Of a stretch of DNA of 64,000 nt, positions 1 through 64,000 are shown piece after piece. Position numbers and translations under genes: made by a program. Position 1 is the stretch's first letter. Each line of letters starts with the position of its first letter. This DNA is from Candidatus Poribacteria bacterium (GTDB taxonomy: Bacteria; Poribacteria; WGA-4E; JAJDTR01). Where the stretch lies: contig CBDCTK010000002.1 of the NCBI GenBank assembly GCA_965222225.1, positions 608,001 to 672,000 on the forward strand. The letters are read 5' to 3'. The notes below the pieces were generated by a model. The model worked only from the letters and a program-made list of their open reading frames with translations. It ran no database searches and was not told the DNA's origin.

Positions 1-438
1 AAACCCAGAGCAAAATCTAAGAGAGGTAGAGGCACAAATAAATCTCCCGTCATCGGCGTAGTCGAGAGAGGCGGTCGGGTGGTTGCTAAATTCATGAAGG
101 TTCTATCTGGTGAAAATATCAGAGAATTCATCCTTAGCAATGTCTCACCCGATGAGTCTATTCTTATGACTGATGAATTTCGCTCTTACAATAGTCTGGA
201 CGAAGATATCGAAAGACATGTTATCCATCACCAAGAGAGATATGTTTCTGAGGACGGCGTAACTCACACCAACACCATCGAGTCGTTTTGGGCTTGTGTC
301 AAGAGGTCATTCTACGGAACGCATCATCACTACAGCAAGAAGTGGCTGCCACTGTATATCATGGAGTCTTGCTGGAAATATAATCGCAGAAAAGATGATG
401 AGATTTTCATAAGATTTTTTGATGAATGCTTCACCTGA
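1..438 (+). CDS. IS1595-family transposase, 3' part
   Basis: MTDE, HTNTIESFW and HHYS motifs. Same protein as the C-terminal part of 51319-52173. Confidence 0.93.
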   Translation, partial: KPRAKSKRGRGTNKSPVIGVVERGGRVVAKFMKVLSGENIREFILSNVSPDESILMTDEFRSYNSLDEDIERHVIHHQERYVSEDGVTHTNTIESFWACVKRSFYGTHHHYSKKWLPLYIMESCWKYNRRKDDEIFIRFFDECFT

Positions 439-456
439 GCCACATGAATTGTTTGG

Positions 457-579
457 CTATCGGTATATTCTGTCAACGACAACATCATGGTGTGCTGAAA
501 ATCCCATAGTGTTGGAAATTAAAATCCCGCAGATAACCCGCAATGCTCCCGCGAGCATGTACAAACGCTTGGTCAACAT
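457..579 (-). CDS. Putative 40-aa passenger peptide of the IS
   Basis: GGAGG upstream of the ATG. MLTKRLYMLAGALRVICGILISNTMGFSAHHDVVVDRIYR has a signal-peptide-like start. Repeated at 52192-52314. Confidence 0.3.
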   Translation of the reverse strand: MLTKRLYMLAGALRVICGILISNTMGFSAHHDVVVDRIYR

Positions 580-713
580 GATATGCCTCCATTTCTCTCT
601 TATAGAGATGTATTTTAGTGTGAATCAAGATTCCGAACACTGTCTAAAGTTATTGTACATTAAGAAAAGAAAAGCAAGCAAATCAACCAAAAAGCAGTTA
701 ACTACTAAGTCCC

Positions 714-1094
714 ATTGACTTTAGTAGAGATCTTAGACTCACCGCTTGGTATCGTCGAATCATGCAAATCCGATTGGGAAACACGGCACTGACCGAAGGC
801 GATATTGAGTTCATGGAATCGGACAATAAACGGATTTTGGCTTTTTCCAGAGTTGCCGCAGATAGCAGAGTCATCGTGGCAATCAATTTCGACTACACAG
901 ATGGAACTCCCCAATGGGCAAACCTAAGAATCACGCGCAATCTGAAGAGTGGAGACAGTGCCGCAAGGAGATACAAGCTACATGATGCTCTGAACGATGA
1001 AACTTATGTCTATACGGGCAAACAGTTGCGCGAAGGATTAGTTGTGGGTTTAGACCAGTTTAAATCCCATGTTTTCGTTGTAACCGAATGTTGA
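714..1094 (+). pseudogene. C-terminal fragment of an alpha-amylase family (GH13) glycoside hydrolase interrupted by the IS
   Basis: Frame is open from the IS end: IDFSRDLRLTAWYRRIMQIRLGNTALTEGD...ILAFSR...VIVAINF, typical of a GH13 barrel end plus C-terminal beta domain. Confidence 0.7.
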
Positions 1095-1286
1095 AAGTGA
1101 AGAATCGGCGTGAGTATTTTGATGTTCTCAGAGGTGAACAATGAAGGAGAATTGATTAGCGCAAGAGGAAAGGTGAGAAATTCTGCTTGAAGAGCGTACA
1201 GGGCTTAAAAAGGTGGAAAATTGTGAGAAACATTCTGTGATCTTGTGCGACAATAAAGTGTACCCCCGGCACAAGGAGCCAATTTC

Positions 1287-2469
1287 GTGAAGAAAGACGA
1301 TGCCCGATTGGTCGAATCTGTATTGGCTGGTAACCTTGATGACTATCGCAAGTTGGTGGACGCTTACCAGTTATCGGCAGAGCAGTGGGCATTTCGTCAG
1401 GCCAGGAATATCTCCGACGCTGAAGAAATCGCTCAAGAGGCATTCGTTGAAGCGTATTTCAGACTTGATACATTGCGGCAGGCGGGAAAATTCGGTGGAT
1501 GGCCGCGTCGAATCGTGATCAATACCGCAGTTTCTTGGCTTAGACGGCGCAAAGCCACTGTGCGTTTTGACGAGATTACCGGCATCTCCAAGGATGGCGA
1601 ATTGCATGAGCATTACTACCGCTACGAAACGCCAACGCCTCACGATTTGCTGGAACGACAAGAGCAGGAAGATCTGCTACGACGGGCAATTGATCCCCTT
1701 TCTCCAACACATCGCGATATCATCACAATGTTCTATTACGATGATCGCTCCTACAAAGACATTGCAGGCCTCCTCACTACATCGGAGACTGCTGTCAAGA
1801 GCATGTTGTAACGCGCTAGAAGACAATTGAAAGAGGAGGTATTACGGATGAGCTCAGGACAAATCGACAGCAAGATTGAAATCAGCCGCAAATTTGGCGA
1901 ACAGGTCACACAAGACATCATTTCAGTTCGCGAAGAGTTAGCAACAATTCGCTATTGGCACGCTTAGATCCGAGTGCCCGCCATCGGCTAGCGACTCTGT
2001 TCAACGGGCCGTTAAAGAGTTTCGACGATTGCCAGAAGATGATGAACGGATGATTCGATGGGGATTTATTGGTGCTTTCGGTAAAGATGGAGTTGATGGA
2101 GCCGAACATTGGGCATGTAGCATTCACACGATGAAACAGGAAGAATATTTCAACGGACCCAACGCTAGTGACGAAAATATAGCTGTTTTTGCAGATGCCT
2201 TCATCAATCCGCACACCATCCGGATTTGCAAACACCTCTTTTTTCGCCAAGGCAACGAGAAAACTACCCGAGAAGAAATAAAGCGAGAATGTGACCTGAC
2301 CAATAAGGAATTGGATGCAGCGCTTGAAGCGTTCCTAGAGTGGCGTTTTGTGGCATGGGCGGGCGAAGAATTGTTAATACTTGGCCATGGCATGAATTGG
2401 GTTATTACACTGATAGGGATGACAAAGGAAGCAATAAACCAGCGCGACGGTAGCAGTGAGCAAGAGTAA
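1287..2469 (+). pseudogene. ECF sigma-70 factor with C-terminal extension, disrupted
   Basis: DAEEIAQEAFVEAY (region 2) and SYKDIAGLLTTSETAVKSML (region 4). TAA at 1809-1811 is followed in frame by RARRQLKEE. A further break occurs before ORF 2029-2469. Confidence 0.8.
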
Positions 2470-2587
2470 CTCACACATATCTTCAATTTAGTGTTCTAGC
2501 GTGCGATTACTTCGTGCAACCTAGGGGATATCGCTGCGCTAGAACCTTGTCAAAAAAAGGAGTCATCGCACACCGTTTGAAATTTCC

Positions 2588-2617
2588 TTGACACTGTAAC
2601 ATCGCTTATGATATACT
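2588..2617 (+). promoter_or_regulatory. Sigma70-type promoter of the hisI-trpE operon
   Basis: TTGACA, 18-nt spacer, TATACT with extended -10 TG. Confidence 0.75.
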
Positions 2618-2657
2618 TAATCGGCTCTCTGGCGAAGATAGAATGTGGAAGACCCAG

Positions 2658-2759
2658 ATGCAAACTTCAAATCGACAACAACAACTTCAAACTGTATCTC
2701 ATCATTGGCATTGGTGGTGGAGCGCTGTTCAGAATGGGAGTGTGCCTTTGCTGAGATAG
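2658..2759 (+). CDS. His/Trp-rich attenuator leader peptide
   Basis: MQTSNRQQQLQTVSHHWHWWWSAVQNGSVPLLR*. An alternative in-frame ATG lies at 2643. Confidence 0.85.
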   Translation: MQTSNRQQQLQTVSHHWHWWWSAVQNGSVPLLR

Positions 2760-2787
2760 ATTTTTGGATTCATATTTTAGATAAATC

Positions 2788-2829
2788 AAAGCCGTAGGCA
2801 CACGAAACCTGTTGTCTACGGCTTTTTTT
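2788..2829 (+). terminator. Attenuator terminator
   Basis: AAAGCCGTAGGCA...TGTCTACGGC followed by T7. The left arm can alternatively pair with GTGTGCCT at 2740-2747. Confidence 0.88.
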
Positions 2830-2876
2830 GTGCCGAATTATCTAGCAAGCAATCGTTGCAACAAGGAGAAAGGTGA

Positions 2877-3260
2877 ATGGATATCCTCAATGAACTCAAA
2901 TTCGACAAAACCGATTTAATTCCTGCCATCATACAAGACGACGAAAACAATGAAGTTCTCATGATGGCTTTTATGAATCGCCAGGCATTGCAGAAAACCA
3001 TAGAATCCGGGCGTGTATGTTTCTGGAGTCGGTCCCGCCAAGAATACTGGATTAAGGGGGAGACTTCGGGGCACACCCAAACCGTCAAGTCCATAGCCTT
3101 TGACTGTGATGGTGACGCGCTCCTGATTAAGGTCGAACAGAAAGGCGGGGCGTGCCACACCGGTTATCGCTCCTGTTTCTTTCGGGATGTCTCCTCCGAT
3201 GGCAATTCCAGCCACATCGTAGGCAAGAAGGTTTTTGATCCTGATAAAGTATACTCGTGA
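2877..3260 (+). CDS. hisI: Phosphoribosyl-AMP cyclohydrolase
   Basis: [26 protein letters not shown] and [10 protein letters not shown] motifs. Confidence 0.97.
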
Positions 3261-3314
3261 AACGAGAAACGCAAAGTATGACGGATTCGCGTTTCACGTG
3301 AGAGGAGACTCCCG

Positions 3315-4799
3315 ATGTATTACCCAAGTTTGGAAGATTTTCGAAAAAAGGCGCAACATGGCAACCTAATTCCTGTCTATAAGTCGATTTTGGCGGATAT
3401 GGAAACCCCTGTGTCAACGTTTAACAAGATTGATGCCGGTGAATACAGTTTCTTGCTAGAAAGCGTTGAGGGGGGTGAACACGTTGGAAGGTATTCGTTT
3501 CTCGGTAGTGAACCATCAATTCTGTTTCAGAGTAAAGAAAATCAGGTGCGCATACAGGATTTGGAGGCAGGCACAACAACGGAGTTCGAAAGCAGCTATC
3601 CACTCGGCGAGCTTGAGAAATTGATGAAGTGCTATCAACCCGTGGAGGTCGAGGGATTACCGCGTTTCCACGGCGGCGCTGTCGGCTACTTTAGTTATGA
3701 CGCTGTGCGTTTTTTTGAAGAGTTGCCCGACAACACAGAAGATGATCGGCATTTGCCAGACTGCTTCTTTATGGTTACAGATACTCTGTTGATATTCGAT
3801 CGGGTTAGTCATCGGATTACGGTGGTAGCGAACGCACATGTTGATGATGACGTAGAGGGCGCATACCAGCGTGCGATTCGACGTATCGACACGCTGATTG
3901 CCAAGCTGAAGAATCCTTTGTTGATGCCGCCTTCAAACGTGCAGCGTGCGGATATAGCCGAGGTTGAGCCTGAATCGAATTTCACACAAGCTGAATATAA
4001 ATCCATTGTCTTACGAGCAAAGGAATATATCGCCGCGGGTGACATCATCCAAGTTGTTCCCTCGCAGCGGCTGTGTATGCCGTTATCAGTGGACACCTTT
4101 GACGTGTACCGTGCGTTGCGTACCGTCAACCCGTCACCATACATGTATTACCTAAAGTTGGGCGACATTCAGATAGCAGGTACTTCTCCTGAAATGATGG
4201 TGCGAGTTGAGGATGGAATGGCGGAGACACGTCCTATCGCCGGGACGCGGCCACGTGGAGACACACCCGCTGAAGATGTGGCGCTGGCAGAGGAGTTGAT
4301 TGCGGATGAGAAGGAGCGTGCCGAACATGTCATGCTTGTCGATCTTGGTCGCAACGATCTGGGGAGAGTTTGCAAATTCCACACAGTTCGCGTTACTGAG
4401 ATGATGTCGATTGAGCGATATTCGCATGTCATGCACATTGTTTCGCATGTTGTTGGCGAACTGTGCGAAGATGTGACCGCCTTTGATGTTATCCGTGCAT
4501 GTTTACCTGCTGGGACACTTTCAGGGGCGCCCAAGATTCGAGCTATGGAGATAATTGATGAGCTTGAACCAACGCGCCGCGGCCCTTATGGTGGGGCTGC
4601 CGGATATTTCAGCTTTTCCGGAAATGCCGATACGGCTATCATCATTCGTACCCTAATCGTCAAAGGTGGCATCGCTTACGTGCAAGCTGGCGGTGGGGTT
4701 GTTGCAGATTCCGTTCCTCAAACCGAGTACGAAGAAACACTCAACAAAGCGCAAGCCGTGCTAAGAGCAATTAAATTGGCTGAGGCAGGATTGGAGTAG
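3315..4799 (+). CDS. trpE: Anthranilate synthase component I
   Basis: LLES, NPSPYM, PIAGTRPRG, KERAEHVMLVDLGRND and GTLSGAPK motifs. Confidence 0.96.
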   Translation: MYYPSLEDFRKKAQHGNLIPVYKSILADMETPVSTFNKIDAGEYSFLLESVEGGEHVGRYSFLGSEPSILFQSKENQVRIQDLEAGTTTEFESSYPLGELEKLMKCYQPVEVEGLPRFHGGAVGYFSYDAVRFFEELPDNTEDDRHLPDCFFMVTDTLLIFDRVSHRITVVANAHVDDDVEGAYQRAIRRIDTLIAKLKNPLLMPPSNVQRADIAEVEPESNFTQAEYKSIVLRAKEYIAAGDIIQVVPSQRLCMPLSVDTFDVYRALRTVNPSPYMYYLKLGDIQIAGTSPEMMVRVEDGMAETRPIAGTRPRGDTPAEDVALAEELIADEKERAEHVMLVDLGRNDLGRVCKFHTVRVTEMMSIERYSHVMHIVSHVVGELCEDVTAFDVIRACLPAGTLSGAPKIRAMEIIDELEPTRRGPYGGAAGYFSFSGNADTAIIIRTLIVKGGIAYVQAGGGVVADSVPQTEYEETLNKAQAVLRAIKLAEAGLE

Positions 4800-4820
4800 A
4801 CAGATGGACAGGAGAAAACT

Positions 4821-5509
4821 GTGAGTGTGACGCTCGCCCAAGTCGTCCCTTGGGGCAGATCGCTTGAAGAGTACCGACAGATGTTCATGCTCGCCGACGA
4901 AGAACGGACCTTGAAGATTCTAGGAGTTGGTGATGGGCCAGCTAGTTTCAACAGCGAAATGAAGGTGCTGGGTTATACCGTAGTATCAATAGATCCAATC
5001 TATGCACTTTCAAAAAGAAACAGATTGAACAGAGGATTGACAAGACGTACGATACTGTCGTCTCTCAAGTGAAACAAAAACCTGATGATTTCGTGTGGGA
5101 ATTTTTTGTAAACCCAAAGCACTGTGGTTGCTGCCGACTTGAAACGATGCGAAAGTTTTTGCAGGATTATGAGATGGGGAAGTTGCAGGGGCGTAATATT
5201 CCTTCGTCGTTACCAAAACTCGATTTTGACGATTAGCAGTTTGATTTGGCAGTGTGTTTGCATTTGCTCTTTTTGTATTCCGATCAGTTATCATTCAGTT
5301 TTCATCGAGAGTCCATTCAAGAGCTCTGCCGCGTTTCACGAGAGGTGCGAATTTTCCCGCTACTAGCGCTTGATTGCAAGAAGTCGCCGTACGTTTCATC
5401 CATCCAATCGTATTTTCGGGACATGGGCTTCACGGTTGACATTTGTTCAGTACCCTATGAGTTTCAAAAGGGCGGGAACGAGATGATGAGAATTTGCAGG
5501 GATGCTTAG
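4821..5509 (+). pseudogene. SAM-dependent methyltransferase, frameshifted
   Basis: VPWGRSLEEYRQMF...GDGPASFN in one frame and HLLFLYSDQLS...EVRIFPL...VPYEFQKGGNEM in another. Confidence 0.8.
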
Positions 5510-5519
5510 GAGAAAAACA

Positions 5520-6083
5520 ATGATGCTCATGATTGACAATTACGATTCGTTTACTTACAATCTCGTCCAATACTTCGGTGAGCTAGGGGCAGAGCTTGTA
5601 GTTCATCGCAACGACAAAATAACATTAGGAGAGATTGAACGCCTCGCACCGGATAGAATTGTCATATCACCCGGTCCCTGCACACCTCGTGAAGCGGGGA
5701 TTTCCTGCGACGTAATCCGATATTTCGCGGGCAAGGTACCGATTTTGGGCGTCTGTCTGGGACATCAGTGTATTGGCGATGTCTTCGGCGGGGATGTAGT
5801 TCGTGCGGACCGATTGATGCACGGAAAAACGTCAATGATTGAACATAATGGGCGGAAAATCTTCGCGGGGGTGCAGAATCCGTTTGAGGCAACGAGGTAT
5901 CATTCCTTGATTGTAACGATGGACAGTATGCCAGAATGCCTTGAAGTCACTGCTTGGACGATCGAGGAAGAGATTATGGGGTTGCGACACAAAGACTTCC
6001 CAATCTGGGGTGTACAGTTTCATCCGGAATCAATCTTGACACTTGAAGGGAAAAATATGCTGGAGAATTTCTTGAAAGGCTAA
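5520..6083 (+). CDS. trpG: Anthranilate/aminodeoxychorismate synthase component II (glutamine amidotransferase)
   Basis: [22 protein letters not shown] and QFHPES motifs. Lies downstream of trpE. Confidence 0.92.
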
Positions 6084-6086
6084 GAG

Positions 6087-6662
6087 ATGTCGGAAACGGA
6101 TCTTCGTACAGAACTTGAATATACCAAAACAATTGAAGACCCACTGCGCCGGCGACTCTATGTTTGTGCGCTTGTCACGGCAGCACTTCCACATTCAAAC
6201 AGGCTACCCTATGTTGTCGTCGTCGGCAATGCGCTAGAGTTCTACACGCTTGGCGATTACACCACCGCGGATGTCGATCTCGTTAGTGGAAGACGATCCG
6301 AAATCGGCAATATATTGGAAAATTGGGGGTTTAATCGGATGAGAAGGCACTGGTATCACGCCGACTTGGATGTTGCCATTGAAATCCCTGATGATGTCCT
6401 CGCCGGATCAGAAGAAAAAATTACGCAGGTCGAGATTGAGGGCTTGAACGTCTATATTATCGGTGTAGAGGATTTAATCATTGACCGGGTCAACGCGTAT
6501 GATCACTGGCGGTCAATTGATGATGGCGATTGGGCAAAAGAGCTAATGGCTTTGTACAAACACGAGATCGATTGGGATTACCTTGTAACATCTGCGCGGA
6601 CAGAAGAGATACTTGATGCACTGAATACACTGAAATCGGCGACTGAGGAAGAGACGATATGA
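6087..6662 (+). CDS. Nucleotidyltransferase-fold protein (DUF6036-like)
   Basis: VVVGNALEFYT..YTTADVDL (G..A plus DxD) and IIGVEDLIIDR. Confidence 0.6.
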   Translation: MSETDLRTELEYTKTIEDPLRRRLYVCALVTAALPHSNRLPYVVVVGNALEFYTLGDYTTADVDLVSGRRSEIGNILENWGFNRMRRHWYHADLDVAIEIPDDVLAGSEEKITQVEIEGLNVYIIGVEDLIIDRVNAYDHWRSIDDGDWAKELMALYKHEIDWDYLVTSARTEEILDALNTLKSATEEETI

Positions 6663-6901
6663 GAATTGTGAACTTCGATCAACACGTCCAAAAAATAAGA
6701 GAGAAATCAAGAGAATATCAACTCAAGCAACGCGCAAAACAGTCGCACCGGTCACCTCGTCGCCGTCCGCGAGATGCGGATTCACGTCGAGATTCGATCG
6801 AATTATCGCTTAAACGCCGCGAACAATGGTTGAAGGATGGGCGGCTGGAAAAACTTGGACCGCGGCATTACCGTGTGCGTCTCAAGGAAGAACCTGTTTG
6901 A
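6659..6901 (+). CDS. Small basic hypothetical protein
   Basis: ATGA overlap with the upstream gene. The stop codon lies in the MITE end. Confidence 0.55.
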   Translation: MRIVNFDQHVQKIREKSREYQLKQRAKQSHRSPRRRPRDADSRRDSIELSLKRREQWLKDGRLEKLGPRHYRVRLKEEPV

Positions 6902-7150
6902 AAACTCTAGGTACGACCTGAAGAACGTCGTTTAGTAATCCTAGAAAATTTCATACTTTTCATACCAAATGGTGGTTTTCAATAGAGACAGAGAAAAGGC
7001 TAGAACTTTTGCTATCACTGGCTTCTGCGCAGTTTCGACATTATAGCCAAGAGAGTGTTGGTATGAAACCGGAGTTGCTACCCAAGACGGTTTCAAATCT
7101 CATATTGACTCTACTTTACATAAGAGAAGATGACTTTTCAAACAGGTTCT
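6889..7150. mobile_element. MITE with 16-bp terminal inverted repeats
   Basis: AGAACCTGTTTGAAAA (6889-6904) and TTTTCAAACAGGTTCT (7135-7150). Non-coding interior with a nested 11-bp inverted repeat at 6958-7068. Confidence 0.75.
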
Positions 7151-7197
7151 AAAGGGAAAAGAAACAATCGTTATCGATCCCCGTAATCTAATCCGCA

Positions 7198-8073
7198 TTA
7201 ACTCCCAAGTGCCTCCGCCAGTGTGTCCCCAATAGTCGCCGGGCTTTGAGAAACGGCAATGCCGGCGGCTCTCAACACTTCAATCTTTTCTGTCGCTGTG
7301 CCCTGTCCACCCGAAATAATCGCACCGGCATGTCCCATTCGTTTACCCTTGGGAGCGGTCTGCCCCGCGATAAAACCGACAACCGGTTTACTCATGTTTT
7401 CCTTCACAAATTGAGCTGCCGCCTCCTCCGCTGCCCCGCCGATTTCGCCAATCATTATCACCGCTTCCGTGTGTTCGTCGGCTTCAAACAACGCTAGAGT
7501 GTCCACGAAAGTGGTACCAATGACAGGATCGCCGCCGATACCAACGCAAGTGGATTGACCAAGACCAAGTTTTGTGACCTGATCCACAGCTTCATAAGTT
7601 AAGGTTCCACTTCGAGAAACGATGCCAATTTTGCCGGGGCGATGGATATAACCGGGCATGATCCCAATCTTGCATTCTCCGGGCGTGATTACGCCGGGGC
7701 AGTTTGGCCCAATCAGTCGAGTGGGCAGCCCGTCCAGAAAACGCTTGGCTTTTATCATATCAAGAACGGGCGCACCTTCTGTGATGCAGACAATTAGGTT
7801 AATGCCGGCATCAGCCGCTTCCATAATTGAATCAGCGGCATCAAACCGAGCTGGCACGAAGATGACGGATGTATCCGCTCCGGTTGCCTCCACAGCTTCG
7901 CTAACCGTATCGTAAACGGAGATACCATCAACATCCGAACCCCCTCTGCCCGGGGTAACACCCGCGACAATCTGTGTGCCGTATTCTACGCACTGTTGGG
8001 TATGGAACCGACCGGAACGTCCGGTGATTCCTTGGACGATAACTTTTGTATGTTTATCTACAAGAATGCTCAT
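7198..8073 (-). CDS. sucD: Succinyl-CoA ligase alpha subunit
   Basis: [22 protein letters not shown] and RMGHAGA motifs. Confidence 0.98.
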
Positions 8074-8156
8074 TAACTCAAGTTCCTTGAAAAATATTCC
8101 GTATTGCGTAGCAAGTTGCAGCGCGCCGGCGCATTTTCCATCAATATGGGCAAGTC

Positions 8157-9596
8157 CTAATATGCCCGCGCAAAAACCGCGATTTCCTTCGCCGATTCAC
8201 CGCATACGATGCACTTTCCGCCGCCGCCGGGTTGATCTAGTGGCATACAGCGAGTTGTCGCTTGTGTGTCGGCTTTGACCTGGTCCTCGCATGACGGGTT
8301 TCCACACCACCAAGCACGAGCAAAACCGGTGGTGACCGCCGCTTTAAGCTGATCGTAGTCCGTGGGTTCAGACGTATTCTCATTGCGAAAATTGATGGCG
8401 CGCTGCAGCAAGGCGCTTTGAATGGCGGTCAGTGTGTCGTTAACTGCTTCCGATACGCCTGCTAATGGTATGGACGACTTGCCTGCCCTGCCGGGCTGAT
8501 CCCGACGAGCAAGTACAACCTCCCCCTTTTCTACGTCTCGCGGTCCAATTTCGATTCGTAACGGCACCCCTTTTAGCTCCCACTCATTGAATTTCCAGCC
8601 GGGCGAATATTCATCGCGGTCGTCTACCTTCACGCGGGCATCCTCGCCAATCGCAGCGGTCATCTTCGCCACCGCTTCCATGACAGAACGTCTTTCGTCA
8701 TCTCTGTTTTTCTTCCATATCGGTATAATTACCACCTGAATTGGCGCTAACTGCGGGGGTAAAACAAGACCTTGGTCGTCACCGTGTGTCATTATAATCG
8801 CGCCGACCATACGAGTACTTACACCCCAGCTTGTAGTCCAGCAGTGTTGTAGTTCACTGTTTTCGTCCTGATATTGAATCTCAAAGGCTTTAGCAAAGTT
8901 CTGTCCGAGATTGTGAGAGGTTCCGGACTGTAGCGCGCGTCTATCTCCCATCATGGCTTCGATGCTGTAAGAGGCGTCCGCTCCGGGAAATTTCTCACTC
9001 TCGCTCTTGCGGCCGGGAATGACGGGGATTGCGGCATCGTTAACGGCAAAATCGGTATACACTTCCAGCATTCGCAATGTTTCCTCTTGGGCTTCCTCGG
9101 CGGTGGCGTGCGCGGTATGCCCCTCCTGCCAGAGAAACTCCATCGTGCGTAGAAAAAGGCGAGTGCGCAACTCCCATCTTACGACGTTTGCCCACTGGTT
9201 AATCAGTACCGGCAGGTCGCGATACGACTGAATCCACTGGCTATACATGTACCCGATGACCGTTTCAGAGGTAGGACGTACGACCAGTGGGTCCTCCAAT
9301 TTCTTGCCGCCTCCGTGTGTCACAACTGCCAACTCAGGTGCGAAACCTTCGATATGATCGGCCTCTTTCTCAATAAAACTCATCGGAACAAAAAGCGGAA
9401 AATAGGCGTTCTCATGCCCCGTTTCCTTGAAACGACGGTCAAGCCCCGCTTTCACGTTTTCCCAAAGTTCGTATCCATAAGGTCGAATAACCATGCAACC
9501 ACGCACAGGCGCATAGTCTGCCAGTTCCGCGCCCCGAATCACTTCAGTGTACCATTCGGAATAATCCTGACTGCGAGGGGTGATTTTTTGAAACAT
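8157..9596 (-). CDS. proS: Proline-tRNA ligase (eukaryote/archaea-like short type)
   Basis: [23 protein letters not shown], and C-terminal FARAY. Confidence 0.97.
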
Positions 9597-9655
9597 GTAC
9601 GCAAATCCTCCTTGTTTTTGCCTTTTCAGTTTCCAAAATTCAAAGTACGTAAATC

Positions 9656-10840
9656 TTATTTATTTGTCAATGCAGCGATTCCGGGCAATGTTTTTCCTTC
9701 AAGAAATTCTAATGACGCGCCGCCTCCGGTGGAGATATGTGTTATCCGATCAGCAACGCCAGCTATTTGCACTGCGGCGACACAGTCGCCGCCACCGATG
9801 ATACTAACCGCGTCAGAGTCAGCGAGTCGTTTGGCAATTTCGATTGTGCCATTCGCAAATTTTTCAAATTCGTAGATACCCAATGGACCGTTCCAGACGA
9901 TGGTTTTTGCCTCATCGACAATCGTGCCGAAAGTCTCAACCGACTTGGGGCCGATGTCCAAACCTCTCCAACCATCAGGTATCTCCGCGCGTCCGACAAT
10001 TTTTGATTCTGTACAGGGATTAAATTCTCTACCGATGACATGGTCTTCCGGCAAGTAAATATCCAGCTTTCGATCTACTGCTTTCTTGAGTAATTCGCTC
10101 GCCAACTCCAATTTGTCCAGCTCCACAATCGAGCCACCGATTTGTAACCCCATGGCTTTAAGAAAAGTATACGCCATACCGCCACCAATAAGCAGTGCAT
10201 CAACCTTTTCAATTAGGTTCTCAATCACTCCGATTTTATCCGAGATTTTCGCGCCGCCAAGTATTGCAATAAATGGGAGCTCCGGTCTCTCGACCACCTT
10301 GCTAAGGTATTTAATCTCTCTTTCCATCAGTAGCCCCGCAGCACACTGATCGAAATAGTGTGTAACCCCTTCGGTTGAAGCATGGGCGCGATGCGCGGTG
10401 CCAAAAGCGTCATTCACATAAATGTCCCCCAGCGCAGCCAGTGTACGCGCAAACTCTGCGTCATTTTGCGTTTCCTCTTTGTAGAAGCGAACATTCTCAA
10501 GTAGCAGTACGTCGCCCTCTTGAAGTTCGTTAATTGTGTTTTCAACTTCGGCTCCGATGCAGTCTTTGGTGTGTCGCACTCGCTGTCCCATTAGTTTACT
10601 CAATTCTAAGGCGAGCGGTTCAGTGGAAAACCCCGATTCCAAGCCCTTGGGGCGCCCCAGATGGGTCACTAGCACTATTCTGGCGCCGTCACGAATGAGT
10701 TGTAAAATTGTAGGCAGAGCGGCTCGAATCCGAGTGTTGTCAGTGATACGACCATCTTCCATCGGTACATTGAAATCAATGCGCACCATCACGCGCCTAC
10801 CTCGTACGCTTATATCATTCAGTCCAAGTGTTTCCGTCAT
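9656..10840 (-). CDS. pgk: Phosphoglycerate kinase
   Basis: RIDFNVP, HLGRP, NDAFGTAHRAHAS and STGGGASLE motifs. Confidence 0.98.
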   Translation of the reverse strand: MTETLGLNDISVRGRRVMVRIDFNVPMEDGRITDNTRIRAALPTILQLIRDGARIVLVTHLGRPKGLESGFSTEPLALELSKLMGQRVRHTKDCIGAEVENTINELQEGDVLLLENVRFYKEETQNDAEFARTLAALGDIYVNDAFGTAHRAHASTEGVTHYFDQCAAGLLMEREIKYLSKVVERPELPFIAILGGAKISDKIGVIENLIEKVDALLIGGGMAYTFLKAMGLQIGGSIVELDKLELASELLKKAVDRKLDIYLPEDHVIGREFNPCTESKIVGRAEIPDGWRGLDIGPKSVETFGTIVDEAKTIVWNGPLGIYEFEKFANGTIEIAKRLADSDAVSIIGGGDCVAAVQIAGVADRITHISTGGGASLEFLEGKTLPGIAALTNK

Positions 10841-10997
10841 TTATCAAGTCCTCGTAGCATCGCTTTACCGATTTATGCGTGTTTAAGCCTTTTGAGATTT
10901 TTATCGCTTTCTCTCGCGTTGTCTTGGTGTGACACGCTGTGGAGGAATTTGAGTTTTTCCGAAACAACTCTATTTCTTTTTGTTTGCAGAACCTCAA

Positions 10998-12233
10998 TTA
11001 CATCGGCTCCACGACAATTCCCATGAATAGCATTGTCTGTGTTCTATCGTCGTGAATGGCGAAAAAGAAGGGGCGGTCTACTCGGAAGGCGGGAGGCAGA
11101 GACTTGACTCCAACAACAGCGGTCACCGCTGCTGCTTCGGTTCCCTCCTCGTTTACTTCTATGATAGTTTTGTGCCGCACCTCGCTGATAAACAGTTGCG
11201 TGCCCATGCCGCTAAAATCTGCGCCGTTGCCAAAAGCAATCCCCATCCCCAGTGCCGTGAGTGCATCGTTGAGTTTAACTTCGTACTCCAATTCAAAACG
11301 CGGAAGTATCATCTCGCTGTCGTCCGTCGTCTCCTGAAATTGGGACATCCAGCTAAACCAATTTTGCGCGCTCAACTGCTCAATGAAATCATTTAGGTTA
11401 GAATCACGATTGGGCAGGAAGACATACATGCTCACTTTGCCATCGCCATACGTTAGCCTGGCGGCTTCGAAATTCTCACCTCGAAAAAGTGGATATGCCC
11501 CCTTTCGATACATCATCGGTACACGCTTCTCACTTCCATTCGATAGATAGAAAATTCCATCGCGGGTGGCAGATTTATCAAACTCTTTTTGCCAACTCCC
11601 CTTGAAGTAGATGGCGTTAACCAGAAAAATCAGTGTTCCCGGGTCAATTCGTTGGACAATCTGTTTGATTTTGCCGTTCGTGTTTGTTTCTACCCAGCCG
11701 TTTATGACTTTCAGAGCCTGTGGGTCATTAAAGTTAAGCGACCCAATTTCCGCTTCAAAAAATTCAAGGTTTCGATCGAGAAAACTCGGATTGAATTCAA
11801 TGCCTTGGCGTGACCAGACTGAATTTGCAATCGCGATTTCGACTTCTGGGTCGGTGTTTTCCAAGCTGTTTCGTAGCGCCGCGTTGGAGCGATTTACGGT
11901 GTTAAGTCCCAAATTCTCTATTTCTAACACTTCTGCCATAGCGCGCTGCGTTTCCCCAGCGGCTCCGTTGTAAGTCATCGTCAGCGCAATTGATATGCTT
12001 AGTGGAGAAATCATGATATTTGCATCGGGTTGTCGTTCCTGCAAATCCATAAGCAACTTGAACCCAAATACAGTGTTGGCTGAAGCAACGCTTGAAAAAG
12101 ACGCATCGCCAATGAAGTCCAATACATCACCGATAGCATCTGTTGGCGAATCTCCGTGAGAACATCCAAATAAACACAGCAGGGCAGTGCTCAAATATCC
12201 AATGCGGATTAGCCGACTCGGAAGTCTTTTCAT
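10998..12233 (-). CDS. Serpin family lipoprotein
   Basis: Lipobox LFGC, ISPLSI, NAIYFKGSW, hinge EEGTEAAA and DRPFFF. Confidence 0.95.
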   Translation of the reverse strand: MKRLPSRLIRIGYLSTALLCLFGCSHGDSPTDAIGDVLDFIGDASFSSVASANTVFGFKLLMDLQERQPDANIMISPLSISIALTMTYNGAAGETQRAMAEVLEIENLGLNTVNRSNAALRNSLENTDPEVEIAIANSVWSRQGIEFNPSFLDRNLEFFEAEIGSLNFNDPQALKVINGWVETNTNGKIKQIVQRIDPGTLIFLVNAIYFKGSWQKEFDKSATRDGIFYLSNGSEKRVPMMYRKGAYPLFRGENFEAARLTYGDGKVSMYVFLPNRDSNLNDFIEQLSAQNWFSWMSQFQETTDDSEMILPRFELEYEVKLNDALTALGMGIAFGNGADFSGMGTQLFISEVRHKTIIEVNEEGTEAAAVTAVVGVKSLPPAFRVDRPFFFAIHDDRTQTMLFMGIVVEPM

Positions 12234-12234
12234 C

Positions 12235-13410
12235 TCACCCACCTTGCGCTGCTACGACAGCTTTGTGTGCCGCTTCTGCGAGCCCGTCAGCCGCGATCAA
12301 ATTCAGACCGGAAACCGTGAGAAGCTGCTTTCCAATTTCGACGTTTGTACCTTCAAGGCGCACGATGAGCGGTACTTCAAGTGCTTCCTGCTTGACAGCC
12401 TCAATGATGCCGTTAGCGATTACGTCACATTTCATTATGCCGCCAAAGATATTCACCAACACCGCTTTCACCTTTTTGTCGGCAAGGATAAGGCGGAAAG
12501 CGTGTGCGACGGTATCGGTCGTTGCGCTACCCCCAACATCAAGGAAATTCGCAGGATCGCCGCCGTGCAGCTTAATCAGATCCATCGTCGCCATGGCGAG
12601 ACCGGCGCCGTTCACCATGCATCCGATATTACCGTCGAGGCTGATGTAACTCAAACCCGATTCACTCGCCTCCAACTCGCGAGCATCTTCCTCGTTCGGA
12701 TCGCGCATGGATTCAATGTCCGGTTGCCGCCAGAGCGCATTGTCATCGAAATTGAGTTTGGCATCAAGCGCCACAATATCCTGTCCATTATCCGTTTTTG
12801 TTATAGCGAGCGGGTTGATTTCCACAAGCGAGCAGTCGCAATGGATGAAAGTGGTGTACAGTGCGGACATCAATGAACCAGCTTTCGGTACGAGATCTTT
12901 GAGGATGGCAAGATTGTAAGCCAGCCTCCGCGCTTGGAAGGGGCGCAACCCAACTGTCGGATCTATCATCTCCTTGAAAATCTTTTCGGGGCGCGCTGAA
13001 GCAACTTCTTCAATGTTAACCCCACCTTCGTCACTACCCATCAACACGATGCGTGAAGTCGTGCGATCAAGCACCATGCCGAGATAAAACTCATCGACAA
13101 TCTCGCTCGCTTCGGCTACCAAGACTTTCTTTACAAGTTTTCCCTGCGGGCCAGTTTGATGCGTTACGAGATGCATCCCCAAAATAGCATCGGCGTGCGC
13201 CTCGACCTCTTCAGGGCTTTTCGCCAATTTCACTCCTCCACCTTTTCCGCGTCCACCGGCATGGATTTGTGCTTTCACAATATAGGTCGAGCAATCAAGT
13301 TTTCTAGCGATTGCTTCCGCTTCAACCGAGGTTGACGCTACGTCTCCGTTTGGAACATTGACACCGTGGGCTTTCAAGATTTCTCTTGCTTGGTACTCAT
13401 GTATGTTCAT
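12235..13410 (-). CDS. sucC: Succinyl-CoA ligase beta subunit
   Basis: [25 protein letters not shown] and ANFLDVGG motifs. Confidence 0.98.
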
Positions 13411-13616
13411 TTATTGCCTCTACTTTTAGCAAAAGTGTTTCCATCTGCAATTACGAGGGCCCGATACGATTCAGTCTAGCATGGAGTAGCTTTACAAAAT
13501 CTGAGATCTCACCCGAAAGATCCTGAGAATGTTAGCCTATGGGTAGACCAATAGTTTTCTCTTGCCAATAGAGAAAGAGGAACTCCGGTCCGGTAGTGCT
13601 CTGTTTTGATGAACCT

Positions 13617-13641
13617 GTCGCGATTCGGAGATCGCTCCTAC
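13617..13641 (-). repeat. REP-like GTAG palindrome
   Basis: Exact reverse complement of 49087-49111 (GTAGGAGCGATCTCCGAATCGCGAC). Confidence 0.75.
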
Positions 13642-13758
13642 AGTAAATCTTCGAACCGACATTCTTGGTTATCTCTAAGCACTTTTTGACAAATCTATTC
13701 GTATGCGAATTTCTCAAATCCCTAAATCGAGGTGCACCGACATCGTACGTTTAGGGTA

Positions 13759-14736
13759 CTAAATCGTTGAAATTTCCTTTGCCCATTCTCTGTTGGCTTG
13801 GTACCAATCTACCAGCGCCGAAAAACCATCCCGAAATGTGGAATGCGGGCGCCATCCCAAGAGTTGCTCTGCCCGTCCGATGTCTGCCCAGGTTGCACGT
13901 ACATCTGCAGGATGGAACGGTTTATAATAAATATTGGCTTTTTCCCCTGTCAACTCCTCCACCAAATGAATCATGTCCATCAACACTACAGGAGAATCCG
14001 ATCCCAGATTAATGACTTCATAGCCTAGCGGCTTAAGCCCGGCAATCGTTCCGCGGGCAACGTCGTCAACATAAGTGAAGTCGCGCGATTGTCCTCCGTC
14101 TCCATATACCACCACCGGGCGACCTTCGCTTATCCATTGGACAAATCGGAACGGGCTCATATCCGGTCTTCCGGCGGGACCGTAGACGGTGAAAAAACGA
14201 AACACTGTTACATCTATACCGTGCAGGTGGTGATAGGTGTAACAGAGGGTTTCCGCTCCCTTTTTTGACGCTGCATAAGGAGAAATGGGCGAATTTGTGT
14301 TAGCATCTTCCCGGAATGGTTGAGGATTGTTTTCACCGTACAGGCTGGATGTCGATGCCAGTACAAATTTCTTGACCTCCGTCTCCCGGCATAACTCAAG
14401 CAGATTCAGCGTGCCAGTGACATTTGTTTCATAATATACCCACGGGTTTTCGACAGAGTAGCGGACACCGGCGCGGGCGGCTAGATTGATAACCGCGTCA
14501 GGAGTGTTTGCGTTAAACACCTCGCGTAATGCAGTTTGATTGCAAATGTCCAACTCATGGAACTGAAAACCGAATTCCTTCTCAAGTTGTTGAAGCCGCC
14601 ATCTTTTCAATCGCACGTCATAAGCATCGTTAAGATTATCAACACCGACCACCGTGTGACCATCCTTGAGCAGTAACTCGGTGACTTTGCCTCCGATAAA
14701 TCCGATGCAGCCAGTAACGAAATATACCATGAACAA
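13759..14736 (-). CDS. NAD-dependent nucleotide-sugar epimerase (UDP-glucuronate 4-epimerase-like)
   Basis: TGCIGFIG, AARAGVRYS, YAASK and RFFTVYGPAGRPDM motifs. Confidence 0.9.
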   Translation of the reverse strand: MFMVYFVTGCIGFIGGKVTELLLKDGHTVVGVDNLNDAYDVRLKRWRLQQLEKEFGFQFHELDICNQTALREVFNANTPDAVINLAARAGVRYSVENPWVYYETNVTGTLNLLELCRETEVKKFVLASTSSLYGENNPQPFREDANTNSPISPYAASKKGAETLCYTYHHLHGIDVTVFRFFTVYGPAGRPDMSPFRFVQWISEGRPVVVYGDGGQSRDFTYVDDVARGTIAGLKPLGYEVINLGSDSPVVLMDMIHLVEELTGEKANIYYKPFHPADVRATWADIGRAEQLLGWRPHSTFRDGFSALVDWYQANREWAKEISTI

Positions 14737-14850
14737 TTTACCAGTTCAGCTTTACACCATATTGAATATTAAATGTACCATGAATTCGACTGAGCATTGC
14801 CCACACGTTGACCGACGTATTGACCGTTCCTGTAGGAAACAAGACGTTAC

Positions 14851-15396
14851 TCATTCAGGCAAGTTCTCTTTAGCCGAAAGTTTTATCTCGCTGATTGCCG
14901 TTTTGAGCATCTCGTAGGTCTTCTCGCCAAAGTCTGACTTGGCATGGAAAACGATGGAACCATTGGGAGCGATTAGATAAAGATTCGGTTTCTTTTTGTC
15001 AGTGTGATAAGTTTTATGTAGTTCGCCTTTCCAGTCGAGCAGTAACGCCACCGGCGGCTTATTTTTCTTGAGTAGTCTCTTGATAAACCCCTTGGGCACA
15101 AATCCGGGGACGCTCCGCATGTCTGCAATGATATAAGCTATAATCCCTTCGCGGTTGCCATAGTCTTTCTGAAATGCCTCGCCCCATTTATCGTCTTCCT
15201 TCCGAATTTTTCTGTTGCCCAGGATCAGAAATACAATCTTTCCGCGCAATTTCTCTAAGGAATGGGTTTGGTCGTCGGCATCTTTCAAGGTGAAGTCAGG
15301 CGCTTTGTCACCAACCGTCGGAGGAGCAACCTCGTTTGAGGCGTGAGCGTTACATGCCAAAAGAACAATCGCCAGTAAGTATATGCCGAACCGCAT
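14851..15396 (-). CDS. Secreted redoxin/thioredoxin-fold protein
   Basis: Signal peptide and VGDKAPDFTLKD. No CxxC. Confidence 0.7.
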   Translation of the reverse strand: MRFGIYLLAIVLLACNAHASNEVAPPTVGDKAPDFTLKDADDQTHSLEKLRGKIVFLILGNRKIRKEDDKWGEAFQKDYGNREGIIAYIIADMRSVPGFVPKGFIKRLLKKNKPPVALLLDWKGELHKTYHTDKKKPNLYLIAPNGSIVFHAKSDFGEKTYEMLKTAISEIKLSAKENLPE

Positions 15397-15427
15397 CGCG
15401 CAACTCGCCCCTATCCCAATCATAAGG

Positions 15428-16447
15428 TTAATTTGAGTCAAACAAACTGGGCCACATCCGTCCAAGCAGAAGATGGTTCGCAGTGGTAATTAAACGGACG
15501 GGACCAAATTTGGTTTTAGTCAAGATTTCGCCGTTGGGCAACTCTGCGTCATAAGAAAAAGGATCGTCATTCAATGCGGACACGGCTGCTTTTAACGCTT
15601 CCAGCCCGCGTTCATAGGGCATCAAATCGACTTCGGCATCGTGCTGTTTTAGGATAATCTGACGACATGCTTTCTCTCCAGTGCCCACGCCAACGGTAAC
15701 AATCTGGTCCGCAAGTCCATGTAATTGTACCCCTTGAACCCCTCCTAAAGCAAGAGTACTATCTACCGCAATGACGGCTTGGATGTTGCCGGCGTAATTT
15801 TTCAGCATTCGACCAGTGACATCGAAAGCGGCGTTTGCCTCAAGGGCTGAAGTCCGGGAAATAACTTGGATTTTACCCTCATATTGGTCTAAGACACGAT
15901 GAACACCGATAGCGATTCTCCGCATGGATTCGATTTTAATGGGAGCTTCCAAAACCAAGACATTGCCCTTATATCCGATTTGCTCTAGTGCAAACTGCGC
16001 GGCTTTTTCCCCGAGACGGGTTTCATTGACTGTTACGTGCCCATGGACTGGCATACTGACAAGCATCTGGTCCAAAGATATCACAGGCACGTCCCAACGA
16101 CGTGCTTCTCTGAGAATTGGGTACGCGGCTTTCGCATCGACAGATTTGATAATCAGCGCCTGAATTTTCGATTCCAACATCCGCTGAACCCCCTGTCTTT
16201 CGGTTAAAACAGCATCATGGGTTGGCCCCTTGTCCAATACCCCGTTCCATGTGATTTTGACGCCATACTCTTTTTCGTGTTCCAGCATCGCCTGTTTCAT
16301 TAGCGTGTAAACGGGAGCCGTTGTCTGCGGCACGCTTACCCCGATGCTGATAACTGGCGATTGATCGCTACACCCAATTAGCAGGGCTATTAGGAGTAAC
16401 GACACCCTGTGCACTAGATTTGGCCCCCACACTACGAACATCTTCAT
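15428..16447 (-). CDS. Sugar ABC-type substrate-binding lipoprotein (RbsB-like)
   Basis: Lipobox LIGC, VPVISLD, and a periplasmic binding protein pattern. Start codon uncertain. Confidence 0.75.
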   Translation of the reverse strand: MKMFVVWGPNLVHRVSLLLIALLIGCSDQSPVISIGVSVPQTTAPVYTLMKQAMLEHEKEYGVKITWNGVLDKGPTHDAVLTERQGVQRMLESKIQALIIKSVDAKAAYPILREARRWDVPVISLDQMLVSMPVHGHVTVNETRLGEKAAQFALEQIGYKGNVLVLEAPIKIESMRRIAIGVHRVLDQYEGKIQVISRTSALEANAAFDVTGRMLKNYAGNIQAVIAVDSTLALGGVQGVQLHGLADQIVTVGVGTGEKACRQIILKQHDAEVDLMPYERGLEALKAAVSALNDDPFSYDAELPNGEILTKTKFGPVRLITTANHLLLGRMWPSLFDSN

Positions 16448-16514
16448 ACTGTTGGTCTGCAAGTACATTCCATCTATGTGCTTGGTTCGCCTATATTCCG
16501 ACAATCGACCGAAC

Positions 16515-19500
16515 TCATCGAAAAATCTCATCAAGACGCCAAACGAGTTTAAGTGCCTGCGACCACCCGGCTTTGGCAAAAATATCCAACAAGTTCAACA
16601 GGTCTTCCAAGGCTTGTCCTTCGCGCACTTCGCTACGGTGGTCCGCAAGTATTCTTTCCACAAATGTTACGACATCCTCAACGGCAAGGGAATCAAGACT
16701 ATAACCGGACGGCTCGCTTGACCTCGCTACGCGCTCGGCAAAATGCAAAACCTCCTTCGGATTGCAGCTAAGAAACTTGGTTAGAAGTTGCATGAAATGA
16801 TATGCTGTCGGTGCGAACATAACGCCTCTTTCCCTGTCTAATGCGAAATCAAGCACTTGTTCCATCAGTGGCTTGACTGTATTGTAGTAGCGACAGCACA
16901 ATTCTGGGTACATTCCTTCTGTTGACCTCTCAGACTCATCGTTTTCATCTGTAACCGCCAAATAAAGGCGCATAACAACCGTGTCAATTACTCCGTAGGT
17001 GTCGTGCAACTTTTTCTCTGTTTCTTCAGTCCTATGCTCCTCAAGTGTGGTGTACAGTTCTTCAATAGCTTCAGAAACCACGCCAATCACTTGTTCTAAA
17101 AATGGAATCGCTCGTTCTAACGTTTCAAGTCCCTCAGCCGTCCCAAGATTTTTCAGGCTGACATTGTCTTTCATGACCCGAAACACGGCATGATTCAAGG
17201 CGTTGGGAAACCCGATTGGGTTTTTGAGGAACTTGTCTTCGATTGTCTGTAATGCCCACGGGTTTTCACGGCTGATTGCGAGCCACATCAACAAATCAAT
17301 GAACGAGTCAGATGGTTCGACCTGCTCTGCATGTTGCAATGTGAATTTCAGCATCTCGTCCATGGCGTGCACAGTTCTGTCTTCATTCTTTTTTCCTCCT
17401 CCGACGACCTGGGCTAATGTGGTGCAGATAAATCCTTGCACGGCGGGGTTGGTTTCATGCATGGCCCTGTAGTGGACAATCTGCCAGAATCTGTCTGGGG
17501 TTTTGTAATAAATCATGAACAACCCCATTGCTGTTTCCACCCGTACCGATGGCACTGAATCATTTGCGAGTAACTCAATGGCATCTAATATTTCAGGGTC
17601 GGATTGACGAGTTGAGAGCCTTAGAAGTCCCTCGGCGGCTTTATGTCGGGGAAATGTTGAATATGCCGAAAAATCAGACTGGATGTCGTGCTCGGAACTT
17701 GGTTTCGGCAATTCATGCCTTGCACCGTCTAGAAGCACTTCACGACAAAAATCGAACAAATGACTACCATGATCGCCCGCAACGCGCCCCAGAATTGCTG
17801 CGCAAGCGGTCAGATAATAACAGAGCTGATCGATTACCTCTTTGTCAGCTTCCGTATCGCCCTTTATGGCGGTGTATGCCTCCTGCGATATTGGAAAAAT
17901 GAAGTTGGTAGCTTCGGTGGTTGGTGGCTCATTCAACCAATCCGAACGGAATTTTTCAAGAGGCGCGAAAAAGGATTGCAGTTCTCGATTTTCCGGCGTG
18001 GTAGTGTCTACACCTTGGTCTTGAAGCCGCTCCTCTTCCGTATAGTCGGACCACGTGACGGGACCGAAAGTCACCAGTGGTCGATTTTCCGGCACACTGT
18101 TTTTGCGCTCCATTTCGTCTCGGATTTTTCTTGCCTCCGGTGTAAGTAGCAAATTCGGAGGAATTTGTGCGAGAAGGAGATTTCTTCGAACTTCAAGAGA
18201 TTCGCGGTCTTCTTTGTCTTCAGCACGAAGGTTCAGAATGGTTTCCTCAATTTGAAGACGCTGCCCTGGGGTAAACTCAGACGAAACGGCATGCAAAAAG
18301 AGACCAAGTTCATAGAGTACATCGTGACCCATCAATATCGGTTTCGCAGTGCAAAGTTCAAACAGGTGCGGCGCGAAAACCTTGGGAAACCGTGTCGCAG
18401 TCTTTAAGAGCCGTCTCCAAAAGAAGGCAAACCACACCTCATCACGGAAAACATCAAGCAGTGAATCGAGAAGCGAATGTTCGGATTCCGACAGTCCCGC
18501 GATGAATTCAAACAGTGTGTCCGCCATTGTCATTGGTCGATTGCGGTGCTGTCTGTCATCTCCTATATAACTGTTGTCTTCCACAAAGTAGGCCAATTGT
18601 CCACGAAACTTGAACCTCTTTGTTGGATCCTCGCGCCATGCCCCTTGTCGTAGGTGTCCATAGATATTGGTGCGACCGATGATAAGGTTCTGGTACTGGA
18701 TTGCTGTCCGAGCTGCGACTAATGGTGCTGATTGTAGGAATTTCGGGAAATGTTTTAACAATCGATTGCAGCAATTACTGTAATCTTGGCGCCGAGTGCT
18801 TATTATGGGTAAGACGGGCCCGCTAATTAACCTTGTCGTCTCGCCGCTGGGCTCATCGCTGGACTCGTTGTGGTTAAAGACCGCGAGATAAATCTGTTTG
18901 ACAAAGTGAGGATCGTGAGGCCAGATTTTGTCAACGTGTCGTGTCAATTCCATCATGAAATTCAGCGGGAAGTTATCCTCCTGCATTAGTTCAAGGACGT
19001 TTTCAAGAAGCGTCCGCGATTCTTCTACATTTGTTTCATACGTTTTAGCAACCAATGGTACAGCCTGATAACTCCCAAGACGATTATACCAACTATTGAC
19101 AGTCGCTTCCCTCTCCCGCCATATCCATACGAGTAGCCGCCGGCCAATCTGTCCGCAAGTATTAATCACCGTTGTGTTGTCGGTGTCTCGCGCTCGCTCA
19201 AAAATATCGGAGGTAAGGGTCGCCAAGTCCCAAACAAAATCTGCGTGCAGGTATGACGACGCTTTATCAAAGAAATCAATCCAGAGAGGATCTCGCTTGA
19301 TTTCTAATGCACGAACTGATTGCAGAAGCCACATCGTTTCCTCATTTGCGATTTCTTCTCCCCGCTCCAATTTATCCAAAAGCGGTGTTAATTGCCCAAT
19401 TCTGCGCCCTTCATTTGCGATAACGCTTGTGGGAATCAGGCGCGCGACAAGGCGCAAATGTACGGATTGATTGCTTGGGAAAACGTGCCAGAAAGCCTTC

Positions 19501-21185
19501 CAAAAGCTTTCAGGGGCTTTGTACCAGAGGCGGGTGAAAAAGTAGGTGAGGCTTGGTCGAAGAAAGAGGGGTCGTGACTTATCCTGAAGAACAAAATCTT
19601 CAAATTGGCGCGGATCGTCTTCAATGAGCAGAACGCTAATTGCGTAGTCAAAGAGTATGTTGTGGGAAAAGGCAACCCGTTGTCGTGCAGAAGATACGTT
19701 TGCCAAGATTTCATCACTGAGAAGATTGTTCCAGGCTGTTTGTTTTGCTGGTTCATATAGGCTAGCGCGCTCATAAACGTCCTCTCGCCTTACGCTCAAT
19801 GAAAGTTTCTCAACCATGCGACGTGCAACTTTCGTGAGAAGAAAGCGACGGTGTTCACCATCGCTCTCCCCCTCAATTCGGTGCTTCCAGAACATATCAA
19901 GTAATTGAACTTCAGAATAAATCTGGCGGAAATCGGTTGGCATCTGCGAACTCTTAAGAATCTTCTCCAATAGCCAGAGATTGAACGGAATTGCAAGAAG
20001 GCGCTTAAATTCCTTGGATCCGCGGTTGTATATGTCTTCCAGAGGTTGAATCTGGTCGAAGGCTTCTCGAATCTCGTCCGTATCCAAAGATGAAATATTG
20101 AAATGTCGGCACAATATTTCTTCGCTTTGGTATTCGGTGTCATCAGGATTCCCAAACAAGTCTAGAAGTTCCTGTGATTTCATCGCGTCATAGGTTCGTA
20201 CCGTGACTACGACATTCCAAGACTCACTAAGGTCACGAATAGCACGGCGGATTAGATTGAAGAAGCAATTACGCGTCTGTTCGTCTCGCGCGGCGTCGAA
20301 AGCATCAAACAATAGAATTGATTTCTGGCATGAAGTGGGAACGGACTTCAACTTTTTTATCAGATCTCCTTCATAAGACAATTCTTGCCGCAAAGTTTCG
20401 GGGGTGCCATCCCCGAGTTTATCAATGGGTAGAAGGAGGTGCGGTGTGCCGGAAGAATCTAGGGAGTGGTGGAGTTCCCTTAACAAGTAGGATTTCCCCA
20501 CGCCCGGTCCCCCGATAATTACACCGTGTCCTCGCGAAGCAAAACTCCACAATTCGTTGAGTAGCTTCTCCCGATTGATTTTTATAGCTGGGGAATCTTC
20601 AATCCATAAGTCATTATTCTGCGCTAACCAATACAATGGGTTTATTAATTCGTGGTTAAATTTGTTTTCATCGCCGAATTGCTGCTCCAGAATCTCTTGA
20701 ACTTTCCGTAATTTGGGCACAGGGAATCCTGAAATTTCCTTAAGCAAGTCCCGATAATCAAGTACGTCGTTTTCTATGTCAAAAGAGAACAAGCCTTGTA
20801 TTATCTCATCTAATCCTTTTGCTTGATATGTTTTCTGTTTCTCTGTCAATACATATATGATTAGGTGGCCATATTTTGTATACCGTTCATAATTGACAAA
20901 TTTCTTCACAGTATCTTTAATTTTTTGGATGCTAGGGGTTGATGTAATTTGGTAGGCTATTCTTGATTCGTCATCGCCTAAATCTATTGCGGGAAAATTA
21001 GAACCTTCGGACAGATTCAGATTCCTCAAGTCTGTATGTCCATAGATTTCCGACAGCAGTTGTCGTAATAGGTTTTCGGATTCAACGTTGATGTCCGTCG
21101 TACCCGTTGCCGTTGAACACTCAACCTCGTATCGAAATCGTGAAAATAACACCTTTATTCTATTTTTGATTGTTATCGAATTCAC
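16515..21185 (-). CDS. SMEK-domain STAND NTPase, Avs (AVAST)-like anti-phage protein
   Basis: N-terminal DINVESEN...NLN...NFPAIDLGD...YQITST (SMEK). Walker A GGPGVGKS, Walker B LLFDAFD, and a long helical C-terminus. Confidence 0.8.
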   Translation of the reverse strand: MNSITIKNRIKVLFSRFRYEVECSTATGTTDINVESENLLRQLLSEIYGHTDLRNLNLSEGSNFPAIDLGDDESRIAYQITSTPSIQKIKDTVKKFVNYERYTKYGHLIIYVLTEKQKTYQAKGLDEIIQGLFSFDIENDVLDYRDLLKEISGFPVPKLRKVQEILEQQFGDENKFNHELINPLYWLAQNNDLWIEDSPAIKINREKLLNELWSFASRGHGVIIGGPGVGKSYLLRELHHSLDSSGTPHLLLPIDKLGDGTPETLRQELSYEGDLIKKLKSVPTSCQKSILLFDAFDAARDEQTRNCFFNLIRRAIRDLSESWNVVVTVRTYDAMKSQELLDLFGNPDDTEYQSEEILCRHFNISSLDTDEIREAFDQIQPLEDIYNRGSKEFKRLLAIPFNLWLLEKILKSSQMPTDFRQIYSEVQLLDMFWKHRIEGESDGEHRRFLLTKVARRMVEKLSLSVRREDVYERASLYEPAKQTAWNNLLSDEILANVSSARQRVAFSHNILFDYAISVLLIEDDPRQFEDFVLQDKSRPLFLRPSLTYFFTRLWYKAPESFWKAFWHVFPSNQSVHLRLVARLIPTSVIANEGRRIGQLTPLLDKLERGEEIANEETMWLLQSVRALEIKRDPLWIDFFDKASSYLHADFVWDLATLTSDIFERARDTDNTTVINTCGQIGRRLLVWIWREREATVNSWYNRLGSYQAVPLVAKTYETNVEESRTLLENVLELMQEDNFPLNFMMELTRHVDKIWPHDPHFVKQIYLAVFNHNESSDEPSGETTRLISGPVLPIISTRRQDYSNCCNRLLKHFPKFLQSAPLVAARTAIQYQNLIIGRTNIYGHLRQGAWREDPTKRFKFRGQLAYFVEDNSYIGDDRQHRNRPMTMADTLFEFIAGLSESEHSLLDSLLDVFRDEVWFAFFWRRLLKTATRFPKVFAPHLFELCTAKPILMGHDVLYELGLFLHAVSSEFTPGQRLQIEETILNLRAEDKEDRESLEVRRNLLLAQIPPNLLLTPEARKIRDEMERKNSVPENRPLVTFGPVTWSDYTEEERLQDQGVDTTTPENRELQSFFAPLEKFRSDWLNEPPTTEATNFIFPISQEAYTAIKGDTEADKEVIDQLCYYLTACAAILGRVAGDHGSHLFDFCREVLLDGARHELPKPSSEHDIQSDFSAYSTFPRHKAAEGLLRLSTRQSDPEILDAIELLANDSVPSVRVETAMGLFMIYYKTPDRFWQIVHYRAMHETNPAVQGFICTTLAQVVGGGKKNEDRTVHAMDEMLKFTLQHAEQVEPSDSFIDLLMWLAISRENPWALQTIEDKFLKNPIGFPNALNHAVFRVMKDNVSLKNLGTAEGLETLERAIPFLEQVIGVVSEAIEELYTTLEEHRTEETEKKLHDTYGVIDTVVMRLYLAVTDENDESERSTEGMYPELCCRYYNTVKPLMEQVLDFALDRERGVMFAPTAYHFMQLLTKFLSCNPKEVLHFAERVARSSEPSGYSLDSLAVEDVVTFVERILADHRSEVREGQALEDLLNLLDIFAKAGWSQALKLVWRLDEIFR

Positions 21186-21232
21186 AGCATAAACGCCTTA
21201 CGGATTTTCGCAAATAAGTGTGTGAAAAATAT

Positions 21233-24200
21233 TCAGTCAGAGGTCCTTAATGCTGGCAACCCCTTCACAATCTCTACCGTCTCCAAACTCACGCTGATTA
21301 TCTTCTGAATCAACTTGACGATGTAACGTGGATCATCGGTGCGGTTTGGATCGTTGACGATGCCGCTCCGTTTGTCTATCTTGACGCGATACTGATCAAT
21401 CACCCATTCCAGCGCTGACCGATTGCCGAGGCGATATTCAAACGCCTTCGCCGGGATACCGTCAATAATCAGAGAATCGTTATAAATGATTTGCGTTTTG
21501 TCTTTGGACAGCCGCATTTTTTCAACGCTCCAACTGAATGGCACTTCCTCGTTTGCGACGAGTCGTAGAGAAGGTTCTCTGTTGCCTCCTTCGTACTCGG
21601 GCACATTCTCATAGTTTACGTGGATGTGCGCCAACCGTTGACCCGCTCCTGCAAATCCCCGGAAATCGGGAGCGTAAGGGAGACGCGGCAAGTCCCGCTT
21701 GAGGTTCGCCTGATACCGCTCCCGATAATCGGGGTGGTGCAAGAGGGCATAAACATAGTGAAAGATGTCCCACTTATCAATCTTGTGGTCGCGATAATTC
21801 GCGCGGAATTGTGCCAACGCCCGTTCCGTGATGTTCTCGCGGCGGTTGCTACCATCTTCTCCGTAGGTGTAGAAGGGGAAACATTGAGAATCTCCGGTAA
21901 GATGAAGATCTGTTAACTGCTGTGTCATCAAGCAGTGGAAGGGCTTTGTATTTCCAATGGCAGTAACGCAGATTGCCTTGTTTTCTGCTTCGGTTTCCGG
22001 TGTAGGGAATATCGATGGGAATACAAGCACCCTATCGTTCATTACACGACCAAAGTAGAGATACGATTATGTAAACGGCCGATAGAGGGACTGTCGGATT
22101 TTCGCATCAGTAAATCTCGTGGTTTGACCGCGCTCGAGTTTTTGTTTCAAGCTTGCGCTCCAACTGATTTTCGCGTCATCATAGACCACAAACTCATCAA
22201 CGTTTATGCCCCGATTTTCTCGGTGTTCCCACTTAAACACCTGCGAATTATAGGTATCAATCATCCCACGCATGTTTTCAACCAGCGCGTTTCGACTGAA
22301 GTTGAACGCCCAAGCGTCACGATTGGTTTTGACTCCGCCGCTGTAAGTCTTGAATATTGCATCTATCTCCTCGCTCTTTGCTGCTTTCGTAGCTTTGTTT
22401 CCCATCGGGACAAAGGTCTCAAATTCGGCGCGGAGTCCCTCAGTCAACCATGTGTATCGTTCGTCAGGTGCAATCGGTTTCCATTCCAGGTTTCGGTAAT
22501 GTTCTTTTGAGTCGAGATGGCGATACTTGTCTTCCTTGCGCCAATACTCATCAACACGCGCGTAGAAAATTTTAGTTGCCGTATTTGCGCGGTCAAGCTT
22601 TTTGACGAAAAAGTTGATGCTCACCCCCACCTGAATCCCAAAAACGTTGTGCGTTGTTCCTGACAGTTTTGGGTTTTTGCGCACGTTCCCACTTAGATCG
22701 AGGATGTAAATCGCGTCAAAATCGTCTACCAGGTTTTTTCGCATACCGTCGAATGCCAAATCACTCAGAAAACTGTTGTTCGTTACAAAAGCGACAACTC
22801 CTTCACCCCCAATGCGGTCCGATGCCCACCGAATCGCTTTGACATACGGGTCAGAAAGTTGATTCTTGAGCGTCGCTTTGGAGTCTGAGCTGTACGTTTG
22901 TCTTACTCGGCCATCCACCACAGGATACTGACGATTCTTGTTGTTGTCATTTTCGTTGACCTGACCGACATTGTAGGGCGGATTCCCGATAATCACAAAC
23001 ATCGGGGTCTCCCTCTGACTCTCAACGCGCTGCGAATTTGCAGGCGCGAAAAGCGGATACTGTCGGTCTTCCGCCAGATCGAAGGTATCGACAAGACAGA
23101 TCCCCTCAAACGGTTGATAGTGCCCCGTTGCCTCGTAAAACTGATGCTCAATGTTCATGGATGCGATGTAGTAGGGGAGTAGCATCACCTCGTTGCAGTG
23201 GAGCTCGCTTGTGTATTTGTCCTCTAGGGCGGGTCTCTGAATCTGCTCCATAATACGGACGATGAAATTGCCCGTCCCAACAAACGGGTCAACGATGTGA
23301 ACACCGGAATCGGAGATTGACCGATTAAATTCGGATCTCAGGATTTCCTCAACGCTTTTCACCATGAAATCGACAATCGGTTGAGGGGTATAGACGATAC
23401 CGTGGGTGTCGGCGACATTGACTGAAAATCCTTGGAAAAACTGCTCGTAAACCGTGTTAAGGAACCCTTGTTTTTGAGAGAAGTCGGTGATTCTCGCCGC
23501 ATTGCGTTCGATTGCAACGTAGAAACGGTCAAGGCTTTGGAGAAAACTGTCACGGGTAAATGACTGAGATGTCAAGGCGTCTATCACCTTCTCGATTTCG
23601 TTAGCGATGACGTTTCGGCGGGTAAAGTCGGGATTGTTGAAAACAGTGCGAAAGAGGCGTTCGGTCAAGAGATGCTGGGTGAGCATCTCCTCAACGGCAG
23701 CTTCGGAGAGGTTTGAGTTAATTGATTGACGGCATTTCTCGTGAAAATCCCCAAATGCTCTAGCAAAACGGCGGTTGGTTTCCCGTTCGCCTCGGATGAG
23801 TTTTGCCAAACCGTCCCCAAGCACGGGCACCACCTCTTTGAACTCAGCAACCGCCGTCTCCCATTCAACCTGTTCTTCCGGACGGTAATCGAAAAAGGTT
23901 TCAACCGCCTCAATCAGTTGCCTCGCGTCGGTCAGGTCGGCATCAAGCACCTGTTGCTTGTTTTGCCAAAGGATTGCCCGTTTTGGGATTTGAAAGATGA
24001 TGTTGTCTTGAGGATAGCCTTTCCCGAACTTGTCTAGCACGGCGGTTGGCAAGTCGTCGTGCATATCCTTCGCCTCCCAATAGCCGTGCGCTATCTTGAA
24101 ATCATCAAGTAACGCACCATCAATGGAAATTCGTCTATTTTGGCTGCCCATCATTCTGTGTTCAGCGACGAGCGTCCAGTTTAACCGCCGCCCACAGACT

Positions 24201-24325
24201 TTCAGCAAGGTTTGGAAGGCATCTCGAACAGCGCCTTCGTGGGAGACATCAATCGCCTCGAAATGGCGGAGGGAGTCATAATAGTCTTTCACGGGACGAG
24301 ATGTGGGCTTGAGGAGTGCGCTCAT
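21233..24325 (-). pseudogene. Type IIG/ISP-like restriction-modification enzyme split by one in-frame stop
   Basis: IDG...GYWEAKD nuclease motif, GIVYTP, DPFVGTGNF and GNPPY. YRPFT-TAA(22067-22069)-SYLYFGRV continues in frame into the LlaBIII-like TRD ORF 21233-22042. Confidence 0.88.
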
Positions 24326-24456
24326 AATCCCATTGGGAAGAGTTTATCCGTTCGTATTCTGATTAAAAGCCAACACATTTCCATTCGCTGTCTCTAATGA
24401 AATGCTGGCTTAATCAAACTTCGTCGATCGATTGAGAGAGTACAAGAAAAAGATAT

Positions 24457-24489
24457 AAAAAAACCCTGCGGATTAACGGTTCGCAGGGC
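24457..24489 (-). terminator. Intrinsic terminator after coxG
   Basis: CCCTGCG/CGCAGGG stem plus T7 on the minus strand. Confidence 0.65.
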
Positions 24490-24596
24490 TAGTCTATTTC
24501 CGTGCTGACGGACATGACAAAATACTAATGCACAACTCGACACAAAATTTTAGTGGTGACAGTATGTCACACTGAAAAACCGCTTCGTACAGACGC

Positions 24597-25049
24597 TCAA
24601 CAGTCAATATCGGTTGCCACGAGTTTGTTAATCTGTTTGAAAAATTGACCTACCGTCATCTTTGCGGCACTTCCAATGATGCGTTGTCCGACTCGGGCAA
24701 GTTTTCCGCCCACCGTTAATTTACCACTGAGTTCGACTTTCGTTTCATCAGGATTGGCTTCCTCTAGTCTAAAATCGCAGGCGCCTTTCAGAAAGCCAAT
24801 TGTGCTCTTTCCTTCAACGGTGAGTCGATATGAGGAAGGTGGTTGTTTGTTCTCCAACGTAACCGTGCCTTTATACGTGCCTTTAATCCCGGCAACTCCC
24901 ACCTTGATTGTTGCTTCATAGGAATCGTTACCCGTAGCGATGAGTTCTTCACAGCCGGGGATAGACTGGCTCAAAAGTTCGGCGTCGGTAAGGTGCTTCC
25001 AGACTTTCTCGCGGTGTGCAGATACGATATAATCGGATTTGATTTCCAT
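24597..25049 (-). CDS. coxG: Carbon monoxide dehydrogenase subunit G
   Basis: SIPGCE and VGGKLARVGQRII motifs. Cluster context supports the call. Confidence 0.9.
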   Translation of the reverse strand: MEIKSDYIVSAHREKVWKHLTDAELLSQSIPGCEELIATGNDSYEATIKVGVAGIKGTYKGTVTLENKQPPSSYRLTVEGKSTIGFLKGACDFRLEEANPDETKVELSGKLTVGGKLARVGQRIIGSAAKMTVGQFFKQINKLVATDIDC

Positions 25050-25120
25050 TACGGAGCATCCCTAACGAAATTAGGCGTTAGGATGAAACATAATTCCTAA
25101 CGCCTAACTGTTCTCATACA

Positions 25121-25981
25121 CTACGATGCTGCACCTTCAATCGCTCGGCGTGTGTAGACCTTTGCAAGATTCAATCGATACGCTTCACTCGCGTGAATGT
25201 CCTCCAAAATATCTACTCCATCAGCGGCTTTTTCCGCCGCCGCCGCGATGTTATCGGCAGTCAGGGCTCTTCCCGCCAACGCTGACTCGACCTCGGAGGC
25301 GCGATAAGGCACATCCGAAACGCCCGTGATGCCAACGGTGATGTTCTCGCAAACGTCACCGGATTTCGTTAGAACAGCGGCTACACCGGTGAGCGCAAAG
25401 CCGGACGCCACTTGATGCAACTTGAGATAGGTTCCCGTTGTGTTTTCATCCGGGATAGTGACATGAATCTCAGTGAGAATCTCGTCCGCGTCTAGGACGG
25501 TGGTAAATAGATCTTCAAAGAAATCTGTCGCCTTGACGACGCGTTCCCCACCAGAGCCGACAATTTTCAGATTGGCATCAAGAGCCAAAATCGTAGCGGG
25601 CCAATCCGCCGCGGGGTCGGCATGCGACAAACTTCCACCGATTGTTCCTTTGTTACGAACTTGCACATCGCCAATCTCGCCCGCGGTCTGAGCCAAAATA
25701 GGTAGCTTCTGGCTTACAAGATTCGAACTTTCCAGTTCGTAGTGAGTAGTCAAAGCGCCAATGACCAATTTGCCATCGGACTCAGAGATTCCTTTTAACC
25801 CTTCAACGCGTTGAATGTCTATGAGAACCGCTGGCTCGGCAAGCCGCAGCTTCATCGCCGGAATCAGACTGTGTCCACCGGCAAGAATTTTGGCGTCATC
25901 TCCGTGTTCACTTAAAAGCGCCAAAGCTTCATCAACTGAGGTGGGTGCGAAGTATTCAAAACTGCTCGCAATCATTTTCAA
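25121..25981 (-). CDS. coxM: Molybdenum hydroxylase FAD subunit
   Basis: AGGHSLIPAMKLR and QVRNKGTIGGS motifs. Confidence 0.9.
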   Translation of the reverse strand: MKMIASSFEYFAPTSVDEALALLSEHGDDAKILAGGHSLIPAMKLRLAEPAVLIDIQRVEGLKGISESDGKLVIGALTTHYELESSNLVSQKLPILAQTAGEIGDVQVRNKGTIGGSLSHADPAADWPATILALDANLKIVGSGGERVVKATDFFEDLFTTVLDADEILTEIHVTIPDENTTGTYLKLHQVASGFALTGVAAVLTKSGDVCENITVGITGVSDVPYRASEVESALAGRALTADNIAAAAEKAADGVDILEDIHASEAYRLNLAKVYTRRAIEGAAS

Positions 25982-26009
25982 TTCCTCCTTTCGTCTATAG
26001 CCAGCTTTA

Positions 26010-28343
26010 TCAAGCGTCTTGAATTGCCTGCCACACGCGGTTCGGCGTCATCGGCATATCAATGTCGGTAATCCCGAATGGGGACAGTGCATCGACAACC
26101 GCATTAACAAGACACGGTGAGGACGCGATTGTTCCAGCTTCACCCACGCCCTTGACGCCCAACGGATTAACGGGAGACGGCGTTGTGGTATGCTCGGTTT
26201 CAAAGCGCGGCACCTGCGTCGCCTTTGGAATGGCGTAGTCCATAAATGAACCGGTTAAGAGCTGCCCGTTTTCATCATAAACAGCGCCTTCGTACATTGC
26301 CTGACCCAGTCCCTGTGCAATGCCGCCATGCACCTGTCCATCAACTAACATGGGGTTGATAATATTTCCGCAGTCATCAATGGCGACATAACGCTGCAAA
26401 TCAATCTCTCCCGTCTCGGGATCGACCTCAACGATAGAGATGTGAGCGCCGAATGGGTATGTGAAGTTTGACGGTTCAAAGAAATGAGTCGCCTCAAGCC
26501 CAGGTTCGACATCCGGGGGCAGATTCACGGCAACGTGTGCCGTGGATGCGACGTCCGCGAATGTGACCGCCGAGCCAGGCGAACCTTGGACAAAGATGTT
26601 CCCATCTTCAAATACGAGGTCGTCAGCGTTTGCCTCCAGCATGTGCGCCGCGATCTGCGCCATTTTCTCCTTCACCTGCTTTGTGGCAATAATCAGAGCC
26701 GCGCCGCCAACCGCCGTGGCACGACTACCGAATGTACCGATACCTTGGGGCTGCCGTCCGGTGTCTCCGTGAATGACCACTATGTCGTCAATGCTTATCC
26801 CGTATTCATCGGCGACGATTTGAGCGAAACTGGTTTCCTGTCCCTGTCCGTGTGGTGACACTCCGGTCAGAACAGTCACTTTCCCAGTTCGTTCAATGCG
26901 GACAGTGCCACTTTCCCAGCCACCACCAGCAACACCGACAGAGGGACCCATACCACAGATTTCGGCGTAAGTCGCAATGCCGATTCCCATGTATCTTCCC
27001 TGTCCCCGAAGTTCCGCTTGCCGTGTTCGGAGACTGGCATAATCCACCGCATCCAGCGCCTTGTTGAAACTCATCTGGTAGTTGCCGCTGTCATAGGCGA
27101 CGCCTGTAGCCATTTCGAGCGGAAATTCATCGGGCTGTGGAAAGTTCTTGAAGCGAATTTCTTTGGGATCCATTCCCAACTTCTGTGCCGCCAGATCGAC
27201 CATACGTTCAATGATGTGCGTTGCCTCGGGACGTCCAGCCCCACGATACGCGTCCGTCGCCATCTTATTCGTGAAGACACCGATTAACTCCAATTTGATG
27301 TTCGGAATTTTATAAGCTCCCGACATCATGAGATATGTCAGCACGGGGATGATTGGCGTGAGCAACTGATGATACGCGCCCATATTGGCAAGCAGTTTCG
27401 CGCGGATCGCAGTAATCGTACCATCGTTTTTGACTGCCATGTCAACGTAGTCGACCTGATCACGTCCATGAATCGTTGTCGTGAAGCCCTCACTCCGCTT
27501 CTCAATCCATTTCACAGGCTTCCGCAACTGCGTTGCCAAATAAGCGACCACGGCTTCTTCGGGATATACATTCAACTTACTGCCGAATCCGCCTCCCACT
27601 TCCGGGGCAATGACGCGAACGAGTTGTTCGGGAAAGTCAAGGAGCAGGGACAAAATGGTCTTGAGGTGATGAGGAACTTGCGTCGAAGACCAGACGGTAA
27701 GTGTTCCCTCTCCCGGAAGATATTCGGCTAATACTCCACGCGGTTCAATCGGGTTGGGAATCAGACGCTGATTCACGAAGCGTTGAGAGACCACATGGTC
27801 GGCTTCGGCAAACGCCGCATCCACATCGCCCGCGTCAAGTGGCATTGTAAAGGCGATATTGTCATCGAATTCATCGTAGATAACTGTTGAATCCGATTCA
27901 ATTGCTTTGTCCAAATCTACGACAACGGGCAGCTCGTCGTATTCCACTTCAATCAAGTCCAGCGCATCTCTCGCTATGTAGGGATCCGTCGCCACAACAG
28001 CGGCAATTGGTTCCCCGACGAACCGTACGCGGTCTACGGCAAGAGCGGGATGATCGGGAACCTTGAGCCCTTCAATCTCCGCAGCGCACGGGATTGAACC
28101 GACCTTCCCCTGAATGTCTGCCCCCGTTATCACCTTGACCACGCCCGATAGGTTCTCTGCCGCTTCCGAGTTGATGCTCTTAATATCCGCGTGCGCATAG
28201 TCGCTGCGCAAGAAAGTACAGTGAAGCGTATTGACCAACTTTATATCGTCTACATAGTGGGATAGCCCTTGGATTAGCCGCGGATCCTCCCGTCGCTTAA
28301 TCCGTGCGCCGATTAGCCGCGATGGCCCTGCCATAGTTGCCAT
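26010..28343 (-). CDS. coxL: Form II CoxL / xanthine dehydrogenase family molybdopterin subunit
   Basis: VGGGFGSK, active-site AYRGAGR, and GVKGVGEAG. Confidence 0.88.
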   Translation of the reverse strand: MATMAGPSRLIGARIKRREDPRLIQGLSHYVDDIKLVNTLHCTFLRSDYAHADIKSINSEAAENLSGVVKVITGADIQGKVGSIPCAAEIEGLKVPDHPALAVDRVRFVGEPIAAVVATDPYIARDALDLIEVEYDELPVVVDLDKAIESDSTVIYDEFDDNIAFTMPLDAGDVDAAFAEADHVVSQRFVNQRLIPNPIEPRGVLAEYLPGEGTLTVWSSTQVPHHLKTILSLLLDFPEQLVRVIAPEVGGGFGSKLNVYPEEAVVAYLATQLRKPVKWIEKRSEGFTTTIHGRDQVDYVDMAVKNDGTITAIRAKLLANMGAYHQLLTPIIPVLTYLMMSGAYKIPNIKLELIGVFTNKMATDAYRGAGRPEATHIIERMVDLAAQKLGMDPKEIRFKNFPQPDEFPLEMATGVAYDSGNYQMSFNKALDAVDYASLRTRQAELRGQGRYMGIGIATYAEICGMGPSVGVAGGGWESGTVRIERTGKVTVLTGVSPHGQGQETSFAQIVADEYGISIDDIVVIHGDTGRQPQGIGTFGSRATAVGGAALIIATKQVKEKMAQIAAHMLEANADDLVFEDGNIFVQGSPGSAVTFADVASTAHVAVNLPPDVEPGLEATHFFEPSNFTYPFGAHISIVEVDPETGEIDLQRYVAIDDCGNIINPMLVDGQVHGGIAQGLGQAMYEGAVYDENGQLLTGSFMDYAIPKATQVPRFETEHTTTPSPVNPLGVKGVGEAGTIASSPCLVNAVVDALSPFGITDIDMPMTPNRVWQAIQDA

Positions 28344-28480
28344 AATAGAGTCCCTCCTCCTGTCTACGTCAGATAAAGGATGCGCACAGTACACCGCATC
28401 TTAACCTTTATGAGCCGATGTACTTCTGCGTAAAATGTAGTATTACCTAGTGTCCATTATCGTAGGTACGCATCTCAAAT

Positions 28481-28972
28481 CTAGCCTTGCATCTTCTCAG
28501 CCGCGTATTGCACAGCATCAACGATATGTTGATAGCCCGTACAACGACAGAAATTTCCTACCAAGCCGTGCCGGATTTCGTCTTCCGTCGGGTTTGGATT
28601 TCGTTTTAGGAGTTGATGTGCCGCTACAATCATCCCCGGTGTACAGAAGCCACATTGCAGACCGTGACGTTCCCAGAACCCCTCCTGAATCGGATGGAGT
28701 TCGCCATCCTGCGCAAACCCTTCAATCGTTGTTATGTCTGCACCATCTGCCTGAATCGCCAACATCGTGCAAGTCTTGACTGCTTGTCCGTCCACAATCG
28801 CCGTGCAAGCGCCGCACAAGCTGGTCTCACACCCTATATGTGTGCCTGTGAGTCCGGCAACCTCTCGAAGGTAGTGAACTAGAAGTAGTCGAGGCTCAAC
28901 TTCGTGTGTGTAATCTTCACCGTTAATCGTCGTGTTAATCTGCTTTTGGTTTGTGTTCATCTTATGACTCAC
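28481..28972 (-). CDS. coxS: (2Fe-2S) subunit
   Basis: [19 protein letters not shown] and CRCTGY motifs. Confidence 0.92.
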
Positions 28973-29493
28973 TTTTTGTGGTCTATCTCATACCTACGAT
29001 TAGACAATAAAATCGGGGAAAAATAAACTCCAATTCAAGATGTTCGTTGACAATCATTTCTGGATTTACCATCATTAAAAATCACACTGAGATTGAGAAA
29101 TTACTTTGTGAGAGTTAATAAGTTAGTAACTAGGATTTATCATGAGATTTACAGAATACCAGTTTGATATGATTTTGGCAATATAAAAATCGTTTGAATT
29201 TACAACATGCCAAGATTCTGGAAACTATTGATGATTTCGTGATTCGGGTTGCTGCTGAATCAATCCATCGGCGCAACTTGCAAGTGTTTTCGGTCTGTAG
29301 ATGTATCGAATAGCAGGCTTTTGATGTCGGTCTCTTGGATTATCATGGCAGAAAATATCTCGGTCTTTAAGTTTAATCCGTCATTCTAGCCCTTAGATTG
29401 TGTAGTGTCAATGAGATTTGGATTGTCCTCACCTTCCTTGTGCGCTATCATCCCCTACAGAATGACATCTAAATCCATCAAAGGAGATTCCAA

Positions 29494-30207
29494 ATGAGAT
29501 TACGTGCATCCGTGTTGGTTCTTGTTGCGTGTCTGTTTTGGCTAGGTGATGGTGTTAGCCATGTACCCGTAACAGATTCAGGATTATCCTATCCTCAGCA
29601 AAATACTTCCCGTGATACCGCCTACCCAGTTCTAAAAGTGATTGACGGGGACACAATCAAAATTGAATATGGGGGTAAATCCGAAACTGTCAGATTGATA
29701 GGAGTTGATACGCCTGAGACTGTGCACCCGAATAAACCTGTTGAACCGTTTGGTCCAGAAGCCTCATCCTTCCTAAAAAATATGCTCAAAGGTGAATCGG
29801 TATATTTACGTTTTGGCAATGATGAGCGAGGCAAGTATGGCAGACTTCTAGCCTACGTCTATCATGCTCCAGATGCGATGTTTGTAAACCTTGAGATAGT
29901 GAGGCAGGGGTACGGAAGGAGCTTCAGGCAATTTCCACACAAGCAGCTGGAAATTTTTAACAATTTTGAAAAGAAAGCGAGGGAAGTAAGGAAGGGGTTG
30001 TGGGCTGGAGAGTCTGCAAGAATTAACTCAGACGCTACTTCTGTGTCTGTGCCAACAACCGATGTAGATGGGGATATGACAGTGTACGTTACGAAATCAG
30101 GTAAGAAATATCATTTGGAAAGTTGCCGTTGGGGGAATAAGCCCATTTCATTGGCAAAGGCAAGGGGAAGCTATACGGCATGTGCCAGGTGTAATCCCCC
30201 GAAGTGA
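29494..30207 (+). CDS. Secreted thermonuclease (SNase) with C-terminal Cys/His metal-binding domain
   Basis: VIDGDTI, VRLIGVDTPE, GKYGRLLAYV and VYVTKSGKKYH..C...C..C. Confidence 0.92.
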   Translation: MRLRASVLVLVACLFWLGDGVSHVPVTDSGLSYPQQNTSRDTAYPVLKVIDGDTIKIEYGGKSETVRLIGVDTPETVHPNKPVEPFGPEASSFLKNMLKGESVYLRFGNDERGKYGRLLAYVYHAPDAMFVNLEIVRQGYGRSFRQFPHKQLEIFNNFEKKAREVRKGLWAGESARINSDATSVSVPTTDVDGDMTVYVTKSGKKYHLESCRWGNKPISLAKARGSYTACARCNPPK

Positions 30208-30941
30208 GAGGTGAACGTAAACTTTTCGAAAGGATTTGGGATAAAAAGATGGATTTGAAAGATAATTTACTACGAAGAATAGATAAGCTACTTGAGACCA
30301 AAAATCGGAAACCGCTAGAATCGGAAGTTGCTGAAATTGACGTTGCCATCACACATCTGTACGGAATGCTCTACGGTAAGCAATCAGCACAACTTGAACT
30401 TGTGTTAACGTTGCGGAAACAGGCTTATAGCACCGAGCGGGATGAACGACGCCATAGCTATGACAACGATCGATACTCAAAGTTACTACACTTCAGACAA
30501 GGACTCCGCGGCTGTCTCGAAGGATTAAAAGCGGACATCGATGAAGGTCGCATCGTAAATATCCATGCAGTGGCTCAAGGAGAGGTGTTTGGTGACTTCA
30601 TTGCATTGGCTCAAAGAGCACTTAACGAAGAACAGAGGGAAATCGCTGCGGTGTTAGCCTTTGCAGCCCTAGAGAATGCTCTTAAGCAATGTGCAACTAA
30701 TAATTACAAGCTTACCGTTGAGGAGGCGAATATGGACACCGTAATTAAAGCCCTTAAGTCTAAGGGTGCAATTTCTGGACGACAAGGAGAATTATTGGAC
30801 AAGTATAGAAATCTGCGCAATGACACATTTCACGCACGATGGAATAAAATCGATAGTCCAGAAATCAATGCCGTTCTCGGATTCACTGAGGAATTCCTGA
30901 AAAAGCACTTTTCTCGCGATAAAATTAAATTGTTAAAATAA
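30204..30941 (+). CDS. Putative HEPN (DUF4145-like) protein
   Basis: AAVLAFAALENALK helix and RNDTFH (Rx4H). Confidence 0.6.
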   Translation: MRGERKLFERIWDKKMDLKDNLLRRIDKLLETKNRKPLESEVAEIDVAITHLYGMLYGKQSAQLELVLTLRKQAYSTERDERRHSYDNDRYSKLLHFRQGLRGCLEGLKADIDEGRIVNIHAVAQGEVFGDFIALAQRALNEEQREIAAVLAFAALENALKQCATNNYKLTVEEANMDTVIKALKSKGAISGRQGELLDKYRNLRNDTFHARWNKIDSPEINAVLGFTEEFLKKHFSRDKIKLLK

Positions 30942-31060
30942 ACTCATTTGAGAGCATTCTAAGCTATAGTTCCCTCTTTTCGGGGTCCCTCTGCTATACC
31001 TAAGCGCAAAGAATCGCTTGTGGGCGTCTGTGGTTCGTTTTTGGGCGTACTGTGGCAGGG

Positions 31061-31649
31061 CTATTCGACTGTTTCGCAGAAACCATCCAGCCTTTCCTTG
31101 ATTTCAGCGTCGAATTTCCCTCTTGCACCAAAGTGGTGCATCTCTAGCACTTTCACTTTGTCGGGTACGATTAACTTGCCAAAAACATTTCTTAGCATAT
31201 TCGCCGTGTGCTATGACACCCTTGAGTGTGCGAATTTCGGCTATAAGTAATTGCACCACGGCAGAGTTATCAATGCGCGGTCTGATGTCGGTCGCATTGC
31301 TAAAAGCGTTTGTCTCAATACACCTAAATCCCTTTGCTTTGATGTAGTCAAAATACTTTCGGGTTTTACTTGATTTACCCGCTCGTACTTCGTTATATCT
31401 TGCCTCAAAGACTTCATAATCAAAGCCATTTTCATCATCCCAGAAATCCCACCAATCATTTCCAAGAGGCGTTTTCGGCTCTTTACCAATTATCACAATA
31501 TCACAGTCTTTAGGGTTACGAAACCCATCACATACAAAGGGTCGGGAATCCATGCAGCCCGAAGGAATAACTTCCCTAAGTTTCGGTGTCCAGAAAGGCG
31601 GGTTTGTTGGCTCAGCCGTAAATTTGAAGGGCGGGGATGTGATGTCCAT
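31061..31649 (-). pseudogene. Uracil-DNA glycosylase superfamily-like protein, apparently frameshifted near the 3' end
   Basis: RPFVCDG...IVIIGKEP...ETNAF...VIAHG. An alternative frame after a T5 run gives KVLEMHHFGARG...ETVE*. Confidence 0.5.
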
Positions 31650-31650
31650 T

Positions 31651-31696
31651 AAGAATACACCTTCCCTAATAAAAAGAATACACCTTCCCTAATAAA
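31651..31696 (+). repeat. Tandem 23-bp duplication
   Basis: AAGAATACACCTTCCCTAATAAA twice, covering the RBS region of the gene starting at 31649. Confidence 0.9.
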
Positions 31697-31781
31697 TCAA
31701 GCACTTTAACGTCCCTGCTAGTATAGTGCATCTGAAAGTGAACGTCAAACCAAAAAGACTGTTAGTGGGCTTGTCAATCGC

Positions 31782-32381
31782 CTAGTATGATTCCAACACT
31801 TCCTTAACCGCTTTCCTCAGCAATGTAAAGTGTTTTTGTATTGTGAAATGTGTCAAATGTTTCAATAACGGGTGGCTTGAGTAATAAACCCCTTCCATTG
31901 CAACTTCGTAGATTGCTTTGCAAATTTCATCTAGTTCCGACACCCTCGCCTCAACCAATTCCATCAACTCTTTTTCGATTACGATTTCATCTGGAGATTT
32001 TACAGAATAATCAACCACCCAAGACAATGATGCCTCATCAAATTCTGCCTGCCGAACCCAATCCCTCTTTTGAGCTTTCGCATATCGTATAAAATGCTTG
32101 CAAGCCCAAATCGCTGCATCCTTTACACACACCACCATCGGGTGTCTGTCGGGTTTGATATATTTTAGATTGTTGAGTAGTTGGATTCTTGCCTCTTGAA
32201 TAACATCATAAGCCGACCAACCCGTGTGAATATCAATTTTATTGAAATAGTTTATGACTGTCTTGTAAATTAGACTGTCGTATTGAAGGAGAATTATATT
32301 ACCTGCTCTGTTATCGCCCGACAGGTATGCTGCGATTAACGATTCTATTTCATCATTGGACAGTCTTGATAATCTTCTCAT
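31782..32381 (-). CDS. Phage-like sigma-70 family factor
   Basis: GDNRAGNIILLQYDSLI, YDVIQEARIQL and SPDEIVIEKE. Confidence 0.65.
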   Translation of the reverse strand: MRRLSRLSNDEIESLIAAYLSGDNRAGNIILLQYDSLIYKTVINYFNKIDIHTGWSAYDVIQEARIQLLNNLKYIKPDRHPMVVCVKDAAIWACKHFIRYAKAQKRDWVRQAEFDEASLSWVVDYSVKSPDEIVIEKELMELVEARVSELDEICKAIYEVAMEGVYYSSHPLLKHLTHFTIQKHFTLLRKAVKEVLESY

Positions 32382-32593
32382 ACCAACCCCCGCTTTTTGT
32401 GTATCGGTGAAATGTACCCTCAAATCGTGAAATATACCAGTTTGAGATTGGTGTAAGGTGAGGGGGGTTTGCTAGGGGTTGGTGAAATGCTCTCTGGTGA
32501 GACTGACGGGGTTTTGTTCGGGTTCGGGTATGTTACCCTGATTCGTAAATAGAACCCCGCCTGGTGTGCCTGAAGTGTGTTCTTGAATTTGTA

Positions 32594-32818
32594 TCAGACT
32601 GATAGGGATTGTTGATTCAGATTACGGGGTGTGTACAGGTTCGGATTGGTTGAAAACATTATCGGAATACACTTCCTGTTTGGGTCAAGTAAACGGAGAA
32701 ATGACTGAGTGAAAATTCCCTCACCTGGTTTCAATCCTGTGTGTACAAGATGCTTTCGTTGGTGTCGGAGTTCGTAACGCAATTTGTCAAGGTCAACAGT
32801 CATAAATTTAGCCTCCAA
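32594..32818 (-). CDS. Hypothetical protein
   Basis: Short ORF with GGAGG before the internal ATG (MTVDLDKLRYE). Confidence 0.35.
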   Translation of the reverse strand: MEAKFMTVDLDKLRYELRHQRKHLVHTGLKPGEGIFTQSFLRLLDPNRKCIPIMFSTNPNLYTPRNLNQQSLSV

Positions 32819-33302
32819 TGAGTGTGATTAGTTCTGCGAAATAACTGAAAATCAAACCGATTTCAAGGAATGTGAATTTATCCATAAAATCAACTCAATA
32901 TTTGTCAAATCAGGGGGTTCTTTTATGTAATGGCAGGCTTCTGGAGTGCCTTTATGGATGTTTTGGCGGTGTGTTAGTGTCGGGGTGGAGTGTTTTGGTA
33001 CTGTAAGGGCTTGTAGGGGGGTTGTATTGGTTCGGGTAGGTTTTTTGTTGACACCTGAAAGCGATAAAAACCCCGTGTGGGGCTTTGGTGTTCTTTTGTG
33101 GGCGTTCTGTGGGGGATGGCTAATCGGGATGAATTACTGTTGCGTTTCTCGGCAGGCTTGGGCGGGGCTAGGGTGATAATCTATTGGCTGGAAGTCGTAA
33201 ACGATGTACTCGGAGCCGTGGGGTGCAGATTCCCGAATGACTTCAACGTTCTGAATTTTCGCCTCCACGAAATCTGCCTTGGTTATCTTCGGTAGAATTC
33301 TT

Positions 33303-33890
33303 TCAGAAAAAACGCCAGGATATTAGGATGACTACCGTGAGGAGTATAATTAAAATTCCTATAATGCAAAGCCCCCAGCGAATAACAGGGATTATCGGTT
33401 GCGCCCATTTGTGGGCGTCGATAACCTGCCAACTGAACCATAGTATCAACTCTGAAATCATTAAAGCGGTTAATGCACGTTTAGCAAATGGCGTGTCATA
33501 GAGCGTAAAGTCAGGATTCCGAACACCGTAAATGACAAGCATCACGCCGACAGTATGGAGTAGCAATCGCGACCTGACAGCGGCGCTCTCCAACGGCTTT
33601 GAAGAACCCTTAGGAATATAATCACCAACTCTACTTGCATATACACGTAGTTTTTCACGATTATCTCTGAATCCTTTGGAGATGCGCTGCATGGCGTAGG
33701 AAAACTTTACAAACACAGCACCACCTATAAGCAATTGCCACCACTCAGGCTTGAAGGCTTCGTCCCCTAGACCAAGTGTCACTAATCCGATGGCAACTCC
33801 CACCTGAAACAACTGCCATTCTAACCTGTACCAAGAGCGTTCTGATTCGAATCGCTGCCGGTAAATCTCGCGCTCGTCTTCGGATGCCAT
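33303..33890 (-). CDS. Multi-pass membrane protein
   Basis: About 5 hydrophobic segments. Start at MASEDEREIY is assumed. Confidence 0.65.
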   Translation of the reverse strand: MASEDEREIYRQRFESERSWYRLEWQLFQVGVAIGLVTLGLGDEAFKPEWWQLLIGGAVFVKFSYAMQRISKGFRDNREKLRVYASRVGDYIPKGSSKPLESAAVRSRLLLHTVGVMLVIYGVRNPDFTLYDTPFAKRALTALMISELILWFSWQVIDAHKWAQPIIPVIRWGLCIIGILIILLTVVILISWRFF

Positions 33891-34169
33891 AATCAAGTCC
33901 TGTGAGAGTTTATAGTGTTCAGTGTCGCGGAGAATGTTAGTACATGCTGCGGCTGACAATGAAAGTATTTTAGAACAGACGAGCGTTGATTACAAGCACC
34001 AGTTTCTAATTAAACACAAAGAATAACGCTGGCGAAATTCCATCCATATCCAATCAAAATCTCAAGAGTGCATCTGTCTTGTCAAAACCCTTGAAAATCA
34101 AAAAATGTTACCTTAGCCTTATATCCACAGTCTAGGGGGGATACCAAGGGGAAATAAAGAATATAAGTA

Positions 34170-35302
34170 TTAACCAATATTTTTTTGGATTTTACTTACG
34201 TGTTGCCTACTCAGTCCACTAAGTTTTGAAATGTTGACAAAAGACACCTTTACCCCTGTCGCCTCCAGTTCAGCAATAGCATCCTCAATTTTCTGTCTAT
34301 TATTCAAAGTTCTTTTTGCTGCCGAAAAGGATTGGTTCATGCGCTGCATATCCGAGTGATATGATTTGGGGTTGAAAATGCCCTGCATTGAATCAAAAAC
34401 GAACTGTAAAGTATTGAAACGATAATCACATCGCTTTTCCCATTTATCTCGGTAAAGTTTAGACTGTCGCATAACCTCGTGGCAGACAGTGAACGTTAAC
34501 CTCTTCAAATCGTAATCATCCAAATTTCCAAAGTAGCTTTTCAGGAAGTGTTCACTTTTTGCAAAAAACATAACACATGACATCAAACCCAAATCCGCCT
34601 CACTCTGCGTAGGGTATCTTTTCTTGTTATCTTCCCATTTACCGTTAAACAATCTCAAAAATGTTGCCTTGTTTTTTGCTCTTGCTAGTGAATCAGTAAG
34701 ATTTACGATTATTGCCTTATCAACATCGTAGTAGTCTGAAATCTCATAATATCCACCTACCGAACCCGAATCCTTATTTTTTGCACCAAGAAATGGAAAT
34801 GTAGTGTTCAGGTTTGGGTACACACCAACATCGGGTGTGGTTGGAATATGATTTGCGGTAAAATCAAAAAATCTACCCCAAGGATATATTTCAAACCTTC
34901 CTTGATTAAGTGCATACTTCTTTCGGTAATTGTCTGGTAGAGTTCCATATCCGTATATGTGAACACCCTTCCCCGAACCGCTTATTTCTGCCCAAGTGTT
35001 CGCTTTGTTGACATACCCCATCGCCTCAGCAGTCATATCCCCATTGAATATCACGTTATCTAAGTCAATGCCTATAATGCCGTTCTTTTCAGGGTTGAAT
35101 ACGAACCCAAGCCCAAAGTTCGGGTTGTCTGCCATTTTTTTTTCAGGCAGGTAGAAAGAGGATATGTTCGTTGCAGGTAATTTGTTTCAACGGGGTTTTT
35201 ATCGGGTTTTGATTTGTTCGGGTTGGGTTTAGGATACCAATTCATCCAAGAATTATGATTGGCAAGTTCGGCAGGTATGCTGCGATATTGATTCTGATTC
35301 AT
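34170..35302 (-). pseudogene. NrS-1-like primase-polymerase/Rep protein with C-terminal HTH, frameshifted at an A9 run
   Basis: SIPAEL..HNSWMNW, GLGFVF..GIDLD, EISGSGKGVHIY, QSEADLGL and RQSKLYRDKW. The frame changes at 35135-35143. Confidence 0.82.
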
Positions 35303-35373
35303 TTCACTTCCCCCTCAAGTTTTTCGATTTCCCCCCTTGGTCGTTGGATGTAATGTAATGGTTTTTTGTAATT

Positions 35374-35505
35374 ATGTTCGGCATGGTTTTCTTTGTGTCT
35401 GTGAAATTTGATCGTCAATTGCGCAAGATTGATTTGCTTAGGAAAGAGGTTGGCGAAGTGAAGGAGTCCTTAAAGGAAATTGAAAGCAAACTAGAGACCG
35501 AGTAG
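35374..35505 (+). CDS. Small hydrophobic plus coiled-coil peptide (possibly a remnant)
   Basis: MFGMVFFVSVKFDRQLRKIDLLRKEVGEVKESLKEIESKLETE*. Confidence 0.3.
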   Translation: MFGMVFFVSVKFDRQLRKIDLLRKEVGEVKESLKEIESKLETE

Positions 35506-35542
35506 TTTGACTTGGAGTGTATTTCACTCAAGTAGTCGATAT

Positions 35543-35570
35543 AAAAAAAGACGGGGTGGTCAGCCCCGCC
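35543..35570 (-). terminator. Intrinsic terminator
   Basis: GGCGGGGCTGACCACCCCGTC plus T7 on the minus strand, after ORF 35626-36354. Confidence 0.65.
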
Positions 35571-35625
35571 TATAATTGATAATACTACTGCAATCTCTAC
35601 ACGCCCTAAAGCGTGGAATCGTCCC

Positions 35626-36354
35626 TTAGCTAAACTTTAGCGATGCTTGAGTAAGATTATCCTCTCCGATGTCCCAGTATTGCTTGTGATGCGGTTGAAA
35701 ATCTTTATCCACCATATCGTATCCAAAGACAAAAGATTCAACCTTTGCTAAATTGCGCAAGTTATTCTTAGCCAATTTATGCCAGTCTTCGATTTTGGAT
35801 ATTCCTTCGTTCATGTGATGGATATCATTCCTGTGGCTTTTATAGATAGCTATGGATGCGTCCGCAACCTCAGGAGTAAGGAGTTCGTCGTTCTTGAGTA
35901 TAACAGTAGCCTTATCCTGCGTCATTTGGTCGAGTTCTTTTCTGCCGTTGCGGTCAATTACAAATTTAATAATCCCTTCGTTGACTGGGTGGGACAACAT
36001 CGCACAAGCATTAAACAACCCAGACCGATAGGTTTGAAAACACTCGTCAAAGTGTTTAGCAAAATGGGGGTCCTTTTGCGGTCTGAAATTGAAGGATTTA
36101 CGGTACACCTCAAAGTAGCGTTCTATGTGCCATATCAGTAGATTTACAGGTATTCCTTGCAGGTCTCGGCTGTAAATCACTTGCTCCGCAGTTTCAATGT
36201 GTTTCTCAGTGCTCATGCCCTGAAAGTGCTCATCAAGGTCATCATGTGATTCCAAAACCATCAATGCGAGTCGATTTATCGTGGAGTAATATTCATTTCG
36301 GAATAACTCTTGAGGTGTATCGGACACTGCGGTTTGTTCCTTACCTTCGCTCAT
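35626..36354 (-). CDS. Hypothetical protein, possible HEPN domain
   Basis: ECFQTYRSGLFNACAMLS helix pattern and RNDIHH (Rx4H). Confidence 0.55.
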   Translation of the reverse strand: MSEGKEQTAVSDTPQELFRNEYYSTINRLALMVLESHDDLDEHFQGMSTEKHIETAEQVIYSRDLQGIPVNLLIWHIERYFEVYRKSFNFRPQKDPHFAKHFDECFQTYRSGLFNACAMLSHPVNEGIIKFVIDRNGRKELDQMTQDKATVILKNDELLTPEVADASIAIYKSHRNDIHHMNEGISKIEDWHKLAKNNLRNLAKVESFVFGYDMVDKDFQPHHKQYWDIGEDNLTQASLKFS

Positions 36355-36426
36355 TGACTCTCTCTCCTGCGTATTTCGACGCCTCCAGATTTGCCTTAAT
36401 TATATCACATTTCCAGCCCCTTGTGT

Positions 36427-36762
36427 TTACCACCCAGACGCCATCGAAGTCCACACACTGAACATAATCCAGACTATGACAACCAACGCAATCAGGTAAA
36501 CCACGTAATTGTGAGATTTCACGGATAAGTTGTCTCCAAGACGCCGATTCATTTCAGCGTCAATGGGCTTTCTGGGGGCATTACATACATCGCAATAGAG
36601 CATATATCTCTTTTTGAAGTTAGCTTTGAACAACCAAATAAATCTATGATAGTTGAATATCACCAACACCCGAAAAGGTCTCATTTCCTCACACTTTCGG
36701 CAGTAGTGTATAATCTCACCCACTTCCTCTCTCTTGATTCCTGAATACCATGAAAACCCCAC
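36427..36762 (-). CDS. Zinc-ribbon protein with C-terminal TM helix
   Basis: CRKC...CDVC and a hydrophobic C-terminus. Confidence 0.65.
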   Translation of the reverse strand: MGFSWYSGIKREEVGEIIHYCRKCEEMRPFRVLVIFNYHRFIWLFKANFKKRYMLYCDVCNAPRKPIDAEMNRRLGDNLSVKSHNYVVYLIALVVIVWIMFSVWTSMASGW

Positions 36763-36934
36763 AAGATTATTCCCCTCTCCAAGATTTGTCTCAATTATAT
36801 CACATTTTCCGACCCAAGAAGGCGTCTGTACGCTTGCTGGTTAAATTCTTGGTGTCCTTCGTGTGGCCTTCAAACACTTCAAAGAATCGCTTATAGAGTG
36901 ATATTGAGTCTCAATAAGGAAGTATTGCAGGCAT

Positions 36935-36964
36935 AAAAAAAGGCAGGGATTTTTAGTCCCTGCC
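36935..36964 (-). terminator. Intrinsic terminator after the integrase
   Basis: GGCAGGGA/TCCCTGCC stem plus T-run on the minus strand. Confidence 0.7.
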
Positions 36965-36994
36965 GATGGTGATACGGGTTGACTGATATGCGCC

Positions 36995-37420
36995 TCAATC
37001 GCAAGGGAATACCCCTTTTTCCGCTGAATCAAGTTTGTCTTGCATACTCGGCATAGCATATCTCGCGGTCATAGAAAAATCTGCATGACCCATGAGGGAT
37101 TGTACCAAGGTCGGTTTTACATCGCTATTGATTTTCCTTACACAAAACGAATGACGAAGCATGTGCGGGGTAACATGCGGAATCCCATGTTTTTCGCAAA
37201 GTCTCTCATAGTAAATCCGAATAGCACTTGGCGTATAGGCTTCACCCTTGTGAGTGAAAACGAAATTATTGGGATTCTTACTTCTCTCTTGATAACGTGA
37301 TTTGAATCGCTTATAAGACTCAAGTAACGATTGAGGAATACCTAACTTTCGGGTTCGGTTTCGCTTGCTCATTCTAACTGTCAAAGAACCTTCCTTGAGG
37401 TTAATGTGACGGAATTCTGC
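36995..37420 (-). pseudogene. Tyrosine recombinase/integrase, C-terminal half only
   Basis: TPHMLRHSF, LMGH and MTARY. The N-terminal domain and first catalytic Arg box are missing. Confidence 0.85.
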
Positions 37421-37575
37421 TTTTTCGCCACTGTCTTAACCTCCCTTTCCGTAGATTGCGACCACTAAATACATCCCCATTTAACGGCATTAGTTCAAGA
37501 TTGCGTTTTCACTGCAACAATAAAAGAGATGAGATTCAACAACGACAGTCGCGTTTTTTGCCATTGTCAATTAGT

Positions 37576-38406
37576 TTAGGTCAATCGAATCGATTTAAAT
37601 GTTTCAATTTGTTCCGTAATCGCGCGTTCCGTGGGAAGACGCTCGGCACTTGACGCACCGTAGAATCCGACAACGCCTTCGGTACTGTCCAAAATGAATT
37701 GTGCGTCCTCGGGTTCGGCAATCGGTCCACCATGGCAGATGACAAGAATTTCCGGGTTAACGCTTTTCGCGGCGTCGTGTATCGCTTGCACCCGTTTCGC
37801 TGATTCTTCAAGCGTTAGCGCTGTTTTCGCGCCAATGGATCCCTTTGTTGTAAGTCCCATATGTGCCACGAGAATATCCGCCCCGGCGTCTGCCATCTGT
37901 TCGGCTTCCGACTCTTTAAAGGCATACGGTGTTGTCAACAGATTCATTTCGTGGGCGATGCGAATCATTTCCACCTCCGGGCCGTAGCCCATACTCGTCT
38001 CCTCCAAGTTCTGACGGAATAAGCCATCAATCAATCCGACGGTTGGAAAATTCTGTACGCCCGAAAATCCGATGTCACGAATCTGTTTTAGAAACACGTC
38101 CATCAAGCGGAACGGATCTGTACCGCAGACGCCAGCAAGCACCGGTATGTTTTTAACGACGGGTAGCACCTCGCTCGCCATATCAACGACAATCTGATTG
38201 GCATCGCCGTACGGCATCATGCCGGCAAGCGATCCGCGGCCAGCCATGCGAAATCGCCCCGAATTATAGATGACGATGAGGTCAACCCCTCCAGCTTCTT
38301 CGCATTTTGCAGAAATGCCGGTACCAGCACCAGCGCCGATAATCGGGTTGCCAGTCTCAACGTTTGACCGCAACCGAGTTAATATCTCTTCGCGTTTAAA
38401 CTGCAT
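37576..38406 (-). CDS. Phosphoenolpyruvate hydrolase-like TIM-barrel protein
   Basis: [31 protein letters not shown] and CHGGPI motifs. Confidence 0.88.
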
Positions 38407-38519
38407 TGTCTCACCTCCATGTAGAAAATGGATTAATCCGATACGAATTCCAAATATAAAAATGACCCAATAGCAACCGGGAGCCGATAATTGAACGTCG
38501 CATTTGATATAATTTGTGT

Positions 38520-39314
38520 TTATTCCGCAACGGCCTTCTTCGGCGGCATGACGACAATCTCGATTCGTCGATTTCGAGCTCGCCCTTCGCGCGTATCGTT
38601 CGTGTCAATCGGACGGTGATAAGCATAACCGACCGCTGCTAGACGACCGGGAGCCACCTTTGCGTGTTCTTGTAGGTATCTCACGGCAGAGATTGCACGT
38701 TCCGTGGACAAATCCCAATTGTTCAACGCCGAACCTCTGAACGGCATGTTGTCCGTATGTCCCTCAACTCGAATCTCCCGGTTCGGATAGCGATTCAAGA
38801 ACGTCGTAGCAATCTTGTCGAGAACACGCTTACCAGCCGGTTTAATCACCGATTTCCCCGAGTCGAAGAGGATCTTGTCCATCAAGTTGACGGTTAGCAT
38901 TCCTTGAAGTTCGGTAATTTGAATCTCCCTGTTTTTAATCTCCTGCTCCAAGCTGCCGACCAAATCTTGATACTCTGCCTCGCGTTTCCTTCGTTCTTCT
39001 TCAAGTTTCCGTTTCTCAGCTCCAATTTTCGCTTTGGCTTTGCTGAGATCGACCGCTTGTTGCTGAATTTCACCGATTGTTTCTTCCAGGATTTCGATTT
39101 TGATAATTTTCGCCGCGACTTCTTCTTGGGATTGGTTCAACTCGCGCCCCAAACGGTTCGATTCCTCTTGGAACTTAATCCGGCTTTCCTGTTCTGTGGC
39201 GAGTACCTCTTCGGTATGCTTGAACTTCACTCGGTAATATGCAATCAAAGCGACGAGAATAACGAGTGTCAAGCCGGCAGCTCCGCCAATTATATATGTC
39301 TGTCTTTTGGTCAT
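38520..39314 (-). CDS. OmpA/MotB family protein with TM anchor and coiled coil
   Basis: [21 protein letters not shown] and RARNRRIEI motifs. Confidence 0.9.
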
Positions 39315-39379
39315 CTGGCCTACCTTTGTTCTAAGGGATGTAGAACGTTATGTTCAGTTTCACAGGGCGTGATATTTTT

Positions 39380-40657
39380 TCACAACTTCGCTTGGGTCAT
39401 GAAGGTGGCATAGATTTTCGCCGTCTTCACCAAATCTGAGATACTAACCCGTTCGTTGACTCCGTGCGCACCTTCGCCTCGCGGACCGTAACCCACCCCC
39501 GGTAGTTTTCCGTCTTCCACGAAGAAATGCAGATCAGTGAACCCACCAGTCGGTGCCCACTTCACCGGATTGCGCCGAATCGCACGCACCGATCGGGAGA
39601 ACTCTTGAACCAAGGGTTCCTCCGTATCAACAAGGCACGGCTCAATACGCAATGTAGATTTCACGTCAACTTTCAGTTCTGGTATGTTGTCGCAAGCCGT
39701 CTTGATAGCTCCTCGCAACTCCGATTCCGCTTGATCTAACCGTTCATTAGGCGGTATCCGTCGATCAATTGAAAAGGTTAATTGCGCGGGAACAGTGTTG
39801 ACTTTGTCACCGGAGGTGCCGCTAAAAACCCCACCAATGTTGATTGTGGGCCGTCTTTCGATATCACGGGGCATCCTGAAGGTTCGATGCGGTTTGCCAA
39901 ATTCCTCCTTCAGTGATTGAAGCGCAGTGACCAACTCTGCTGTTTTCTCAAAGGCGTTGAGTCCGCTGCCGGGATTTGCCGCGTGTGCCGCTTTGCCATG
40001 AACCGTGACCTCTAGCCACAAAACACCGTTATGTCCATTACAAACGGTTAAACCGGTACTACCTTCACAATTTACGGCATAGTCCGCTTGCACCAGCCCC
40101 TTGCGAACCACTTCGCCCGCGCCGAGATCGCCACCGATCTCTTCATCGCAAGTAAATGAACATTCGATGTTGAAGCTCGGCTGCGCTCCTGTTTCCCGGA
40201 GCGCCAAGACGGCAAAAAGCAAACACGCAATTGAGTCCTTCATGTCGTCAGAGCCACGGCCATAAAGCCAATCTCCCTTAATTTGAGGGTCGAATGGGTG
40301 AGTGAGCCATTTCCCGGAAACGGGAACAACGTCGAAGTGTGCGTTAAAGTGGACGGTTTTTTCCGCACCCAGATTCCATTTAGCAATAAGGTTCATGCGA
40401 GGATACACATCGGCGTGCGGTACAACCTTTACAGCTTCAGCTTCGGGAACGGGGACAATCCGGGTCTGCATTCCCAACGCGCGACATTTTTCGTCGAGAA
40501 GATCGACAATCTCTGCGTATTTGTCGCCCGGCGGATTCACAGTCGGAATTCGCACCAGTTCTTGAAGCGACGCACAAAGCGCCTTCTTGTTCTGCTCAAT
40601 ATAAGCGTGTGTTTTCTCTATCATAACCCATCTTTTGTTACGCAGTTGAGCGTTCAA
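39380..40657 (-). CDS. M20 family (ArgE/DapE-like) metallopeptidase
   Basis: HFDVVP, YGRGSDDMK, DEEIGG, GKAAHA and AHGVNE motifs. Confidence 0.9.
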   Translation of the reverse strand: MNAQLRNKRWVMIEKTHAYIEQNKKALCASLQELVRIPTVNPPGDKYAEIVDLLDEKCRALGMQTRIVPVPEAEAVKVVPHADVYPRMNLIAKWNLGAEKTVHFNAHFDVVPVSGKWLTHPFDPQIKGDWLYGRGSDDMKDSIACLLFAVLALRETGAQPSFNIECSFTCDEEIGGDLGAGEVVRKGLVQADYAVNCEGSTGLTVCNGHNGVLWLEVTVHGKAAHAANPGSGLNAFEKTAELVTALQSLKEEFGKPHRTFRMPRDIERRPTINIGGVFSGTSGDKVNTVPAQLTFSIDRRIPPNERLDQAESELRGAIKTACDNIPELKVDVKSTLRIEPCLVDTEEPLVQEFSRSVRAIRRNPVKWAPTGGFTDLHFFVEDGKLPGVGYGPRGEGAHGVNERVSISDLVKTAKIYATFMTQAKL

Positions 40658-40770
40658 ATCTACCTAGTCCGGCGACTTCGCTGTAGGGAATAACGATTGT
40701 TTAGGGATTCCATCTAAGAATGGCAATCGGCGATTTGATGAGAGATCTCTATGGGATTGGTATCGCGCAA

Positions 40771-40806
40771 AGAACTCTATCGCCCTCACTATTCGTTCGG
40801 TTGATC
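40771..40806 (+). repeat. Interspersed repeat, copy 1 (partial)
   Basis: CTATCGCCCTCACTATTCGTTCGGTTGATC, also found at 49234-49281 and inverted at 55868-55911. Confidence 0.75.
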
Positions 40807-40807
40807 C

Positions 40808-43800
40808 TTACTTCCTTATCAGCATCTTGCGTGTTGCCGTGAACTCGCCTGCTCTCAGCGTGTAAAAATACAGACCACTGGCGACTGACTCGCCACGCCC
40901 ATTGCGACCGTCCCAATATGCCGCACGGTTTCGGCTCTGGTACATGCCCGCCGCTTGATGCCCTATCGCCAAACGACGAACTGCCGCCCCGTTCATGTCG
41001 AAAATCGTGAGCGTGACCTCTGCTGGTGCCGCCAACTGATACGGTATCCAGGTTTCAGGGTTGAACGGGTTCGGGTAGTTGGGCATTAGCTGTGTCGACT
41101 GCGGGATCATCGATGCCCGCAAGACCTCCAGATTCGCAATCGCTTGGTGGAAGTCGTTTGAACCGTCGTCCACCCGTCGTGCCTGCGAAAGCCAGGCGTG
41201 GATTGTCGCCACGTCCAACCCGTGCGCCGGCGGTGCAGCTGCGCCGCCCATGTTGCTGGCAACCGCAATCAAATCAAATATGTTCACGACACCATCGTTG
41301 TTCACATCGACTGGCGAGCCAGCTGCGACGGACTGCCCCAACTGTTGTGCGACCTTGATAAGGTCGAAAATATTTATGATTCCATCACTGTTGATGTCCC
41401 CGGGCAACCGGCGCTCCTCTATGCTGATTCGAATCGGGTCGATCGTGACAGTTATTGACCCGTCGTCTGCCGTGCCGAACAGCGCATTATTCAGTGTCAC
41501 TGTAGTGTTGCCCTCGGCGATCGCTTTGAAACGAAGGGTGGCGATTGTACCCGTGCCGCTGACGCCATCGACGGCAAACCGAGCGCCACTGATGCCCGTG
41601 ATCGTGCCCTTCTCGATGCGACCGCTCTGGAAGAATGCATTACCGCCGTCGCTCTTGAGGAATTCGCCTTCGATTACATCTACGGCTTCCAATGCCCGCG
41701 GATCAAACGACACATCGAATTGCCAGCCCGCCAAGTCGACCATATTTTCTGCAGTCAGTGTCGCCGCAAATGTATCGCCGACGTGAATATCAGACTCAGA
41801 AAATGTGTACGTTACTCCTGGCGGCACCAAAGAATATTTAGCATCTTGCTCAAGTCCGAAAAAGCAATTCGACCACCAACCGCTCGAAGTCCCAACTGCG
41901 ACCATCAAAACATTCCGTCCTTCCCGAAGTGTTATCGGGAAGGCGTCGGTGTAATCTAAGCCCCAGAAATCTTGTCCATAACTCTCCACAACGACAGATC
42001 CGTTGAGCCAGACTTTTAACGTGTAAGCTGCGCCGACGAAGAGTTGTGTCTGCTGTTCTGATGGCGAATAAATGTCGATGACGCCGTACAAAACGCCGTT
42101 GACGACTCGGCTTCCGAACATCTTGTCAATATTCCGCTCGCCCCTCGGCGGTAGTTTGTGCAACGCCCATGTTACCCGTCCGACCTGTTGTGCTTCGACT
42201 GCACCGGCGGTGGCGACACTATTTTCAGTTACGTTGCCCCCGCTTTTTTCGGCGAGTATGTCTCGATTATCTTTTAGTTCCGCTCCTCGAAAATGCGCCC
42301 ACACCCATGGCCCCTCTATTTTCGGTCCGCCCTCGCCGATAAGCGGCAAGTTTCTTTTGAAACTATATTCTTCGAGGTTCGCAATTATATGATCGATGGG
42401 CGAGAGGTCAGCGATATTGTTACTGCTCGCTTGTAGGCTTGTCAGGTTGGTCAGGCTAGCCAGCGGCGAAATATCGAATATTTGATTACTTCCGATATCA
42501 AGATATGTTAGCTGCGTTAGTCCCGCGAGTGGTGACACGTCCTTGATTCGGTTAACACCGACCTTTAGATGAACGAGAGTAGTCAACCCGGCGAGAGGCG
42601 AGATGTCGACTATTTGATTATTGTGCAACGACAGAAAATCCAGATTTGTCATGTTTGCGATCGGCGACACATCGACAACTGCGTTGTGTTTAAACGTGAG
42701 TCTGCGCAACTTTCGAATGTTTGCGAGTGCTGAAATATCGACCACGTCTCCGCCGTAAAACACGAGTTCTCGTAGATTTGTCAACCCTGCGAGTGCCGAA
42801 ATGTCTTTTGCTGAGCTATCGACTTGTAACCACAGCCACTCCAGCTTTGTTAGGTTGGTTAGTGGCGAGAAGTCAAGAATTGGGGTACCGTGTGTTCCTA
42901 GTATTTTGAGGTTGGTACACTTCGCAATTGGTGACAGGTTGCGTAGCGGATTATCTCCGATCCATAGTTCCTCGAGGTTACGAGCGAACTCAAGACCTGT
43001 GAGATCGGAAATATTCTTGTCGTTTGCTCGGAGTACTGTTAATTTTGCCATATCGTCTGCTCTGATTCTTTTGACCCCGAGCGTTTCAGCGATGACCGCC
43101 CTCAGGTTTGAATCAGGAATGTCGACTGGCGCACCAGGTATGAGATCAAGCTGCTCAACAACAGGTGTGTCGCCGATTGAAGTCGGGAAGTCCAGCGCAG
43201 ATATAATGCCGTCAAACCCCGACGTCCACGTGTCACGCTTGATCTGCCCGCCATCCAACACGAGCAATCCGGCGCTCTGCAGCCCATCGTTCTCACGAAT
43301 CTTTGACAGAAATACTGCCGGTTCTAGCCCGACAGCGGCGGCTGCCTGCGACAAGTCCAGCGGCGAATGAAACGCTTCATGGAAACGAGACACAGGTTCA
43401 ACATCGCCCGCGGTGTTACCTGTCGCCGCCAACGCACGCTGGTAACGCACCTGGTCTCCGTTAACCTTTGAATCCATCGTGGAGTCGGCGACATATAACT
43501 GCAGCGCATGCGGTTTATTGTACGCAGGATTCCGGTCGCTCTCGATGTATGCCCGTACCTCATCATTGATCTCTTTCATGCCTTCAGTGTGGCAGCCGAT
43601 GCACGACAGCCCATTACGCACCGTGGGGTCGCTGGCAGCAGGATTCGACACAATGCTGATCGGCGCATCGTCCAACCGAAATCCGTCGCCATCGACTAAG
43701 TAGTAGCCTTGCAACCCGTTCGGAAGATTGAAGATAACCTCGCCGCCGTCGTGCGTGAAGGCAAGCGGGTGCGTGAAGATGTTGCGAGTTCCAACACTTC

Positions 43801-44848
43801 CCGCGAAGTCGTAGCTCTTCCAGTATGCGCCGTATCGAGACGCATGCCGCTCGACGACACGATTGTGGTTCGATACACCCGAATTATTGAATCCGGCCCG
43901 CCATACCCGGATGCCCGGCGCCGTGAGTATATTGTTGACCACGTCGACCTCGAGTCGCTCTTCCAACTCTCGGTCGGTTTCAGGTAAAGACAGAAGTGCA
44001 TTGTAGAGAGGAGGCGACGCAGCGGTCGCTACGAACCAGTCGATATTCACCGACGGTACAGCTGTTGTCAGCGTGGTTTGCAATTGTGACAGCTGATTCT
44101 TGAGCGCTCTTTGCGCCGGTGCGTTGAACTCCGCGTGGTACGGGTACGCCTCTTCGATCTGCGTCCAGCCGGCGTTGCGGTCCCACTCGTAGTGTCGCAG
44201 GTCAATGTAGAAGATGGTTTGCTGGGGGTCGATGGGCTGCGGGTTAACGATGTCGAGTCCCCATGACAGACTGTTGACCAGTTTTGCGAGTGCTTTGCGG
44301 TATTCGTCCAGAATATCAGCTGTCACGCCCGCATTGTAGAGGTGCGTCATCGTGAAGTAACGGGCGAAGGGTCGCTGAAATGGGGAGATTGTTTTGACGT
44401 GAGTATCGATAGACTTGAGAACGTCGCTGGGTGGAATGAAGCGACGGGTGGTGATGGGGGCTGCCGTCCAGTCTGGTGCGCCGGCTACTATCCAGCGTCG
44501 AATCGTGTCAATCGACTGAACGGGCAACTGGGGCTGTCCGAACGGCATCTGTGCGCCGTTTTCCGTGGGACCGAGTAGGCGCTTATATAACTCGGACGCA
44601 TTCGGATTTCCCGGAACAACCGTACCCCCTTCGATAAGCTCGCTGTGTTCCATGAGGAGCGTTTCTCGATAAGCGCCGTCGGCCCCGTGGCAGATGAGGC
44701 AACTCCCCTCAAAGATCGCATAGGCATCTTGGGCTATCTGCGATTGGGGGTGCACGTTTTGAGTACCTGCGATGAACAAAAAAAGACAGATAAGAGCGAT
44801 ATGAGGCCGAGTCCCAATCGAAGCGGCTATAAAATGATGTTGAGACAT
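40808..44848 (-). CDS. Secreted diheme cytochrome c-LRR-beta sandwich-cohesin-dockerin protein with T9SS-A/FlgD-like CTD, paralog A
   Basis: Signal peptide, CLICH and CIGCH, 22-aa internalin-like LRRs, LAGWQFD cohesin, two DxNxDGxxNIFDL, and YPNPFNPETWIPY. Confidence 0.9.
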   Translation of the reverse strand: MSQHHFIAASIGTRPHIALICLFLFIAGTQNVHPQSQIAQDAYAIFEGSCLICHGADGAYRETLLMEHSELIEGGTVVPGNPNASELYKRLLGPTENGAQMPFGQPQLPVQSIDTIRRWIVAGAPDWTAAPITTRRFIPPSDVLKSIDTHVKTISPFQRPFARYFTMTHLYNAGVTADILDEYRKALAKLVNSLSWGLDIVNPQPIDPQQTIFYIDLRHYEWDRNAGWTQIEEAYPYHAEFNAPAQRALKNQLSQLQTTLTTAVPSVNIDWFVATAASPPLYNALLSLPETDRELEERLEVDVVNNILTAPGIRVWRAGFNNSGVSNHNRVVERHASRYGAYWKSYDFAGSVGTRNIFTHPLAFTHDGGEVIFNLPNGLQGYYLVDGDGFRLDDAPISIVSNPAASDPTVRNGLSCIGCHTEGMKEINDEVRAYIESDRNPAYNKPHALQLYVADSTMDSKVNGDQVRYQRALAATGNTAGDVEPVSRFHEAFHSPLDLSQAAAAVGLEPAVFLSKIRENDGLQSAGLLVLDGGQIKRDTWTSGFDGIISALDFPTSIGDTPVVEQLDLIPGAPVDIPDSNLRAVIAETLGVKRIRADDMAKLTVLRANDKNISDLTGLEFARNLEELWIGDNPLRNLSPIAKCTNLKILGTHGTPILDFSPLTNLTKLEWLWLQVDSSAKDISALAGLTNLRELVFYGGDVVDISALANIRKLRRLTFKHNAVVDVSPIANMTNLDFLSLHNNQIVDISPLAGLTTLVHLKVGVNRIKDVSPLAGLTQLTYLDIGSNQIFDISPLASLTNLTSLQASSNNIADLSPIDHIIANLEEYSFKRNLPLIGEGGPKIEGPWVWAHFRGAELKDNRDILAEKSGGNVTENSVATAGAVEAQQVGRVTWALHKLPPRGERNIDKMFGSRVVNGVLYGVIDIYSPSEQQTQLFVGAAYTLKVWLNGSVVVESYGQDFWGLDYTDAFPITLREGRNVLMVAVGTSSGWWSNCFFGLEQDAKYSLVPPGVTYTFSESDIHVGDTFAATLTAENMVDLAGWQFDVSFDPRALEAVDVIEGEFLKSDGGNAFFQSGRIEKGTITGISGARFAVDGVSGTGTIATLRFKAIAEGNTTVTLNNALFGTADDGSITVTIDPIRISIEERRLPGDINSDGIINIFDLIKVAQQLGQSVAAGSPVDVNNDGVVNIFDLIAVASNMGGAAAPPAHGLDVATIHAWLSQARRVDDGSNDFHQAIANLEVLRASMIPQSTQLMPNYPNPFNPETWIPYQLAAPAEVTLTIFDMNGAAVRRLAIGHQAAGMYQSRNRAAYWDGRNGRGESVASGLYFYTLRAGEFTATRKMLIRK

Positions 44849-44978
44849 GGATTGTATCTCCTTATAAAAATCCAATTTCATGTCTGGACAAATGGGGCAC
44901 TTCGGGCCTCCTCTAAGTTGGTCTTTGAAGATTGTACACTGTCCAATCGGTACAGCCGTGATTGTTTTATACCATCAC

Positions 44979-45004
44979 GGGACGGCACGGGGACCGTTCC
45001 CTAC
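44979..45004 (-). repeat. REP-like GTAG palindrome
   Basis: Minus strand GTAGGGAACGGTCCCCGTGCCGTCCC. Confidence 0.6.
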
Positions 45005-45029
45005 AAGCATTGAACGCTATTGCTTTGTC

Positions 45030-48000
45030 TTACTTCCTTATCAGCATCTTGCGTGTTGCCGTGAACTCGCCTGCTCTCAGCGTGTAAAAATACAGACCAC
45101 TGGCGACGAATTCACCTCGTTGATTGCGACCGTCCCAATACAGCGCACGATTTCGGCTCTGATACATACCCGCCGCTTGATGCCCCACCTCCAAACGCCG
45201 GAGGGCGTGCCCGTTCATATCGTAAATCGTCAGCGTGACCTCCGCGGGTACAGCCAACTGATACGGTATCCAGGTTTCAGGGTTGAACGGATTCGGGTAG
45301 TTGGCGAGCAACGCCGTCTCTTGAGGAATAATCAACGAAGCCAACAGGTTTTGGAGATTCGCAATGCCCTGTCGAAAGACAATTGTGCCATCGTCGACAA
45401 GGCGAGCCTGTGCAATCCACGCCTCTATCGTCGCTGCATCTGCCCGTCCTGTGGCAATTGCAGGCGCGGCGGCGTCCGTGGTTTTACCTATTCCCTGCGC
45501 GACGAGGGTGAGATCGAAGATGTTGACAACCCCGTCGCCGTTAATATCCACCGGCGAATCGGAGGGTACGCTTTTGCCCAACTGCCGTGCGACGCGAATC
45601 AGATCCAGAATATTGACCACTCCGTCACGATTTACGTCTCCGGTCAGTAGTCGTTCCTCCACCGTGATGCGGATTTCAAGTGGACCGGCGGGGATACTTT
45701 CCTCGGTGACAGAGCCGAACAGGAAGTTCTGAAGTGTCAGGCCTGTTTCGCCTTCGGCTTTCGCTTTGAACCTCACCTGAAGCACGGAGCCGCTGCCGCT
45801 CACACCGTCTTCGCTGATCCGTCCCGCAATTAGTCCCGTGATTTTACCTGCTGCATTGTCAATGCGCCCACTCTGGAAGAAAGTCGATCCGCCGCCCGTC
45901 TTCAGGAAGTCGCCTTCGCTCACGTCAAGGGCTTCAAGGACGGTAGGGTCGTAGGCGACATCAAACTGCCATCCAGCGAGGTCCAAGACGTTCTCCGCAC
46001 GAATATCAAGGGTAAACGTATCCCCCGAATGGATTTTGGGGTGAGACAAGACGTAATCAACACCGGGCGGTGACAATGTATATTTAGTTCCGGGCTCAAA
46101 TCCAAAGAATCCGTTAGCATAATGGGAATCAGAACCAATGGCGACTAACAAAGTATTTTCCCCCTGCTGAAGGGTGACCGAGAAAGAATAACTGTAGTTG
46201 TCATTCCACCACTCACCATAACGTTCGCAAACTACAGATCCATTAAGCCAAACCCGCAAGCCCCGAACACTACTAACATACATTGTTGTGTCCTGTTCCA
46301 GCGGCGCATAAAGAGAGACAACGCCGTAAATGACTCCGGCAGGGAGACGACGCCCTAACATACCCTCAATATTATCAAACCCCGCAGGAGGAAGTTTATG
46401 GGATGTCCACACGTCGATTCCAATACGGCTTCCTTCTACTGCTCCTTGAGTGGCAACCCCGACTTCTGTTACCGCTCCGCCACTTGCTTCTGAGAGTAAA
46501 TCCACACCGCTACTCAGTTTTGCGTCTGGCAGGAAAGCCCATAACCACGGGCCCTCTATTTTAGGCCCTCCTTGATTTTCAAACGCCGGATTGCCATAGT
46601 ATTCAAACGGCTCTAAATTTCCACGCAGTAATTCATCCAAAGGTGAAATATCGGAAATATTGTTGCCACGTATGTCTAACTCTCTCAGATTAGTTAAATC
46701 CGCCAGTGGTGATACATCCTCAACGGCGTTCCAACCGAAACTTAGAAACTTCAATTTGGTTAGGTTTCTCAAGGGTGAAATGTCGACTAGGTTATCATTA
46801 GAGTGAAGATCTAACCATTCAAGATGAATTAAATTAGCAAGAGGCGAAATGTCTTCTATGTTCTGGTGTCTAAAACGAAGCTTTCTCAACTGTGTCAAGC
46901 CGGACACAGTTGAAATACCCTGTCCACCTGTAGGACCTCCATAAAATTGGAGTTCCCTTAAATTGGTCAAACGAGTTAAGAACGAAAGATCGTCACTTTT
47001 AAACTCTCGTACCTCCAGAATTTCTAATTTTGTTAAGTTTGCTAAAGGTGATAAATCTGTTTTAGGCGGATTGTGTCCCCACATGAATAAACGAACTAGA
47101 TTAACACACCCGGAAAGTGGAGAAAAATCGGATATTGGATTGCCTGAAATATTCAATTCTTCCAGATTTACCGCAAATTCCAATCCCGTTATGTCTGAAA
47201 TATTCCTTTCTTTTGCGTTAAGGGTGGTTAATGTTGCCATCGTCGAAGGTCTGATTGCTTTGGTTCCGAGCGCTTCTTCAAGCAAGGCTCGAAGGTTCGG
47301 ATCCGGGATATCAACAAGCCGACCCGGTATCACATCCGGCTGTGTTATAACCGGAGATTCTCCTACGAGTTGTGGGTAATCCAACGCATAAACCACATCT
47401 CGGAAACTGGATGTCCAGGTGTCCCGCTGCACACTCCCGTTCTCGCCCTCTAACGCCAGTAAGCCTACGTTCTGAAGTCCCGTGTTTTCACGTACCTTCT
47501 CCAAGAACGTATCGGTTTCTAAACCAACCACGGCAGCAGCATACGCCGCATCCACAGGTCCCTGGAACGCCTCATGGAAACGGGAAATCGGTTCAACACC
47601 GCCAACCGCACCGCCCGTGGCTTCAAGCGCTTCCCGATAGCGCTCCATGTCGACACCCACACGAGCGTCCATGTCTGACTTGTCGACGTAGAGTCGAAGC
47701 GCCTGCGCTTTGTTGTAAGGCGGATTGGAGTTACTCTCAATCACGGAACGTACTTGGTCTTCGAAGGTCTTCATCCCTTCCGTATGGCAACCGATACAAG
47801 AAAGCCCGTTGCGCACCGTCGGGTCACTCGCGGCGGGATTGGAAACGATGTTTATCGGCGCCTCGTCGAGACGGAAACTGGACGCATTGACAAGGTAGTA
47901 TCCCTGCAATCCGTTTGGAAGATTGAAGATTGCCTCACCGCCATCGTGGTTGAAATTAAGCGGGTGGGTAAAGATGTTCTGAGTCCCGACACTCCCGGCA

Positions 48001-49043
48001 AAGTCATAGCTTTTCCAGTACGCCCCATAGCGAGAGGTATGCCGTTCCACGACTCGGTTGTTAGTAGAGACACCCGAATTGTTGAACCCCGCCCGCCAAA
48101 CGCGAACCCCCGGTGCATTTGTGAGGTTACCAACCACGTCAACATCCAGTTGTTGCTCTAATTCCCCGTCCGTTAATGGCAGAGAAAGCAGTTCATGATA
48201 CAGAGGCGGGGTGGATGCTGTTGCAAGAAACCAATCGATATGAACGGATGGTATAACGCAGTTCATCTGTGTCTGTAACCGCCCCAGTTGTCCCCGCAGT
48301 CCACTCTGTGCCGGCGCGTCAAACGCGATGTGATAGGGATACGCTTCCTCTATCTTCGTCCAGCCGTCGATGCGATCCCACTCGTAGTGTCGCAAGTCGA
48401 TGTAGAAGATGGTTGCTTGCGGGTCGATGGGGCTTGGGTTGGTGACTGTAAGCCCCCATGACAGGCTGTTAACCAGTTTCGAGAGCGCTTTTCGGTACTC
48501 ACGAAGTATCTCCGCCGTTTCACCAGCATTATGGAGATGGGTAAGAGTGAAGTAGCGTGCAAACGCGCGGTCAAACGGTTCGAGTGTGTTGAGGTGCGTC
48601 TCAATAGTATTGAGTGTTTCACCGGGCGAGATAAATCGGCTATCGATTGTGCGGGTCACCGCCCAATCGGGTGCGCCGGTTAGTATCCAACGTCGAATGG
48701 TGTCAATCGACTGAGCGGGCAATTGGGGTTGATTAAACGGCATCTGTACGCCATTTTCCGTGTTTCCAAGCAGGCGCTTGTACAACTCGGACGCATTCGG
48801 ATTTCCCGGAATAACCGTACCCCCTTCGATAAGCTCGCTGTGTTCCATAAGGAGCGTCTCTCGATAAGCGCCGTCGGGTCCGTGGCAGATAAGACAACTC
48901 GCTTCAAAGATGGCGTGTGCGTCTCGGGCTACTTGTGGTTGAGCGGATAGGTTTTGAATACCCACGATGAACGACAGTAGACCGATGAGCGCAATGTAAT
49001 GCCCAGCGCCAACCAATGCAAATATGGAATAACGTTTGAACAT
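45030..49043 (-). CDS. Secreted diheme cytochrome c-LRR-cohesin-dockerin protein, paralog B
   Basis: Same architecture and motifs as paralog A. GGAG RBS before MFKRYS. Confidence 0.9.
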   Translation of the reverse strand: MFKRYSIFALVGAGHYIALIGLLSFIVGIQNLSAQPQVARDAHAIFEASCLICHGPDGAYRETLLMEHSELIEGGTVIPGNPNASELYKRLLGNTENGVQMPFNQPQLPAQSIDTIRRWILTGAPDWAVTRTIDSRFISPGETLNTIETHLNTLEPFDRAFARYFTLTHLHNAGETAEILREYRKALSKLVNSLSWGLTVTNPSPIDPQATIFYIDLRHYEWDRIDGWTKIEEAYPYHIAFDAPAQSGLRGQLGRLQTQMNCVIPSVHIDWFLATASTPPLYHELLSLPLTDGELEQQLDVDVVGNLTNAPGVRVWRAGFNNSGVSTNNRVVERHTSRYGAYWKSYDFAGSVGTQNIFTHPLNFNHDGGEAIFNLPNGLQGYYLVNASSFRLDEAPINIVSNPAASDPTVRNGLSCIGCHTEGMKTFEDQVRSVIESNSNPPYNKAQALRLYVDKSDMDARVGVDMERYREALEATGGAVGGVEPISRFHEAFQGPVDAAYAAAVVGLETDTFLEKVRENTGLQNVGLLALEGENGSVQRDTWTSSFRDVVYALDYPQLVGESPVITQPDVIPGRLVDIPDPNLRALLEEALGTKAIRPSTMATLTTLNAKERNISDITGLEFAVNLEELNISGNPISDFSPLSGCVNLVRLFMWGHNPPKTDLSPLANLTKLEILEVREFKSDDLSFLTRLTNLRELQFYGGPTGGQGISTVSGLTQLRKLRFRHQNIEDISPLANLIHLEWLDLHSNDNLVDISPLRNLTKLKFLSFGWNAVEDVSPLADLTNLRELDIRGNNISDISPLDELLRGNLEPFEYYGNPAFENQGGPKIEGPWLWAFLPDAKLSSGVDLLSEASGGAVTEVGVATQGAVEGSRIGIDVWTSHKLPPAGFDNIEGMLGRRLPAGVIYGVVSLYAPLEQDTTMYVSSVRGLRVWLNGSVVCERYGEWWNDNYSYSFSVTLQQGENTLLVAIGSDSHYANGFFGFEPGTKYTLSPPGVDYVLSHPKIHSGDTFTLDIRAENVLDLAGWQFDVAYDPTVLEALDVSEGDFLKTGGGSTFFQSGRIDNAAGKITGLIAGRISEDGVSGSGSVLQVRFKAKAEGETGLTLQNFLFGSVTEESIPAGPLEIRITVEERLLTGDVNRDGVVNILDLIRVARQLGKSVPSDSPVDINGDGVVNIFDLTLVAQGIGKTTDAAAPAIATGRADAATIEAWIAQARLVDDGTIVFRQGIANLQNLLASLIIPQETALLANYPNPFNPETWIPYQLAVPAEVTLTIYDMNGHALRRLEVGHQAAGMYQSRNRALYWDGRNQRGEFVASGLYFYTLRAGEFTATRKMLIRK

Positions 49044-49086
49044 GGAGTATCTCCTTACAAATACCAACTACCAATTTCGTGGCGAA

Positions 49087-49143
49087 GTAGGAGCGATCTC
49101 CGAATCGCGACCATAGTTTTCTGTAGGGTGGACACTGCCCACC
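49087..49143 (+). repeat. Two REP-like GTAG palindromes
   Basis: GTAGGAGCGATCTCCGAATCGCGAC and GTAGGGTGGACACTGCCCACC. Confidence 0.7.
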
Positions 49144-49233
49144 ATTCCCGCTTTTTCACCAATTATATTCCGTGTAGCTTGTCCAAGGTGTACACCGTAA
49201 CCAAGCGAACGATCAAACAAGCGAATAGAGAGC

Positions 49234-49281
49234 AGAATTTTCTATCGCCTTCACTATTCGTTCGGTTGATCGATAGAGATC
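49234..49281 (+). repeat. Interspersed repeat, copy 2
   Basis: Matches 40771-40806 and the reverse complement of 55868-55911. Confidence 0.75.
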
Positions 49282-51199
49282 TTCACCGAATCGTGACATC
49301 ATGACTCTACTTCTGTACCAGCATCTTGCGGGTTGCCGTGAACTCGCCCGCCCGCAACGTGTAAAAGTATAAACCACTGGCGACTGACTCGCCACGCCCA
49401 TTGCGACCGTCCCAATATGCCGCACGGTTTCGGCTCTGGTACATGCCCGCCGCTTGATGCCCTATCGCCAAACGCCGAACTACCGCCCCGTTCATGTCGT
49501 AAATCGTGAGCGTGACCTCTGCTGGTGCCGCCAACTGATACGGTATCCAGGTTTCAGGGTTGAACGGATTCGGGTAGTTGGCGAGCAACGCCGTCTCTTG
49601 AGGAATAATCAGCGAGGCCAACAGGTTTTGGAGATTCGCAATGCCCTGTCGAAAGACAATTGTGCCATCGTCGACAAGGCGAGCCTGTGCAATCCACGCC
49701 TCTATCGTCGCTGCATCTGCCCGTCCTGTGGCAATTGCAGGCGCGGCGGCGTCCGTGGTTTTACCTATTCCCTGCGCCACGAGGGTGAGATCGAAGATGT
49801 TGACAACCCCATCGCCGTTAATATCCACCGGCGAATCGGAGGGTACGCTTTTGCCCAACTGCCGTGCGACGCGAATCAGATCCAGAATATTGACCACTCC
49901 ATCACGATTTACGTCTCCGGTCAGTAGTCGTTCCTCCACCGTGATGCGGATTTCAAGCGGCCCGGCGGGGATACTTTCCTCGGTGTCAGAGCCGAACAGG
50001 AAGTTCTGAAGGGCTAATTCCGTTTCACCTTCGGATTTTGCCTTGAGCCTCACCTGAAGCAGGGAACCGGTGCCACTCACGCCGCCTTCGCTGATCCGTC
50101 CCGCAATTAGTCCCGTGATTTTACCTGCTGCATTGTCAATACTCCCGCTCTGGAAGAAGGTCGCTCCGCCGCCCGTCTTCAGGAAGTCGCCTTCGCTTAC
50201 TTCAATCGCTTCAAGGTCAGCCGGGTCGAAGGCAATATCAAACTGCCATCCCGCCAAGTCGGAGACGTTTTCTGCACGCACATCGAATTCAAACGTGTCG
50301 CCGATGTGAACTGGAGTTTCGGAAAAGGAGTAGCCGACGCCCGTTCCCACGGTGTATTCAGTGCCCGGTTTAAAGCCAAAAAAGGAGCTGTCCCGAGCTG
50401 CAAATGCGACTAATAGGACATTTTTGCCTTGCCGGAGAGTGACCGGTAGAAAATCCGTGTAATCATGTGTTGCATGGTAGCGAAGGGACTGGTAGATCAG
50501 ATCGCCATTGAGCCAAACCTTAAAACTGTGAGTGCTTCCAACATATATCGTCGTGTCTTGCTGTCGCGGCGAGTAAAGGGACACAGTACCATAGACGATG
50601 GCATCATCAATTCTCCTTCCAAGCAGGTCTTCAACGTTATGATTCCCCGTCACTGGAAGTTTACGAGAAGTCCACACGTCACCTCCGACCAATTGTCCTG
50701 CGGTTGCTCCGTTGGTAGAAATCTCATTTTCTTTCACCGCGCCGCCACTCATGTCCGCCAATAGATCTGTGCTCTTATCCAATGCTGTGTTCGGTAACAC
50801 GACCCAGAACCAGGGGCCTTCTATTTTCGGAGCTTCTATAGGGAACGCCGGATTGCCGTACCAATGGAGTGTTAGGGTTTCGCGTAGCTCATCCAAAGGT
50901 CGAATGTCAGTGATTTTATTGTTATAGACGCCCAGCCATTTCAAGTTGGTTAGGGCCACGAGCGGCGTCACGTCGGATATGTTGTTTCCTCCAACGTTCA
51001 GCCATCTTAAGTTGGTTAGCTTTGCAAGCGGTGCTACGTTCGATATGTTCTGGTTTCGTCCAGCGTTTAGCGTTTCCAAGCTAATTAGCCCGGCAAGCGG
51101 GGATATGTCCGATACTCTATTGGCGCTAAATGTTAGATCGGTTAACTGGGTTAATCTTGCAAGAGCCGATATATCCGATATTTGGTTATCATAGAATTT

Positions 51200-52448
51200 C
51201 GGAATTAGTAGCTTGTAGCTTTTAGACTGACGACAAACATAAAACTTGGTACCCTGTCGTAAATCTTTTCGTCACACGTAGATGTCCATAGTGACTATTC
51301 TTCTCGTAGGAGTTTGCTATGGACATTTTGAATCTTATGAAAGAGTTTCCAAATCAAGAATCTTGTCTCAGATTTATAGAGGAAAAACGTTGGAAGGACG
51401 GTGTTTGCTGTATCCACTGTGGCAGTGAAAAAGTTGGACGCAAGAACAAAAACGACATTACTACTGGTTGGAATTGCTACGATTGTGAATCTAGCTTTTC
51501 GGCTACAGCAGGAACCATCTTCCATGGTACCAAGATACCTCTCCAGAAATGGTTTTTGGCTATCTCAATTCTTTCCAATGCCAAGAAAAGCATATCGAGT
51601 TGTCAGCTTGCTCGTGACTTGGACATGAATCAAAAGTCCGCTTGGTATATGGCAATGCGCCTCCGTGAGAAAATGAGTGATAGTGATGAATTGCTGAAAG
51701 GGATAGTTGAAGCGGACGAAACCTATGTCGGCGGCAAACCCAGAGCAAAATCTAAGAGAGGTAGAGGCACAAATAAATCTCCCGTCATCGGCGTAGTCGA
51801 GAGAGGCGGTCGGGTGGTTGCTAAATTCATGAAGGTTCTATCTGGTGAAAATATCAGAGAATTCATCCTTAGCAATGTCTCACCCGATGAGTCTATTCTT
51901 ATGACTGATGAATTTCGCTCTTACAATAGTCTGGACGAAGATATCGAAAGACATGTTATCCATCACCAAGAGAGATATGTTTCTGAGGACGGCGTAACTC
52001 ACACCAACACCATCGAGTCGTTTTGGGCTTGTGTCAAGAGGTCATTCTACGGAACGCATCATCACTACAGCAAGAAGTGGCTGCCACTGTATATCATGGA
52101 GTCTTGCTGGAAATATAATCGCAGAAAAGATGATGAGATTTTCATAAGATTTTTTGATGAATGCTTCACCTGAGCCACATGAATTGTTTGGCTATCGGTA
52201 TATTCTGTCAACGACAACATCATGGTGTGCTGAAAATCCCATAGTGTTGGAAATTAAAATCCCGCAGATAACCCGCAATGCTCCCGCGAGCATGTACAAA
52301 CGCTTGGTCAACATGATATGCCTCCATTTCTCTCTTATAGAGATGTATTTTAGTGTGAATCAAGATTCCGAACACTGTCTAAAGTTATTGTACATTAAGA
52401 AGAGAAAAGCAAGCAAATCGACCAAAAAGCAGTTAACTACTAAGTCCC
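51200..52448 (+). mobile_element. IS1595-family insertion sequence, complete copy (1249 bp)
   Basis: Imperfect TIRs CGGAATTAGTAGCTT and TAACTACTAAGTCCC. 8-bp TSD TAGAATTT at 51192-51199 and 52449-52456. Confidence 0.95.
51319..52173 (+). CDS. IS1595-family transposase
   Basis: Zn ribbon CIHC...CYDC, GTIFHGTKIPLQKW, VEADETYVGG, MTDE and HTNTIESFW. Confidence 0.96.
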   Translation: MDILNLMKEFPNQESCLRFIEEKRWKDGVCCIHCGSEKVGRKNKNDITTGWNCYDCESSFSATAGTIFHGTKIPLQKWFLAISILSNAKKSISSCQLARDLDMNQKSAWYMAMRLREKMSDSDELLKGIVEADETYVGGKPRAKSKRGRGTNKSPVIGVVERGGRVVAKFMKVLSGENIREFILSNVSPDESILMTDEFRSYNSLDEDIERHVIHHQERYVSEDGVTHTNTIESFWACVKRSFYGTHHHYSKKWLPLYIMESCWKYNRRKDDEIFIRFFDECFT

Positions 52449-54623
52449 TAGAATTTTAAATTAATCAAATTGGTTAGCCCTGCAAGTGGAGATATGTCCG
52501 ATATGTTATTGTGCCCGATGCTTAAGCTGTTCAATTTGGTTAATCTCGCAAGGGATGACATATCCGATATTGTGTTGAAATGAACATATAAATGTGTGAG
52601 GTCGGTTAACCCTGCAAGCGCAGACACGTCCTCTATGTCATTGACCGCAAGGTCCAAATAAATCAATCGGGTTAGCCCTGCAAGGACTGATATATCCGAA
52701 ATTCGATTAACGGCTAGTTTCAATTCTTTCAAATTGATTGCGAAACTCAAGCCCGTCAAATTGTGGACACGCTGGTTAGCCGCGGTGAGTCTTTCCAATT
52801 TTTGCATATCTTCCACGGTTATCGGGGCATTAATGGTCTTGCCAAGCGCTTCCGCAACCGCGGTTCGTAGGTTCGGATCCGGGATTTGTACATGCGTACC
52901 CGGTATTACCTCCGGCTGCGTTATAACCGGAGGTTTTCCCACTTGCTGTGGATAATCCAACGCATGAATCACATCTTGAAAACTTGACTTCCAGGTATCT
53001 CGCTTGATTTGCCCGCCGTCAAGTACGAGCAACCCTGCGCTCTGCAGGCCCGCGTTCTCACGAATCCTCTTGAGGAAGGTTTCGGTCTCCAACCCAACCA
53101 CGGCAGCGGCGTATGCCGCGTCCACCGGTCCCTGAAACGCCTCATGAAAACGTGAAATCGGTTCAACACCACCAACCACGCCTCCCGTCTCTTCAAGCGC
53201 TTCCCGATAGCGTTCCATGTCTTCACCCACACGAGCGTCCATGTCTGACTTTTCAACGTAGAGGCGCAACGCCTGCGCTTTGTCGTAGGGCGGGTTGGTA
53301 TTGCTCTCAATCACGGAACGTACCTGGTCTTCAAAGGTCTTCATGCCCTCCGTATGGCAACCTATACAGGAAAGCCCGTTGCGCACCGTCGGGTCGCTGG
53401 CAGCGGGGTTGGAAACAATGTTTATCGGCGCCTCGTCGAGACGGAAACTGGACGCATTGACAAGGTAGTATCCTTGCAAACCGTTTGGCAGATTGAAGAT
53501 AGCCTCTCCGCCATCGTGCGTGAAATTGAGCGGGTGGGTAAAGATGTTCTGTGCCCCCACACTCCCGGCAAAGTCGTAGCTTTTCCAATACGCTCCATAG
53601 CGAGAGGTATGCCGTTCCACCATTCGGTTGTTATTGGAGACACCCGAGTTGTTGAATCCCGCCCGCCAAACCCGGACTCCCGGTGCATTTGTGAGGTTAC
53701 CAACCACGTCAACATCCAGTTGTTGCTCTAATTCCCCGTCCGTTAATGGCAGAGAAAGCAGTTCATGATACAGAGGCGGGGTGGATGCTGTTGCAAGAAA
53801 CCAATCGATATGAACGGATGGTATAACGCAGTTCATCTGTGTCTGCAACCGTCCGAGTTGATTCCGCAGCCCAAGCTGTGCCGGCGCGTCAAACTCGATA
53901 TGGTAAGGATACGCTTCCTCTATCTTCGTCCAGCCGCCGATGCGATCCCACTCGTAGTGTCGCAAGTCGATGTAGAAGATGGTAGCTTGCGAGTCAATAG
54001 GCTGTGGGTTGATAACACTAACTCCCCATGAGAGGCTATTGACGAGTTTGGCGAGCGCTTTGCGGTACTCACCAAGTATCTCCGGTGTTTCCCCTGAGTT
54101 ATAGAGGTGCGTCAGTGTAAAGTAGCGAGCGTAGGCGCGGTCAAACGGTTCGAGTGTGTTGAGGTGCGTCTCAATGCTCTTGAGAATTTCGCCGGGAGAG
54201 ATAAACCGGCTATTGGTCGTGGGAATTGTCGCCCAATCGGGAGCGCCGGCTAGAATCCAGCGTCGAATTGCCTCAATCGACTGAACGGGCAACTGGGGCT
54301 GTCCGAACGGCATCTGTGCGCCGCTTTCGGTGGGGCCTAGCAGCCGTTTATACAACTCGGAGTCATTCGGATTTCCCGGAACAACCGTACCCCCTTCGAT
54401 AAGCTCGGTGTGTTCCATGAGGAGTGTTTCTCGATAAGCGCCATCGGCCCCGTGGCAGATGAGGCAACTCCCCTCAAAGATCGCATAGGCATCTTGGGCT
54501 ATCTGCGATTGGGCGGACACATTTTGAAAGCCCACGATAAGGGTCAATAAGCAGATTAAAGCGGTAATGGAATGACGTTTATACATAATTGTATCTCCAA
54601 ATTCTTCTTCCAAATATGCTGCT

Positions 54624-55535
54624 CTACACATCGCTCTCGCATTCCAAGAGGTACTTGCGACTCACGAGCGCATCCTCCAATGGCTGATCCGTTGCGGTAT
54701 TTTCAATCAGAAGATCGCCTTGATAACCGAGTCTAGTGAGGTGATTCGAGATTGACTTGAAATCGACAAATCCGTCTGTTATCCGTGTTGAAAATCCGTC
54801 CGCTGTTCTTTGCTTAATGTGAACGGAAGCGAGGTCCTCCTTCCTCACGGTGCTCCAGAAATCCTCCGGTCGATTGCTGGCAGTGCCATCAGAGCGGAAC
54901 GTGTTCGCCTGATCGTAAATCAGCGGACAACTGCCGTGTCGTGCCAATTCCAGCGTCCAAGTGGCTGACTGACGTCCATGCTCGAGGGCGAAAACCATGG
55001 GATACGAAGGCAGCAGCGACTTGTATCGCTTCACATTGGCTACTGCGACCTCTGTGTCGACATTGCCGTGGGTCTCAACGTCAACGATGCGAAATCGAGC
55101 GCCGTGAGGGCAAAGTAGATAGGCGAATTTTTTCGCCTCGATTATTCTCGCGTTATCCCCGCCGAGGTCGTGTGGTTCGGCGAGCCAGACATGCGATGCC
55201 GCGTAACTCAAAGTTAGACCTGACATCTTTCCCACGAAGTCACACACCTGGTCGAAAAGTGAGTTGTGCTCCGCCTTAATGAGTTTGCTCCAACTCGCGC
55301 CGCGCCATAATGCTTCACAGATGGTTTTCCATCGTTCGTCCGTGTAGGCGTACATCGCAGCCTCAATTTTCCGCATCATGTCCCCAAATTCCGAGTTGCG
55401 GAGGTAGTTGTGGTCCCGTACTTCCATCTCGCGAAACCCGTTTTCGCCGAATTTCGAGGCGAGATCTTCAAAGGAATCGCCGCTTTCCATGCGCTTCGCC
55501 CATATGTTTGTGACGATGCCAAGTTTTTCGTACAT
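54624..55535 (-). CDS. Sugar phosphate isomerase/epimerase (xylose isomerase-like TIM barrel)
   Basis: FALEH, IYDQAN, VHIKQ, GFVDF and GYQGDLLIE motifs. Confidence 0.75.
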   Translation of the reverse strand: MYEKLGIVTNIWAKRMESGDSFEDLASKFGENGFREMEVRDHNYLRNSEFGDMMRKIEAAMYAYTDERWKTICEALWRGASWSKLIKAEHNSLFDQVCDFVGKMSGLTLSYAASHVWLAEPHDLGGDNARIIEAKKFAYLLCPHGARFRIVDVETHGNVDTEVAVANVKRYKSLLPSYPMVFALEHGRQSATWTLELARHGSCPLIYDQANTFRSDGTASNRPEDFWSTVRKEDLASVHIKQRTADGFSTRITDGFVDFKSISNHLTRLGYQGDLLIENTATDQPLEDALVSRKYLLECESDV

Positions 55536-55867
55536 GCGAGGCTCCTAAAGCCGTATTTGCTGCACCAAAAATCCAAGAATACAAAACTTCATTATAACAT
55601 AACCCAAGAGCCAATCAAACAGGGAAATCGTGATGTAGCGAAGCCCCTGCATTCCACTTAGGATTGGACACGCTGACAATGGTTGCCTCCAATATGTCGA
55701 ACAATTCGTCTTTGCCGTCGGCGAATTGCGCGCCTTATGTACGGACAGGGACATGAAGATTCACAAATCAGTCTGCAAATAAATAAGGGGTGTGCATACG
55801 TAGGCACCTTGGTCGTAATTGCAGAATGTGATTAGATTAACCCTATTGCAGTGTATATACATTGCGG

Positions 55868-55911
55868 GATCTCTATCGATCAACTGACCGAATAGGGAAG
55901 GCGATAGGAAA
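55868..55911 (-). repeat. Interspersed repeat, copy 3 (inverted)
   Basis: Reverse complement matches 49238-49281 with a few mismatches. Confidence 0.75.
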
Positions 55912-56070
55912 TCTTACTCGATATCCCCTAGCTCGATCTCCTCCGGAGCGAAGGTATCCGTCGGATCGTTCGTGCTATTGTGTATTTGGTTTTTTGAAGA
56001 TACACCAGCCCAGTGGCAGCTTTGTTTGCTTGTCCGCGTTTTCTGTGTAATCTGCTGAATCCGTGATTCA

Positions 56071-56640
56071 GACAATGATTATGCACACCGCTCAACTTAT
56101 CTAGAAGATTGGGATGGAAATAACTATCCTGACGATAAAGAGGACCATCTGGTTACATGGGTAAGTTGGCATGCGGCGCTGGCTTACGCAGCGTGGGCAG
56201 GCATACGGCTGCCGACAGAGGCAGAGTGGGAATTTGCAGCACGCGGTGGATTGGCAAATCAAAGTTACCCGTGGGGCAATTCAATTGATGCAAACAAGGC
56301 AAACTACAACGGAAATGTCGGAGACACGACTACTGTTAGTGTCTATCCTGCTAACAATTACGGTCTCTACGATATGGCGGGCAACGTTTGGGAATGGTGT
56401 CTCGATGAATACCAAAGCGATTTCCACAGAAATTCCCCGTACCGGAATCCAATTGCAGGCGCAACCCGTATCCAAAACATGATAAGCAATTTCAGAGACG
56501 TTGAAACTCCGCGGGTGTTGCGTGGGGGATCTTTGGTCACCGAGCGTCAAAGCGTGGAGGTTTCTACGCGCGCTGAATCCTCGCCGCGGTATGCAGACTT
56601 CGATCTCGGTTTCCGTTGCGTGAAGGACAAGAAATCTTAA
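56071..56640 (+). pseudogene. Formylglycine-generating enzyme (FGE-sulfatase) domain, 5'-truncated
   Basis: VTWVSWHAALAYAAWAGIRLPTEAEWEFAARGG, NNYGLYDMAGNVWEW and GFRCV. No proper start codon. Confidence 0.85.
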
Positions 56641-56707
56641 AACCTCGATTGCATCGAAAAAGATGGCGATGCACAAGACCTCGCGCAACAACACAATTGG
56701 GTCATAC

Positions 56708-58816
56708 CTATGAATTGTCAGATTCTATCTGTACGGCGCAGAATTTCAACTCCGGCTGCTGAGATACCGGATCAAACGCTGGATTCGTCACGTAATTCGC
56801 ATTAGTCTTGGCGTGGAAGAGATCGCCCCAATGGAACGGTGTAAAGAGCAATCCACGTCGAATCGTTTCTGTGACACGCGCCCGCGCATAGCACCGTCCA
56901 CGTCGCCCGACAAGATAGATCCACTCACCGTCTTGAACGTCGTTTTCTACTGCATCATCCGGATGGATTTCCACGAACGGTTCCGGGTCCTTACGGACCA
57001 GCTGCGGCACCTTGCCTGTCCGAGTGCGCGTATGCCACTGACTCGCGACACGTCCTGTTGTCAAACCGAGTGGGAATTCCTCATTTGTGTCTTCATCCGG
57101 TGGTTGATAGACCGGCGTTTTGAATTGTGCTTTCCCGGAACCGGTGAAAAACTTCGTGCGGACGTATCGGCGCGCCGTGCCTGGATGTCGTGGATGCGGA
57201 CAGGGCCATTGCAGTGATGTTTTCGCGAGGCGTTCATTCGTCATCCCCATCTGATCACAAGGGGTACCTGCTGTTAGAAGCCGATATTCATCCCAGACCT
57301 CTTCAGCGGTAAAGAAGTCGAAATTCCGCTTAAATCCCATCGCTCTCGCGACCTGTGTGAATATCCACCAATCCGGTTTTGCCTCACCGGGAGGGACGAG
57401 GAACTGATCGCTTCGGACGACGAGCCGTTCGCTATTCGTCATTGTGCCTTGCTTTTCACCCCACTGCGCCGCTGGGAGCAGTACATCCGCATACTCCGCT
57501 GTCTCTGTCGGGTAATAACAATCCTGCACGATGACCAAGTCCGCACGCCGCAAGCCTTCTTGCGATACTTTTGTATTGGGCATGCTGACTGCCGGGTTTG
57601 TGCAGGCGATCCAGAGTGCGCGAACTTTCCCCTCAGCCGCTGCTTCAAACATCGGCACCGCTGTTAATCCCGGTTTCGAGTCAATGCTCCCCGGTGGCAC
57701 TCGCCACGCGCCTTCCAGATAGGCACGGTGCATATCATTGGTGACAACACGATAGCCGGGCAACTGGTGAGACAGATAACCGACCTCTCTGCCACCCATC
57801 GCATTCGGTTGTCCGGTCAACGAAAATGGACCGGCACCCTTTACGCCAACTTCACCTAATTGCAAATGTAGATTGATGAGGGCAACATTTTTGTCAACGC
57901 CGCTTGTGCTTTGATTGGTGCCTTGGCAGTAAAAGCTGAGCAATCGACCTGGTTTAGAGAGGTATTCAACGATCTCGTCAATACGTGCAGGGTGAATATC
58001 GCAGGCAGTGAGAAGCGCGTCTTCGTCTAAGCTGTCCAAATGGTTCTCATACGCACTGAAGTTTCCCGTACTTCTGCGGATGAAACGTCTATTGACGCGC
58101 CCTATCGCAATGAGGCGTTTGGCAATGAGTTGAAGGAACGCAACGTCGCTTCCGGGTGCGAGCGGCACATGGATATCCGAGAAATCTGCTGTCTTCGTGC
58201 GGCGTGGGTCTACGGCGATAATCCGCGTGCTCGGTTCTACTGTACGTCGTTTCCGAATCATCTGGAAGAGAACAGGGTGATTCGCTACCATATTCGCGCC
58301 GATAATCAGAAAGACATCCGCGTGCTGGATATCGTCATAGCAGGTAGGCGGACCGTCTGAGCCGAACGCCTGCATGTAACCAACTACGGCAGAAGACATA
58401 CAGAGCCGACTATTTGTGTCCACGTTATTCGTCCGTAGAAATCCTTTGAATAATTTGTTGAAAACGTAGGAAGCCTCTGTGTCCAATTGTCCAGATCCGT
58501 AGAGCGCAATGGAATCCTTGCCGTGCTCCAATTGGATTTCGTGAAGCCGATTTGCTGTGAAAGCGATAGCCTCGTCCCACGAAACTTCGCGCGCGGGTTC
58601 GCCTCTGCGATCCCGAATTATGGGATACGCGAGTCTACCGTCATGATTTTGAAAGACCTGTTTCAGATGTGCACCTTTCGGACAAAGCATTCCATAATTT
58701 GGGGCGACATCGTCGTCCGCTGAGATTCTCGTAATCTTGTTATCCTGGACGGTTGCCCTGATGACGCAACCGACCCCACAATAGGGACATACCGCTTTTC
58801 CTGTTGAATTTTCCAT
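56708..58816 (-). CDS. narB: Assimilatory nitrate reductase, molybdopterin catalytic subunit (NarB/NasA type)
   Basis: CPYCGVGC, DTNSRLCMSS, TGQPNAMGGRE and DPVSQQPELK. Clustered with narK and nirA. Confidence 0.9.
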   Translation of the reverse strand: MENSTGKAVCPYCGVGCVIRATVQDNKITRISADDDVAPNYGMLCPKGAHLKQVFQNHDGRLAYPIIRDRRGEPAREVSWDEAIAFTANRLHEIQLEHGKDSIALYGSGQLDTEASYVFNKLFKGFLRTNNVDTNSRLCMSSAVVGYMQAFGSDGPPTCYDDIQHADVFLIIGANMVANHPVLFQMIRKRRTVEPSTRIIAVDPRRTKTADFSDIHVPLAPGSDVAFLQLIAKRLIAIGRVNRRFIRRSTGNFSAYENHLDSLDEDALLTACDIHPARIDEIVEYLSKPGRLLSFYCQGTNQSTSGVDKNVALINLHLQLGEVGVKGAGPFSLTGQPNAMGGREVGYLSHQLPGYRVVTNDMHRAYLEGAWRVPPGSIDSKPGLTAVPMFEAAAEGKVRALWIACTNPAVSMPNTKVSQEGLRRADLVIVQDCYYPTETAEYADVLLPAAQWGEKQGTMTNSERLVVRSDQFLVPPGEAKPDWWIFTQVARAMGFKRNFDFFTAEEVWDEYRLLTAGTPCDQMGMTNERLAKTSLQWPCPHPRHPGTARRYVRTKFFTGSGKAQFKTPVYQPPDEDTNEEFPLGLTTGRVASQWHTRTRTGKVPQLVRKDPEPFVEIHPDDAVENDVQDGEWIYLVGRRGRCYARARVTETIRRGLLFTPFHWGDLFHAKTNANYVTNPAFDPVSQQPELKFCAVQIESDNS

Positions 58817-58922
58817 TTTTTAATTATTGAGTTTCTGCGCCGATTTTTCCGTTGTCAAAATCGGGTTTTCGATCAGTTTGATGAGTATTGGTTATGAAAC
58901 GAATTAATTTGATCAGAGTCAT

Positions 58923-59030
58923 GGGCAGACACGGGGATCCGCCCATACGTTGAATAAGACTTACGCAATTCATCGATCGTTCCGTTCCAAATCGTTCCTC
59001 TAAAGCGTCAGGGTTACAAACCCCTCTCAC
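58923..59030 (-). repeat. Two degenerate REP-like palindromes
   Basis: Minus strand GTATGGGCGGATCCCCGTGTCTGCCC and GTGAGAGGGGTTTGTAACCCTGA. Confidence 0.5.
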
Positions 59031-59044
59031 AAGTTGAAGAAGGA

Positions 59045-60406
59045 TTAGGTTAATGCACCTTCGGCTCTCAGACGTTGTCTCTCTGCGAGTGCTGCATCAA
59101 ACTCTCCCTTCTCTGCGGCTTGAACTGCGGGGGAGAACCTCACTAATACCGTGCCAACTGAGGCGACTGTAACCATTACGCCGAGATATAGCAAGCCTTG
59201 CTGCGTCGTGATACTCTCGGAACGGAACAGGAACCCCGACGCAACGGCACCAGCGTTTCCACCCGCGCCGACGATACCGGCAACAGCTCCCAACGCCTTC
59301 CTATTGATAAACGGAACGATTCCAAACGTCGCGCCTTCGGACATCTGCACGAAGAGACTGAAGACAATCATCGTTCCAACAGCGAGCACAAGCACTGCCA
59401 TTTGCGCGAACACTATCAACATGAACCCCTCACCTAACAGAACAACGAAGAGGAACATGACACGCCCGCGAAGCCCTATCTTTTTCGCAAAGAAATCGGA
59501 GAAAAACCCACCGAGGCTTCGTGCAAAGATGTTCATTAAACCGAACAAGCCAGCGATAAGTCCTGCTGTCTTGACATCCAATTGGAAATTGTCGTGATAG
59601 TAGAGCGCGGCGATGTTGTTAATGGTTAATTCCACCCCGAAACAGGCGGCATAAATGAGGAAAAGTGCCCAGACACGGTAGTCTTTAATCGCCAGTATGA
59701 AAGATTCCATGCCTTTGCCTTCCGAAGACTCAAGTTCGCCGCGTTCACGGAGTTCTTTATAATTCCCATCGGGTGCGTCTTGGGTCAAGAAGTAATAAGC
59801 AAACCCAGTGATAAACAGAGCGACACCGGGAACAATCATCGCCAGCCGCCATCCGAGGGATTCATTGACACCCAAGCTGAGAACAGCGGTAAAGATGAGG
59901 GGCATCACCATCTGGGTAACACCGCCACCGAGGTTGCCCCATCCCGCTGTTGTGGCATTCGCAGTGCCGACACAGTTCGGCGCGAACATCACCGATGTGT
60001 GATACTGCGTGATGACGAACGACGCGCCGATTGCACCGATTGCCAATCGAAATAGTAGAAACGTCTCATAATTCTGGGCAAGTCCAATCCCAATGACGGG
60101 CAGTGAACCGAGAATTAGGAGCCATGTATATGCCTTTCGAGAGCCGATCTTGTCGCAGAGCGGTCCGATTAAGACGCGCACCAGCACTGTAATTGCGACA
60201 GAGGCGATAGTTGTATTACCGATCTGTGCTTTTGTTAACATCAGATCTTCGCGCACAATCACCATCAGTGGTGCAACCCCAAACCAACCGAAAAAGGCTA
60301 AGAAGAAAGCGAACCATGTGGTATGGAAGGCGCGCATCTGGACCGATTTTAAACTGAAGAGATTTATCTGTGTCGCTTTATTTTTGAGATCCATAAATTT
60401 CTCCAA
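59045..60406 (-). CDS. narK: NarK/NRT2 family nitrate/nitrite MFS transporter
   Basis: AGWGNLGGG, FGVELT and GIVGAGGNAG motifs. Confidence 0.93.
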   Translation of the reverse strand: MEKFMDLKNKATQINLFSLKSVQMRAFHTTWFAFFLAFFGWFGVAPLMVIVREDLMLTKAQIGNTTIASVAITVLVRVLIGPLCDKIGSRKAYTWLLILGSLPVIGIGLAQNYETFLLFRLAIGAIGASFVITQYHTSVMFAPNCVGTANATTAGWGNLGGGVTQMVMPLIFTAVLSLGVNESLGWRLAMIVPGVALFITGFAYYFLTQDAPDGNYKELRERGELESSEGKGMESFILAIKDYRVWALFLIYAACFGVELTINNIAALYYHDNFQLDVKTAGLIAGLFGLMNIFARSLGGFFSDFFAKKIGLRGRVMFLFVVLLGEGFMLIVFAQMAVLVLAVGTMIVFSLFVQMSEGATFGIVPFINRKALGAVAGIVGAGGNAGAVASGFLFRSESITTQQGLLYLGVMVTVASVGTVLVRFSPAVQAAEKGEFDAALAERQRLRAEGALT

Positions 60407-60516
60407 CTTTTGAATAGCCGTTTGGGTCTATTCCCGCGTCGAATTTTCCTTTCTATAATGTTGTTAATTTTAGTTATGCGCGTGTGGAAGCACGCAAGTT
60501 TACATTCACTCGCCCT

Positions 60517-62133
60517 TCACCTCCGTGAAAGGTAAGGAACGAGTCCTTCAAGTAATTGCGGCAAATCGTCGCAAGGCACATTCTCCAATAACTTCGGTGC
60601 TACTTTTGGGTTAGCACTGGCATCTCCCTTGAGGAACACATCCACCGCATCGGTAAGGACACCATCAATCTTAATCTTCTTACCGAGCAGACCAATATCT
60701 GCAGCGGCGTGGTTGCCACATCCGTTTGGACAGCCAGACCAGTGTATCGTCAACGGTTTGGTATTACTGAGTTTTGCTTCCAAATGCCGGATTGCCTCCA
60801 TCGCGCGCTCTTTCGTTTCAATAAGCGAGAAGTGACAATAGTCGATACCCGTGCAACTCACCATGCCGCGCATGACTTCCGAGGGGTCGTAGCGAAGCTC
60901 CTGTAGGAGCGGTTCAGCGGTTAAGTCCCCGATTTTTGTGTCCGGTACATTCGTGATAATCAGATTCTGTCCCTGCGTGAGGCGGATGTCACCGGTGCCG
61001 TATTCATCGGCGAGGCGAGCGACCTCGAAAAGCTGCGTCGTTGTGATGCGTCCGACAGGTACAACAAGTCCGGCGTAATTAAGGTGTGGCTCTTTCTGTG
61101 AGAAGATACCAGTGTGGTCGGTCTTGTTCTTGCCGCGCGCATCTTTACCCGCTGTCAGGAGCGGCTGTTTTCTGTGCCGACGTCTTTCTAATTCTTTTCG
61201 GAATTTTTCTATACCCCAATCTGCAATCAGAAAAGCAAGACGAGATTTATTCCGAGCTGTCCGCGGTCCATGATCTCGGAAAATTAGCGTAATGTCCGCA
61301 CACAAAACTGAGGCATCTTCAGGGATAATAAACACATCAAGTGGTTGCGCGACGGTATACCCGCCAGAACCCATCTTTCCGCCAACCGCGACGTTAAAGC
61401 CTTTCATCTCTTGACCATCAATCTCCTTTTCCGCAGGGGTAAGCGCAATGTCCTGTGAGGCTGTATGGGTACAGTTATCCAAACATCCCGTGATACCGAC
61501 ATTAAACTTACGCGGAATATCGGTGAATTCCCTGTTACCGACAATGAGTCTTGTGAATTCCCTACCAACATGGGAAGCATCAAAGAGTTCATTCGGTGTC
61601 AATCCGGCAACGGGACACCCGATCACGCCGCGAATATTGTCGAAACCAGTTTGGAGTGAACCTAAACCGACCTCCTCAAGCCGATTCCAGATGTGCTGGA
61701 CATTCTCAATCGCGAAACCTCGGAGCTGAATCTGCTGACGCGTCGTGAGATCCACGAATCCGGGTCCGTGTGCTTCACTGATTTCGGCAATAGCGCGGAA
61801 CTGCTCGGCGTTGCTAAAACCGCTAGACATACGGAGGCGCATCATAAATGCTCCGGGGATTTGCTTTCGATAAAAGACACCTACCCACTTAAGCCGGTCA
61901 CGTTCGTTCGGTGGAATAGATTCCCACCCGTCCCGAATATAGTTTGGAATGTCATTGATTACCTCCAGCCCATTTTTTTCGCGCTTTAGGAGCTCTGCAG
62001 CATTTATCTTTGATTTCCCTTCTTTGGCAGCCGTTGCGCTTTTCAGACTCGGTGCCGAACGCACACTTCGGCTTGTAGAAATAGCCTTCTTTTTTGATTG
62101 GTTCACTTTTGAATCTCCTTCAGAAACAGGCAT
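60517..62133 (-). CDS. nirA: Ferredoxin-nitrite reductase
   Basis: TTRQQIQ, PRKFN, and CTGIDYC...SGCPNGC siroheme/4Fe-4S ligands. Confidence 0.92.
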   Translation of the reverse strand: MPVSEGDSKVNQSKKKAISTSRSVRSAPSLKSATAAKEGKSKINAAELLKREKNGLEVINDIPNYIRDGWESIPPNERDRLKWVGVFYRKQIPGAFMMRLRMSSGFSNAEQFRAIAEISEAHGPGFVDLTTRQQIQLRGFAIENVQHIWNRLEEVGLGSLQTGFDNIRGVIGCPVAGLTPNELFDASHVGREFTRLIVGNREFTDIPRKFNVGITGCLDNCTHTASQDIALTPAEKEIDGQEMKGFNVAVGGKMGSGGYTVAQPLDVFIIPEDASVLCADITLIFRDHGPRTARNKSRLAFLIADWGIEKFRKELERRRHRKQPLLTAGKDARGKNKTDHTGIFSQKEPHLNYAGLVVPVGRITTTQLFEVARLADEYGTGDIRLTQGQNLIITNVPDTKIGDLTAEPLLQELRYDPSEVMRGMVSCTGIDYCHFSLIETKERAMEAIRHLEAKLSNTKPLTIHWSGCPNGCGNHAAADIGLLGKKIKIDGVLTDAVDVFLKGDASANPKVAPKLLENVPCDDLPQLLEGLVPYLSRR

Positions 62134-62154
62134 CCTATAGGGTTAGGCGGAAAT

Positions 62155-62228
62155 AAAAAAGGCATCTATCAGCGAGTGTAAACTCAGCCAGATAGACACC
62201 TGTGTCCGGTCCCAAATCACCATTGATT
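62155..62228 (-). promoter_or_regulatory. ANTAR-binding dual-hexaloop leader RNA overlapping an intrinsic terminator
   Basis: Minus strand AATC-AATGGT-GATT and GAC-ACAGGT-GTC (A1/G4 hexaloops). The second overlaps the terminator AGGTGTCTATC...GATAGATGCC-T6. Confidence 0.88.
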
Positions 62229-62366
62229 GGCTGTTGTTATTATCTACATTGTTTGCCCAGTGGCATAAAGTCCTCCAGTCCTACTGAGCAAAATAAGCAA
62301 TTCTAATGTGTACGCGCTGTTCACCCTTGAACACACGCACTTTTATAGTGGAAACGAATATCTTCT

Positions 62367-62994
62367 CTATAATTTGTTCGTCAATACATCTGCAACGGAC
62401 AGCACGTCTTCTGAGATTTCCGCGAGCCGTTTTCTGCGATTCATCGCCATCTTCCGCAAAATTTGATACGCTTGTGATTCGTTACAGCCGCGTTGTTGCG
62501 CGACCAGTTCCTTTGCGCGTTCTATAATTTTGCGTTCGGCAAGGTTTGTCTTTGTCTTTTCAAGTTCCTGTTGCACCGCTCGGAATTCATAAAATCGGGC
62601 AACAGCCGATTCGATAATGGTTTAACTCGGGCACCAGTAAGTTTTCCGACAGCATACGCGGACACACCGGCACGCGTCGTTGCCTAGATCGTCTCTGATC
62701 GCTCATCTCTCGAAAACATGATTGTCGGTCATGGATAACTTTCAAGGAGAGACGCGACCCAACTGAGTACCGCGTGCCCCGGAAAATCAACACCAATCAG
62801 TATGATGTCTGGCTTTACCAGTGCAACCTGCTCAGCCACGTCTTCCTGTAGACGTATAGGCACGGCGACTTTGTAACGACTTGCTTCCAGAATACCAATT
62901 AACGAATTCGCCCGCTCCGGATTGTTATCAATGATTAGGATCGCCCCTTCCTAGTAACGGGTGGGGACTCCGGCGTTGAGGTGACCGTTTCCAT
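62367..62994 (-). pseudogene. nasT: ANTAR antiterminator NasT, pseudogenised
   Basis: Receiver-like N-terminal part and LAERKIIERAK...AYQILRKMAMNRRKRLAEIS. In-frame TGA (62729-62731) and TAG (62684-62686), plus two frameshifts. Confidence 0.87.
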
Positions 62995-63075
62995 CCTCCA
63001 CCCTTTCCCAAGTTAATTCCGCGTAAAGATAGCTGAAACAACGAGGCATGTTAACCTTACATAACAGAACAGATT

Positions 63076-63092
63076 AGCAAAACACTTGCCAA
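63076..63092 (-). promoter_or_regulatory. Sigma54 -24/-12 promoter upstream of nasT
   Basis: TTGGCAAGTGTTTTGCT (GG-N10-GC). Confidence 0.7.
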
Positions 63093-63214
63093 AAGTATGA
63101 ATTCCTGATTTCTTTAGGGTTCATAAAGCTTCTACAAAACAGAAACCCCACGAAACGTCCGTGGGGAGTGAATTTTTGCCTGATTTTTTAGCAGAAAGCG
63201 ACCGTTTTTCCAGC

Positions 63215-63520
63215 GGATAAAGTAAATAGGCGAATTCTTTCGCCTGGATTATTCTCGCGTTACCGGCGTCAAGGTCGTCGGGTTCGGCAAGCCATGCGAT
63301 CGATGCCGCGTAACTCAAATTTAGACCTGACATCTTTTCCACGAATTCACTCACCTTGTCGAAACGTGACTTATGCTCCGCCTTAATCAATTCGCTCCGA
63401 CTCGTATCACGCCTCAGCGCTTCACAGATGTCTTTCCATCGTTCGTCTGTGTAGGATTCCGTCGCCGCCTCCCATGCGCTTCGCCCAGATATTGGTGACG
63501 ATGCCAAGTTTTTCGTACAT
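63215..63520 (-). pseudogene. Truncated, internally deleted paralog of the 54624-55535 isomerase
   Basis: MYEKLGIVTNIWAKRM start, then YTDERWKDICEAL...FAYLL. About 125 bp deleted and the 3' half missing. Confidence 0.85.
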
Positions 63521-63858
63521 GCGGGTCGCCTAAAGCCGTATTTGCCGCGCCGAGAATCTAAAAATTTGAAATTTCATTATTACATAACCTACGAACCGTT
63601 CAAACAGAGAAATCGCGATGTAGTATAGTCTCCACATCCCACCTAGAATCGAGTGGATTGTGGTTGTCCATCAAGATGTCAGACAATTCTGTCTTTGCTG
63701 CCAGCAGGTTGCGCGTCTAGTGTGAAGATAGTACATGAAGATTCACAAAACAATCCGCAACTAAATGTATTGCTAACAGGAAATCGTATGGGGTAAAATA
63801 CATTATAAGCGATACCGTGTCGATACCGTATCTGTCCGTTATTGGAGTTCTACCCGAT

Positions 63859-64000
63859 TTGAAAATTTTAACCAAATATACGCTTAAAGAGTTTTTCCCG
63901 CCCTTTTTCTTAGCGCTGCTCTGTTTTACCTCAATCCTCCTCTTTGACGAAGTATTCCGCCTTACCAAACACTTTGTGAAGAAGGGGATTAGTCCTTACT
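63859..64000 (+). CDS. LptF/LptG family permease, 5' end (runs off the window)
   Basis: TTG start; KILTKYTLKEFFPPFFLALLCFTSILLFDEVFRLTKHFVKKGISPY. Confidence 0.75.
   Translation, partial: MKILTKYTLKEFFPPFFLALLCFTSILLFDEVFRLTKHFVKKGISPY

Follow-up and report, generated by a model that had tools for sequence, protein, structure and literature searches.

How can a single operon be adjusted to the supply of two amino acids that are made by unrelated pathways? This question is raised by a locus in the genome of a Candidatus Poribacteria bacterium (contig CBDCTK010000002.1, positions 608,001 to 672,000; this whole stretch of 64,000 nt is referred to below as the window, and all coordinates count from its first nucleotide). 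Here, hisI is followed by trpE and trpG, all on the plus strand, and the three genes are preceded by a short open reading frame that is rich in both Trp and His codons. The analyses described below indicate that the upstream region is probably a classical ribosome-mediated (leader-peptide) transcription attenuator that controls hisI-trpE-trpG and senses tryptophan and histidine in the manner of an OR gate.

The operon, its promoter and its leader reading frame

The first gene of the operon, hisI (2877–3260), encodes a monofunctional phosphoribosyl-AMP cyclohydrolase (PRA-CH; Pfam PF01502), with 181.8 bits for the NCBIfam model NF000768 (cut-off 126). It is followed by trpE (3315–4799), which encodes anthranilate synthase component I (PF00425 and PF04715; 586.9 bits for TIGR00564, cut-off 517.7), and by trpG (5502–6083), which encodes the anthranilate/aminodeoxychorismate synthase component II (PF00117; 328.6 bits for NF005799, cut-off 327). 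All three genes are thus above the curated NCBIfam cut-offs, in agreement with the gene order that the first-pass annotation had given for the region downstream of the leader; the approximately 700 nt between trpE and trpG had no family match. PF01502 was matched only once in the genome, and hisI is its sole PRA-CH gene. Therefore, a leader that senses only tryptophan would restrict histidine synthesis at an essential step whenever tryptophan is ample. His codons among the Trp codons would remove this conflict. The genes trpA, trpD, hisG and hisA/F are dispersed over the chromosome, and neither a leader nor a terminator was found upstream of trpD, hisG, the hisA/F genes or the genes preceding trpA.

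A sigma-70-type promoter is located at 2588–2617. It consists of TTGACA, a spacer of 18 nt with a TG extension, and TATACT, and reached 11 of 12 matches in a consensus scan, which bears out the promoter that had been proposed at this position. TTGACA and the extended −10 box can also be recognized upstream of hisI in relatives. The leader ORF (2658–2759) comprises 33 codons and a TAG stop codon (2757–2759), and its translation from the ATG at 2658 is MQTSNRQQQLQTVSHHWHWWWSAVQNGSVPLLR. An additional in-frame ATG at 2643 would yield a 38-codon version with the translation MWKTQMQTSNRQQQLQTVSHHWHWWWSAVQNGSVPLLR, that is, MWKTQ-MQTSNRQQQLQTVSHHWHWWWSAVQNGSVPLLR, which is longer by five codons. However, it is the second ATG, at 2658 (M-Q-T...), that is kept as the start in relatives, and the purine-rich motif GGAAG, 6 nt 5' of it, is a candidate ribosome-binding site. 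The codons at 2700–2720 read CAT CAT TGG CAT TGG TGG TGG (HHWHWWW); the 33-codon leader with its seven control codons, as described in the first-pass annotation, was recovered by translation. The short ORF, which lies downstream of the promoter and upstream of hisI, constitutes a translatable leader and is predicted to be translated.

A genome-wide scan for short ORFs with an excess of one residue and a strong terminator downstream returned 132 candidates. Nearly all of these were noise-like, and a classical His-run leader was not among them. The hisI-trpE leader was the only one of the 132 located upstream of a tryptophan gene and, together with its recurrence across the phylum, this argues that the leader element goes beyond chance. 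The locus is also represented in metatranscriptomes, namely in four RNA runs from two studies, as contigs that do not reveal starts, ends or levels. Three contigs bridge the terminator described below (X15, 2642–3161; X17, 2586–2859; X18, 2726–2906). One metatranscriptome contig starts at 2642 with a depth above that of its neighbours, and one crosses the promoter, which may reflect DNA carry-over or readthrough from upstream.

The terminator, the antiterminator and the proposed switch

An intrinsic terminator is located at 2788–2829, 47 nt upstream of hisI. It consists of a 13-bp stem (AAAGCCGUAGGCA / UGUCUACGGCUUU) with the 5' arm at 2788–2800 and the 3' arm at 2813–2825, and ends with a run of seven U residues (T-run at 2823–2829). 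The stem dominates both the minimum free energy (MFE) fold and the centroid fold; a simple terminator scan with a loop limit of 8 nt omitted this terminator because its loop is longer. The competing structure is formed by two strands designated region 2 and region 3. Region 2, the 5' strand of the antiterminator (GUGUGCCU, 2740–2747), lies inside the leader ORF and ends 10 nt before the stop codon, and region 3, the 3' strand (2796–2803), overlaps the 5' arm of the terminator. The sequence GTGTGCCT at 2740–2747 is the exact complement of AGGCACAC at 2796–2803, resulting in an antiterminator helix of 8 bp.

The conservation of the two helices was analyzed in a structure alignment of 43 distinct leader-to-terminator sequences. 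The terminator helix is paired in 94.8% of the cells of this alignment, and three of its pairs exhibit compensatory double changes (17 cells). The antiterminator helix is paired in 96.8% of the cells; one of its pairs occurs as GU in 28 sequences, GC in nine and AU in five, and another changes from CG (36 sequences) to GU (six sequences) in a family whose terminator arm has also changed. None of 500 shuffles reached the observed pairing or covariation score of the terminator, and none reached the score of the antiterminator. As the sequences are related, this shuffle control overstates the significance, and better evidence is provided by the double changes and by controls in which the terminator partner was slid by 1–3 columns, whereupon the pairing fell to 29–51%. 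The RNAalifold consensus of the 43 sequences is the terminator. The first-pass annotation had proposed both structures and had named covarying stems in related upstream regions as a check, and indeed both helices turned out to be conserved and covarying, in addition to the agreement of the MFE and centroid folds for the terminator and the exact complementarity for the antiterminator.

Folding of partial transcripts is consistent with a competition between the two helices. The RNA from 2733 to 2812 is the part left accessible by a ribosome on the control codons as long as the 3' arm is still to be transcribed; taken alone, it has the antiterminator as its MFE structure (−22.2 kcal/mol). When the 3' arm is added, the terminator is favoured, with −27.1 kcal/mol versus −23.3 kcal/mol for the forced antiterminator. 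In these models, the folding energies are those expected of a kinetic switch between antiterminator and terminator. A convincing 1:2 (pause or anti-antiterminator) hairpin was not predicted by RNAalifold for the 43 sequences, and the one hairpin observed, of 4 bp, lies inside the control codons. The naked, untranslated leader up to position 2812 is predicted to fold into the antiterminator, and thus the state without translation may differ from that of E. coli trp. A search of the region 2450–2900 with cmscan against 4227 Rfam families (E-values up to 10) yielded four hits, to models of snoRNAs and of NrrF, all at chance level (best E-value 3.8), and matched neither Trp_leader (RF00513) nor His_leader (RF00514).

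The distances between the elements were determined in 45 leaders. The end of the control motif and region 2 are separated by 17–22 nt, and region 2 and the start of the stop codon by 4–19 nt, mostly by 10–12 nt. A ribosome usually covers about 12–15 nt on each side of the P site. The distances in the 45 leaders fit the geometry put forward by the first-pass annotation, in which a stalled ribosome frees the antiterminator strand and a finishing ribosome covers it.

On this basis, we infer a mechanism that involves ribosome stalling, a kinetic choice between the two helices and a physiological response to amino acid supply. Transcription would start a few bases past the −10 box (2612–2617), and a ribosome would translate the 33-codon leader. 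When both charged tRNA-Trp and charged tRNA-His are ample, the ribosome would reach the stop codon at 2757–2759 and cover GUGUGCCU, the terminator would form, and transcription would end before hisI. With a shortage of either charged tRNA, the ribosome would stall within HHWHWWW, 19 nt upstream of GUGUGCCU, which would remain free and pair with AGGCACAC before the 3' arm of the terminator has been made. The antiterminator formed in this way would allow the polymerase to read through into hisI, trpE and trpG. As the two kinds of codon are intermingled and a stall at either would have the same structural result, the leader would act as an OR gate. The two parts of this proposal differ in strength: a real ribosome-mediated attenuator that responds to tryptophan is very probable, and a relief of termination also by histidine limitation is rather likely.

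Leaders and His codons in related genomes

The closest public relatives, with HisI identities of 97–63%, are labelled Candidatus Poribacteria. The hisI gene is present in all 41 sampled genomes of the order, and it is followed by trpE in all 30 loci recovered, including that of the genome described here. In 25 of the 30 loci, hisI is preceded by a short ORF whose core reads W-H-W-W or W-Y-W-W. Among the five exceptions, one locus (L006) has an insertion and, about 425 nt further upstream, its leader; another is truncated by the end of its contig, and a third contains a 33-nt insertion inside the leader; the last two are a locus of genus g2 with a diverged leader and a locus of family f4 with a short variant. 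A covariance model of the antiterminator-to-terminator part, built from 40 sequences (R1), matched 37 of the 41 relatives and 132 of 151 genomes sampled from the phylum. At the level of families, it matched 9 of 9 genomes of f1, 26 of 26 of f3, 92 of 100 of f2, and 2 of 4 of f4, none of eight genomes from three other families of the class, and two of three genomes from two families of other classes.

The codons of the control region were counted in 51 distinct Poribacteria upstream regions, 45 of which contain the motif and the antiterminator strand. In these 45 leaders, W-x-W-W has CAT as its central codon in 37 cases, CAC in six, and TAC and TAT in one each. The motif is also present in 17 of 18 further loci from the largest genus (16 with CAT and one with TAT), in all 17 cases before hisI, and is lacking in one. 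Altogether, x is His in 59 and Tyr in three of the 62 motif-bearing hisI-first leaders. The first-pass annotation had set the conservation of His codons in homologous leaders beforehand as one of two points on which a dual sensor would stand or fall; the His codon is indeed conserved, with both CAT and CAC in use. In the control segment of 10 codons, the 45 leaders contain three (32 leaders) or four (13 leaders) Trp codons. The corresponding numbers of His codons are zero in one leader, one in three, two in six, three in 25, and four in 10, that is, 44 of the 45 leaders have at least one His. His accounts for 130 of the 450 codons in this segment (29%) versus 27 of the 983 codons elsewhere in the leader (2.7%). 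The flanking His codons shift by lineage, with HH before the core in some lineages and H after the core in others, and the N-terminus of the leader differs completely between families, W-H-W-W being retained. Two hisI-first leaders stand apart: L060 (..SYSWYWWF..) contains no His, and L015, from genus g2, has neither a Trp run nor His. A separate observation concerns the RNA itself: the CAU of the central His codon is part of a GGCAU similar to region 3, and an RNA-level constraint may act on this codon, though CAC occurs six times.

As read from the sequences, the leaders contain what characterizes a multivalent attenuator, namely conserved codons for two amino acids, each of which is matched by a gene of the operon. 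Dual sensing of tryptophan and histidine is likely.

The same scaffold was also found directly before trpE, without hisI, in five genomes, and the control regions of all five contain no more than one His. His is absent from KRWWYTSW (G013), NWCWWWR (G042) and FWRWWWR (G043), and occurs once in RWRHIDR (G016) and RWCHISW (G031). In G013, G016, G031 and G042, a hisI homologue with 47–50% identity is present on another contig; in G043, a genome that is 88% complete, hisI was not found with the same query. In a trpE tree of 26 representative rows from about 100 loci, the hisI-less genus g5 and a genus with hisI first are sister groups in family f4 (support 98/96), and f8 groups with f9 (100/99), with a backbone that lacks resolution. 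This topology indicates at least two changes in the presence of hisI, each of which is matched by the content of His codons; given the backbone, the changes may have been gains or losses of hisI. As related genomes are not independent, the association between hisI and His codons corresponds to roughly two evolutionary transitions.

Outside of Poribacteria, a W/H-rich short ORF is present within about 1.5 kb upstream of hisI in three of 43 loci. Two Verrucomicrobiales loci with the gene order hisF-hisI-x-trpE have promoter-proximal leaders that read MIFSRWHWWH and MKFEFWHWCH, each followed by a stop codon. Their terminator is different and GC-rich, and the scaffold is unrelated to that of Poribacteria. 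One locus of Sumerlaeota contains ..KRYHHWRHWRIQP followed by a stop codon before hisF. ORFs of the type CRWW..W..WP, which were noticed in several high-GC Verrucomicrobia loci, are probably chance frames. In one hisF-hisI-trpE locus each from Omnitrophota, Planctomycetia, Auribacterota and an "uncultured bacterium", no leader was found in the 420 nt before hisI.

The most serious competitor of the OR gate is an attenuator that senses only tryptophan, in which the operon does not respond to histidine supply and the His codons are passengers, kept by common descent or by demands of the RNA or of the rate of translation. We consider this unlikely, although several observations would fit it. Trp codons dominate, with three to four in each of the 45 leaders, and the His codons are few, one to four in the leaders here. 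In the E. coli his leader, seven His codons stand in a row. Some hisI-first leaders have one His or none (L024, L026, L027 and L060); nevertheless, His is ten-fold enriched compared with the rest of the leader. The 12-mer TGGCATTGGTGG is nearly invariant in its nucleotides, as expected under an RNA constraint, but the central codon varies synonymously between CAT and CAC in several lineages (6 of 45), and an RNA motif leaves the extra flanking His codons at variable positions unexplained. One His is retained in two of the five trpE-only leaders, yet the central position in the trpE-only leaders is C, R or absent. That the association of His codons with hisI reflects about two transitions also favours passenger codons, whereas H and W are likewise intermingled on the unrelated Verrucomicrobiales scaffold, upstream of a his-trp operon. 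Finally, a switch governed by tryptophan alone would starve the cell of its sole HisI when tryptophan is abundant.

It is improbable that the main product of the locus is a small RNA of about 200 nt, extending from the promoter to the terminator, that acts in trans like rnTrpL of Sinorhizobium, with control in cis being secondary. The sequence of region 2 and the terminator is far more conserved than the structure needs, and a paralogous copy elsewhere in the genome, at 2448376–2448491 of contig C2, has the same GGAGUGUGCCUUUGCUGA strand and terminator together with a different leader. This paralog has its own promoter, occurs in eight of 10 genomes of the genus searched (the present one included), and is followed by variable genes. 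The attenuator-derived rnTrpL, as described in an excerpt of PMC6614838, would be a precedent. However, the hisI-trpE copy always immediately precedes the operon in cis, its control codons correspond to what the operon encodes, and a role in trans would add to a cis-acting attenuator rather than replace it.

A nascent-peptide sensor similar to TnaC, in which the WHWW peptide would arrest the ribosome on free tryptophan and not on uncharged tRNA, is highly improbable in spite of the conserved Trp-rich peptide motif, since the C-terminus of the leader is encoded in different frames over the same RNA in different lineages (..GSVPLLR, ..GVCLC and ..EGVCAR before the stop codon), a Pro-stop ending is absent, a covarying pair of intrinsic terminator and antiterminator is present, and arrest by free tryptophan would induce at high tryptophan, the wrong sign for a biosynthetic operon. 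As the reading frame differs between lineages, the conservation over region 2 is at the level of the RNA and not of the peptide. Readings of the TnaC type and of the TRAP or T-box type were dropped because of these frame changes and because no RNA family matched.

The comparison of lineages allows a wider reading, which we put forward as tentative, though quite possible. The codon content of the leader may track the gene content of the operon over evolution, from an ancestral Trp leader before trpE, with His codons where hisI intervenes and few or none where it is absent. The same interleaved W-H-W-W-H sensor on the unrelated Verrucomicrobiales scaffold might then represent recurrent His/Trp cross-pathway attenuation in PVC-related phyla, and the orphan paralog might be a trans-acting small RNA.

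Comparison with known attenuators

In full-text searches of the openly accessible literature, no description of a His+Trp leader, of a hisI-trpE leader or of attenuation in Poribacteria was found. According to an excerpt of a 2010 survey, demonstrated leader-peptide systems were at that time limited to Proteobacteria and Actinobacteria, apart from the survey's own case in Firmicutes (PMC2965389). The element described here, in the uncultured sponge bacteria Candidatus Poribacteria, would add a new phylum to leader-peptide attenuation. If the mechanism holds, a single leader peptide would sense two amino acids of unrelated pathways. The homologous attenuators with and without hisI, whose His content differs accordingly, would show with unusual directness how regulatory codons adjust to an operon rearrangement. 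The element is small enough to be studied in a heterologous host, and it is one of few tractable handles on gene regulation in Poribacteria.

The attenuator that we favour resembles trpL of E. coli and Salmonella (RF00513) in several respects. Both have a short ORF with tandem Trp codons, after which Arg stands in many relatives, and a stop codon close to the 5' strand of the antiterminator; as in trpL, the switch would be set by the position of the ribosome, and the antiterminator competes with an intrinsic terminator. The differences are equally clear. There is no homology in sequence or structure, as indicated by the lack of an Rfam match, and a clear 1:2 pause hairpin was not found in the Poribacteria leader. 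His codons stand among the Trp codons, and the first controlled gene is hisI, whereas trpL lies directly upstream of trpE. Moreover, of the tryptophan pathway only trpE and trpG would be controlled, trpD and trpA being located elsewhere, and the host is a member of Candidatus Poribacteria.

The second relevant group comprises the multivalent leaders of enterobacteria, namely thrL, with Thr and Ile codons, and ilvL/ivbL, with Ile, Leu and Val codons, in which starvation for any of the encoded amino acids relieves termination. As in these systems, one leader contains codons for several amino acids. However, thrL and ilvL/ivbL each serve one branched pathway, whereas histidine and tryptophan are products of unrelated pathways that are joined here only by the gene order hisI-trpE.

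A third parallel is found in Sinorhizobium meliloti, where, as stated in an excerpt of PMC6614838, trpL/rnTrpL controls only the anthranilate synthase gene(s), trpE(G), and the other trp genes are located elsewhere without a leader. In Poribacteria, too, the attenuator precedes only the anthranilate synthase genes of the trp set, and the terminated leader RNA could act separately; such a trans role is only suggested, by the paralogous orphan copy. In contrast to Poribacteria, the leader of S. meliloti contains Trp codons alone and is not followed by a his gene. Most likely, the mechanism at the hisI-trpE-trpG operon unites the design of E. coli trpL with the sensing of several amino acids by one leader, as in thrL and ilvL, and it is the combination and the phylum that are new.

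Duplicated and displaced attenuators in relatives

In some relatives (locus L049, and G130 contig C1 4527075-4527352), the leader and its attenuator are doubled, and two complete copies are found in tandem upstream of hisI, with the leader cores ..SHHWHWWRF.. and ..SHYWHWWRF.. In several relatives, the distance between the terminator and hisI is enlarged by inserts of 160-420 nt (for example, L006 1081-1475 and L004 1940-2042) that contain inverted repeats of 18-29 nt and look like miniature transposable elements. These inserts left the attenuator intact and only moved it away from hisI.

Altered leader peptides

The control codons of the leader of another relative, G030 (L018/L050), are split (SHHW-LVPHCEDPENRE-WHC..) by a 33-nt insertion, which harbors a small hairpin of its own and has probably inactivated the regulatory codon run. 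In relatives from the Poribacteria family f4 (L066-L068), the leader is a shorter variant, and the terminator is longer and has two tiers. The short leader reads MKSAVCLFHYWC in L068 and ..FQHFWRMCERVPASE in L066, in each case up to the stop codon, and the matching frame in L067 reads ..CLFHHWC before its stop codon, with no ATG start seen there. In these short leaders, the stop codon lies almost directly behind the control codons, and therefore the geometry of the switch must differ here.

A paralogous scaffold copy and unassigned ORFs

A paralogous copy of the scaffold lies outside the window, on contig C2 of the same genome (2448150-2448500; locus L112 250-600, also L114). It has a TTGACA promoter of its own, shares the GGAGUGUGCCUUUGCUGA strand with the hisI-trpE attenuator and has a related terminator; its leader, MCFINGHHNNNLRWTNVHHTRGVCLC followed by a stop codon, is unlike that of hisI-trpE. 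The paralog was found in eight of the ten genomes of the genus that were searched, including this one, and the genes 3' of it differ among the genomes (here, a DUF5916/CBM9 protein). The paralog may function as an orphan attenuator; alternatively, it may be a small RNA that derives from an attenuator.

Within the window, trpE and trpG are separated by about 700 nt (4800-5501) that contain small ORFs of 83, 80 and 87 aa, none of which had a Pfam match. Past trpG, a DUF6036 nucleotidyltransferase-like ORF is overlapped by a second ORF of 80 aa (6087-6901), and the pair looks like an inserted two-gene module.

His/Trp leaders in Verrucomicrobiales

Short His/Trp leaders, each followed by a GC-rich terminator, also precede hisF-hisI-x-trpE in two Verrucomicrobiales MAG loci (L107 537-700, MIFSRWHWWH; L084 482-640, MKFEFWHWCH; both peptides end at a stop codon). 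Their RNA scaffold is unrelated to that of the Poribacteria.
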